Part shown: positions 1 through 38,364 of the stretch, in pieces
How positions within the stretch are numbered: the stretch's first letter is position 1
Layout of the letters: each line of letters opens with the position of its first letter
Origin: Thermodesulfovibrionales bacterium
GTDB taxonomy: Bacteria > Nitrospirota > Thermodesulfovibrionia > Thermodesulfovibrionales > UBA6898
Direction: 5' to 3'
NCBI GenBank assembly: GCA_044450345.1
Contig: JBIOIY010000028.1
Span: forward strand, 1 to 38,364
Length of the DNA: 38,364 nucleotides
Position numbers and translations under genes: made by a program
The notes under the pieces: model-generated
Told to the model about the DNA's origin: nothing
Database searches by the model: none
What the model saw: the letters and a program-made list of their open reading frames with translations, nothing else

Positions 1-222
1 AGAAAACAAAATATTCGAGAAGACAAAAAAAACATAAAATCAGACTGGTAAGATTTGTGCATTTCGTCTTTTGTGATAATAGTGACCAAAAAGCGAATAT
101 TCGCATTAGGGAATTTGTCCGTGTTGATTTCCGAGTATACCCGAGACACATCAATATCATGGCTCCAGTGCGGATTCCAGGAAGGACTTCTTCGTGAGCG
201 TTTCGGGTCAAACCAGAAGGGT

Positions 223-1230
223 TTAGTACCCTTCCAGGGTGAAGGACGTAAAGACTATGGGGAGCAGGCATATCAAAACAAAAACTGTCAAACAAATTAT
301 TGAGACGAGCGCCCATCTGCGCTGTACTCCGGGGATGAGGGCCGAAAGCGTCCTGATCTTCCTGAATGGTTCGACGATCCCGGCCATTGCTCCGAAAAAG
401 CTCCCGGCAAAAAGGGAAAAGTAGAGCGGATATCCTGCGTAATAATATTCCGACTGCAGCATATCAAAAGGGCAGTGGTGAGTCGGTATCTGGTAAAAAT
501 AAAGAGAGACGAAAGAGATGATCGCCGCAATCGATATGGGGAAGAAGCCCGCCGACAGAATCGAAAAGGGAATAACGAAGAGTTTGCGGGCCGATTTCAT
601 CGCAGCAATGCCGAAAGCAATAACCAGGGCAAAAGAACCGAAGAAGACGACTTCTGTCTGCCGGACCGGCAGAGAGGCGAGGGAACTGCCGATGCTCGTT
701 CCTCCCTCGCTGAAGAGTACACCGCAGCAAGAGGTGATGACGTTTGGGTCGATGCTTTTGAAATACAGAAGTTGCAGGACATATCCGGCAAAGACCAGCG
801 GCACGACGAATAGCAGAAGCCTGTATTTTTTTTTGGTCAGCGGATAGTCTTCAGCCCTGCTGTCAAGACTGTCCATGGCGATCCAGGCAGATGCGAAGAA
901 GAAGATCGCGATCTTTATGTAAAGCGCCGGGAAACCGAAGGAGTTCGCATTCAGCGAGCCGGTAGCGCACATCGCTCCCACGAGCAGATTATGCAGGTCG
1001 TCTGCGGTATAGATAAAGATGAAGGCCGAGACTATCTCAAAGGCCAGCCCGTATCTGACAAGCGTCGAGACGAGGTAGGTCTTTCTCTCGAGCGCCAGTT
1101 GCTCTTCTGAACTGCTCCCCATGTCCCAGTTCCTCAATATCTTTATCCCGAGGCCGGCCGCGTAGGTAAGGAGCGCGAGTGTAATTCCGGAACCCAATAG
1201 CAGGGCGATGATGCCGGGTTGGAGGAGCAT
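223..1230 (-). CDS. Polytopic membrane protein (about 8-9 TM segments) with Cys/His motifs; last gene of the NosL-like/ABC operon
   Basis: 335 aa, many hydrophobic segments, motifs GAMCA, TSCCG and HHCPF; ATG starts 3 nt after the ATPase stop. Confidence 0.85.
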   Translation of the reverse strand: MLLQPGIIALLLGSGITLALLTYAAGLGIKILRNWDMGSSSEEQLALERKTYLVSTLVRYGLAFEIVSAFIFIYTADDLHNLLVGAMCATGSLNANSFGFPALYIKIAIFFFASAWIAMDSLDSRAEDYPLTKKKYRLLLFVVPLVFAGYVLQLLYFKSIDPNVITSCCGVLFSEGGTSIGSSLASLPVRQTEVVFFGSFALVIAFGIAAMKSARKLFVIPFSILSAGFFPISIAAIISFVSLYFYQIPTHHCPFDMLQSEYYYAGYPLYFSLFAGSFFGAMAGIVEPFRKIRTLSALIPGVQRRWALVSIICLTVFVLICLLPIVFTSFTLEGY

Positions 1231-1233
1231 CCC

Positions 1234-1929
1234 TTATTTCCTTACAACGCTCCTGACCGTGCCGTCGCGCATCTCGACTGTCAGGGTGATAAATTCATTC
1301 TCGAATACTATCGGGTCGTGAGAGGCGATGATAACTGTCTTGCCCTTGTCCCACAGTCCCTTCATGATGCCCATATAGTCCCGCGAGAGCGCAGTATCAA
1401 GATGGGCGGTCGGCTCATCGGCGAGCATGATCTCAGGATCATTTATCAACGCCCTTGCGATGGCGGTCCTTTGCTGCTCTCCGCCGGATAGGCCCTGCAC
1501 GGGGAAGTCCCTCCGTTTGGACATCCCGAGCCCTTCGAGTATCCCTTCGGCTTTTTTCCCCAGCGTGCTCATATCTATGTCGGTAGGATAAAGTGGTACC
1601 ATGACGTTTTCAATAACGGACATGCCCTGGATGAGATGAAACTGCTGGAAGATAAACCCGAAGGTCTTTCGCCGGATATCGGTGAGAAACCTCTCCGGGA
1701 GGTGCGAGATGTCCCTCTCCTCCACTGTGATCGATCCAGAAGTCGGCCGGGTCATGCAGCCGATGAGTGAAAGGATAGTGGTCTTGCCCGAGCCACTCGG
1801 CCCTTTGAAGACCACGAAGTCACCGCGTTCGACGCCGATTGAGACACCATTTACCGCAAGCGCCTCGTTGGCCTTTCCCTTGTTGTAGTACTTCGTAAGG
1901 GATTCAGTTTTTATTATGGTTTTGTTCAT
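1234..1929 (-). CDS. ABC transporter ATP-binding protein, LolD/MacB/FtsE type
   Basis: Walker A GPSGSGKT, GFIFQQFHLI, signature LSGGEQQR, Walker B MLADEPT, SHD. Confidence 0.95.
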   Translation of the reverse strand: MNKTIIKTESLTKYYNKGKANEALAVNGVSIGVERGDFVVFKGPSGSGKTTILSLIGCMTRPTSGSITVEERDISHLPERFLTDIRRKTFGFIFQQFHLIQGMSVIENVMVPLYPTDIDMSTLGKKAEGILEGLGMSKRRDFPVQGLSGGEQQRTAIARALINDPEIMLADEPTAHLDTALSRDYMGIMKGLWDKGKTVIIASHDPIVFENEFITLTVEMRDGTVRSVVRK

Positions 1930-1957
1930 GCCTTTAGTTTTTTTATTGCTTCTTCCT

Positions 1958-1985
1958 ATTCACCATTCACGTTTCACGATTCGTG
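1958..1985. repeat. Short degenerate heptamer tandem repeat in the intergenic gap
   Basis: ATTCACC ATTCACG TTTCACG ATTCGTG. Confidence 0.45.
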
Positions 1986-1989
1986 TTCT

Positions 1990-3162
1990 TTATCCCCTCA
2001 CCACTTCGTCCGGGTCAGTGATCGCCGCCTTCCAGGAAGGTATGATAGTCGAGGCGATATAAGGAATGACGGTCAATGCCATCATCATCGCGATCTGATA
2101 GGGTGCGATGAAGGGAACGAGCCTGAAATCAGGATAGATCACTGACCAGCCTTTCAGGACGGGCGCAAAGAGGGACGCCCCGAAGAAGTATACATGAAGG
2201 TACGCCAGGATTACCCCCAGGAGGAAGGAAGAGAGCGAGATGACGAGCCCCTCCCAGAATTTCATCTCGAGGACGTCGGAGGTCTCCCATCCTAAGGCCT
2301 TTAGTATGCCTATCTCTTTTTTCTCCTCTGCACTGAGTCCGGATGCCTTGTCCCAGGCCAGTATTATAAAGGCCACCAGCGCCCCGGCAAATAGGGTCAC
2401 AATAAGTCCGGACCTCCATCCGAATACCGCATCGTAGGTTCGTATGATCTCTTTTCTCAAAATAGGTCTCGTGTCAGGGAACTGTGCCCTGATTTTTGCC
2501 GCGATGACCGGGGCCTCGGCCTCGTTGCCGACCGATACTGCGAGGTCCGTCGCCATCCCGGCGGGCATACTGAATAACGTTATGATGTCGGGCTCGCTGA
2601 TCACGATAAGGTCGGCAGTAAGGAGCTCGGACTCAGATTCGAAGATACCGACAACCCGGAATTCCATCAGATCGCCGGCAGGTGACAAAAGGGCGATAGT
2701 GCCGCCGAGGTCTACGAACCTGGCCTTCGCGACTCCTCTACCCACGGCCGCAACTCCTTTTTCGTCTTTTCCGGGCAGCTGCCCCCTGAGCAGGCGGTTG
2801 TTCTCCGAAACCGGGGCGGAGGCTGAAGTGACCGTATAGTTCGCCTTTACCAGAGTGTCATAATAATATCCCCAGTAGCGGGGCTCGACCGAGGATACGC
2901 CGGGTATCCCTGCAACGTAATTCGAAAAAGTGACGGGGACCAGCTCATGCCGGCCCGCAGACATCCTCTGGACGAGCAGTTCGGGAGAGCCTTTCAAAAT
3001 GAGCATTGCCTCGCGTTTAAAGGAATACGAAAGAAACAGGATCGAGCCCGCGATGAAGACGACGAACGTGAATACGGCAATGATGCCCAGGTTCTTGAAC
3101 TTCCGCCGCAGAAGCGACTGGAGCGTAAAGTCCAGAACGTTCATATGACTTTTGAGGCTCAT
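1990..3162 (-). CDS. ABC transporter permease, FtsX/MacB/LolC-E family
   Basis: N-terminal TM, large periplasmic domain, KEIGILKALGW motif, C-terminal TMs ending IPSWKAAITDP. Confidence 0.92.
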   Translation of the reverse strand: MSLKSHMNVLDFTLQSLLRRKFKNLGIIAVFTFVVFIAGSILFLSYSFKREAMLILKGSPELLVQRMSAGRHELVPVTFSNYVAGIPGVSSVEPRYWGYYYDTLVKANYTVTSASAPVSENNRLLRGQLPGKDEKGVAAVGRGVAKARFVDLGGTIALLSPAGDLMEFRVVGIFESESELLTADLIVISEPDIITLFSMPAGMATDLAVSVGNEAEAPVIAAKIRAQFPDTRPILRKEIIRTYDAVFGWRSGLIVTLFAGALVAFIILAWDKASGLSAEEKKEIGILKALGWETSDVLEMKFWEGLVISLSSFLLGVILAYLHVYFFGASLFAPVLKGWSVIYPDFRLVPFIAPYQIAMMMALTVIPYIASTIIPSWKAAITDPDEVVRG

Positions 3163-3476
3163 CGGCCCTTTACTTTCATCGCGGTGCCGAGAGAACTGAA
3201 ATCAGGAGGGGGCGTGACAGAGCCTGAAGGGAAATGCTCTATCGACCCCGGGTAGTCCTGAAAAGCGGAAAAGATGTCAGCCTGCGAGGGATGCCTCGTA
3301 TACCGCGCATCGTTCGAAAAGGAGATGTCCGTCAGTTTTAGTGCTGAGGTTATCTCACTGAGATCGCGGCCTGCCGACTGAAACCTTGAGACGTTCACCT
3401 CCGAGGTCACTCCAAGAAAGAGGATTGTCAGAAGGCAGAGAAAAACGAAGAGTGAAAAGGCCAGGGATTTTCGCAA
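3159..3476 (-). CDS. Small membrane-anchored hypothetical protein
   Basis: TTG directly after the NosL-like stop; ATGA overlap with the permease; N-terminal TM; motif-like ARYTRHPSQAD...FQDYPGSIEHFPSGS. Confidence 0.75.
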   Translation of the reverse strand: MRKSLAFSLFVFLCLLTILFLGVTSEVNVSRFQSAGRDLSEITSALKLTDISFSNDARYTRHPSQADIFSAFQDYPGSIEHFPSGSVTPPPDFSSLGTAMKVKGR

Positions 3477-3962
3477 TTACCTAACGTCCTCCTTCTTTAC
3501 CCCGCCGAACTCAAGTATTTTTTTGCCGTGGTGGTCCTTCATGAACTCCTTTGCCTTTTCCATCGTGTCGATGGGGACGAGTTCAAAGCCCATGGGACCG
3601 TCAACGTCGCTGCCCTTAACGAAGAAGAGTTTTTTCGCATCCATAAATTTAGCCGAATAATATTCGGTCACATAGACCGCCTCGATATCGGCCTGTTTCT
3701 TTGAAGGGTTATACTTGTCGATGTTGAAGTAATACCTGAACATGTCTTTTGGCCCGTCGAAGAGGGCATATGTCCCATCTTTAAAAATTACCTGGGAGAT
3801 CCAGTTAGGATACCCTGCGACCAGCATCCCGCACACCCGGCACTTGTCGCTCTTTTTCACCTCAACAGGCTTCCTCTCTGCGGCCGGCGCTGCGGCAGAG
3901 AAGAAAAGAAACGCCGCAACAGCTGTCACTACTCCTAACCCTAACTTTACTTTCTTACCCAT
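3477..3962 (-). CDS. NosL-family exported metal(Cu)-binding protein
   Basis: Start reassigned to ATG 3962 (SD GAGGGAGG); signal peptide ending APAA; CRVCGM, FDGPKDM and GPMGFELVP motifs. Confidence 0.85.
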   Translation of the reverse strand: MGKKVKLGLGVVTAVAAFLFFSAAAPAAERKPVEVKKSDKCRVCGMLVAGYPNWISQVIFKDGTYALFDGPKDMFRYYFNIDKYNPSKKQADIEAVYVTEYYSAKFMDAKKLFFVKGSDVDGPMGFELVPIDTMEKAKEFMKDHHGKKILEFGGVKKEDVR

Positions 3963-4104
3963 GATGCCTCCCTCTTCGTCAAAAAGTAGCCGTTGATGGA
4001 CAAGTGACGGTGAACGCCCTCGTATTCCGTCAACGGACAATGGACATTTCCGTCGTCAATTATTATATATCATGATATGACGCGGATGTCCCCCTTGCAC
4101 ATGA

Positions 4105-4173
4105 AATAGTTGGTAGTGTCTCGGTTGGACACTGCCCAATAGTTGGTAGTGTCTCGGTTGGACATTACCCAAT
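4105..4173. repeat. Two tandem 33-bp units, each a GTAG-containing hairpin (REP-like)
   Basis: AATAGTTGGTAGTGTCTCGGTTGGACACTGCCC then AATAGTTGGTAGTGTCTCGGTTGGACATTACCC; arms GGTAGTGTC/GACAYTRCC around a 7-nt loop. Confidence 0.85.
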
Positions 4174-4281
4174 CGTTTAAAAAATGGCTTATCTATGGTA
4201 AAATAATCGAAACTTTAGGGTATTTAGGCCGCTTCCGCCGCAGTCAGGTCCGATGAAGCTGCCTTGAGGAGAAAGTGGACT

Positions 4282-6018
4282 ATGAAAATGTCAGGCGCGG
4301 AAATATTCATAGAATGTCTTAAGAAGGAAGGTGTGAAGTATCTGTTTGGCTACCCCGGCGGCGTCGTCCTGAATATATTCGACTCCCTTCACGACGAAAA
4401 GGACCTTCAGCTCATCCTGACAAGGCATGAACAGGGAGCTGTCCATGCTGCCGACGGATACGCAAGGGCGACCGGAAAGGCCGGCGTGGTGCTGGTCACC
4501 TCAGGGCCCGGCGCTACAAATACTGTTACCGGGATTGCTACGGCATCAATGGATTCTATCCCACTCGTCGTTTTTTCCGGCCAGGTGCCGACGATGCTTA
4601 TAGGCAATGATGCCTTTCAGGAGGCGGACATAGTCGGGATAACGAGGCCCTGCACTAAATACAATTACCTTGTAAAAGATGTTAATGAGCTGTCGACGAT
4701 CATCAAGGAGGCGTTCTATATCGCCACGACGGGCAGGCCGGGGCCTGTCCTGATCGACCTTCCGAAGGACGTCACGACAGCGAAGGCGGACTTTGTCTGG
4801 CCTGACTCTGTCGATATGAGGACCTATAAGCCTACCTACGAGGGCAACCGCTACATGATCAACCAGGCCGCCCACATGATAGCAAAGGCGAAGAAGCCGG
4901 TCTTCGTCGGGGGCGGGGGCGTGATCAGCTCAGGGGCGGCAAAGGAACTCAAGGAACTCGCTGAATATACCGAAATCCCGGTCACGATGACGTTGATGGG
5001 ACTCGGAGGGTTTCCCGGCAGCCACAAGCTATCGCTGGGCATGCCCGGCATGCACGGAACGTATTACGCAAACAAGGCGATACAGGAGTCCGACCTTCTC
5101 GTTGCCATCGGCATGCGTTTCGACGACAGGGTAACCGGCAAGATCAGCGCTTTTGCTCCGAACGCAAAGATAGTGCATATCGATATCGACCCCACGTCCA
5201 TCAAAAAGAATGTGCGCGTCGACGTGCCGATAGTAGGCGATGTCAAAAAAGTCCTCCAGGCGATGAACAAGGTACTGAAGGAAGAAGTGAAGGAACAGTG
5301 GCAGGAAGTGAGAAAGGCGTGGCTCAAACAGATAAGCGCCTGGAAGGCCGAAAGACCGATGTCTTACGACAAGGACACCGATATCATAAAGCCGCAGTAC
5401 GTTGTCGAGAAGATAAATGAACTTACAAAGGGAGACGCCATAATTTGTACGGAGGTGGGACAGAACCAGATGTGGACTGCACAGTTTTATAAGTTCGATA
5501 AGCCCCGTACGCTCCTTACTTCCGGCGGGCTCGGAACGATGGGCTATGGCTTCCCCGCAGCAATAGGCGCGCAGTTTGCCTTCCCGAACAAACTCGTCAT
5601 AGATATTGCCGGAGACGGGAGCATCCAGATGAACATACAGGAACTCGCAACTGCGGTGATCAATAAGCTTCCGGTCAAGGTCGCTATACTGAACAACCGG
5701 TTTCTTGGAATGGTGAGACAGTGGCAGGAACTTTTCTTCAAGGAGAGGTACGCGCATACCAGGCTCGAAGAGACGATACCTGACTTCGTCAAGATTGCCG
5801 AGGCGTATGGCGCGGTCGGGCTTAGGGCGACAAAACGTTCCGAAGTTGAGCCTGTCCTGAGAGAGGCATTCAGCATCAAGCGGCCGGTATTTATGGATTT
5901 CGTGATCGACTGGAAGGAGAAGGTATACCCGATGGTGCCCGCGGGCGCTGCGATCGACGAGATGCTTTTCCGCGAAGATGAGAAGAAGTCCGAGAAGAAA
6001 CTGAAGGCGGTCAAGTAA
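4282..6018 (+). CDS. ilvB: Acetolactate synthase large subunit
   Basis: [33 protein letters not shown] motif GDGSIQMN...LNN; ATG 4282 after GAGGAG. Confidence 0.97.
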
Positions 6019-6065
6019 AACGATGCCCCCTTGGGGGGATTAAAGAGGGGTTATAGAGGAGAGCT

Positions 6066-6554
6066 ATGAGACATACAATATCGATACTCGTCGAAAATAA
6101 ATTCGGCGTGCTTTCCAGGATTTCAGGACTGTTCAGCGGCAGGGGATACAACATCGAGAGCCTTTCCGTCGGCGAGACGATAGACCCGCAGGTGTCGGTC
6201 ATGACGATCGTGACGGTGGGGGACGACTGGATCATAGAGCAGATCACGAAACAGCTTAACAAGCTTATCGACGTGATCAAGGTGGTGGATATGACCGAAC
6301 TCGACCATGTCGAGCGTGAGATGGTCCTTATCAAGGTCGCCCCCCGGCAAGAGGACAAGGCAGAGGTCCTGAGGCTTGCCGAGATCTTCAGGGGCAGGGT
6401 GATCGACTCGAGCCAAAAGACCTATACCATCGAGATCACCGGAGAAGAAAAGAAGATAGCCGCGCTTGTGGAGCTTCTGAGGCCGATGGGGATCAAGGAA
6501 TTTGTGAGGACCGGCAAGATCGCGATCGCAAGGGAAGGCACCAGAAAGCCGTAA
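6066..6554 (+). CDS. ilvN: Acetolactate synthase small (regulatory, ACT) subunit
   Basis: [56 protein letters not shown]. Confidence 0.97.
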
Positions 6555-6619
6555 GTTTTTCGGTGGTCACCTGATACGCTCTGCTTTTTAAAGGCCGGAT
6601 TTATCCCTGCTTCCCGGTC

Positions 6620-7402
6620 CTACTTGAAAATGTCCACCCAGATCTTTGTGGCTGTCCCGATGATGATCACGGCGAGCAGCCATCTCAGATAGTGTGTCTT
6701 TGTCTTTTTGCCGACGACACTGCCCAACCTTGCAAAAGGCATCGCCCCGACAAGGAGCGCGGCGGCCATATGAAAGGGCACCTGACCGGTGGCGACCTTT
6801 CCGACGAGCCCGGCTGACGAAGAAAACAGCCCGATCGCAAGGGTGCTTCCCAGCGCCACTCTAAGGGGTATCTTCAGGACATACAGCAGGATTGGGATGA
6901 TTATGAAGGCGCCGCCCTGTCCCACCATCCCGATCAGGAAGCCGATCAACACGCCTATGACGATGGCGGTGGGCCTATGGAACGTCACCTTCTCCTCGGT
7001 CATCTCGTCTTTGCCATAACTTCGGGGGATGAGCATCATCACCGAGGCGGTAAAAGCGAGAGCCCCGAATATAAACAGCAGCGGCTTGTCCGGCACCATC
7101 TTCGAGAGAAAGGAACCGGTAAGAGAAGACATAAATAGCGAGAGGCCGAGCGTGAGCACAAGAGGTTTATTAACAAGGTTGTGCTTGTTATAAAAGAACA
7201 GTGCGACAAGTGAAGCGAAAAATCCCTGTATCATGGTGAGGCCTGTGATGCTCTTGACGCCTACGGGATCAAGGCCGAATGCCGGGGGCAGATAAAGAAG
7301 AAGCGGGAACATGAGTATGCCTCCGCCTATTCCTAGCAGGCCTGAAAAAAAACCGACGATGGCGCCTGCAATGATCAAAAGGAGATAGGGCGCTGCGTGC
7401 AC
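6620..7402 (-). CDS. TauE/SafE (TSUP) sulfite-exporter family membrane protein
   Basis: GLLGIGGG and GMVGQGGA repeat motifs, about 8 TMs, 260 aa; GTG starts 1 nt after the selD stop. Confidence 0.9.
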   Translation of the reverse strand: MHAAPYLLLIIAGAIVGFFSGLLGIGGGILMFPLLLYLPPAFGLDPVGVKSITGLTMIQGFFASLVALFFYNKHNLVNKPLVLTLGLSLFMSSLTGSFLSKMVPDKPLLFIFGALAFTASVMMLIPRSYGKDEMTEEKVTFHRPTAIVIGVLIGFLIGMVGQGGAFIIIPILLYVLKIPLRVALGSTLAIGLFSSSAGLVGKVATGQVPFHMAAALLVGAMPFARLGSVVGKKTKTHYLRWLLAVIIIGTATKIWVDIFK

Positions 7403-7403
7403 G

Positions 7404-8450
7404 CTATTTCTCCACGAAGATCTCGGTGTTGTCCCTTACCTCTCCCTCAAGCAGATCCCCGATATAGGCAGCCAGGAGGCCTTCCTTCTGCAGGGTCGCC
7501 ATCAGTTTTTCTTTTCTTTCCCGGGGGACAAAGATGAGGAGTCCTCCCGATGTCTGGGCGTCGCACAGGAGGACCTTTTCATGATCAGGGACGTCGTCCG
7601 CCCATGTGATGTAAGGCGTATACGTCTTGAGGTTACCGAGCGTGCCACCCGGCGCGATATCGATCTCCGCGAGCCTGACGGCCTCATCGAAAAAGGGCAC
7701 GAGGCTCGTACGAATGTGCGCCCTGCACTTGCTTGCAGAAAGCACCTCGTGCAGATGCCCTATAAGGCCGAACCCTGTAATGTCCGTTGCCGTATTTACG
7801 CCGACCTCAATCATTATTTCTCCGGCCCTTTTATTCAATGTCGCCATCGAAAGGGTCAGCTCTTCAATGACCGTGTTGCTGCACATCCCGGCCTTTATAC
7901 CGGTAGATACAACCCCGGTTCCGATCTTCTTCGTGAGTATCAGGGCATCGCCAGGTTTTGCCTTGGAGTTATCGAGGATCTTGTCAGGATGGATCGTACC
8001 CATGACCGCGTAGCCGAATTTCGGTTCCTTGTCCCTGATGGTATGTCCGCCGATAATTGATACTCCGGCCTCGGCCATCTTATCGATCCCTCCCTGCATG
8101 ATTCTTTGAAGCGTGGGGAAAAAGGCTGGCTGGCTCGGGAACATCGCGATATTCAGCGCGACGATAGGTTTGCCGCCCATCGCCCATACGTCCGACAGCG
8201 CATTGGCGGCCGCGATCGCACCGAACCAATAAGGGTCATCGACAATCGGTGTGAAGAAATCGGTAGTCAGTACTACGGCAATATCATCGGTAATCTTGTA
8301 CACGCCGGCGTCATCGGCGTTAGAGGAGTCGACAAGTACATTCTTATCTGTGAGAGCTGGCAGCTGCCCCAGCACCTGGGACAGGTCCGAAGGACTGAAT
8401 TTTGCCGCTCAACCCGCGCAGCTGGAAAGTTCCGTAAGCTTGATAGACAT
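7404..8450 (-). CDS. selD: Selenide, water dikinase (selenophosphate synthetase), selenocysteine-containing (U14, TGA at 8409-8411); 348 aa
   Basis: SD GAGGAGG then ATG 8450; reads MSIKLTELSSCAG-TGA-AAKFSPSDLSQV in frame into the 323-aa ORF; DDAGVY, TTDFFTP, ANALSDVWAMGG, GGHT, TDITGFGL, DAQTSGGLL. Confidence 0.95.
8364..8384 (-). promoter_or_regulatory. Candidate bacterial SECIS hairpin of selD
   Basis: mRNA CUGUCCCAG-GUG-CUGGGGCAG, 9-bp stem with one U-G pair, G-first loop 33 nt after the UGA. Confidence 0.65.
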
Positions 8451-8486
8451 CGTTACCACCTCCTCTTTTACAATGTGATATCTGTG

Positions 8487-8828
8487 CTACCGTGTCCTCG
8501 TTCCTGGATAAGTGCCCTTCTTCGTTACCGGGCAGCAGGCCGGCGCAGGCAGCGTCTCTTTATAGTCTTTCTGAAGCAGATCGATAAGATCCGGGATCAT
8601 CGGGTCTTTAAGGAAATAGCACTTGAGTCTCCCGTCGACAAAAAAATCGATCAGCCCGTATCTCCTCATGAGGGAGAGATGTTGGGAGACATTCGGCTGG
8701 CGTATTTCGAGGAACTCCTCAAAATCGCTTACGCACTTCACCCCTTTGCGCAGTTCTTTGAGTATCTTTATCCTGACGGGGTGGGCGATGACTTTCAGCA
8801 CTTCTATTTTCCTGTCTATCTCGGTCAC
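8487..8828 (-). CDS. ArsR/SmtB-family transcriptional repressor with a C-terminal PAPACCP tail
   Basis: AHPVRIKIL, KCVSD, QPNVSQHLSLMR helix-turn-helix; GTG start after SD AAGGAG. Confidence 0.92.
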   Translation of the reverse strand: MTEIDRKIEVLKVIAHPVRIKILKELRKGVKCVSDFEEFLEIRQPNVSQHLSLMRRYGLIDFFVDGRLKCYFLKDPMIPDLIDLLQKDYKETLPAPACCPVTKKGTYPGTRTR

Positions 8829-8849
8829 AGTAACTCCTTATCGCTTTTA

Positions 8850-8879
8850 ATAATAATTAATGCAGAAGGATGTTATCAA
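8850..8879 (-). promoter_or_regulatory. Putative sigma70 promoter for arsR-selD-tauE
   Basis: TTGATA-18 nt-TATTAT on the minus strand, 21 nt before the GTG. Confidence 0.45.
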
Positions 8880-9050
8880 TAAAAAAGTTATAACTGCCTC
8901 TGTCCCTCTCTGAGGATTCCGTGAGGCGAGCAAGAATTTTTAGATGGCGCCCGTCGGTTTTTGGAGGCCCCTTTGTTACAAAAGTCAGTATTGTGACATG
9001 AATTTGCAGCTACCAGATTCCCGGTTCTCCTATTTTTCGCATGCCTTTTT

Positions 9051-10241
9051 TCAATACGGCCAGGCGCTAATGCCGTGTCTGATCGTGTACATGAAGTATT
9101 TCTCGAACCCTAGCTTCAGCCATTTGTAGACGATGCCTTCTTTGAGCTCTGATTCCTGTCTCGGTGGAAGAACCGGGCTGGCCTTCATGTACATCGCCTT
9201 CTTGCCCGTATCCATGAGGCAGAAGACCTCGATCGGAATTTCAGCCGGAGGAGTGGCTCCCGTGATATCAGACGCGATTGTCTTTGCAGCAGTCTTTGCC
9301 ATTCTCACAGTCATATAACCGGTTTTCGGGACTCCTGTGGGCACCGGGGTGGCTTCGGGAGGCGCTATCGCGACTGCGACACCGGCGGAAAAAATGTTCT
9401 TGTGTTTTGTATGCCTGTACCTGCCGTCAACCGGGATGAATCCCCTTGGATTGCCGAGATGTGCCACTGCAGGCACTCCTTTCATAGCAGGGGCGAACAT
9501 CGAAAGCTTAAATGGAAGTTTCGTGCCGTCCTTGAGTTTCGCCTCTCCGGCAGTGAACTCTTCTATGGCGGTGTTTGCGATTATCTTAATGTCGCGTTTT
9601 GCGAACTCATCCTCCATCATCCTTTTTGAGTTCCTTAGCCCGCCGATCCCGAAATGGCCGGCATACGGCTCCGATGTGACAAACGTGATCGGTACCTTGT
9701 GCCTTATCTTCCGCTTGCGAAGTTCGGCGTCTACCTCGAAGACATACTCATAGGGAGGTCCCGAGCAACTCACACCCTGCACCGACCCCACAACGATGCT
9801 GCCCGGCGCTTCAAGGAACCTGCTCCATGCGCTGTTCGCCCTCTCCGCCTGATCGAGGGTGAAGATGCACTCTGTATGTCCTTTTTCGGGGCCGAGGCCC
9901 GGGACTTCCTCAAAGGCGAGGTACGGCCCGGTCGCTATTACCAGAAAGTCGTAAGGAATTTCCTTCGTTCCGGTAATAACCTTCGAACCGTCGGCATCCA
10001 CACCCGTAGCCTTTTCATGAACAAAGGCGATGCCTTTTCTTTCCAGTAACGGCTTCAAAGACAGGGTTATATCGCTCGCCTTCCTCCATCCCATCGCCAG
10101 CCATGGCAAGGAAGGAATGAATACGAATTTGTCGTCGTCGCTTACAACGGTGATCTCAGCCTTTTTCCCGAGAAGTCTTTTAAGCTCAAAGGCAGCAGTC
10201 AACCCGCCGAATGAGCCGCCCAATATAACTATCCTCGCCAT
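9051..10241 (-). CDS. sqr: Sulfide:quinone oxidoreductase-like flavoprotein (SqrA/SqrD-like)
   Basis: GGSFGG FAD fold, FVFIPSLPW, ATGP, ECIFT, SCSGPPYEY, GVPKTGYM, FCLMDTG, C-terminal amphipathic KLGFEKYF. Confidence 0.88.
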   Translation of the reverse strand: MARIVILGGSFGGLTAAFELKRLLGKKAEITVVSDDDKFVFIPSLPWLAMGWRKASDITLSLKPLLERKGIAFVHEKATGVDADGSKVITGTKEIPYDFLVIATGPYLAFEEVPGLGPEKGHTECIFTLDQAERANSAWSRFLEAPGSIVVGSVQGVSCSGPPYEYVFEVDAELRKRKIRHKVPITFVTSEPYAGHFGIGGLRNSKRMMEDEFAKRDIKIIANTAIEEFTAGEAKLKDGTKLPFKLSMFAPAMKGVPAVAHLGNPRGFIPVDGRYRHTKHKNIFSAGVAVAIAPPEATPVPTGVPKTGYMTVRMAKTAAKTIASDITGATPPAEIPIEVFCLMDTGKKAMYMKASPVLPPRQESELKEGIVYKWLKLGFEKYFMYTIRHGISAWPY

Positions 10242-10263
10242 GTCATCCTCCCATTAAATTATT

Positions 10264-10290
10264 GTAGGGGCAATTCATGAATTGCACTAT
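10264..10290. repeat. Degenerate GTAG-family REP-like palindrome between dsrH and sqr
   Basis: GTAGGGGCAATTCATGAATTGCACTAT, with a perfect core GCAATTCATGAATTGC. Confidence 0.6.
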
Positions 10291-10291
10291 T

Positions 10292-10579
10292 CTAAAACAT
10301 CCCTATTACCTTGTCGGTTTCGGTCATTAAATCAACCAGACCGCCGTAATCGATATCCTTTATGTTTTTATTTTCATCGGCGCTCTTCAGTCCTCTTAAT
10401 CTCCTGTCGTCTTCGAGGACATAGGCTGTCCTGACATACCCCAGGTCTTCGAGCGCTTGTTCCTTGAGAAAATAGACCCCGTTCTGTAAGAGAACGATAT
10501 CGGCGGACATATCCCGTGCAATCTTAACGCCCCTTTTGCCTGCCGGTGTGTCAGGCGCGCTTTTTACAATAACTATCAT
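10292..10579 (-). CDS. dsrH: DsrH/TusB-family sulfur-relay subunit
   Basis: KSAP, IVLLQNGVY, YVLEDDRRLRGL, IDYGGLVDL; 95 aa; third gene of an E-F-H triplet. Confidence 0.85.
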   Translation of the reverse strand: MIVIVKSAPDTPAGKRGVKIARDMSADIVLLQNGVYFLKEQALEDLGYVRTAYVLEDDRRLRGLKSADENKNIKDIDYGGLVDLMTETDKVIGMF

Positions 10580-10602
10580 AGGAACCTCCCGTTTGTCGTT
10601 CG

Positions 10603-10956
10603 TTAAAAAATCATTGTGCTGTCGGCCTGTTTAAGGAGTGCTGCGATAGCTGACTCATTTACTATTTTCACACCTTCAACAATGTCCTCTTTTTTTAGTT
10701 CGTGCTGGATCAGGGACAGATTATCCGCAAAAACCTCTGCACCCATTTCGGCGCAATCCTTTAACGCAGCTTCGAGATTGGTAAAACCAGTGTTCGTGTC
10801 GTCCTGCCCTTTTCTTGCGAGCTGGACGCCGCCGTCAACGAGGATAAGTGATACTGCGATATCTCCTGACATGGCACCTAGGGCATGCCTTACCGCTTCG
10901 GCTGCATTAATGTCGCCGTATGGCGGCTTTCTGAGTATCATTGCAATCTTTCCCAT
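10603..10956 (-). CDS. dsrF: DsrF/TusC-family sulfur-relay subunit
   Basis: ILRKPPYG, EAVRHALG, LVDGGV...KGQ; SD AGGAGG overlaps the TAG of the extended dsrE. Confidence 0.8.
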   Translation of the reverse strand: MGKIAMILRKPPYGDINAAEAVRHALGAMSGDIAVSLILVDGGVQLARKGQDDTNTGFTNLEAALKDCAEMGAEVFADNLSLIQHELKKEDIVEGVKIVNESAIAALLKQADSTMIF

Positions 10957-10965
10957 ATTTTCCTC

Positions 10966-11322
10966 CTATGCTCCTATATTGAGCCAGATATCGCTTTCGC
11001 CCATGGTCTTGAATAACCCTTTGAGCGAGCCGACCTCTACGCCGTCGATATAATCTTCTTGCGCCGCACGGCGAAAGTTGAGACACCCTCCTCAGAGATA
11101 AACCTTCAGACCCTTCTGAATGAGTCCTGAGAATTCCACCTCTGCGTTCGTAATCCCCTTTGCCTTCTGTTTTTTCAAAAAACAATAGATTCCGTCGGCA
11201 GAAGCGATCAGGTTGACGGTGTGCTTCCTGTTTAAGGCCGCGTCTGCGATCTTGATCGTAGAGAGGGTGTTTTCATAAGAGTAGGGTGACGTCGATAAAA
11301 AAAGCGTGATGTTTTTTCCCAT
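10966..11322 (-). CDS. dsrE: DsrE/TusD-family sulfurtransferase, selenocysteine-containing (U77-x-x-C80, TGA at 11092-11094); 118 aa
   Basis: ATG 11322 after AGGAGGAG; STSPYS, SADGIY; reading through the TGA gives LKVYL-U-GGCLNFRRAAQEDYIDGVEVGSLKGLFKTMGESDIWLNIGA, completing the fold and ending 9 nt before dsrF. Confidence 0.9.
11058..11077 (-). promoter_or_regulatory. Candidate bacterial SECIS hairpin of dsrE
   Basis: mRNA CUU-U-CGCC-GUGC-GGCG-C-AAG; G-first loop 22 nt after the UGA. Confidence 0.65.
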
Positions 11323-11392
11323 AATCTCCTCCTGCATACTTATAACGTTACTGTTTTGGAGTCATTTGAACAAATAACAATGCCTGTATTCA

Positions 11393-11473
11393 TCAATTCC
11401 TCCTAACGCCCGGATATTTGACTTTCTTTGTTACCGGGCAACAGGCGGGTGCAGGCAATTCGTCTTACAGCAC
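11393..11473 (-). pseudogene. Collapsed remnant of a second ArsR gene (only the start and the C-terminal tail remain)
   Basis: SD GGAGG, GTG CTG TAA, then in frame DELPAPACCPVTKKVKYPGVRRN-stop; matches the tail ETLPAPACCPVTKKGTYPGTRTR of the ArsR at 8487-8828. Confidence 0.8.
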
Positions 11474-11497
11474 TTTTTTTTCCTCCGATAAATGCAT

Positions 11498-11533
11498 ATA
11501 TAAAGATATACCGATATTTGAATGTATTGTCAA
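11498..11533 (-). promoter_or_regulatory. Putative sigma70 promoter of the dsrEFH-sqr unit, overlapped by an ArsR-type AT-rich imperfect palindrome
   Basis: TTGACA (11528-11533), 17 nt, TATATC; overlapped by ATATAAAGATATACCGATAT (11498-11517). Confidence 0.55.
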
Positions 11534-11615
11534 GAAATTTAATGCCGTCCATCGATTTAGTCGCTTCTCCCGCCTTATTGCCGCCAAAATAGGACTATCT
11601 GCTATAATTACCTCA

Positions 11616-11894
11616 ATGGAAGCTGCACGGGCGCATCTGTTCATCCGGGGGAGGGTCCAGGGAGTCTTCTACAGGGGCTTTACAAGAAATGTGGCGGTGA
11701 AGCTGGGCCTCAACGGGTGGGTGAAAAACCTTTATGACGGTCGTGTTGAAGCGGTATTTGAAGGCGACAGGACACTGATCGAGCAGGCTGTTCAGCATTG
11801 CAGGGTAGGCCCTCCAGGCGCATATGTCCAGGATATTGAGGTCGTCTGGGAAGGGTATTCAGGGCAGGAGAAAGGCTTCGAGATAAAATATTAG
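11616..11894 (+). CDS. acyP: Acylphosphatase
   Basis: GRVQGVFYR, GWVKNLYDGRVEAVFEG, GPP; start reassigned to ATG 11616, 7 nt after TGcTATAAT. Confidence 0.95.
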   Translation: MEAARAHLFIRGRVQGVFYRGFTRNVAVKLGLNGWVKNLYDGRVEAVFEGDRTLIEQAVQHCRVGPPGAYVQDIEVVWEGYSGQEKGFEIKY

Positions 11895-11937
11895 CCTTCT
11901 TCAACAAAAAGACGACACTAACGAGGTGGCGGAAAAA

Positions 11938-12021
11938 ATGAAAAAGGAAAACAAGAAACTCGGTGAACTCCTTCTGGATGCGGGACTGATAGAGAGAATA
12001 AAGTCCAGGGGCCGCGCTTAG
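11938..12021 (+). pseudogene. Truncated MshEN-like (GspE/PilB N-terminal) fragment, 27 codons
   Basis: SD GAGGTG; MKKENKKLGELLLDAGLIE then loss of similarity; an out-of-frame GPRLG follows. Confidence 0.55.
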
Positions 12022-12072
12022 GTCCATTATCATTTGCGGACAATGCCCCGGCCTTCTATGAAAATATTGACT

Positions 12073-13047
12073 ATGATCAACCGGCTTGAAAAAAAAGTCA
12101 TGTCAGGCGGCGATGTTTCCTGCGAGGAAGCGGTATTTATATCTTCGATTTCCGCCGAAGGGGTACTCGATCTGTTCGCTGCGGCAAACAGGATCAGGAG
12201 CCGTTTTCGCGGAAATATCATAGACATCTGCGCTATTGTAAATGCAAAGTCCGGAGGGTGTACCGAGGACTGCGCTTACTGCGCACAGTCCGCCAGGAGT
12301 TCTTCCGATACGCCGGTGTTTCCCCTCGTTGATAAACGTGCAGTCCTCGAAAAGGCAGCGGAGGCAAAACAGGGAGGCGCGGCACGCTTCTGCATCGTGA
12401 CAAGCGGGCGGAAAGCATCCGATGCGGATATACCAAAAATAGCGGAAATGATTTCCGAAGTCAGGGCAGCCGGGCTTCTGCCGTGCGCCACCCTCGGGCT
12501 TCTCGGGAAAGAGGAATTGTTTCTTTTGAAAGAGGCCGGTCTTGAGCGATTTCATCATAACCTTGAGACATCCGAGAGATTTTTTCCGGAGATATGCACT
12601 ACGCATACTTACAACGACAAGATACAGACGATTGCGGCGGCGAAGTCCGCGGGACTCTCTTTATGTTCGGGCGGCATCTTCGGACTCGGAGAGACATGGG
12701 AGGACAGGATCGACATGGGAATGGCGCTCAGAGAGATCGGTCCCGACTCCGTTCCCCTCAATTTTCTGATACCGATCAGGGGCTCCAGACTAGGATCGAG
12801 AAATCAACTCAGACCCCTCGAGGCACTAAAAATAATAAGCCTCTTCAGGTTCCTTCTTCCGGGCAAAGAGATCCGGGTCTGCGGGGGACGTGTGCAGACT
12901 CTCGGCGAATTAAATTCATTTATATTCTTTGCCGGCGCTGACGGCCTGCTCTCTGGAAATTACCTGACGACATCGGGCAGAAGCTTTAAGGATGACTTGA
13001 GACTTGTCGGAGAGCAGGGGCTTAAGGTATCCCGCATTACTGCGTAG
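12073..13047 (+). CDS. bioB: Biotin synthase (radical SAM)
   Basis: NAKSGGCTEDCAYCAQS, FCIVTSG, HHNLET, CSGGIFGLGE, SVPLNFL, NYLTT; start uncertain (12058 or 12073). Confidence 0.95.
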   Translation: MINRLEKKVMSGGDVSCEEAVFISSISAEGVLDLFAAANRIRSRFRGNIIDICAIVNAKSGGCTEDCAYCAQSARSSSDTPVFPLVDKRAVLEKAAEAKQGGAARFCIVTSGRKASDADIPKIAEMISEVRAAGLLPCATLGLLGKEELFLLKEAGLERFHHNLETSERFFPEICTTHTYNDKIQTIAAAKSAGLSLCSGGIFGLGETWEDRIDMGMALREIGPDSVPLNFLIPIRGSRLGSRNQLRPLEALKIISLFRFLLPGKEIRVCGGRVQTLGELNSFIFFAGADGLLSGNYLTTSGRSFKDDLRLVGEQGLKVSRITA

Positions 13048-13053
13048 GCAGCT

Positions 13054-13884
13054 ATGGAGGACAGGATGGTTAGCATTCGTATGAGGGCGTCCAGGCGGGT
13101 CACAGGGAAGAACTGCAATACATCTTCAGACCAGCACATATCCGGCGCCGAGGGAATATTCGAACGGAGTTCGACTGCCTCAGTCATTGAAGAATATATC
13201 CTTAGGGCGATGGCCCATCCGCGAGGCAGGCCGGACCGGATCGAGATTACGCTGGAGGGGATCAGAGCAAGGCCGAAAAAAATACGGTCACTCCCGATAA
13301 GGACAGTAGCATGCGGGTCAACACAAGCTTCGCAGCGCCACATAAAGAAAATTCTTGTCTCGGCGGGGGTAACGTATGCAGCAATAGACGAGGCGCTAAA
13401 AGTAGTCTACGGCGAGAGGACTATGCGCGGCGCTTCTGTCATATGTGCCGGATCAGGGAGAAGGATTGAACCTGACAGGGAAAGGGGGGTTCGTGCTTCG
13501 AGACTAGGGATCAGCCGGGCTGCGGGCCAGGCACTCAGCCGCGAACTGATCAGAGAAAGGATCAATTCCGAAACCGTGCGGGAGGCCGTGGTCCTTGCAT
13601 CGAAGGTTGCTTCCTGCGAACAGGTGATCGCGGAGCTCTGTGTTTCGGACGATCCTGATTACACCACAGGCTATGTTTCTTCAAAAAAGTTCGGCTACGT
13701 GAGGATACCACATATAAAGAGAAAGGGGGACCGGAGGGGAGGAAGGGTCTTTTTCATGAGAGACGACGCAGACCTGAGCGCGGCGATCTCCTTTCTCGAG
13801 AAGACGCCTGTGCTCGTCGACAAGGTATCGGAATGTCTCGGTGTCTTATCTGTCAATGAAGTCATTGGTCATTGTCATATATAA
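13054..13884 (+). CDS. bioW: 6-carboxyhexanoate (pimelate)-CoA ligase
   Basis: SIRMRAS, HISGAE, ELCVSDDPDYTTGYV, GYVRIPHIK, GGRVFF; directly after bioB. Confidence 0.93.
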   Translation: MEDRMVSIRMRASRRVTGKNCNTSSDQHISGAEGIFERSSTASVIEEYILRAMAHPRGRPDRIEITLEGIRARPKKIRSLPIRTVACGSTQASQRHIKKILVSAGVTYAAIDEALKVVYGERTMRGASVICAGSGRRIEPDRERGVRASRLGISRAAGQALSRELIRERINSETVREAVVLASKVASCEQVIAELCVSDDPDYTTGYVSSKKFGYVRIPHIKRKGDRRGGRVFFMRDDADLSAAISFLEKTPVLVDKVSECLGVLSVNEVIGHCHI

Positions 13885-14752
13885 TCCCGCAGCAAGAAGG
13901 GCATCGGAAGGAAAGATCGCCCGTGCCACGGCGTACCTTGAGGAAAAGGGCTTTGCCGTAGAACTGCTCCGCACTGAAACGGCCGGCCACGCCAGGCAAC
14001 TTGCGGCCGATGCCCTGAAGAGGAACCCGCGTCTTATAATAGCAGCCGGGGGCGACGGTACTGTCAATGAGGTGATCAACGGCATTGTGCGGACTGATAC
14101 CCCGCTTGGGGTACTTCCCCTGGGGACGACGAATGTTTTGGCCAAGGAACTCGATATTCCCGAAGATATTTGCGGCGCGCTGGAAACCGCGGTGACATCG
14201 AGCCCCAAAAAGGTGTCCCTCGGTATGATAGAAACCGGAAGCGGGAAAGATCTTGCAGCGAGGTTCTTTTGTCTGATGGCGGGCATAGGACTTGACGGCA
14301 AGACCGTTTATGATGTGAATGCAGCCGCAAAAAAGATATCGGGCAAGGCAGCATACATCCTTAGCGGAATACACAATATTATGGGATATTCTCCGGAGAG
14401 ACTCTCCTTCATAATAGACGGGAAAGAGTATACCGGGTATTCAGCGGTCATCGGCAAGGCGGCTAAGTACGGCGGACACTTCAAGGTGACGCCGGATGCG
14501 AGCCTCCTGGACCCTTCCCTGTTCGTATGCCTGTTTAAGGGCGGCCGCCGCCGCGATTTATTGAGATATGCCGTCGGGGTCATCAGGGGGAAACATCTGG
14601 CTTACGAAGATGTGATTTATCTCAGAGCAATGGAGATCGAGGTACGGGGGAATGCCCATATACAGATAGACGGAGATTATCTGGGTCTCACGCCGGCCAA
14701 GGTTTCGACAGCGAGAGACGCGCTTATGTTGGTGTATGGGGGCCGACGATGA
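13856..14752 (+). CDS. Diacylglycerol/lipid kinase family protein (YegS/DagK)
   Basis: IYNPAA, AGGDGTVNEVING, PLGTTNVLA, QIDGD. Confidence 0.92.
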   Translation: MKSLVIVIYNPAARRASEGKIARATAYLEEKGFAVELLRTETAGHARQLAADALKRNPRLIIAAGGDGTVNEVINGIVRTDTPLGVLPLGTTNVLAKELDIPEDICGALETAVTSSPKKVSLGMIETGSGKDLAARFFCLMAGIGLDGKTVYDVNAAAKKISGKAAYILSGIHNIMGYSPERLSFIIDGKEYTGYSAVIGKAAKYGGHFKVTPDASLLDPSLFVCLFKGGRRRDLLRYAVGVIRGKHLAYEDVIYLRAMEIEVRGNAHIQIDGDYLGLTPAKVSTARDALMLVYGGRR

Positions 14753-15812
14753 CACCACCCCCGATCACGGTCTCTCCTACGTAAAAGACCGCACTCTGTC
14801 CGGGAGCGGGGGCCCACTGAGGCTCATCGAAAAAAACCTTTGCCTGTGTGCCGAAGACATTAACTTCTGCCGGTCTGTCCTCCATCATTGAGCGCACCTT
14901 CACTGTAGCCTTGAAAGAACTCCCGGAGGGGGGGAATAACCAATTGAGATCAGTGACAATAATCTCTTCCCTCATCGCGTCTTCCTGCGAACCGACACGG
15001 ACGATATTGTTTGCAGTATCTATGTCCGTTACATAATATGGTCTGGGAGAGGGTAGTCTCAGCCCTTTTCTCTGTCCGATGGTATAACGGCATATTCCCT
15101 TATGGGTACCCAGCTCCCGGCCTGTCTTGTCTATGATGGGCCCCGGTCTGCAAGAAGAGGGCGACAGGTTTTCAATGAACCCGGAGTAATTCTCGTCTCC
15201 GATAAAACAAATCTCCTGGCTCTCCGGCCTATCGGCGGCCGGCAGCAGCAGGGAACGTGCAATATCTCTGACGTCAGTCTTTCTGAGTCCACCGAGAGGC
15301 AAGACCAGCCTTTCCAGTTCCTCCGGTCTTAACAAGTAGAGGACATAGGACTGGTCTTTTTTGGGGTCTACGCCTTTTTTCAAAGAGAATCTTTCATTTT
15401 GCGGCCAGACAGGGATTCGTTTTTCTACCCTCGCGTAATGGCCGGTAGCTATATATTCAGCGCCTCTTTTTCTTGCCTCTTCGAGAAGAAAGGGGAACTT
15501 GATGTGTCGATTGCACAGGATGCAGGGGTTCGGCGTCAAGCCGCTTTTGTATGCCTCAACAAACGGCTCGATCACCTTTTCAATGAATGTCTCCCTCACG
15601 TCTATCGACGAATGCGGTATGCCGAGGATATCGGCCGTCTTTGATGCGCCGTCGGTCGCCTCCAGTGAACAGCATGCGGCAGAGTTGGACCTGTTTCTGG
15701 CCTCCCAGAGGATGAAACTGACCCCCTCGACCTCGAACCCCTGTTCCTGGAGAAGATACGCGGTGACGCTTGAATCGACCCCGCCGCTCATTCCGACAAT
15801 TACTTTGCCCAT
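14724..15812 (-). CDS. mnmA: tRNA 2-thiouridine(34) synthase
   Basis: MSGGVDSS PP-loop, TPNPCILCN, ATGHYA, KDQSY, ESQEICF, TIGQRKGL, PGQSAVFY; start reassigned to ATG 15812. Confidence 0.97.
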   Translation of the reverse strand: MGKVIVGMSGGVDSSVTAYLLQEQGFEVEGVSFILWEARNRSNSAACCSLEATDGASKTADILGIPHSSIDVRETFIEKVIEPFVEAYKSGLTPNPCILCNRHIKFPFLLEEARKRGAEYIATGHYARVEKRIPVWPQNERFSLKKGVDPKKDQSYVLYLLRPEELERLVLPLGGLRKTDVRDIARSLLLPAADRPESQEICFIGDENYSGFIENLSPSSCRPGPIIDKTGRELGTHKGICRYTIGQRKGLRLPSPRPYYVTDIDTANNIVRVGSQEDAMREEIIVTDLNWLFPPSGSSFKATVKVRSMMEDRPAEVNVFGTQAKVFFDEPQWAPAPGQSAVFYVGETVIGGGVIVGPHTPT

Positions 15813-16000
15813 GTTTTTACTATAACAGAAAGGTGCGTGCCTTTTTTGTAACGGCGCTAGGTGATTTTTGGCCCTCGCTTGCGGGAATGGCAAACTGTTG
15901 CCGACTATGACGTTACCTTGGGTTCGCAATAGGCAAATAGCAAAATCCGGTTGTTTGTAATATAATAATATCTTATCTTTACCTTGAAAAAATATTTTAA

Positions 16001-17032
<1,032 letters not shown>

Positions 17033-17043
17033 ATATGCTGTGT

Positions 17044-17195
17044 GCACAGAAAAAGGCGTCTCAGAATTTTTATGATCGACTGATTATCGTTAGGTGAAGT
17101 GCGTATTGCATCATGAAATGGCTGCGATGCGCCCACTCCCGCAGGCTTTCTTTATAGGGTGTCGCATAATAATTCATCGCCACCTTTTTCTGTGC
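17044..17195 (+). other. 152-nt long imperfect hairpin (candidate structured ncRNA or MITE-like element)
   Basis: Perfect 13-bp terminal inverted repeat GCACAGAAAAAGG/CCTTTTTCTGTGC extended by imperfect pairing; central unpaired region; 10-bp apical stem 17101-17110/17123-17132. Confidence 0.5.
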
Positions 17196-17257
17196 TTGTC
17201 GTGGCGAGAGGTTTTTGGGGATGTCTATCATAGCTTAGAGGGATCCGTGTGTCTGGT

Positions 17258-17887
17258 ATGAAATTCGCACCTGAAGGTTATCCATTTATTATTTTTTTCG
17301 GGATCGTTACGATAGCGACCGCTTTTTTCGGAGGCATCTTCTTTGTTTTCCTGCCTCTCATTCTCACCCTCTTTATGTTCTACTTCTTCCGTGATCCGGA
17401 GAGGCTTGTCCCAAAAGATAAAAATGTTTTTGTATCTCCTGCAGATGGGAAGGTCATTTTGATAAGGGACGTGCATGAGTTGAAGTACCTTCACGCGGAC
17501 GTAAAAGAGATCAGCATTTTCATGTCCCCCATGAACGTCCACGTAAACCGCTCGCCCTGCGATGGAAGGGTGAAGATGGTGAAACATAACGAAGGGCGGT
17601 TTTGTGCCGCTTACAAAGATGAGGCCTCCGTCTGCAACGAGAATATCGAAATGGTGCTCGAAACCGGATACGGCGATGTGCTTGTAAAGCAGGTTGCCGG
17701 CTTTCTGGCCAGAAGGGCGGTATGCAGAAAAAAGGAGGGCGATATCCTGAGGCGCGGCGAGCGATACGGCGTCATAAAGTTCAGCTCCAGAGTCGATCTG
17801 TATATCCCCGGCAACGCGAAGATCAGGATTAAGCTTGGGGACATGGTGACGGCCGGAGAGACTATACTCGGCGATATGCCGGATTAA
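17258..17887 (+). CDS. psd: Phosphatidylserine decarboxylase proenzyme (short type)
   Basis: YFFRDPER, SPADGKV, SIFMSPMNVHVNRSP, QVAG..ARR, KFSSRVD cleavage motif. Confidence 0.93.
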   Translation: MKFAPEGYPFIIFFGIVTIATAFFGGIFFVFLPLILTLFMFYFFRDPERLVPKDKNVFVSPADGKVILIRDVHELKYLHADVKEISIFMSPMNVHVNRSPCDGRVKMVKHNEGRFCAAYKDEASVCNENIEMVLETGYGDVLVKQVAGFLARRAVCRKKEGDILRRGERYGVIKFSSRVDLYIPGNAKIRIKLGDMVTAGETILGDMPD

Positions 17888-18798
17888 CTCTCGTCATCTT
17901 CTGCGACGAACCCGTGGCAATTGACCGGCGGGGGGGTTCCTCTTTTTTCGTCTGAAACTTCTGTCTCGTCATGCCGGGGCTTGTTCTTGCGATTTTGGGC
18001 CACCAGCGCTTTGACCGCTTCCCACCCTACTGTCTTCATTTCGGCCATTCTTGTGATTTCTTCCAGAGCAGTCCTGTTATCGTAGGAAGCGGGCCGGTAT
18101 GGCCTCGGCGAAAGGAGAGCATCGTAGACATCGCAGACAACGATGATCTCTGTCATGAGGTCCGTCAGGTGTATGCCGCGCGGCTTGCCGGAACCATCTC
18201 TTCTCTCGTGATGGTCCCTCGCCACGACAGCGGCAAGGTTGTTGAGGTCGCCGAGGTAATAGATGAGCAGAACATAGCCTGCAGCGGCATGATGATCGAG
18301 AATGCTCCTCTCGGTCCTGGTGAGCGGGGTCTGCTTCTGTAGAATATGCGGGGGAACGCAGATTTTACCGATATCGTGAGTAGGGCCGATCGATACCCCT
18401 TTTATCCTGTCAGCATAGTCCGGTATCAGGTCTTTTGCGATTAGTGTGGAAAGTGCGAACACCATGAGATTATGACAATAGGTGTGGTAGTCGTATGTCT
18501 TGAAATGATTCAGCGTCTGCAGCACAGGGAGGACAAGGTGGACCGTTTCCATTATGGACAGGAGTTCGCCCGTATTTTCCCGCCTGGACAATATTGAGTC
18601 ATATGGTGGCTTGCCGATGAGGCGGAGCATGTCATGCTTCACTGTGCCATGGCCGAGTAGCGAATAGGTTTGATTGGAGCCAGCCGCCGGTGAAGAAATC
18701 AATTCTTCTAAGATCTCCTTAGAAAGCATGGCTCCGGCGGGGAGCAGGAGTTGATTTTCCATAGTATAGACCGGATAAGCGAGTCTCAAGGTATCCAT
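17884..18798 (-). CDS. HD-GYP-domain phosphohydrolase (GKP variant)
   Basis: TYCH, HDIGK, HHERRDGSGKP, DVYDALLSPRPYR; start reassigned to ATG 18798 (SD GGGGGA). Confidence 0.88.
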   Translation of the reverse strand: MDTLRLAYPVYTMENQLLLPAGAMLSKEILEELISSPAAGSNQTYSLLGHGTVKHDMLRLIGKPPYDSILSRRENTGELLSIMETVHLVLPVLQTLNHFKTYDYHTYCHNLMVFALSTLIAKDLIPDYADRIKGVSIGPTHDIGKICVPPHILQKQTPLTRTERSILDHHAAAGYVLLIYYLGDLNNLAAVVARDHHERRDGSGKPRGIHLTDLMTEIIVVCDVYDALLSPRPYRPASYDNRTALEEITRMAEMKTVGWEAVKALVAQNRKNKPRHDETEVSDEKRGTPPPVNCHGFVAEDDES

Positions 18799-19070
18799 AA
18801 GGTGTCCCCCATATCGGACTGCGGATGCCGCGATTTTAAGTTGCTCGAAGCCCCACCCAAATCTATAACAAGCTTTAGAATTTCCCTGAGTGCTTTGCAA
18901 ACGGATTATACCATATTCGCATACTTCGAAGAAAGGCCGATGTGTGCGGGAATAAATAGCTTTTGATAGTCGGGCACCGGGCAGGGGTACAGCGTGATTA
19001 TGGTATACTTTACAATTGCAGTGTGCGGGTGGGCCGAAGGTGATGCAGGCGCAAGGAAGGAAAATATACG

Positions 19071-20756
19071 ATGAGCAATGAACCTGATAAAGTCATTTAC
19101 TCCATGGTCGGAGTGAGCAAATATTACGACAAAAAGCCGGTTTTGAAGGACATCTATCTCTCCTATTTTTACGGGGCGAAGATAGGTGTCCTCGGTCTTA
19201 ACGGATCTGGGAAAAGCTCCCTTCTCCGTATCCTTGCGGGGAGGGACAAGGAGTTCAACGGGGAGACCGTCCTCTCCCCGGGGCACACCGTGGATTTTCT
19301 CGAACAGGAGCCGGAACTGGACAACAGAAAGACAGTGCGGGAGGTCGTGGAAGAAGGGGTGCAGGAGACGGTAGATGCCCTTAAGGAATATACCCTCATC
19401 AACGAAAAATTCGCCGAGCCTGTGTCGGACGACGAGATGAACAAGCTTATCGAACGTCAGGGAAAGGTGCAGGAGAAGCTCGATGCCCTTGATGCATGGG
19501 ACCTTGATTCACGCCTTGAGATGGCTATGGACGCCCTGAGGTGTCCTGCCGGAGATACCCCGGTCAAGGTCCTTTCCGGGGGCGAAAGAAGGCGAGTGGC
19601 CCTTTGCAGACTTCTTCTGAAAAAGCCGGATATCCTCCTCCTCGACGAACCCACCAACCACCTGGATGCCGAGACGGTTGCCTGGCTGGAGCACCATCTG
19701 CAGGGCTATCCCGGCACAGTCATCGCGGTAACGCATGACCGCTATTTCCTCGATAATGTTGCCGGGTGGATCCTTGAACTCGACAGGGGCGAGGGGATCC
19801 CATGGAAGGGAAACTATTCATCCTGGCTGGAACAGAAGAAAAACCGTCTGCAGCAGGAGGAGAAGACCGAGAGCGAGAGGCAAAAAACCCTGCAGCGCGA
19901 ACTAGAGTGGATACAGATGTCTCCAAAAGGTCGCCACGCAAAGGCGAAGGCGCGCATAAATTCCTATGAGGCATTGCTGAGCCAGGATATCGACAAAAGG
20001 TCAAAGGAACTTGAAATCTACGTCCCGCCAGGTCCCAGGCTGGGCAGCGTCGTTATCGATGCGGACAACGTGTCCAAGGCCTACGGAGATAACATCCTCG
20101 TCGAAGGGATGACCTTCTCACTTCCTCCAGGCGGAATCGTGGGGATAATCGGGCCCAACGGGGCAGGAAAGACCACCCTTTTCAGGATGATCACCGGCGG
20201 GGAAAAGCCTGATTCCGGCGTCTTCAGGATCGGAGAAACCGTCAAGCTGGCATATGTCGACCAGAGCCGTGATGACCTCGATCGGAACAAGAGCATATGG
20301 GAGGTCATTTCCGGAGGTGAGGATGCCATTCAGCTGGGGAAGAGGCAGATCAACTCCCGGGCCTATGTGGCACGCTTCAATTTTTCCGGTTCCGATCAGC
20401 AGAAAAAGGTTTCGATGCTCTCAGGAGGAGAAAGGAACCGTGTCCATCTCGCGCGCATGCTCAAGGAAGAGGCCAATGTCCTCCTTCTTGACGAGCCTAC
20501 CAACGATCTGGACGTCAACACCATGCGTGCTCTGGAAGAGGCATTGGAGAATTTTGCGGGCTGCGCCGTTGTCATCAGCCACGACCGGTGGTTCCTCGAC
20601 CGTATCGCTACCCACATCCTCGCGTTTGAAGGCGACAGCAAAGTGGTCTGGTTCGATGGGAACTACTCTGAGTACGAGGAAGACAGAAAGGCCCGCCTCG
20701 GCGCCGAGGCAGACCAGCCCCACCGGATCAAATACAGGCATTTGTCGAGGGGATAA
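19071..20756 (+). CDS. ettA: Energy-dependent translational throttle ABC-F protein
   Basis: GAKIGVLGLNGSGKS, two ABC domains, ELEWIQMSPKGRHAK linker, C-terminal PHRIKYR. Confidence 0.96.
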   Translation: MSNEPDKVIYSMVGVSKYYDKKPVLKDIYLSYFYGAKIGVLGLNGSGKSSLLRILAGRDKEFNGETVLSPGHTVDFLEQEPELDNRKTVREVVEEGVQETVDALKEYTLINEKFAEPVSDDEMNKLIERQGKVQEKLDALDAWDLDSRLEMAMDALRCPAGDTPVKVLSGGERRRVALCRLLLKKPDILLLDEPTNHLDAETVAWLEHHLQGYPGTVIAVTHDRYFLDNVAGWILELDRGEGIPWKGNYSSWLEQKKNRLQQEEKTESERQKTLQRELEWIQMSPKGRHAKAKARINSYEALLSQDIDKRSKELEIYVPPGPRLGSVVIDADNVSKAYGDNILVEGMTFSLPPGGIVGIIGPNGAGKTTLFRMITGGEKPDSGVFRIGETVKLAYVDQSRDDLDRNKSIWEVISGGEDAIQLGKRQINSRAYVARFNFSGSDQQKKVSMLSGGERNRVHLARMLKEEANVLLLDEPTNDLDVNTMRALEEALENFAGCAVVISHDRWFLDRIATHILAFEGDSKVVWFDGNYSEYEEDRKARLGAEADQPHRIKYRHLSRG

Positions 20757-21021
20757 GCAACGGATCAGAGGACATTGACTGTGAACGCCGACAAAAAATT
20801 CGATCCGAAGAAACTCGCAAAATATTCTGTGCTCCCTTATCACTATTTTCTGATCGGAACAAGGAGCCGGATGTTTGACGGAGCTTGAATTTTGGGGCCG
20901 CTTCCAATATCAGGATTGTAAATAAAGCCTGAAATATCAGCGCGTCAATAGTCCAACCGACACACCTCGGTTATCAGACTTTTGGTCCCGTTCTTACAGG
21001 GAGGGCATTGCTGAAAAAAGT

Positions 21022-22074
21022 TTATCTTCCGAAAGATTTGAGGACCCGGAGAAAAACAGGATCAATCTTCGTTAGTGAACTGAGCACGAACTCTTCGATG
21101 CCTCTGTTATCAGATAGAAGGAGGCCGCCGGGCAAGACATCCTGCTTAATTTGCGCTCGCCCCATGGACTCGTGACCGCCCGCGCTACCTATGTGTCCGA
21201 ATGCGGTGCGAGCCAGGTAGCCCGCGTCCTTTTTAATGCCATCGTTTCGGAAGATTATCACCAGTGTGTTGCCCACCACCCCGGAAACCAGCGCCCATGA
21301 TACGTTTTCCACCCGGATAAAGAAGTCCGCCACCTGCACGCAAACGTCGAAGAACGGGACCGGCCCTAGATGTGAAAACATAACTCCCTCCAAAAAATGC
21401 CTTCTGACCAGCGCTATGCTGAAGTAGTCGAGTCCCTCCCTGGAAAACTGCGAGAACTCTATCTGCTTGACAATATCCAAGTCTGCCTTGCTCCTAAGCC
21501 ATCTTATGGCATCAACGTCGCCGTGGCTCATGTCAACCATGAAATGGCGCGTGTCCGTTTTAATCCCATAAAAGAGGGCACTTGCAAGGTCTTTTGTAAG
21601 ACGTGTGCCGGCGGTCCTCAGATATTCTGTCAAAATTGACGAAGTGGACAGGTAATTGGGCCGTACGTCGGCAAACCCGGCTGGGATACCATCCGGGAGT
21701 GGATGGTGGTCTATCACGATATCGCACCGCGGAAGGCTGAAGTCGGTGAAGAAACGGGGCTGGGAGTCAACCAGCGCTATAATGTCCGACTGGCCGGCCT
21801 CCTCCTCGCTGACTGGAAATGCCGGGATCTTTAATCGCCTTATCATAGAGGCATTCTCCGGCCTCCCGATAGCCCCCGTATAGCCTATATTGACTACGTT
21901 CTTTTTTGTCTTAAGTATCTTTTTGAGGGCAAGGGCGCTGGCGAGTGCGTCCGGATCGGGATTCGCATATATTATGACGCTGATGTGTTTCGCCCCGTCG
22001 CATACTTCCCTCATGCGTTCAAGCTTGTTACGGGTGTTATCATGTACCTGCATGTATCTATTTTTTGCTGTCAT
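21022..22074 (-). CDS. DHH/DHHA1-family phosphoesterase
   Basis: NPDPDALAS, LVDSQ, VIDHH, GIKTDT, SAGGH; start uncertain (22074 or 22053). Confidence 0.9.
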   Translation of the reverse strand: MTAKNRYMQVHDNTRNKLERMREVCDGAKHISVIIYANPDPDALASALALKKILKTKKNVVNIGYTGAIGRPENASMIRRLKIPAFPVSEEEAGQSDIIALVDSQPRFFTDFSLPRCDIVIDHHPLPDGIPAGFADVRPNYLSTSSILTEYLRTAGTRLTKDLASALFYGIKTDTRHFMVDMSHGDVDAIRWLRSKADLDIVKQIEFSQFSREGLDYFSIALVRRHFLEGVMFSHLGPVPFFDVCVQVADFFIRVENVSWALVSGVVGNTLVIIFRNDGIKKDAGYLARTAFGHIGSAGGHESMGRAQIKQDVLPGGLLLSDNRGIEEFVLSSLTKIDPVFLRVLKSFGR

Positions 22075-22175
22075 CAATTAATTAATAGCACAATAACGGG
22101 CATTTGTGAAAAAAATGTTCTAAATACCCCTTGGACATCCAGCGGCTTGTGGCTGCAATTCTCGCCCCTACTCCG

Positions 22176-22197
22176 GAGGCTGTCAATTAGTCAAGTG
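22176..22197 (+). repeat. Left imperfect direct repeat flanking the wHTH-NTase cassette
   Basis: GAGGCTGTCA-ATTAG-TCAAGTG, matching 23203-23223. Confidence 0.55.
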
Positions 22198-22204
22198 GAG
22201 GCAC

Positions 22205-22268
22205 TTGACAATACCGGATTATTATATTACCATTTAATATGGTAATATAACCATATATCATGGTAATA
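22205..22268 (+). promoter_or_regulatory. Sigma70 promoter overlapped by two tandem ACCAT-N5-ATGGT operators
   Basis: TTGACA-17-TACCAT; perfect 12-bp arms TTATATTACCAT-ttaat-ATGGTAATATAA (22222-22250); second copy TATAACCAT-atatc-ATGGTAATA (22246-22268). Confidence 0.8.
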
Positions 22269-22277
22269 GGCGGGGTT

Positions 22278-22607
22278 ATGCTTGAAGGCGTTTTCGGTAA
22301 TGTTACAGTTGAAAAAGTCCTTTTTACTCTCTACGTGTATGGGGAGGGATACCCGCTGGGCATGGCGAGGACCTTTGGAGAACCGGTCAACAGGTTTCAG
22401 CAGCAGCTGAGGCGACTCGAAAATACCGGTATCGTGGTGAGCCGCCTCATAGGCAGGGTGAGACTCTATACGTACAATCCCCGATATCCGTTTCTCGATG
22501 AGTTGAAGGCCCTTGTTGCCAGGGCCTATGAATTTCTCCCCGAAAAAGAAAAGGATGCCTATTACAGAAAGCGTACGAGGCCGCGGAGGGCCGGCAAGCC
22601 CCTGTGA
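22278..22607 (+). CDS. Winged helix-turn-helix protein, putative antitoxin/autorepressor
   Basis: QQQLRRLENTGIVVSRLIGRVRLYTYNPRYPF wing, basic tail; GTGA overlap with the next gene. Confidence 0.85.
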   Translation: MLEGVFGNVTVEKVLFTLYVYGEGYPLGMARTFGEPVNRFQQQLRRLENTGIVVSRLIGRVRLYTYNPRYPFLDELKALVARAYEFLPEKEKDAYYRKRTRPRRAGKPL

Positions 22608-23143
22608 GGATCGACTGGAAGCGAATAGGAATCAAGGAACTGGCAGCCCTCGTATCAGTGAAACTCCGTAGAAAAGGGATTGATGCGATTCTGGTCGGCG
22701 GGGCCTGTGTTTCGATCTATACAAAAAATATATATCAGTCATTCGATCTTGATTTTGTCGCTCATGCTGCAATGAAAGAGCTCACATCTGTGCTTTCCGA
22801 AATGGGTTTTCGAAAGGGGAGCTCACGTCATTTCATCCGTCCGGACTGTCCATATTTTATCGAATTTGTTGCTCCTCCAGCTGCCATAGGAAAAGAACCA
22901 ATCAGGGAAGAGAAAGAACTGAGAACAAGGCTGGGCACTATCGTACTACTGACACCGACGGACTGTGTTAAGGACAGATTGGCAGCTTATTATTATTGGA
23001 ACGACCCGCAGGCTCTGGAGCAGGCGCTCATGGTGGCAAATGCGCAAGAAATAAATTTTCGGGGGATAAAAAGGTGGTCGGAGAAAGAGGGCCAGGCAGA
23101 TAAATATGATGAATTCAGGAAGAGGCTGAAAAAGAAACAATGA
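22604..23143 (+). CDS. Nucleotidyltransferase-fold protein, putative toxin
   Basis: LVGGACVSIY...SFDLDFV (GG...DxD Pol-beta-type signature); translationally coupled to the wHTH gene. Confidence 0.8.
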   Translation: MRIDWKRIGIKELAALVSVKLRRKGIDAILVGGACVSIYTKNIYQSFDLDFVAHAAMKELTSVLSEMGFRKGSSRHFIRPDCPYFIEFVAPPAAIGKEPIREEKELRTRLGTIVLLTPTDCVKDRLAAYYYWNDPQALEQALMVANAQEINFRGIKRWSEKEGQADKYDEFRKRLKKKQ

Positions 23144-23202
23144 TAAATCATTCACCGCCGGATCTTCCGGAGTAAACAGTTATTTCTTTAATAGAAACTG
23201 CA

Positions 23203-23223
23203 GAGGCTGTCATCAATCAAGTG
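23203..23223 (+). repeat. Right imperfect direct repeat flanking the wHTH-NTase cassette
   Basis: GAGGCTGTCA-TCAA-TCAAGTG. Confidence 0.55.
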
Positions 23224-23271
23224 ACTTCATGCCGGAAGATAAGTATCCCCATTTCCCCCATGATGCTCATA

Positions 23272-23478
23272 TCACGGGTCTGATTTACGCCCCTTTCCCT
23301 TTTTCCAAAAGGCCACATCGCTTATCATGAGCCTCAGCATCTCACGGGGTGTTTTTTTTGCCACTTCCTTGCATCTACAGTTTTCTTCATGTTCCTCGTT
23401 TACTTCCTGTTCAGGTAATTTCCCCTTTTTCACGACCTCTTTCCCCGCACCGGCGGATGGCTCTTTATATTTCGTCAT
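23272..23478 (-). CDS. Small hypothetical protein
   Basis: 68 aa, SD AAGGAG, CRC followed by an amphipathic TPREMLRLMISDVAFWKK. Confidence 0.55.
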   Translation of the reverse strand: MTKYKEPSAGAGKEVVKKGKLPEQEVNEEHEENCRCKEVAKKTPREMLRLMISDVAFWKKGKGRKSDP

Positions 23479-23588
23479 GTCGCGCTCCTTGATTTATTCT
23501 ACCTTACCCTGAGATAAAAGTAGCATCTGAGCGATATGAAATGTTTAGCAGAACCTTAGGGTAGTCTCACGCAGTACCCGTAAAGAGT

Positions 23589-24083
23589 TTAGCAGCCTGA
23601 CCTCACGCCGGCATTCTTAGTAGCCGCATAGGGCAGTGATTTATCGCAGACGGCCTTCTGTACGATATCAAGACCGCTTCCCGGAGATATGGTCTCCCAG
23701 GGGGCCTTGGGGTGGTCCGCAGAATGAATAATGTTTTTGTTTATGTCGTACAGGATCGTCATTAATTCCCGGTGATTGTTTTTTGAACAGTCTATTTCGG
23801 TCAGGAGGCCCGAATACGAGTAGGCAAGCGCCTTGTCGTCCCTGCCCTTATTCATAAATAGTTCCCTCGCCGCCATCAATACGTTACTATCTTCGTCGGG
23901 AACTATCTTTACCCACAGGCTTATCGCATTGCCGCGCGAATAGGCCATGCTCCTCACGTTGATATAGATATCCTTGCTGAGCGAAGTCCATCCTTCGGAA
24001 TCTTCGGCAGCGAAGGCGCCGCCCCCAAAGGCAAAGAAAATGAACATTAAAGATGCTGCAGATATGATCGAGAGTCTTTTCAT
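23589..24083 (-). CDS. Exported protein resembling the surface-adhesin E family
   Basis: SD GGAGGT; signal peptide ending AFA; pattern W..YIN..SLWVK..EIDC..YD..WETISPGS..VC. Confidence 0.7.
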   Translation of the reverse strand: MKRLSIISAASLMFIFFAFGGGAFAAEDSEGWTSLSKDIYINVRSMAYSRGNAISLWVKIVPDEDSNVLMAARELFMNKGRDDKALAYSYSGLLTEIDCSKNNHRELMTILYDINKNIIHSADHPKAPWETISPGSGLDIVQKAVCDKSLPYAATKNAGVRSGC

Positions 24084-24128
24084 AATCAAACCTCCTGACG
24101 ATCTGAAATCACTACTTCCATCTTTTAC

Positions 24129-24245
24129 CTAAATGTCGTGGCACCCGGAACATAAAGTTCCCTTAGGCATACGGACCCTTGCGGGCGCATCTGCCCCGGC
24201 CTGGGCCGGCTGTCTCTTTGTTAAAAGGGGGCTAGCCGCCTTCAT
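24129..24245 (-). pseudogene. 38-codon ORF ending in a CxxCH heme motif; probable collapsed cytochrome c gene or a micro-protein
   Basis: SD GGGGAGGT; MKAASPLLTKRQPAQAGADAPARVRMPKGTLCSGCHDI-TAG; below the ORF-track length cutoff. Confidence 0.5.
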
Positions 24246-24658
24246 CCTTACCTCCCCGTGTGAGATATTCGTTTTCACTTTCAAGTTGACCTAATTCTGC
24301 CATAAAGCCTTGAAAAAGCCTAATTAAATTAAGTTAACAAATAATTATAATTAAGGATTCAGGTGCGCTCTTTCCATAATTTTTTGTGATAAACTTTGAT
24401 GCAACGCCCATATTGCGACCAACGACGTACGGCTATCATTACTGAGCGGATTCGACAAGGAGTATTAATGGCAAAGCACACTGCGACAATCGATGAAGAT
24501 ACGCGTCAGAGGGTTGATCCGCCGGGCAACAAACTATTAAAAAAAATTATGGATTTATTAGCCATTTATATGTTACATTTGTTGGCAGAAATAACTATAT
24601 TAAACATATGCATAGCAATCGCATGAGCGATGCCATACTAAAAGATGAGGAGTGAGCA

Positions 24659-26761
24659 ATGTCAGCCGAATCAGCTATTGAAAAAAAGGAGACGCATTTC
24701 GAGCGCGTGAAGGCGCTGAAGGATTCGAGACCCTATTCACCCTGCCGGGCGGCTTGCCCGGTAAATACGGACGTACAGGCTTATGTGGGGTTTATCGCCC
24801 AGGGGCGTTACAACGAGGCATTTGAGGTTATCCGGTCCGTGAACCCGATCGCATCAGTATGTTCGATGATCTGTCATCATCCCTGCGAGCAGTCCTGCCG
24901 GCGCTGTTCTGTGGATGAACCCCTTGCTGTCCGCCCTCTCAAGAGGTTTGTTTTGGAGAAGGCCGCGGATTACCGCCGGAACAAACGCAGGCTTGTGGAG
25001 AAAACGAAAGGCAAAAGCATCGGGATCATAGGTTCAGGACCTTCGGGACTGACAGCGGCAAATGATCTTGCGGACCTCGGCTACCAGGTGACGATTTATG
25101 AACGCCATCCCGTATTAGGCGGCATGCTCGCTTCTGCTATCCCGCCTTACCGTCTCCCGAGGAAGACCCTGCAGGAAGATATCGATGATGTGATTGCAAA
25201 GGGCGTCGAGGTCAAGACGAACTGTGAGATAGGCAAGGACATCACTATTAAAGATATCATCGGCAAGCACGCCGCGGTGCTGCTTGCCGTCGGGCTTTCA
25301 CAGAGTCGTTCACTGAACATTCCCGGGGTCGAGGGCGTGGGCGTTCTGCTCGCAATACCTTTCCTAGAGGATGTAGCTTTTGACAGGAAACCAGCATTAG
25401 GAAAAAAGGTGCTGGTCATCGGCGGCGGTAACGTTGCAATGGACGTGGCCCGCTCAGCCAGACGATTCGGCGTTAAAAATGTCGAGATGGTCTGTCTTGA
25501 AAGTGCAGAGGAGATGCCTGCGTGGAAGTGGGAAGTGGACGAGGCTGTTGAAGAAGGCATTAATATACACCATCGCTGGGGGCCAAAGGCGGTAAGCCGT
25601 GAAGGCGGCAAGGTTAAAGGACTTGAAGTTGTTAAGGTAACACAGGTGTTTGACAAAAACGGGAGGTTCAATCCTACCTACGATAATAACCAGACAATGC
25701 TCATCGAAGCCGATACCATAATCATTACCATCGGGCAGATGGCGAATGTCTCATTCCTGAAGAACAGTCCGGTCCAGGTGGATGAGAGGGGCCGCGTGGC
25801 CTGGGACCCGAAAACCCATATGAGCAGCGCCCAGGGTATTTTCTGCTCGGGAGAGGTGGTGGCCGGTCCAGGATCTGCCATAGCTGCAGCGGCGAGCGGG
25901 CATCGGTCGGCCATGGCGATCCATCTCTATCTGCAGGGAGAAAAGATCGAAGGTAACCTTCCGTCATATGAGAAGGATAAGATATCACAACTGCCCGAAG
26001 ACGTTATCAATAGAATCAATAAAGAGCCGAGGATGAAGCTCAATCATCTCCCGCCGGAGACCCGCTGCAGTTCTTTTACAGCCTTTGAATTCAGCTATAA
26101 TGAGGAAGAGGCGCTCAAAGAGGCCGGACGCTGCCGCGGGTGCGGCGGCGGCGCAGTCGTTGACACTAAGAAATGCATGGCATGTCTCACCTGTCAAAGG
26201 GTCTGCCCCTACGGCGCTCCGGTCGTAACGTCAGTCTCGGAGATACGGCCCGAGTACTGCCAGGCATGCGGCTTATGTGCGCCGGAATGTCCCGGGCAGG
26301 CTATCAGTATGGTGAGTTATGATGTGAGGGAGTTTCGCGATACGCTGCCGTCGGTTGTGGGCGCCGTCGACCCGAAACGGCAGGAACCGGTGATAGTCGC
26401 TTTCCTCTGTTCGCATCACGTAGGTGTACTCGGCTTCGGGCTGCCTGAGAATGTGCGCAAAGTCCCGGTACACTGCACGAGTCGTGTGGACGTAAACGAT
26501 CTGTTGAAGGCCCTTGAGTGCGGGGCCGACGGTGTGGCGGTCGTACGTTGTTCCGGAGTTGCCTGTAAATATAAGGGTATTGAGAACCGCGTAATGGCCC
26601 GCGTCGAAAGGACAAAGCAGTTGGTGGGCATGCTGGGAATGGAAGCAGGCCGCATCGAGATTTTGACAGCGGATTCGCATAACGGGAATTCTTATACCGC
26701 GGTCTGTACGGATTTCACAAACAGGGTCAGGCAGATTGGGTTAAGAGTCGCCAAACCATAA
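24659..26761 (+). CDS. GltD/NfnB(DsrL)-like FAD/NAD(P) oxidoreductase fused to a 2x[4Fe-4S] ferredoxin and an MvhD/FlpD domain
   Basis: PCRAACP..VCSMICHHPCEQSC, IIGSGPSG, VIGGGNVAMD, EAGRCRGC, CMACLTCQRVCP, CQACGLCAPECP, FLC..HCTSRV..GADGV..C..ACKY. Confidence 0.9.
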   Translation: MSAESAIEKKETHFERVKALKDSRPYSPCRAACPVNTDVQAYVGFIAQGRYNEAFEVIRSVNPIASVCSMICHHPCEQSCRRCSVDEPLAVRPLKRFVLEKAADYRRNKRRLVEKTKGKSIGIIGSGPSGLTAANDLADLGYQVTIYERHPVLGGMLASAIPPYRLPRKTLQEDIDDVIAKGVEVKTNCEIGKDITIKDIIGKHAAVLLAVGLSQSRSLNIPGVEGVGVLLAIPFLEDVAFDRKPALGKKVLVIGGGNVAMDVARSARRFGVKNVEMVCLESAEEMPAWKWEVDEAVEEGINIHHRWGPKAVSREGGKVKGLEVVKVTQVFDKNGRFNPTYDNNQTMLIEADTIIITIGQMANVSFLKNSPVQVDERGRVAWDPKTHMSSAQGIFCSGEVVAGPGSAIAAAASGHRSAMAIHLYLQGEKIEGNLPSYEKDKISQLPEDVINRINKEPRMKLNHLPPETRCSSFTAFEFSYNEEEALKEAGRCRGCGGGAVVDTKKCMACLTCQRVCPYGAPVVTSVSEIRPEYCQACGLCAPECPGQAISMVSYDVREFRDTLPSVVGAVDPKRQEPVIVAFLCSHHVGVLGFGLPENVRKVPVHCTSRVDVNDLLKALECGADGVAVVRCSGVACKYKGIENRVMARVERTKQLVGMLGMEAGRIEILTADSHNGNSYTAVCTDFTNRVRQIGLRVAKP

Positions 26762-26796
26762 TTATTCTTAGAAACCGATATAAAGGAGCAGGGACT

Positions 26797-27513
26797 ATGA
26801 TAATTGGATCACAAAAACCTACAGACGAAATCTGGAACATGGTGAAGGACTTCAAGAAGGTCCTGGTCTTCGGCTGTAACACCTGTGTGGCGGTATGCCA
26901 TGCCGGCGGCGAAAAGGAGGCTGAGACGATTGCGACGCTTCTGCGGATGCGGGCGGGCCAGGAAGGGAAGGAGATGGAAGTGAATTTCACTTCTGTCGTG
27001 CGCCACTGCGAGCCGGAATATTTCGAGCCGGTCATGGACGAGTTGCGGAAATATGACCTCATTCTCTCGACCGCGTGCGGCGTGGGTGTCAATTTCCTTT
27101 CCGATAGGACAGGGACGATCCCGGTCTATCCCGGCATCAACACTTCGTTTTACGGCGCGGTGGAATCAGCGGGCAATTTTGTTGAGCTCTGCGCGGGATG
27201 CGGCAATTGCATTCTTCATCTGACCGGCGGCATCTGTCCAATTGCACGCTGCTCCAAGACGCTCATGAACGGACCATGCGGAGGAACTAACAAGGGCAAA
27301 TGTGAGGTAAGCCAGGACGTGGACTGCGCCTGGTACCTGATCGTGGAGCGAATGAAGAAACTGGGCAATCTGGAAAAACTAGCGGAGATCCAGCCTCCGC
27401 GCAACTGGTCCACATCGCGTGACGGCGGTCCCCGCAGGGTTTCCCTTGAGCATATCAGGGCATACGAGGAACAGGAAGCGCAGAAGTCGGAGACAGCGGG
27501 AGGGAAGAAATAA
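26797..27513 (+). CDS. metV: Methylene-THF reductase small subunit (MTHFR C-terminal domain protein)
   Basis: GCNTCVAVC, ACGVG, CAGCGNC..GGICPIARCSKTLMNGPCGG..CE..CAW. Confidence 0.92.
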   Translation: MIIGSQKPTDEIWNMVKDFKKVLVFGCNTCVAVCHAGGEKEAETIATLLRMRAGQEGKEMEVNFTSVVRHCEPEYFEPVMDELRKYDLILSTACGVGVNFLSDRTGTIPVYPGINTSFYGAVESAGNFVELCAGCGNCILHLTGGICPIARCSKTLMNGPCGGTNKGKCEVSQDVDCAWYLIVERMKKLGNLEKLAEIQPPRNWSTSRDGGPRRVSLEHIRAYEEQEAQKSETAGGKK

Positions 27514-28493
27514 TGAAGAGTGGAAGCAATCTTGAAAGAGTCATAATGAGCGGCAAGCCTGCGGTCACGGCCGAACTCGGACCGCCCATGTCAGCTGACG
27601 GCCACGAGGTGACTAAGAAGGCCAATATTCTGAAAGGTTTCTGCGATGCGGCTAATATCACGGATTGTCAGACGGCTGTTGTCCGTATCTCAAGTATTGC
27701 CGCGGGGGTATTGGCCTTGAGAGAAGGGCTTGAGCCGGTGATGCAGATGACCTGCCGCGACCGGAACCGGATCGGCATCCAGGCGGACCTCCTCGGGGCG
27801 GCCGCCCTTGGGCTTAAGAACTGTCTTTGCCTTGCGGGAGACCACCAGAAGTTTAGTGCAGCGGGAAGGCTCAAAGGGCATCCGGGCGCAAAGAACGTTT
27901 ACGATGTGGATACCTGCCAGCTCGTCGGCATCCTCAAAAAGATGCGTGACGAAGGCAAGCAGGAGGGTGGCGATCCCTTGGAAGTGGCGCCGAAATTCTT
28001 CGTTGGCGCATCCTGGACCCCGATGGGCGACCCGATCGATTTCAGGCCGATGAATCTCCTTAAGAAGGTGAATGCCGGGGCCGATTTCATCCAGACCCAG
28101 GGTATCTATGACATAGAGCTCTTCAGGTCGCAGATGGAGAAGATCCGGAACATGGGCCTCCATGAACGTACCGCCATTCTCGGCGGCATCATCGTCCCTA
28201 AGAGCGCCATGATGCTCAAGTATATGGACTCCTCTGTTGCCGGCGTGTCTGTTCCTAAGGCGCTCATCGACAGGATGAACAAGGCGAAAGCGGCCGCTGG
28301 AGACGACAAGAAAAAGGCGAAGGAGCTGCAGGAGGCGGAGGGGCTCAAGCTGACTGTCGAACTAATACACCAGGTCTTGGAGACGCCGGGCATTAAGGGC
28401 GTCCATATCCAGGCGATCGAGTGGGAGACCGCGATCGAGGGGATCGTTAAAGCGGCGGGACTTTATCCGAGACCTACGTTCCCGGCTGAATAG
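27513..28493 (+). CDS. metF: Methylenetetrahydrofolate reductase large subunit
   Basis: VTAELGPP, ANITD, MQMTCRDRNR, AGDH, KKVNAGADFIQTQ, GVHI; TAATG overlap with metV. Confidence 0.94.
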   Translation: MKSGSNLERVIMSGKPAVTAELGPPMSADGHEVTKKANILKGFCDAANITDCQTAVVRISSIAAGVLALREGLEPVMQMTCRDRNRIGIQADLLGAAALGLKNCLCLAGDHQKFSAAGRLKGHPGAKNVYDVDTCQLVGILKKMRDEGKQEGGDPLEVAPKFFVGASWTPMGDPIDFRPMNLLKKVNAGADFIQTQGIYDIELFRSQMEKIRNMGLHERTAILGGIIVPKSAMMLKYMDSSVAGVSVPKALIDRMNKAKAAAGDDKKKAKELQEAEGLKLTVELIHQVLETPGIKGVHIQAIEWETAIEGIVKAAGLYPRPTFPAE

Positions 28494-28513
28494 CGGTTTC
28501 AGTCTCTGATCAT

Positions 28514-28576
28514 AAAAAAAGGGCAGGATTTTGGTAGTGTCCTAATAAGATACTACCAAAATCCTGCACTTTTTTT
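28514..28576. terminator. Bidirectional intrinsic terminator after metF, built around a REP-like core
   Basis: A7, 21-bp stem, CTAATAA loop, T7; the inner stem TTGGTAGTGTC/GATACTACCAA matches the 4105-4173 repeat. Confidence 0.85.
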
Positions 28577-28701
28577 ATGGCGACGGTGGATGACACAGTT
28601 CCGATGATCTCTTCTATATGTTTCTTATATTTACGATCGTACATTTCTTATGGTATTCTTCTCTATACAAATACAGCATCTTGTTGATAAGTTAAATATC
28701 G

Positions 28702-30516
28702 ATGGCCTTTACCGGAGAATTAGAACATCTACATATAGTTGATATAATTCAACTCGTCAATACGGCGCGGAAATCGGGCACGTTTTCCGTCAAGGGAAGC
28801 AAGGGCGAAAGCCGGATAATCTTCAGCAACGGGTATATCGTCGGTGCAAGTCACCTCAATAACAAGATCCGAATAGGCACTGTCCTGGTGAAGATGAATG
28901 CTATTACCCGTGAAGATCTCGAACAGGCGCTTGAAATGCAAAGGAAATCAGGCAAGGACCGCAAGCCTCTGATTTCCACCCTCATCGAACTCGGCAAACT
29001 GGGGCGTGACGAAGCAACTAAGGGACTTAAGAAACTGATCGAGATAACTCTTGCTGAACTGGTGGGCTGGAACGAGGGCACCTTCACGCTTGATACAGAA
29101 ACAATAAGTGTATCTCCGGAGTGCAGCTATCCCCTCAGCAAGATGGAACAGGAGATAGGTCTTGATGCCCAGATGTTATTGATGGATGCCCTTCGTGTTT
29201 ATGACGAACGGGAACGGGACCGTCAGGCCGGAAAGACCGTCCCGTCAGATGAGGAATTGTTTGCGGATGTGGTACCGTCGGAAGAAGCCGTGAAAAGCGA
29301 CGAGAGGGTTCCGGTCATTACCGCAGAGGACCTGGGCCTGGGCGATCTCGAGCATCTGGAGCGGAAAATGCCTGAGTCTCTTCCTGAGGATGAAACGTTT
29401 GATCCTGTCGAGATCCATCGTCAAAAAATCAAGGAGACATTAGCCGGTTTTTCTGCCGGGGAGCAGGAGGCATTTGTCTCTTTTTTGGAGAAAGCTACGC
29501 AAAACCGGGTCCCTCATGATGGTCTGCAGAAGCATCGGGGACGCGCGAAAGGCATTATCTTTTTTAGCGACGATGAACTTATCAAGCATTCGGTCATGAC
29601 CATCTGCAAGGCCCATGACGTGCTTGTTTTTGCCACTGACGGAGACGAGGAGCTTGACCGCATCATAGACCAATGTCTCAAGATAAAGATTTTACCTGTC
29701 GTTGTCCTGGACGATCCGGAAACCTCCGGGGGGATGCTCTCCCGTGAAAAAATCGTCAGCCTGCGGCAGCGGGTAAAGCAGCGATACCGGCAGGTGTTAA
29801 TAATTCAAATTGCATCTTCGCCGGATTATGAGTTTACGTTGCAGTCGTTTCAAGACGGTGCCGTGGCGGTTTTTCCCAGACCTTCTAAAGATGCCCGGAA
29901 AAAAACGTTTATTCCTGATGCGGTCAAATTTCTGGAAACCTTCAAGTCTTACATGGAAAACTTCCTTCAGGTGCAGAACGAACCGGCATCGACTGAGGGC
30001 CGCCTGAACAAGATCAAAAACCGCATCATAACACTCCGAAACAGTGATGAGCCTTCCGAGGTGTCTCTTGCCCTTCTTCAGAGTGTTTCCGAATTTTTTG
30101 AACGTTCCATTACCTTTATTGTTCGCCAGACCGAACTCGCCGGAGAAAAGGCGATAGGGGTGTATGCTGAAAAGGAGGCGGGACCGACTTCAGTAACAAG
30201 GCTTAAGGTCCCTCTGTCGCAGCCTTCGGTTTTTCGTGATGTGGTTGAAAGGGGACAGGTTTTTTATGGGGAGAGCGCGGATGAAGTCTTAAGAGAACAT
30301 CTCTTTGAGGCGATCGGCGAGCCTCTGAGCCCCGCGATAATCCTTCTTCCGGTCAAGAGTGACGGGAAGACTGTGATGCTGACCTATGGAGATTTCGGCG
30401 GAAAAGAGGCGTCATCCGGACAATATGATTTGCTGGAAATTCTGGCCGACGGGGCCGGGCTGGTTTTGGAAAACTCCCTCTATCGTAAACAGCTCAATAG
30501 GGCGTATCATAAGTGA
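28702..30516 (+). CDS. DUF4388 (PatA-N-like) protein with an MshEN-like motif, degenerate receiver-like middle and GAF-like C-terminus
   Basis: MAFTGELEHLHIVDIIQL...KSGTF..F.NG.IV.A; RIGTVLVKMNAITREDLEQALEMQ; PAIILLPV..LTYGDFG. Confidence 0.75.
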   Translation: MAFTGELEHLHIVDIIQLVNTARKSGTFSVKGSKGESRIIFSNGYIVGASHLNNKIRIGTVLVKMNAITREDLEQALEMQRKSGKDRKPLISTLIELGKLGRDEATKGLKKLIEITLAELVGWNEGTFTLDTETISVSPECSYPLSKMEQEIGLDAQMLLMDALRVYDERERDRQAGKTVPSDEELFADVVPSEEAVKSDERVPVITAEDLGLGDLEHLERKMPESLPEDETFDPVEIHRQKIKETLAGFSAGEQEAFVSFLEKATQNRVPHDGLQKHRGRAKGIIFFSDDELIKHSVMTICKAHDVLVFATDGDEELDRIIDQCLKIKILPVVVLDDPETSGGMLSREKIVSLRQRVKQRYRQVLIIQIASSPDYEFTLQSFQDGAVAVFPRPSKDARKKTFIPDAVKFLETFKSYMENFLQVQNEPASTEGRLNKIKNRIITLRNSDEPSEVSLALLQSVSEFFERSITFIVRQTELAGEKAIGVYAEKEAGPTSVTRLKVPLSQPSVFRDVVERGQVFYGESADEVLREHLFEAIGEPLSPAIILLPVKSDGKTVMLTYGDFGGKEASSGQYDLLEILADGAGLVLENSLYRKQLNRAYHK

Positions 30517-30566
30517 CTGAATGAACACCGATAGGAAATCATACACTATTCAAAAAGGAAAACACT

Positions 30567-31634
30567 ATGGACACTGCGACCTTTACACAAATTCTTGAAA
30601 TCGCTTTTGAAAAGAGGGTATCCGATATCCACTTCGAGGTGGACAATCCCCCGATATTCAGGGCACGAGGACATCTGATCCGCTCAAAACTGAATAATTT
30701 AACAAAAAAGGACACGGAGTTCATTGCTTCTGCCGTGCTGGAGCAGCATACCCGGAAGCTGCCCGAGGACTTGAGAGAATTTGATACCTCTTATACCCTG
30801 TCCAACGTTGGCCGTTTCCGGGTCAGCATCTTCCGTCAGAGGGGCAATATCGGCCTTGTGATGCGTGTCATCCCCCATCATATTGGCACATTTGAGGAAC
30901 TCAATCTCCCCCCGGTATTAGGGAACATCACAAAGGCGCCGAACGGTCTGATTCTGGTCTGCGGGCCCACGGGCAACGGTAAGTCTACGACCCTGGCTTC
31001 GATGATCCGTCATATCAACGACAACTTCAACTACAGCGTCATTACGATAGAGGATCCGATCGAGTTTATTTTTCATTCTAACAAGAGCTGCATTATCCAG
31101 AGGGAGGTCGGCATCGACACCGATGGCTTCAGCGGCGCCTTAAGAACGGCCATGCGGATGGACCCCGATGCTATCATGGTGGGAGAAATGCGTGACCTGG
31201 AGACAATTGATGCATGCATTAAGGCCGCCGAGACCGGACATCTGGTCCTTTCTACCCTGCATACGCATAACGCCGCTTCGACCATCAGCCGTATTGTGGG
31301 ATATTTTCCGTCCCAGGTGCAGGAGAATGTCCGCCACAGGCTGGCGGAGATACTCGTGGCCACTATCTCGCTTCGGCTCGTACGGGGGAAAAGCGGGGAG
31401 ATTGTTCTTCCGGCCATGGAAGTTATGCATGCGACATCCACGATCAAGGCGTGCATTAGGGATGGGCACCTGGATGAAATTGAGCAATATGTTGAAAAGG
31501 GACGCGATGAATATCATATGCAGACCCTGGACCAGCACCTGATCCAGCTCTGCAGGCAGGATGTCATAACACTTGACGAGGCGAAGCGGATTTCCCGCTC
31601 CACCGACTTGGAACGAAAGCTTATTTATTCTTAG
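30567..31634 (+). CDS. PilT/PilU-family type IV pilus ATPase (paralog)
   Basis: SDIHF, RFRVSIF, GPTGNGKSTT, TIEDPIE, MDPDAIMVGEMRD, AETGHLVLSTLHT, MQTLD; AIRNLIRE replaced by TIKACIRD. Confidence 0.92.
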   Translation: MDTATFTQILEIAFEKRVSDIHFEVDNPPIFRARGHLIRSKLNNLTKKDTEFIASAVLEQHTRKLPEDLREFDTSYTLSNVGRFRVSIFRQRGNIGLVMRVIPHHIGTFEELNLPPVLGNITKAPNGLILVCGPTGNGKSTTLASMIRHINDNFNYSVITIEDPIEFIFHSNKSCIIQREVGIDTDGFSGALRTAMRMDPDAIMVGEMRDLETIDACIKAAETGHLVLSTLHTHNAASTISRIVGYFPSQVQENVRHRLAEILVATISLRLVRGKSGEIVLPAMEVMHATSTIKACIRDGHLDEIEQYVEKGRDEYHMQTLDQHLIQLCRQDVITLDEAKRISRSTDLERKLIYS

Positions 31635-31654
31635 CTGAACCTCTGCTTTAATTC

Positions 31655-31681
31655 AAAAAAAACCCGCCCTCAGAGGGCGGG
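31655..31681 (-). terminator. Intrinsic terminator for the 31718-32188 gene
   Basis: A8-CCCGCCCT-CAG-AGGGCGGG. Confidence 0.75.
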
Positions 31682-31717
31682 GCAGATGATTGACTTTTTG
31701 TCCTGAACCGCTTGCTG

Positions 31718-32188
31718 TCATGCTGCCTTGGACGGACCGAATGACTTAGATGTGGCTGATGTGGGTATTGAGGCGGCCTTCAGTTCGTCGTCAAAATGTT
31801 TGAGCAGACTGTTCTGTTTCCTCGAATCAGCTATGAGATATGAAAGGAGGTAACGAGGAATTGCCAACTCACTTTTTTCCAATGCTTCCTTGGCAATGGA
31901 AAGGGCCTTTCCCTCGGCCTCCATGTGCCTGTTAAGATGGGCCGAGAGATTCTGCAGTTCGTCTGGGCTAAGAGTAACTGCCTCCTTCTTTACGCTATCG
32001 ACGATCATCTGCTGAAGAAGACGCCGCTTTTCCGCTTCAAGCCGCAGCGTCTGCAACATCGTCTTAATAAGAGGGTTTTTTGCCTTTGGAATCTCCTTAT
32101 CTGTGTGTGCTATGTTTTCGGACTCAATAGCCTGCCAGTCTGCGATCTTATCTAAAATATCTTCATATTTTCCTGCATATTTTGCCAT
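31718..32188 (-). CDS. Hypothetical all-helical protein, ferritin-like fold suspected
   Basis: 156 aa, SD AAAGGAG; WQAIESE, NPLIK, HMEAE, YLLSYLIAD. Confidence 0.75.
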   Translation of the reverse strand: MAKYAGKYEDILDKIADWQAIESENIAHTDKEIPKAKNPLIKTMLQTLRLEAEKRRLLQQMIVDSVKKEAVTLSPDELQNLSAHLNRHMEAEGKALSIAKEALEKSELAIPRYLLSYLIADSRKQNSLLKHFDDELKAASIPTSATSKSFGPSKAA

Positions 32189-32446
32189 CGTAATCTCCTT
32201 TCAGGGGAGGTCTTTTCCCCGTGTACCAAATCGCTTCTGTTAGTTACATTCTATATCGATACTATTGGTTTCGCATATCCGAAACTGTCTGATTTTTTTG
32301 TCGTTGTTAGTCCTACAAGGGACCGTGGCAGGGCTGTTTAAAGCAGTGTAAACCTGTAAAGAAAAGGCATGGTTTGCATCCGTGGACCCTAATTCTGATG
32401 TGGAGGGGTCTCCGTTGTCCACCTGTTATACTGAATCATCGCCCGG

Positions 32447-32857
32447 CTAAGTATTCGACATGACGAGCACCCTTTCTTTGTCCTTGAAAAGGACTGCGCA
32501 TTTTTTGAAAAAAGTCTTCTGCACCACGCCCCTGCCGAAGATGCTGTGCATTATCAAATCGCCTGTATGATACGCGCGCACCATTTCATAGGCCAGTTCA
32601 GGCCCCTGGGCAGCCTCGACCGCTTTTTCCCATACGGCCTCTGTTTGTATGAAAGACTTCGAGGGGATACTGCTTGCTCTGGTCGCTCCTGATCTTGCGA
32701 CCGGTGTATTTTTGAAATTGTGAATGCCGCCACAGGTTTTACATTTTACCTTAACGACGGCGTCGCGTACCATGGCCACTACGATGTGTTCGAGAATGAG
32801 TTTGCATTTTGTGCAATAAGAGTCTACATCTCCGCCTGTTGAAATCTTGCTCGTCAT
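32447..32857 (-). CDS. Hypothetical protein with an N-terminal zinc ribbon
   Basis: YCTKCK..H..KCKTCGGIH; C-terminal YHTGDLIMHSIFGRGVV. Confidence 0.8.
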   Translation of the reverse strand: MTSKISTGGDVDSYCTKCKLILEHIVVAMVRDAVVKVKCKTCGGIHNFKNTPVARSGATRASSIPSKSFIQTEAVWEKAVEAAQGPELAYEMVRAYHTGDLIMHSIFGRGVVQKTFFKKCAVLFKDKERVLVMSNT

Positions 32858-32984
32858 GATATATATCCTATCGGTCTGCTCCAGAAGTCTTGCCGTTATG
32901 ATTCTCTTCGGGGCTGCGACCTTCTACAACTGAACCGTATTAAGTTAATTATTACAACTTCTCAGAGGGAAAGGGTAAAGAATG

Positions 32985-33013
32985 AAAACGGAGTCAAATT
33001 CAAAATGACTCCG
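32985..33013 (-). terminator. Probable terminator after the DEAD-box gene
   Basis: CGGAGTCA/TGACTCCG stem followed by TTTT on the minus strand. Confidence 0.5.
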
Positions 33014-33035
33014 AACTCTTAGGCCCCGGAAATCG

Positions 33036-34379
33036 TCAGTTCGAGGTGTGCCGGGAAAAGGCACCCCGATGCGTGTCCCCTCGTTGAGACGGTTTCCGAA
33101 CTACACCGGTGTTCTTAATATCTGCCGGTTTTCCCTGTCTATGCTCCTTTGCCCCCGTGACCTTCACGCCGCTGTTCACTGGGGTTTTCGGCCCGGTTCT
33201 ACGCCTCTGCGGTTCGCGCGGCGGACGGGCAAACTCGGTATCGCGCACAGGCACCGACTTTTTGTAATCAAAGCCCTCCAGTGTGCGTCGCTCCACTTTT
33301 TCGCGGAGAACGCGCTCGATACTGCGCACCATATCCTCGTCTTCATGGGTGATGAATGTGAAGGCATCGCCGGTCTTTGCCGCGCGGCCGGTCCGGCCGA
33401 TGCGGTGTGTGTATGCGTCAGCGGTGTCGGGCATGTCGTAGTTGATGACGTGGGAAATGCTCGATACGTCGATACCGCGAGCTGCTATATCGGTGGCTAC
33501 GAGAATCTGGTAAGAACCGCTGCGAAAACCGTCGAGCGCCTCCTGCCGCTTGTTTTGCGAGAGGTTTCCCTGCAGCGATGCAGCACGGTATGCTGCCTTT
33601 GTCAACTGTTGTCCCAGGCGCTTGGCGCGGTGTTTAGTCCGGGTAAAGATCAGGACCGACTCTGTATCGGTGTTACGCAGCAGTTCGAGGAGCAGAGCTG
33701 TCTTGAGGTGCTGATCGACAGGGTAGAGCGCATGGCTGACTGTGTTTGCAGGAGCTGTATGGCCGACCTGAACAGTGACCGGAGCGCTCAGAATCTCTCG
33801 GGCGAGCCGTCGGATGTCCTCAGGCATGGTTGCTGAGAACAGGAGCGTCTGGCGCTTTGCCGGTACGTGCTTAATGATTTTACGGACATCCGGCAGAAAG
33901 CCCATATCGAACATGCGGTCCGCTTCGTCAAGGACAAGCACTTCCAGATGCGACAGGTCGATCGTCCGTTGACCTATATGGTCGAGCAGCCGGCCTGGAC
34001 AGGCAACGACGATCTCGACCCCGGCGCGCAACTTCTGTATCTGAGGAGTTATGCTTACTCCGCCGTAAACTGTTAGGCTCTTGAGGCGCGTCTGCCGTCC
34101 CAGGACCCCGATCGCCTCGTGGATCTGTTCTGCCAATTCGCGCGTCGGCGCAATGACCAAGGCACGGACACGGCCGCGCGGTCCATTCATAAGACGCTCC
34201 AGAATCGGCAGTACGAAAGCAGCAGTCTTGCCAGTGCCGGTCTGGGCAAGGCCCATAACGTCGTGCCCCTCGAGGACTTTAGGGATGGCCTGATGCTGGA
34301 TAGGAGTGGGTGTGTGGTAGCCGAGCGTCTTGACGCCGGCAACGATCTGAGGATGAAGATTAAAAGAATTAAAACTCAT
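33036..34379 (-). CDS. rhlE: DEAD-box RNA helicase, RhlE-like
   Basis: PTPIQ, AQTGTGKT, PTRELA, DEAD, SAT, ARGID, HRIGRTGR, basic C-terminal tail. Confidence 0.93.
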   Translation of the reverse strand: MSFNSFNLHPQIVAGVKTLGYHTPTPIQHQAIPKVLEGHDVMGLAQTGTGKTAAFVLPILERLMNGPRGRVRALVIAPTRELAEQIHEAIGVLGRQTRLKSLTVYGGVSITPQIQKLRAGVEIVVACPGRLLDHIGQRTIDLSHLEVLVLDEADRMFDMGFLPDVRKIIKHVPAKRQTLLFSATMPEDIRRLAREILSAPVTVQVGHTAPANTVSHALYPVDQHLKTALLLELLRNTDTESVLIFTRTKHRAKRLGQQLTKAAYRAASLQGNLSQNKRQEALDGFRSGSYQILVATDIAARGIDVSSISHVINYDMPDTADAYTHRIGRTGRAAKTGDAFTFITHEDEDMVRSIERVLREKVERRTLEGFDYKKSVPVRDTEFARPPREPQRRRTGPKTPVNSGVKVTGAKEHRQGKPADIKNTGVVRKPSQRGDTHRGAFSRHTSN

Positions 34380-34628
34380 TGACCCTTCTTTCTGTTTAGG
34401 GCCATCAGGGCTTATTTCCTGAAAGCCTGTAATTTTGTTTAAATATGAGGATGTCTAAAAACTGATAGCAAAGTCGGAGCGGAACCGAAGACCTGCGGGG
34501 CAAAAGGAGCTGTTGCGCTGATTTCTTGGTAGGCCTCTATCTTGGCTTTCTGTGCATCACTTTCTCTTATATATGATAAGCGTATTCCCTCTGTTTTGTC
34601 AATTAAATACTCCTCAACAGGTCCTTCT

Positions 34629-34955
34629 CTATATCTTGTCCCACATCGTCTTTGAAGATTTGATAAAGCATACGCCCTCAGGCATCTTGCAATTACCGGC
34701 TTTTTTTTGTCCCGGCGCGTTTTCGGGTGCAGGCATTGCGGTTATCCGTCTGCGCGCCCCCTCAAATATGCCCCTCATTTCTCCTGGAAAGGAACCGAAT
34801 TCCATAGCGTTCTCTTTTTCCAGTCCGACCAGACCGTCTCTAAGGGCGATAACGGTATTAGCATAAGCTTTGCACTGGCGGCATAAGGGGTCTGTCTGCT
34901 GATTCGCCAGCACGCCGGAAATATAGTGATAGTATCTTATTCGGTTTATTAGCAT
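34629..34955 (-). CDS. Hypothetical 4-Cys putative metal-binding protein
   Basis: ATG 34955 after AAAGGAGGT; DPLCRQCKA and GNCKMPEGVCF. Confidence 0.7.
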   Translation of the reverse strand: MLINRIRYYHYISGVLANQQTDPLCRQCKAYANTVIALRDGLVGLEKENAMEFGSFPGEMRGIFEGARRRITAMPAPENAPGQKKAGNCKMPEGVCFIKSSKTMWDKI

Positions 34956-35028
34956 AGATATCGAACCTCCTTTGAATGGACCCAAGTCAAAAGGTCATTA
35001 TTTTTGTTTGCCCTCTGCACTGCACAGG

Positions 35029-35706
35029 TCAGGAACCGCGGACGCCGATCCAGACGGTGTGATGTCCGCCGCCACGGGTGCCTCTCGCCCGCACGCGGAT
35101 CTCATCGACCTCGAAGCCTGCACTGCGAAAACGAAGGGCAAAGGACCGATCGGTGCCGGCTGACCATACCGCCAGCACACCGGAAGGCCGCAGCGCCGCG
35201 AAGGACGCCTCAAGACCGGCCTTCGAGTAAAGCCAGTCATTGCATTGTTGAGTCAGGCCATTGGGACCATTGTCAACGTCAAGTAAGATGGCGTCGTAAG
35301 CCCGTTGCTCAGCTTGCAGTATCAGTGCGACATCAACTTCCCGAACAGTGACCCGCTTGTCCTGAATGGGGCGGCCGGCCAGGTCCGCGAGGTGGCCTCG
35401 ATTCCACTTAACCACCGCAGGCACAAGTTCTGCCACGACAACCTCGCCTCTGGTGCCGAGACGCTGCAACGCCGCAGCTGCAGTATATCCCATGCCGAGA
35501 CCCCCGATCAGGAGCCGCGGCCGCAGATGGCCGGTGATCCTTGCACAGGCAAGGTCGGCCAGGGCATCCTCTGATCCGTGGACGGAGCTGTTCATGAGTT
35601 CGCGACCATCTATCCTGAGTGAGAACTCTCTGCCACGCCTGTAAAGTCGAAGCTCTCCGCCGTGTCCCGGTACCTGTGCACTGTCCAGAAACTCCCAAGG
35701 AATCAT
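35029..35706 (-). CDS. Spermidine-synthase-like class I SAM-dependent methyltransferase
   Basis: ELMNS...SE, LIGGLGMGYT, VAELV, YDAILLDVDNGP, GVLAVWS. Confidence 0.88.
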   Translation of the reverse strand: MIPWEFLDSAQVPGHGGELRLYRRGREFSLRIDGRELMNSSVHGSEDALADLACARITGHLRPRLLIGGLGMGYTAAAALQRLGTRGEVVVAELVPAVVKWNRGHLADLAGRPIQDKRVTVREVDVALILQAEQRAYDAILLDVDNGPNGLTQQCNDWLYSKAGLEASFAALRPSGVLAVWSAGTDRSFALRFRSAGFEVDEIRVRARGTRGGGHHTVWIGVRGS

Positions 35707-35923
35707 GAGGACCTCAAGGGGCAGCACTGCAAAGGCCTGTCCCGCAGGATTTATTGTCGGTCATTTTCTCACTTGTCTCCATTCACCATTATCTTACCGT
35801 TTCAGAAAAAAGTTTGCCAGATTCCGATAACGTAGCACTCCAAAAAAAGATATTGGATAGACTCTCCTCTTCTTCCTTTATATAATTGGGTAGACTGGCG
35901 CAACTTAAACCCGGAGGAAAAAA

Positions 35924-37345
35924 ATGCATATCGGTCCGAAAACAAAGTTGGATGAGCTTTTGTGCACCTATCCCTTTCTCAAGGATTTTCTTATTCAGAC
36001 GGATCAACATTTCAAGACCCTGGACAATCCGCTGGTGAGAAAGACTCTCGGCCGGGTGGCCACCCTCAGCAGGGTTGCCATGGTTGGAGGGATAGAATTG
36101 AACAAACTCATGGATGACATAGCAGGGGAGATCACAAGACGAACAAGGGAGGGGGTTACGGTTGAGAGGGAAGAGAGGCCCGAGATAGTTACCGGGTCCG
36201 AACAGAGGATAGAGGCGCTCAAGGAGATAATAAAAGACCTGCACAAAGGAGTTGACGTAAAGACAGTGAAGCAGCGTTTTCTTGAGCTTATCAGAGATGT
36301 TGCGCCCACGGAAATTGCAAATATGGAACAGCGTCTAATAAGCGAGGGCATGCCGGAAGAGGAGGTAAAGAGGCTCTGCGATGTACATGTCGAGGTATTC
36401 AAAGAGAGCCTTGAAGACAAGGTCGTTCCAGGACTGCCGGCGGGTCATCCTGTACACACTTTTATGCTCGAAAACCGCACAGCTGAGGGGATAGTCAGAC
36501 AGATACAGGCCGTCCACGATATAGGGAATGACAAGGAGGTGCTTACGACACTTCTCGATAAGCTCTCTTCCATTAACCTGCATTATGTGAGAAAGGAGAA
36601 TCAGCTATTTCCGGTCCTCGAGGCACATGGCATCTCCGGGCCGTCAAAAGTCATGTGGGCTCTTCACGACGACATACGGATGATGATGAAGGAAGTCTTA
36701 GGTAAGGCGGGGAGAGGCACGGTGACTCCACTGGAAGTGAAGACACTCCTCCATATGATCAATGACATGATTTACAAGGAGGAGCATATACTCTTCCCCA
36801 TGGCTCTTGAGACTCTGGGAGACAACGACTGGGAGAACGTTAAGGCAGGGGAAGAAGAAGTCGGATTCGCCTGGATCAAGCCGATAAAAGAATGGAAGCC
36901 TTCGGAGGGACCGTATCAGGAAAAGATGCCAGCTGAAAAAGTAGGAAGCCTGACTCTTGACACAGGACTATTGACTGCAGAACAGATCAATCTCCTCCTC
37001 AAACATCTGCCTGTCGATATATCCTTTGTCGATGAGCATGACAAGGTGGCCTATTACTCTCAAACAGAAGACAGGATTTTTCCCAGGAGCCCCGGCATAA
37101 TCGGCAGGACCGTACAGAACTGCCACCCTTCCAAGAGCGTCCAGATTGTCAATAGTATACTGGAAGAGTTCAAGTCCGGAAGAAAAGACAGTTCCGAGTT
37201 CTGGATACAGATGAAAGGGAGGTTCATCCATATCCGCTATTTTGCGGTGCGGGACAGCAGAGGCACTTACAGGGGGACGCTCGAAGTCAGTCAGGACGTT
37301 ACATCCATCAGGGGACTCGAAGGGCAGAAAAGACTGCTGGATTAG
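35924..37345 (+). CDS. DUF1858-DUF438-hemerythrin-PAS domain protein
   Basis: EQRLISEG..LCDVH..VF, GHPVHTF, HYVRKENQLFP, MWALHDDIR, KEEHILFP, PVDISFVD..RIFPR..NCHP; SD GGAGG. Confidence 0.92.
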   Translation: MHIGPKTKLDELLCTYPFLKDFLIQTDQHFKTLDNPLVRKTLGRVATLSRVAMVGGIELNKLMDDIAGEITRRTREGVTVEREERPEIVTGSEQRIEALKEIIKDLHKGVDVKTVKQRFLELIRDVAPTEIANMEQRLISEGMPEEEVKRLCDVHVEVFKESLEDKVVPGLPAGHPVHTFMLENRTAEGIVRQIQAVHDIGNDKEVLTTLLDKLSSINLHYVRKENQLFPVLEAHGISGPSKVMWALHDDIRMMMKEVLGKAGRGTVTPLEVKTLLHMINDMIYKEEHILFPMALETLGDNDWENVKAGEEEVGFAWIKPIKEWKPSEGPYQEKMPAEKVGSLTLDTGLLTAEQINLLLKHLPVDISFVDEHDKVAYYSQTEDRIFPRSPGIIGRTVQNCHPSKSVQIVNSILEEFKSGRKDSSEFWIQMKGRFIHIRYFAVRDSRGTYRGTLEVSQDVTSIRGLEGQKRLLD

Positions 37346-37376
37346 GACTGATTAATGTTCTGATTTGGAATAAATT

Positions 37377-37410
37377 AAAAAAGTCAGCCCTACATTCGGC
37401 TGACCTTTTT
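37377..37410. terminator. Bidirectional intrinsic terminator between convergent genes
   Basis: A6-GTCAGCC-8 nt-GGCTGAC-CTTTTT. Confidence 0.75.
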
Positions 37411-37438
37411 GCTATCTGGTCCCACGCACTTATCTGCC

Positions 37439-37735
37439 TTATCCGCCAAAGTCACTCTGAGAGATATTGTCCCATACCCTTGGGGTCTGCTCAGGCCAGA
37501 TGACATCATGACCGGCTTCCCTTTGAGGTTGCCAACTTGTCATACACGTCCGGGTCAGTCCCTCTATCCTGTCGCTAAGCTCGTCGGTTATCATGTGCAA
37601 CTCATTGACTTCAAAGAATAGCCTTTCTTTGTCCCCTGTTGAAGCATGATCCAGCTTCCTGACCACGCCGTCTACTTTAGCCTTCCAGCCTGCCAATTCG
37701 GCAGTTACGTTTGTGCAATAATCTTTGATCTCCAT
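37439..37735 (-). CDS. Hypothetical coiled-coil protein
   Basis: 98 aa, SD AAAGGAG; DYC..ELAGWKAK..L..TC..SW.P. Confidence 0.75.
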   Translation of the reverse strand: MEIKDYCTNVTAELAGWKAKVDGVVRKLDHASTGDKERLFFEVNELHMITDELSDRIEGLTRTCMTSWQPQREAGHDVIWPEQTPRVWDNISQSDFGG

Positions 37736-38189
37736 GGTAATCTCCTTTCATCGTAAGGTTGTCTTCTTTTCAAAATCCTTAATTAAATTCCCTTATTCTT
37801 AATTTCACTATATTCCCTTTTCAGTGTAATTACAAAGCCATGATATGACGTTTTTTCCGGGGATTATGACGAAATTAAGTTAAATAAGACAAATATGGTC
37901 CGCTATACAAGAAATGGCTGTCGTGCAGTCAAATTAGCACAGATTCTAGGTTCTAACTGCGACACTATTTCAGATAAAGAGGTTGTAGAGGGGTAGGCAG
38001 TACTGAAACGAGATAATTTTAGGACTGGGCATCTCTTTACAGATATACCGGAAAGTCAGGAAGTACTGTGAGTCTCTCACAGTCGAAATCCAGGGTGACC
38101 GATGCAAGTGCAAATCTCAAGAAGATGGGCTATGCAGCGAAGTGTTGTGGCGGCTGAGCCGATAGTAGGGTCTCTTTTCTATTATCTTC

Positions 38190-38291
38190 TTGACTAAATG
38201 CAGTGAGCGTGTTAGCCTAATAGCAGAATTTTAGAAGTTTTTGCGTTTACAGCGGCTACAAAGACTTTTGACTTTGTGGCCGCTTTTTCTT
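38190..38291 (+). promoter_or_regulatory. csp promoter and long 5' UTR containing a terminator-like hairpin
   Basis: TTGACT-17-TAGCCT with extended TG; AGCGGCTACAAAG/CTTTGTGGCCGCT stem followed by TTTTCTT. Confidence 0.6.
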
Positions 38292-38334
38292 GGGGCCTTC
38301 TGAGATTTGAGTTTATAAAAAGGAGGTAAAAGAA

Positions 38335-38364
38335 ATGGCACAAGGAACAGTGAAATGGTTTAAC
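38335..38364 (+). CDS. csp: Cold-shock protein, 5' end (runs off the window)
   Basis: SD AAGGAGGT; MAQGTVKWFN. Confidence 0.92.
   Translation, partial: MAQGTVKWFN

Follow-up and report, generated by a model that had tools for sequence, protein, structure and literature searches.

A Nitrospirota gene cluster that places a selenocysteine-containing DsrEFH-like trio and a sulfide:quinone reductase homologue beside selD, a TauE-type permease and an ArsR regulator

Related sulfur and selenium systems

DsrEFH complexes are sulfur transferases (PMC13293266). Like DsrEFH of Allochromatium vinosum (2hy5) and TusBCD of E. coli (2d1p), the locus that we describe here encodes, in three small genes in a row, proteins with DsrE, DsrE, and DsrH domains, and its putative reactive residue is near the carrier Cys position. 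In contrast to those systems, it has selenocysteine (Sec) for Cys and a resolving Cys three residues on, its trio scores below the NCBIfam equivalog cut-offs, and it does not adjoin dsr or tus genes.

Sec-DsrE as such is already known as a catalogued selenoprotein family: a DsrE-like family (PF02635, UxxC) was predicted by Zhang and Gladyshev and is listed in PMC1794560 (Table, Desulfovibrio vulgaris), PMC13188914, and PMC9312934. Our protein shares with it the DsrE fold, the UxxC Sec, and a SECIS hairpin after the UGA. The catalogue entries, however, give neither partners nor function, whereas here Sec-dsrE is the first gene of a dsrE-dsrF-dsrH trio tied to a sulfide:quinone reductase (SQR), to an ArsR regulator, and in part of the genomes to selD-tauE.

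A DsrEFH type II has been described in sulfate reducers with reductive-type dsrAB, including Nitrospirota, with a proposed route from SQR through a transporter and a carrier to DsrC (Plum-Jensen et al. 2026, PMC13293266). The present locus likewise has a DsrEFH-like carrier in an organism with reductive-type dsrAB. Type II, which Pfam does not detect, relies on Cys67 and shows synteny with tusA and yeeE/yedE (PMC13293266); by that description our trio is set apart, since it is recognisable by Pfam, carries Sec, and lies beside arsR and sqr. Neither tusA nor yeeE/yedE was present in the cluster or in the arrays mapped in relatives, and a term search of PMC13293266 returned no mention of selenocysteine, SelD, ArsR, or TauE. 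Gene callers cut Sec-dsrE short or split it. We infer that the type II census may have missed Sec-type DsrEFH because of such splitting.

The cst (Staphylococcus aureus) and bigR (Xylella/Agrobacterium) sulfide-stress operons reportedly combine, in a single unit, a repressor that works through thiols with an SQR or sulfurtransferase and a permease of the TauE type. Our cluster also joins a repressor, an SQR, and a TauE-type permease, but it includes SelD, its regulator has other Cys positions, and a domain search of the cluster found no persulfide dioxygenase or rhodanese. Among SelD partners known from comparative genomics are COG1252 flavoprotein-SelD fusions, NifS-SelD fusions, YedE/YedF, and LysR_Se (PMC2432076, PMC5322559). 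As there, a flavoprotein of the SQR/NDH-2 superfamily, a DsrE-like carrier (CxxC in the known partners), a membrane transporter, and a dedicated regulator stand beside selD, but each role is filled by a different family: a true SQR for the fused domain, DsrEFH for YedF, TSUP for YedE, and ArsR for LysR. We found no description of the whole seven-gene combination in the literature searched.

Seven genes and two selenocysteine codons

The window, by which we mean the whole 38,364-nt stretch analysed, comes from a sulfate-reducer-like Nitrospirota genome (3.19 Mb, 91% complete). Domain searches and coordinates bore out the seven co-oriented genes in two units that the first-pass annotation had proposed (Table 1). 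The intergenic gaps are 1 nt (tauE-selD), 36 nt (selD-arsR), 222 nt (arsR-sqr), 50 nt (sqr-dsrH), 23 nt (dsrH-dsrF), and 9 nt (dsrF-dsrE), and terminator prediction gave none on the minus strand in the interval from sqr to arsR.

Table 1. Features of the cluster, in window coordinates
Feature	Positions	Strand	Evidence
TauE/TSUP permease, 260 aa	6620-7402	-	PF01925, 145 bits, E 3e-42
selD, Sec at residue 14, CAGU motif	7404-8450	-	TIGR00476, 364 bits
selD SECIS-like hairpin	8364-8384	-	folding vs shuffles
selD UGA = Sec codon	8409-8411	-	aligned to solved SelD
ArsR/SmtB-family repressor, four Cys	8487-8828	-	HTH_5
Sigma-70-like promoter TTGATA-18-TATTAT before intact arsR	8850-8879	-	promoter prediction
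Type I sulfide:quinone reductase homologue, 396 aa	9051-10241	-	similarity to solved SQRs
dsrH-like, 95 aa, without Cys	10292-10579	-	PF04077, E 4e-10
dsrF-like, 117 aa	10603-10956	-	PF02635, E 9e-17
dsrE-like, 118 aa, Sec in UGGC motif	10966-11322	-	PF02635, E 5e-14
dsrE SECIS-like hairpin, 7-bp stem, 4-nt loop	11059-11076	-	covariation
dsrE UGA = Sec codon	11092-11094	-	TGA kept at column in homologues
arsR remnant, last ~27 codons with in-frame stop	11392-11479	-	local alignment to intact arsR
Promoter (-35 TTGACA) overlapped by ArsR-type operator	11494-11533	-	matrix match

Two in-frame UGA codons had been read as Sec codons at catalytic positions, and both readings held, for DsrE by its homologue column and for SelD by comparison with structures. 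The dsrE start is probably at 11322, which gives a protein of the same length as its orthologues. In 64 of 66 DsrE homologues a TGA stands at the common column, in a UGGC or UTGC motif; the other two have Cys there. Across 64 sequences, 92% of cells in the hairpin were paired, against 47-62% with the partner slid, and compensatory changes on both sides were seen at 5 of 7 pairs; the window's own hairpin has one U.C mismatch. DsrE thus has what characterizes DsrE-like selenoproteins: PF02635, an in-frame UGA in UxxC, and a SECIS-like hairpin. Its AF2 model (pLDDT 87.7) gave TM scores of 0.83-0.87 to YchN, DsrE, and TusD. By sequence the nearest solved relative is YchN, the first Cys of whose CxxC aligns with the Sec. 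The Sec is profile position 77, and profile positions 4-90 match residues 2-91 of 2hy5_A, where the carrier Cys is Cys78, a comparison of spans only. We found that DsrF scored 41.8 bits against the TusC model TIGR03010 (cut-off, 94.15) and DsrH 43.8 bits against the TusB model TIGR03011 (cut-off, 49.2); among the NCBIfam models, the TusD/DsrE equivalog did not match DsrE.

SelD scored well above the curated TIGR00476 cut-off of 125 bits and has both AIRS domains (PF00586 and PF02769); its corrected start is the ATG at 8450. Comparison with structures places its Sec at Cys17 of E. coli SelD (3u0o) and at the engineered Cys of the Aquifex enzyme (2yye), and the N-terminal loop has Sec and Lys at the E. 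coli Cys17 and Lys20 positions. The selD hairpin had a z of -2.31, and 5 of 200 shuffles folded as well. This is the only SelD that we found in the genome (one match at E ≤ 1e-40). The tauE start codon begins one base past the selD stop, and TauE matches PF01925 over its full length (residues 9-253; cut-off, 32.6 bits).

The SQR matched the A. ferrooxidans and Aquifex SQR structures over residues 1-393 (310 bits, E 1e-91) and has a flavin-binding fold (Pyr_redox_2). Across 51 orthologues, its Cys125, Cys159, and Cys341 show 98-100% conservation. Cys159 and Cys341 are invariant among them and align to Cys in 3t2y; the catalytic pair of the A. ferrooxidans enzyme is Cys160/Cys356. Cys125 (98%) lies two residues off the aligned Cys. 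Type I SQRs carry membrane-binding helices at the C-terminus, where this protein stops about 25-40 residues short of the solved chains. A C-terminal Sec was considered and rejected: the 51 orthologues stop at TGA, TAA, or TAG, with no conserved extension, and the TGA that terminates sqr is an ordinary stop.

The first-pass annotation had seen no selA, selB, selC, selU, dsrAB, or dsrC in the window. Elsewhere in the genome we found selA, selB, tRNA-Sec, dsrAB, and dsrC, with profile searches detecting dsrA (541 bits), dsrB, and dsrC-family genes. SelU was not found; its only match in this 91% complete genome scored 22 bits, below the cut-off.

Linkage, regulator, and operator across genomes

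Matches to the window's DsrE occurred in 166 of 401 sampled Nitrospirota genomes, and the best 80 loci of a genome-collection scan were Nitrospirota by title, bar one labelled Betaproteobacteria. We mapped 61 DsrE loci, the window and 60 picked from search matches by rank and length of contig. The adjacent DsrE, DsrE, and DsrH domain genes were intact as a trio in 57, an ArsR orthologue lay upstream in 49, and an SQR orthologue lay downstream in 46. No selD was found within about 8 kb in 53 of them.

We also examined 35 genomes with a SelD that shares 65-80% identity with the one in the window. A TauE orthologue (64-83% identity) directly followed selD in 26 of the 35 loci. The same ArsR orthologue was in the array in 24 genomes and Sec-dsrEFH in 13, or 15 counting two joined via MMPL-OMP on one contig; at least one of ArsR, dsrEFH, SQR, and MMPL-OMP was near selD in 28. 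At least five gene orders were seen, including the window's own, arsR-selD-dsrEFH-sqr, arsR-selD-tauE-dsrEFH-sqr, arsR-dsrEFH-sqr-selD-tauE, and arsR-dsrEFH-sqr-...-MMPL-OMP-selD-tauE. The two units, whose absence together from other genomes would have counted against the original proposal, therefore do occur together elsewhere, in several orders, with one orthologous ArsR and a conserved operator. Its term "self-contained" was too strong, however: relatives' arrays usually add a second ArsR, a DsrE_2-like protein, an MMPL transporter, and a DUF1302-like outer-membrane protein, and the majority of dsrE(U)FH-sqr modules are distant from any selD.

In the intact ArsR, C32, C70, and C98-C99 are invariant in 66 orthologues, the C98-C99 pair lying in a conserved C-terminal tail. 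A remnant of arsR had been reported ahead of the dsrE unit, and it is real: its local alignment to intact arsR scored 53, against 18 ± 2.1 for shuffles. Codons ~1-85 are deleted, and the translation is the conserved C-terminal tail with its CC motif. Upstream of it, the promoter/operator in Table 1 is the window's best match, and its only good site, for a matrix from relatives' arsR upstream regions. It is also the best in the 3.19-Mb genome, at 25.3 bits; the next best, at 23.6 bits, is AT-rich, and we found no convincing operator site for other regulon members in the genome besides that at 11497. This is the ancestral arsR promoter/operator, now placed ahead of the remnant and dsrE. Among 70 matrix matches, 47 lay at most 400 nt upstream of arsR, a count that is partly circular because 26 of the 65 regions upstream of arsR had gone into making the matrix. 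The motif also stood directly before dsrE in two loci and before a tauE paralogue in one.

These data bear on whether two unrelated operons are neighbors here by chance. A 222-nt gap with a sigma-70-like promoter precedes arsR, and the units are apart in many genomes. But their linkage recurs in at least five orders, they have a regulator orthologue and an operator in common, and two genomes show parallel decay affecting one arsR copy out of two: in a second genome (loci L058 and L117), as in the window, the arsR before dsrE is fragmented and the arsR before selD-tauE is intact. We consider a chance arrangement very improbable.

The ArsR could instead belong to a metalloid or thiophilic-metal stress regulon, its four Cys sensing As(III), Sb(III), Te(IV), Cd, or similar species, with its target genes handling the thiol or chalcogen stress that results. 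The vicinal Cys pair in the C-terminal tail and the helix-α3 Cys resemble metal(loid)-sensing ArsR/CmtR types, the protein scored 68 bits against the general metalloregulator model (above the cut-off) and 34 bits against CmtR, and an MMPL exporter and an outer-membrane protein occur in relatives' arrays. Against this, we found no ars, czc, or mer genes in the cluster or the mapped arrays, and the cargo genes are all chalcogen-related; this alternative is very improbable. We ruled out an orthologue of the persulfide sensors BigR and SqrR, since the ArsR scored 42 bits against the BigR model (cut-off, 155) and the SqrR helix 2 Cys aligns to a non-Cys residue. A sulfane-sulfur effector accordingly has no support from homology. 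A Protein Atlas look-up returned generic ArsR clusters only. The gene identities, both Sec codons, the common regulator and operator, and the recurrent linkage are established here.

Proposed roles in sulfur and selenium handling

We favor, at about even odds (roughly 0.5), a model in which a single ArsR regulon combines a cassette for turning sulfide into sulfane sulfur with one for assimilating selenium; its effector, substrates, and direction of transport are those that we infer. The seven genes would be one ArsR-autoregulated operon, a compact form of a modular regulon apparently widespread in Thermodesulfovibrionia (Nitrospirota). The first cassette would consist of the type I SQR and a DsrEFH-like carrier with selenocysteine (UGGC) as its reactive residue. 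At the membrane, SQR would convert sulfide to zero-valent sulfur, which Sec-DsrE may bind as an Se-S adduct and pass to cytoplasmic acceptors such as DsrC. The second cassette would be the cell's only selenophosphate synthetase, probably translationally coupled to a TSUP/TauE permease taken to move a selenium (or sulfur) anion. The Cys-rich ArsR is predicted to bind a 12-4-12 palindrome that covers the -10 region, and to be released when reactive chalcogen rises, which would switch on sulfide handling and selenium activation jointly. Sulfur is the more conservative cargo because the SQR is close to solved sulfide:quinone reductases and because dsrAB and dsrC are present in the genome. The three kept Cys of the SQR, the sulfur transferase role of DsrEFH complexes, and the lack of a nearby selD at 53 of the 61 DsrE loci point the same way.

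TauE is firmly tied to selD rather than to sqr or dsrEFH, a poor fit to a sulfite exporter. We found no literature on TSUP with selenophosphate and, judging by titles and abstracts, no description of selenium transport by TauE.

A tentative alternative along the lines of the first-pass annotation, which we hold to be possible but less probable, is that the operon serves to capture selenium in sulfidic water, picking trace selenium from excess sulfide. SQR would oxidise selenide to bound Se(0), Sec-DsrE (UGGC) would carry it as an Se-Se adduct on DsrEFH, beyond sulfur's competition, to the CAGU loop of SelD, TauE would move selenium species across the membrane, and the four-Cys ArsR would respond to selenium. 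Consistently with this, selD-tauE was linked to sqr even without dsrEFH in three loci, and the UxxC of DsrE is complementary to the CxxU found in 34 of 34 listed SelD proteins 65-80% identical to the window's. Elsewhere, SelD occurs fused to flavoproteins from the superfamily to which SQR belongs, and these were predicted to produce the SelD substrate (PMC2432076); the window SQR matched the "Nterm_to_SelD" model at 63 bits, below the cut-off. The best 120 long SelD homologues were all fused to NifS-like enzymes, which are Se(0) donors, with no flavoprotein fusion among the matches listed. Human SQOR is reported to oxidise hydrogen selenide (bioRxiv 10.1101/2023.04.13.535674). Further, arsR-selD-tauE stood alone in five loci (L105, L107, L110, L115, and L117), and a DsrE homologue search found no Sec-DsrE in the genomes of four of these, so provision of Sec for DsrE cannot fully account for a coinduction of selD, a point against the favored model. 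Two points argue against selenium capture: the SQR shows nothing unusual as a close relative of enzymes that act on sulfide, and most dsrE(U)FH-sqr modules coexist at a distance with SelD of other clades, which had none of these neighbors (0 of 13 loci).

Sec-type DsrEFH with SQR, common and shortened by gene callers, bears on how one infers which sulfate reducers also oxidise sulfur. Cells must find trace selenium and keep it apart from far more abundant sulfur ahead of SelD, and a 2026 review states that no specific high-affinity prokaryotic selenium transport system has been identified (PMC13188914). If true, the selenium-capture reading would provide prokaryotes with a dedicated selenium transporter and a selenium sensor, together with a mechanism of Se/S discrimination upstream of SelD. 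The locus offers concrete candidates for a selenium transporter, sensor, and carrier and a lead on selenium acquisition in sulfide-rich habitats.

Seven genes and two selenocysteine codons

We found seven co-oriented genes on the minus strand between ilvBN and an acylphosphatase/bioB pair, with gaps of 9, 23, 50, 222, 36, and 1 nt in transcription order from dsrE to tauE. They form two cassettes, a selenocysteine (Sec)-containing DsrEFH trio with a sulfide:quinone reductase (SQR) and SelD with the TSUP permease TauE, plus the repressor ArsR.

Features of the cluster and its flanks in the window
Feature	Position	Strand	Order of transcription	Assignment
ilvBN	4264-6554	+
tauE	6620-7402	-	seventh	Pfam/NCBIfam
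selD	7404-8450	-	sixth	Pfam/NCBIfam
selD in-frame TGA	8409-8411	-
arsR	8487-8828	-	fifth	Pfam/NCBIfam
Flavoprotein (SQR homologue)	9051-10241	-	fourth	Pfam/NCBIfam
dsrH-like	10292-10579	-	third	Pfam/NCBIfam
dsrF-like	10603-10956	-	second	Pfam/NCBIfam
dsrE-like	10966-11322	-	first	Pfam/NCBIfam
dsrE in-frame TGA	11092-11094	-
arsR remnant	11392-11479	-
TTGACA box and inverted repeat	11494-11533
Best operator match	11497-11528
Acylphosphatase/bioB pair	from 11625	+

Sequence comparison identifies the flavoprotein as a true homologue of type I SQR: it matches the A. ferrooxidans and Aquifex structures over its full length (310 bits, E 1e-91), and its Cys125, Cys159, and Cys341 are 98-100% conserved in 51 orthologues. 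The terminal TGA of sqr was considered as a Sec codon and rejected as a plain stop. An AF2 model of DsrE (pLDDT 87.7) gave TM scores of 0.83-0.87 to YchN, DsrE, DsrF, and TusD. Of solved proteins, YchN was nearest in sequence (E 1e-8), and A. vinosum DsrE matched weakly (E 1e-3). The window's genome (G000) has further DsrE-family genes outside the window, at C29:588-878, C29:26132-26485, and C1:72056-72364.

The first-pass annotation had placed in-frame UGA codons at two catalytic sites, and both held up. In alignments, the position of the selD TGA corresponds to Cys17 in E. coli SelD and to the engineered Cys in the Aquifex protein; a stable hairpin lies on the 3' side of this codon (z = -2.3). 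The dsrE TGA is part of a UGGC motif. In 66 DsrE homologues extracted from the window and 100 fetched loci, the same column is TGA in 64 (UGGC or UTGC) and Cys in 2. Across those 64 sequences, the 69 nt around the TGA align without gaps. A 7-bp hairpin begins 15 nt past the UGA; 92% of its cells are paired, compared with 47-62% in controls with a slid partner, and both sides have changed in 5 of the 7 pairs. The genome also supplies the machinery that the window lacks, namely, selA (609 bits), selB (382 bits), and tRNA-Sec. Taken together, the codon, hairpin, and machinery evidence predicts with high confidence that both UGA codons are read as Sec.

The SelD proteins of the phylum split into identity classes, and the N-terminal Cys pattern near Sec varies with class. 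We found CxxU in all 34 listed SelD proteins with 65-80% identity to the window's, UxC in the 50-57% class, and CxU or no Cys in the 43-50% class.

A repressor gene probably displaced within its operon

An arsR remnant had been proposed to head dsrEFH-sqr, and we found it to be real. What survives is a stretch of the final ~27 codons, which takes in the conserved Cys-Cys tail but is interrupted by a stop. Aligned locally to intact arsR, this stretch scored 53, versus 18 +/- 2.1 for 200 shuffles. Immediately upstream lie a TTGACA box and then an AT-rich inverted repeat. The arsR upstream regions of relatives have the same layout, with TTGACA followed by a 12-4-12 palindrome overlapping the -10 region.

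We built an operator matrix from 26 of 65 arsR upstream regions. It returned 70 sites of at least 22 bits in 2.76 million positions, of which 47 were no more than 400 nt ahead of an arsR orthologue and the remainder were mostly the same palindromes on the opposite strand. Separate sites lie directly ahead of dsrE in two relatives (L056, between selD and dsrE, and L076) and directly ahead of a tauE paralogue in a third (L072). The inverted repeat upstream of the remnant was the top match anywhere in the 3.19-Mb genome, the window included. The window's intact arsR lacks such an operator and is preceded only by a sigma-70-like pair of hexamers, and no minus-strand terminator was predicted in the sqr-arsR interval. 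We infer that the seven genes form a single operon driven from 11533, in which the repressor gene probably shifted from first to fifth place.

The genome G175 is a second case of this history: its dsrE-side arsR is fragmented (L058, contig C9), and an intact arsR precedes selD-tauE on another contig (L117, C42). A broken arsR before dsrE with an intact copy before selD-tauE suggests that one ArsR repressor may serve both units. Four Cys residues (C32, C70, and C98-C99) are invariant in 66 ArsR orthologues; C32 occupies the classical helix-alpha3 position, and the C98-C99 pair belongs to a C-terminal tail that hardly varies. Among solved structures, the best matches are to proteins of the ArsR family, SqrR and BigR among them (E 1e-9 to 1e-6). 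The sensing Cys position of SqrR is not conserved in the ArsR orthologues, and the BigR model score is far under its cut-off.

Linkage of the two cassettes among relatives

The best 80 loci in the genome collection came from MAGs labelled Nitrospirota/Thermodesulfovibrionia and one labelled Betaproteobacteria; the top relative was 'Candidatus Sulfobium' (86%). In a phylum sample of 401 genomes, 166 had a DsrE match and 197 had a SelD match. We mapped ~16 kb around 60 DsrE matches, picked nonrandomly by rank and contig extent, with the window's proteins. Among these 61 DsrE loci, window included, dsrF and dsrH were retained at 57, an ArsR orthologue (59-77% identity) was upstream at 49, and an SQR orthologue was downstream at 46. 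An MMPL transporter was found at 28, a DsrE_2-like protein at 22, a DUF1302-like outer-membrane protein at 23, and selD at 8. Thus, arsR-dsrE(U)-dsrF-dsrH-sqr is a conserved operon that selD joins occasionally.

Arrays of relatives (L040-L099, L133-L139) continue past sqr with a second ArsR paralogue, a 140-aa DsrE_2-like protein (PF13686), a 770-aa MMPL protein (PF03176), and the DUF1302-like protein (examples, L053:3728-6040(-), L052:5394-5816(-), L052:5838-6158(-), and L104:2428-3765(+)), and selD-tauE often comes next. The window's genome has no orthologue of the MMPL or outer-membrane protein (MMPL-OMP). At 14 of the 61 loci, a conserved ORF of ~71 aa, which bears a Cys-Pro motif and matches no Pfam family, lies between arsR and dsrE or the tauE paralogue tauE2 (for example, L054:7849-8064(+)); we found no copy of it in the window's genome. 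In four arrays (L048, L070, L078, L085), the gene for a multihaem cytochrome c of 383 aa separates a tauE paralogue from dsrE (for example, L070:8385-9536(-)), and six (L086, L087, L090, L095, L099, L138) encode an extra DsrE-family protein of 107-110 aa that has a CGTC motif (for example, L138:9490-9822(+)).

We also sampled 35 genomes in which SelD shares 65-80% identity with that of the window. The selD array had TauE directly downstream in 26, the same ArsR inside it in 24, SQR in 14, and Sec-dsrEFH in 13; because kin are not independent, these neighbourhood counts should be read as a description of the sample rather than as a statistical test. Two further selD loci were joined to Sec-dsrEFH on the same contig via MMPL-OMP (L133 with L040, L134 with L052). 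The two units proposed by the first-pass annotation are therefore found together in other genomes, in several orders. At least one of ArsR, dsrEFH, SQR, and MMPL-OMP was present at 28 of the 35 loci and none at 7 (L106, L109, L111, L112, L113, L114, L118), one of which is a 3.5-kb contig.

Gene orders at selD loci of relatives
Order	Loci
arsR-selD-dsrEFH-sqr	L053, L056, L139
arsR-selD-tauE-dsrEFH-sqr	L072, L138
arsR-dsrEFH-sqr-selD-tauE	L083, L098, L136
...sqr-...-MMPL-OMP-selD-tauE	L104, L116, L133, L134, L087
arsR-selD-tauE alone	L105, L107, L110, L115, L117
arsR-(tauE2)-selD-tauE-sqr or arsR-tauE2-sqr-selD-tauE, without dsrEFH	L100, L101, L103

At 13 loci with 43-57% SelD, the cluster neighbours were absent on selD's strand, although L127 carries a TauE-like gene on the opposite one. 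In L046 (50% SelD), selD lies at the end of the long array. In L138 (genome G358), the first helix of the TauE encoded after selD (~6170-6950(+)) contains an in-frame TGA. That column is Ser, Ala, Ile, or Val in 24 other orthologues, the next column is Cys in one, and the window's TauE has no such TGA.

Sulfide and selenium handling

The gene identities, both Sec residues, and the shared regulator and operator are firmly shown, as is the recurrent but facultative linkage of the cassettes. Outside the window, the genome encodes dsrAB and dsrC, and SelU was not detectable in it. This combination points to an organism that lives with sulfide and uses selenium for Sec.

We give a probability of about 0.5 to the reading that SQR and Sec-DsrEFH would process sulfide into carried sulfane sulfur, that SelD with TauE would activate and move selenium, and that the Cys-rich ArsR would switch both cassettes on jointly upon reactive chalcogen. 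The first-pass annotation had favoured a selenium relay, in which SQR and DsrEFH handle selenium and feed SelD. We consider this less likely: there is no selD nearby at 53 of the 61 DsrE loci, and SQR is an ordinary relative of sulfide enzymes. The relay does have genuine support, however: sqr stays with selD-tauE where dsrEFH is lost, arsR-selD-tauE operons occur without any Sec-DsrE, and SelD is very commonly fused to Se(0)-donating NifS-like enzymes, as in the best 120 of 2767 long SelD homologues. In addition, SQR-superfamily flavoproteins are described as fused to SelD elsewhere (PMC2432076) and human SQOR as oxidising hydrogen selenide (bioRxiv 10.1101/2023.04.13.535674).

This is a genuine, conserved cluster that has been described only in part. 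It combines known kinds of system, a sulfur relay with SQR and SelD with accessory genes. Catalogues have listed a 'DsrE-like, UxxC' selenoprotein since 2005-2006, in the relevant entries without partners or function (PMC1794560, PMC9312934, PMC13188914). The type II DsrEFH of sulfate reducers, described in 2026, is syntenic with tusA and yeeE and uses Cys67 (PMC13293266), whereas the window's trio has different synteny and uses Sec; a term search of that paper's main text found no mention of selenocysteine, SelD, ArsR, or TauE. Comparative genomics has named YedE, YedF, LysR_Se, and flavoprotein fusions as SelD partners (PMC2432076, PMC5322559), and TauE and ArsR have 0 occurrences in PMC5322559. 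New here are a regulon map over 95 neighbourhoods, the operator, the arsR deletion history, and selD-tauE as a standing partner. The cluster, whose function is predicted, offers a testable connection between the handling of sulfide and that of selenium.

Follow-up and report, generated by a model that had tools for sequence, protein, structure and literature searches.

Organization of the dsrE locus

The window, that is the whole stretch of 38,364 nt from a Thermodesulfovibrionales bacterium that was analysed, carries a dsrE-like gene interrupted by an in-frame TGA, followed by genes for two related small proteins and a flavoprotein. All genes of the dsrE neighbourhood discussed below are on the minus strand, and the features are listed in that direction.

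11506-11533, minus strand: TTGACA promoter overlapped by a palindrome of the ArsR operator type, lying some 184 nt upstream of dsrE and matching the consensus of relatives
11396-11464, minus strand: 3'-terminal remnant of a deleted arsR, sharing 16 of 21 residues with the intact ArsR tail (E 2e-10)
10966-11322, minus strand: dsrE-like gene of a predicted selenoprotein, 118 codons and a TAG stop, assigned from its PF02635 match and dN/dS
11092-11094, minus strand: in-frame TGA, codon 77 and first position of U-G-G-C, with TGA in relatives and Cys in homologues
11083-11085, minus strand: Cys80 codon, second position of UxxC, C in 51 of 51 full-length Sec forms
11058-11077, minus strand: predicted SECIS hairpin, its 7-pair stem beginning 14 nt past the UGA and its 6-nt loop reading CGUGCG
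10603-10956, minus strand: dsrF/tusC-like gene, 117 aa, PF02635 at 61.8 bits, no Cys at the active-site column
10292-10579, minus strand: dsrH/tusB-like gene, 95 aa, PF04077 at 40.1 bits, no Cys
9051-10241, minus strand: sulfide:quinone reductase (SQR), 396 aa, matching solved SQRs, with C125, C159 and C341
8487-8828, minus strand: regulator gene of the arsR family, intact, whose product conserves the four Cys C32, C70, C98 and C99
7404-8450, minus strand: selD, itself a predicted selenoprotein, TIGR00476 at 364 bits, TGA at 8409-8411 in SSCAGUAAK
6620-7402, minus strand: TauE/SafE-family permease directly after selD, PF01925 at 145.2 bits, full length, no internal stop

The dsrE frame opens at ATG 11322, with an AGGAGG seven bases upstream, and reaches TAG 10966-10968 after 118 residues when the TGA is read through, the residues around codon 77 being VYL-U-GGCLNFR. 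The gene structure given in a preliminary description of this DNA was borne out in each particular. The open reading frame list ends the DsrE-like frame at TGA 11092-11094, as seen on the sequence itself; translation gave 41 further codons before the TAG; and counting from the ATG placed the TGA at codon 77 with Cys80 retained. The dsrF ATG (10956) lies 9 nt past the dsrE TAG, which is overlapped by the AGGAGG of dsrF, and the translated DsrH-like product (10292-10579) is without any Cys.

The read-through product matched the Pfam family PF02635 (DsrE/DsrF-like) with 53.1 bits against a cut-off of 22.7, residues 3-112 aligning to profile positions 1-112 of 116. Because the match spans residues 3-112, the 41 codons past the TGA complete the DsrE domain. 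Apart from these genes, an acylphosphatase gene (11616-11894) was found divergent from dsrE, and an MnmA-type tRNA thiouridylase (tRNA_Me_trans domains), bioB and bioW are nearby, in the window at 14724-15929 (minus strand) and 12034-13884 (plus strand).

Conservation of the TGA and of the downstream codons

Fifty-four related loci were taken from species-representative genomes titled Nitrospirota, Thermodesulfovibrionales, Ca. Sulfobium or similar, with one titled 'uncultured bacterium'. A TGA at the equivalent of codon 77 was found in all 55 sequences (the window and the 54 loci). Twenty more distant loci were added for covariation; four of them were Cys forms and 16 were Sec-type loci, with TGA at the same codon in 16 of 16. 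The question raised in the preliminary description, whether close relatives conserve the TGA, was thus answered by 71 of 71 sequences read at the DNA level, and both the TGA and an open, conserved tail were found to persist in relatives from 86% to about 41% protein identity.

Across the phylum, DsrE matches at E ≤ 1e-10 were obtained in 116 of 401 sampled genomes. An in-frame TGA occurred at 120 of the 125 DsrE places, in 112 of the 116 matching genomes (119 places with one and one place with two), a figure that counts the presence of an in-frame TGA, its position having been verified for the 71 sequences read. Places with no stop were Cys forms in four genomes of a single family, which use TGC or TGT at the Sec codon, and one further place was a fragment ending before the site.

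The ratio dN/dS of dsrE had a mean of 0.05 over codons 2-76 compared to 0.085 over codons 89-116, as estimated from 300 random pairs among 51 full-length sequences of which those with 0 < dS < 5 were kept (97 and 132 pairs, respectively). A ratio of about 0.08 indicates that the codons after the TGA are under purifying selection and that the tail is as much protein as the head. Cys80 was nearly invariant in the homologue alignment. In that alignment, where Sec codons are shown as C, Cys was invariant in the Sec column. Distant full-length homologues nearly all had C-G-x-C at the UGGC site, in agreement with the preliminary suggestion that Cys homologues would fall on the TGA column.

A word-indexed protein search returned 426 relatives, of which 120 were listed. 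Most of the listed matches were 76 aa long, the truncated annotation that had been anticipated, and those with a name bore the label Nitrospirota/Nitrospirae or Thermodesulfovibrionales. One full-length relative of 114 aa among the matches listed has Cys at the Sec column.

From these findings TGA 11092-11094 very probably encodes selenocysteine at the active site, in line with the preliminary description. Sequencing error is an unlikely source of the TGA: a contig from an independent public run spans the codon, and of its 39 DNA differences over 1151 nt compared, none of the 36 that were listed falls at 11092-11094. The public runs listed for this DNA included none of RNA. A genetic code with TGA as a sense codon was excluded, because TGA serves as an ordinary stop elsewhere, namely for sqr and for 22 of 54 dsrE genes. 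The final stops of dsrE, determinable in 54 of the 55 sequences with one lost to a contig end, were TAG in 27, TGA in 22 and TAA in 5.

A conserved hairpin downstream of the TGA

In the preliminary description a search for a bacterial SECIS element had been proposed. When the window was folded alone, no significant structure was obtained (z -0.4 to 0.03), and the hairpin became clear only by comparison across relatives. It begins at one and the same distance from the UGA, 14 nt, in all 71 Sec sequences, and selection at the RNA level was evident across these forms. In the 51 full-length sequences, the entropy of synonymous codons collapsed at dsrE codons 82-88, to 0 at R84 (CGC in 51 of 51) and A87 (GCG in 50 of 50) and to 0.14 at R85 (CGT in 49 of 50), compared to 1.5-2.1 bits at most other fourfold and sixfold codons on both sides of the TGA.

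The hairpin was almost invariant inside the window's own clade, and the 16 distant Sec loci had a hairpin of different sequence at the same spacing. Pairing of the stem over the 71 Sec forms was found in 91.8% of 490 cells compared to 41-63% with the partner slid. Compensatory changes occurred in four of the seven stem pairs, and the number of cells changed on both sides (30) was reached by 0 of 500 shuffles, a statistic that is inflated by the relatedness of the sequences. Most of the covariation stemmed from the 16 more distant loci. The stem of the window itself has one U.C mismatch. Loop positions 2 and 3 (G29 and T30, that is GU) were at least 90% conserved and the loops read NGUNNN in most sequences. 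In the most distant clade (41-46% protein identity) the loop was GGUCUU, with GGUCUG in one sequence; the GGUCUU loop is presumably close to the type of E. coli fdhF.

Fold energies were -6.1 to -12.1 kcal/mol in 16 Sec forms and 0 to -1.7 kcal/mol in the four Cys forms, and no hairpin was present at the same place in any of these four. Taken together, the comparison points to the hairpin at 11058-11077 as a bacterial SECIS element and predicted target of SelB. An Rfam scan of 10900-11400 gave three matches only, at chance level and far under the gathering scores.

Selenocysteine decoding in the host genome

The proposal of a selenoprotein had been made to depend on the host having selA, selB and tRNA-Sec. 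In the genome of the window (86 contigs, 91% complete) all three were found together with selD: selA scored 608.7 bits, selB 382.4 bits and tRNA-Sec 70.5 bits, with the anticodon TCA assigned by ARAGORN. The selD gene of the window has its Sec at codon 14; the open reading frame list gives only its part from a GTG at 8375, 323 aa long. One TGA was found in most of the selD places listed for the phylum.

Of the 116 genomes matched by DsrE, 108 also gave a selD match (E ≤ 1e-40); of the eight genomes without one, seven are 63-79% complete, and the eighth (G142, 99% complete) has a TGA-form dsrE and no selD at this threshold. In one genus of the same order (family f6, genus g13), with genomes of 1.5-2.0 Mb, a DsrE match was found in 0 of 14 genomes and selD in 14 of 14, with one TGA in every selD place listed. 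The operon is therefore not universal among relatives that use selenocysteine.

Family placement of the E, F and H proteins

The best solved match of the family profile was E. coli YchN (1jx7; E 1.2e-18, full length), followed by A. vinosum DsrE (2hy5_A, E 4.9e-12) and E. coli TusD (2d1p_A, E 1.2e-07). Counted along the profile alignment, the Sec column falls on Cys78 of 2hy5_A, the equivalence that had been proposed at the outset, and on the matching Cys of 2d1p_A. In A. vinosum, DsrE Cys78 persulfurates DsrC and DsrH Cys20 is essential in vivo (PMC3397948).

The preliminary description had spoken of a complete EFH complex. The E-F-H gene order that would underlie it is conserved, but the trio departs from canonical DsrEFH. 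Among NCBIfam matches at E ≤ 0.01, no TusD or DsrE equivalog was found for the E protein; the F protein scored 41.8 bits with TusC, below the cut-off of 94.15, and the H protein 43.8 bits with TusB, below the cut-off of 49.2. Furthermore, no alignment column of DsrH reached Cys in 30% of 66 orthologues. Because the NCBIfam cut-offs were missed, DsrH is without Cys20 and the closest solved relative is YchN, the trio is best classed by its sequences as DsrEFH-like and not as canonical DsrEFH. Assembly of E, F and H into a complex would be expected from the gene order and its conservation.

The trio resembles A. vinosum DsrEFH (2hy5) and E. coli TusBCD (2d1p) in having three small adjacent genes in E-F-H order, with a nucleophile, in the Cys78 column, only in the E subunit. 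It differs from them in having Sec for Cys and an extra Cys three residues on, in a DsrH without Cys20, in scores under the NCBIfam equivalog cut-offs for all three proteins, and in being unlinked to dsrAB/dsrC or tRNA thiolation genes. YchN, with a CxxC that aligns with the UxxC, differs in that it stands as a single gene, and its entry is made up of six identical chains, whereas F- and H-like partners share the operon here.

Conservation of the operon

The genes dsrF and dsrH followed dsrE in 52 of the 54 loci; the other two (L049 and L068) break off about 90 nt beyond dsrE or within it. Of the 54 loci, 45 had an SQR and 48 an ArsR, with arsR usually directly upstream, and several of the misses are at locus ends. 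In the 20 more distant loci, dsrF followed dsrE in 20 and dsrH was present in 18. The loci of Cys forms keep the operon context, with a more distant SQR-like gene. By these counts, an operon of dsrE(Sec), dsrF-like, dsrH-like and sqr is conserved in Nitrospirota.

The flavoprotein aligned over nearly its full length with the A. ferrooxidans SQR (3t2y, E 1.2e-91) and with 3hyv (E 1.1e-90), which we take to be the Aquifex SQR. Its C125, C159 and C341 were conserved in 48-50 of 50 orthologues and are presumably the catalytic Cys of solved SQRs. The alignments identify the flavoprotein as a true sulfide:quinone reductase. A second Sec at the C-terminus of SQR, where the TGA is followed by KKACEK, was considered and rejected; the stops of relatives were TGA in 24, TAA in 11 and TAG in 4, with no conserved extension.

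Genes for TauE-like permeases adjoined the dsrE locus in 13 of 54 loci and in 1 of the 20 distant loci. In some genome bins the entire dsrE(Sec)-F-H locus occurred twice or three times, each time on another contig (L036/L039/L048, L057/L059 and L043/L054), and these copies may be true paralogues or strain mixtures.

Promoter, operator and the arsR remnant

In relatives, the region upstream of arsR contains a TTGACA promoter overlapped by the palindrome ATGCAAATAT-N4-ATATTTGCAT. In the window this consensus had a single match, at 11506-11533 with 0 mismatches, and 0 of 100 shuffles matched. The remnant of arsR, which includes PAPACCPVTKK and corresponds to the last 21 codons, sits between this conserved operator and dsrE. 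The region 11396-11473 (minus strand) reads as a start-like GTG, then CTG TAA, and then the 21-codon ArsR tail. This arrangement indicates that an ancestral arsR upstream of dsrE was deleted internally.

The sole intact arsR lies 2.5 kb downstream, after sqr, where it heads selD(Sec)-tauE. Nothing convincing was found in a search for a shared operator upstream of this gene (8828), since the pattern matches only at 11506-11533 in the window, and the only 9-mer common to the upstream regions of this arsR and of dsrE lies in the arsR remnant, outside the operator. Cys32, 70, 98 and 99 of ArsR were conserved in 59-60 of 60 sequences. The protein scored 42 bits with NCBIfam BigR, missing the cut-off of 155, and is a general member of ArsR/SmtB (68 bits versus 55). 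As read from the alignment, C32 does not fall on the single Cys that 6o8k shows within the aligned part, and the Cys positions differ from those of the aligned solved chains. On these features the ArsR of the window would not be grouped with the persulfide-sensing regulators of BigR/SqrR type.

Proposed function and alternative explanations

The best explanation for the whole locus, to which we give a probability of roughly 0.8, is that dsrE encodes the Sec77-containing subunit of an SQR-linked, ArsR-controlled, DsrEFH-like sulfur carrier operon. SelB and tRNA-Sec would decode TGA 11092-11094 with the help of the hairpin at 11058-11077. The nucleophile of the 118-residue DsrE would then be Sec77, at the position of Cys78 of DsrE/TusD, followed by Cys80 (UGGC). 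An ArsR-family repressor would control the operon promoter and might be released by reactive sulfur species or by a metalloid. SQR would oxidise sulfide to sulfane sulfur, which the DsrEFH-like carrier could take up on Sec77 as a selenenyl-persulfide, with Cys80 as the resolving partner, and hand to an acceptor, candidates being DsrC, a TusA-type protein and sulfite. Since the NCBIfam cut-offs were missed and DsrH is without the Cys20 needed in A. vinosum, the DsrEFH-like mechanism is drawn by analogy.

The module might thus act like repressor-controlled operons that handle sulfide and persulfide, with a selenium nucleophile in the carrier. Such operons are SqrR-sqr, BigR-blh and CstR-cst with tauE. 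They share with the locus described here an ArsR-type or similar repressor, SQR, a sulfur carrier, sometimes a TauE permease, and an operator that overlaps the promoter. In contrast to them, the operon of the window showed neither a persulfide dioxygenase nor a rhodanese, its carrier is a DsrEFH-like trio with Sec, and its ArsR, which missed the BigR cut-off, has a different Cys pattern (C32, C70, C98-C99). The sulfur-only explanation also leaves unexplained the selD gene that is nearby in some genomes.

That gene is central to a second explanation, in which the same selenoprotein is part of a DsrE(Sec)FH-like carrier that, together with the flavoprotein and TauE, traffics or detoxifies selenium and delivers it to SelD. 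The system would play a part comparable to that of the SelD-associated YedE/YedF pair, and selenium or sulfur bound to the protein at Sec-x-x-Cys would feed or buffer selenophosphate synthesis in one ArsR-type regulon. In the window, selD(Sec)-tauE comes directly after the operon, and the deleted arsR before dsrE and the intact arsR before selD share a tail that is 76% identical. In 5 of the 54 loci selD was no more than 3 kb away from dsrE, with several arrangements of the genes. Among the 116 matching genomes, at least 12 had it no farther than 10 kb off and sharing contig and strand with dsrE, a lower bound from the selD places listed. In YedF, the DsrE-like domain carries CGxC and is linked to SelD (PMC5322559), and the flavoprotein weakly matches TIGR03169, 'Nterm_to_SelD' (63.5 bits, cut-off 310). 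However, no selD was found within the locus DNA in 49 of the 54 loci or in any of the 20 distant loci. The flavoprotein is clearly an SQR (E 1e-91), and such enzymes oxidise what they act on, but the selenide that SelD uses is reduced. Co-regulation with the selenium supply may be reason enough for two selenoprotein genes to cluster, and the co-occurrence of selD (108 of 116) does not discriminate, as it is needed for any selenoprotein. Because the flavoprotein is plainly SQR and most loci have no selD nearby, a role in selenium delivery is considered unlikely. If true, it would answer the long-open question of how selenium is delivered to bacterial SelD, and the recurring selD(Sec)/tauE neighbourhood is a modest, testable lead on selenium trafficking.

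Slightly less probable still is that the trio serves as a canonical DsrEFH, passing sulfur to DsrC for DsrAB and so marking a Dsr pathway that is oxidative or reversible. In its favour, dsrA (540.6 bits) with a dsrB-like match beside it and dsrC (160.8 bits) occur in the genome, and Sec77 aligns with the DsrE Cys78 that persulfurates DsrC (PMC3397948). But these dsr genes are on contig C6 and the trio on contig C28, where the conserved neighbours are arsR and sqr and not dsr genes, and the missed equivalog cut-offs, the absence of Cys from DsrH and the closeness to YchN all count against it. DsrC is a possible acceptor for the sulfur carrier preferred here, although it is unlinked to the operon.

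Finally, that the TGA is a genuine stop in a truncated or decaying gene, an assembly error or the boundary of two small genes is hardly credible: gene callers and public databases do give a 76-aa product, and a separate C-terminal frame of 38 aa is listed in relatives with Met at position 81 (P0142 and P0172), but the TGA and the conserved downstream frame persist from 86% to about 41% protein identity, dN/dS downstream is 0.085, and the window has Leu, not Met, at position 81 with no ribosome-binding site there.

Relation to known selenoproteins and implications for annotation

A selenoprotein family with UxxC, named 'DsrE-like protein' (PF02635), was predicted in the Sargasso Sea metagenome (PMC1088965), and a DsrE-like selenoprotein is also given for Desulfovibrio vulgaris (PMC1794560). 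This type of selenoprotein has accordingly been catalogued in print since 2005-2006, and it is still marked uncharacterised in a 2026 review (PMC13188914). The gene in the window belongs to it: its product matches PF02635 above the gathering score, has UGA at the first position of CxxC and has Cys homologues, and it shares with the known members Sec in place of the first Cys of UxxC and a SECIS element, here predicted, directly downstream. Beyond what is published of the DsrE-like selenoproteins, it is the first gene of a DsrE-F-H-like trio with SQR and an ArsR-type promoter, and this form of DsrE(Sec) is widespread in Nitrospirota, as seen in the matches in 116 of 401 genomes. A search for literature joining selenocysteine with DsrEFH, TusD or Nitrospirota dsrE found none beyond general selenoproteome surveys.

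The main practical value of these findings is the correction of annotation. A 2024 survey stated that most Thermodesulfovibrionia "possess dsrFH, but no dsrE" (PMC11033732), which we attribute to gene callers cutting dsrE at the Sec codon. In genomic work DsrEFH commonly serves to mark oxidative sulfur metabolism, and marker-based metabolic calls for Thermodesulfovibrionia, a common lineage of groundwater, peat and sediment, need correcting. The operon offers what would be a natural Sec-for-Cys persulfide carrier coupled to SQR, and the natural Cys forms in one family of the same phylum provide a clean system for asking what selenium adds to sulfur transfer.

Among the protein matches, the members of four 50%-identity clusters (P0216, P0156, P0205 and P0140) share 34-47% identity with the query. 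Their last residue is the one just before the Sec column (...VHL, ...VDL), and they may be Sec forms in other lineages.
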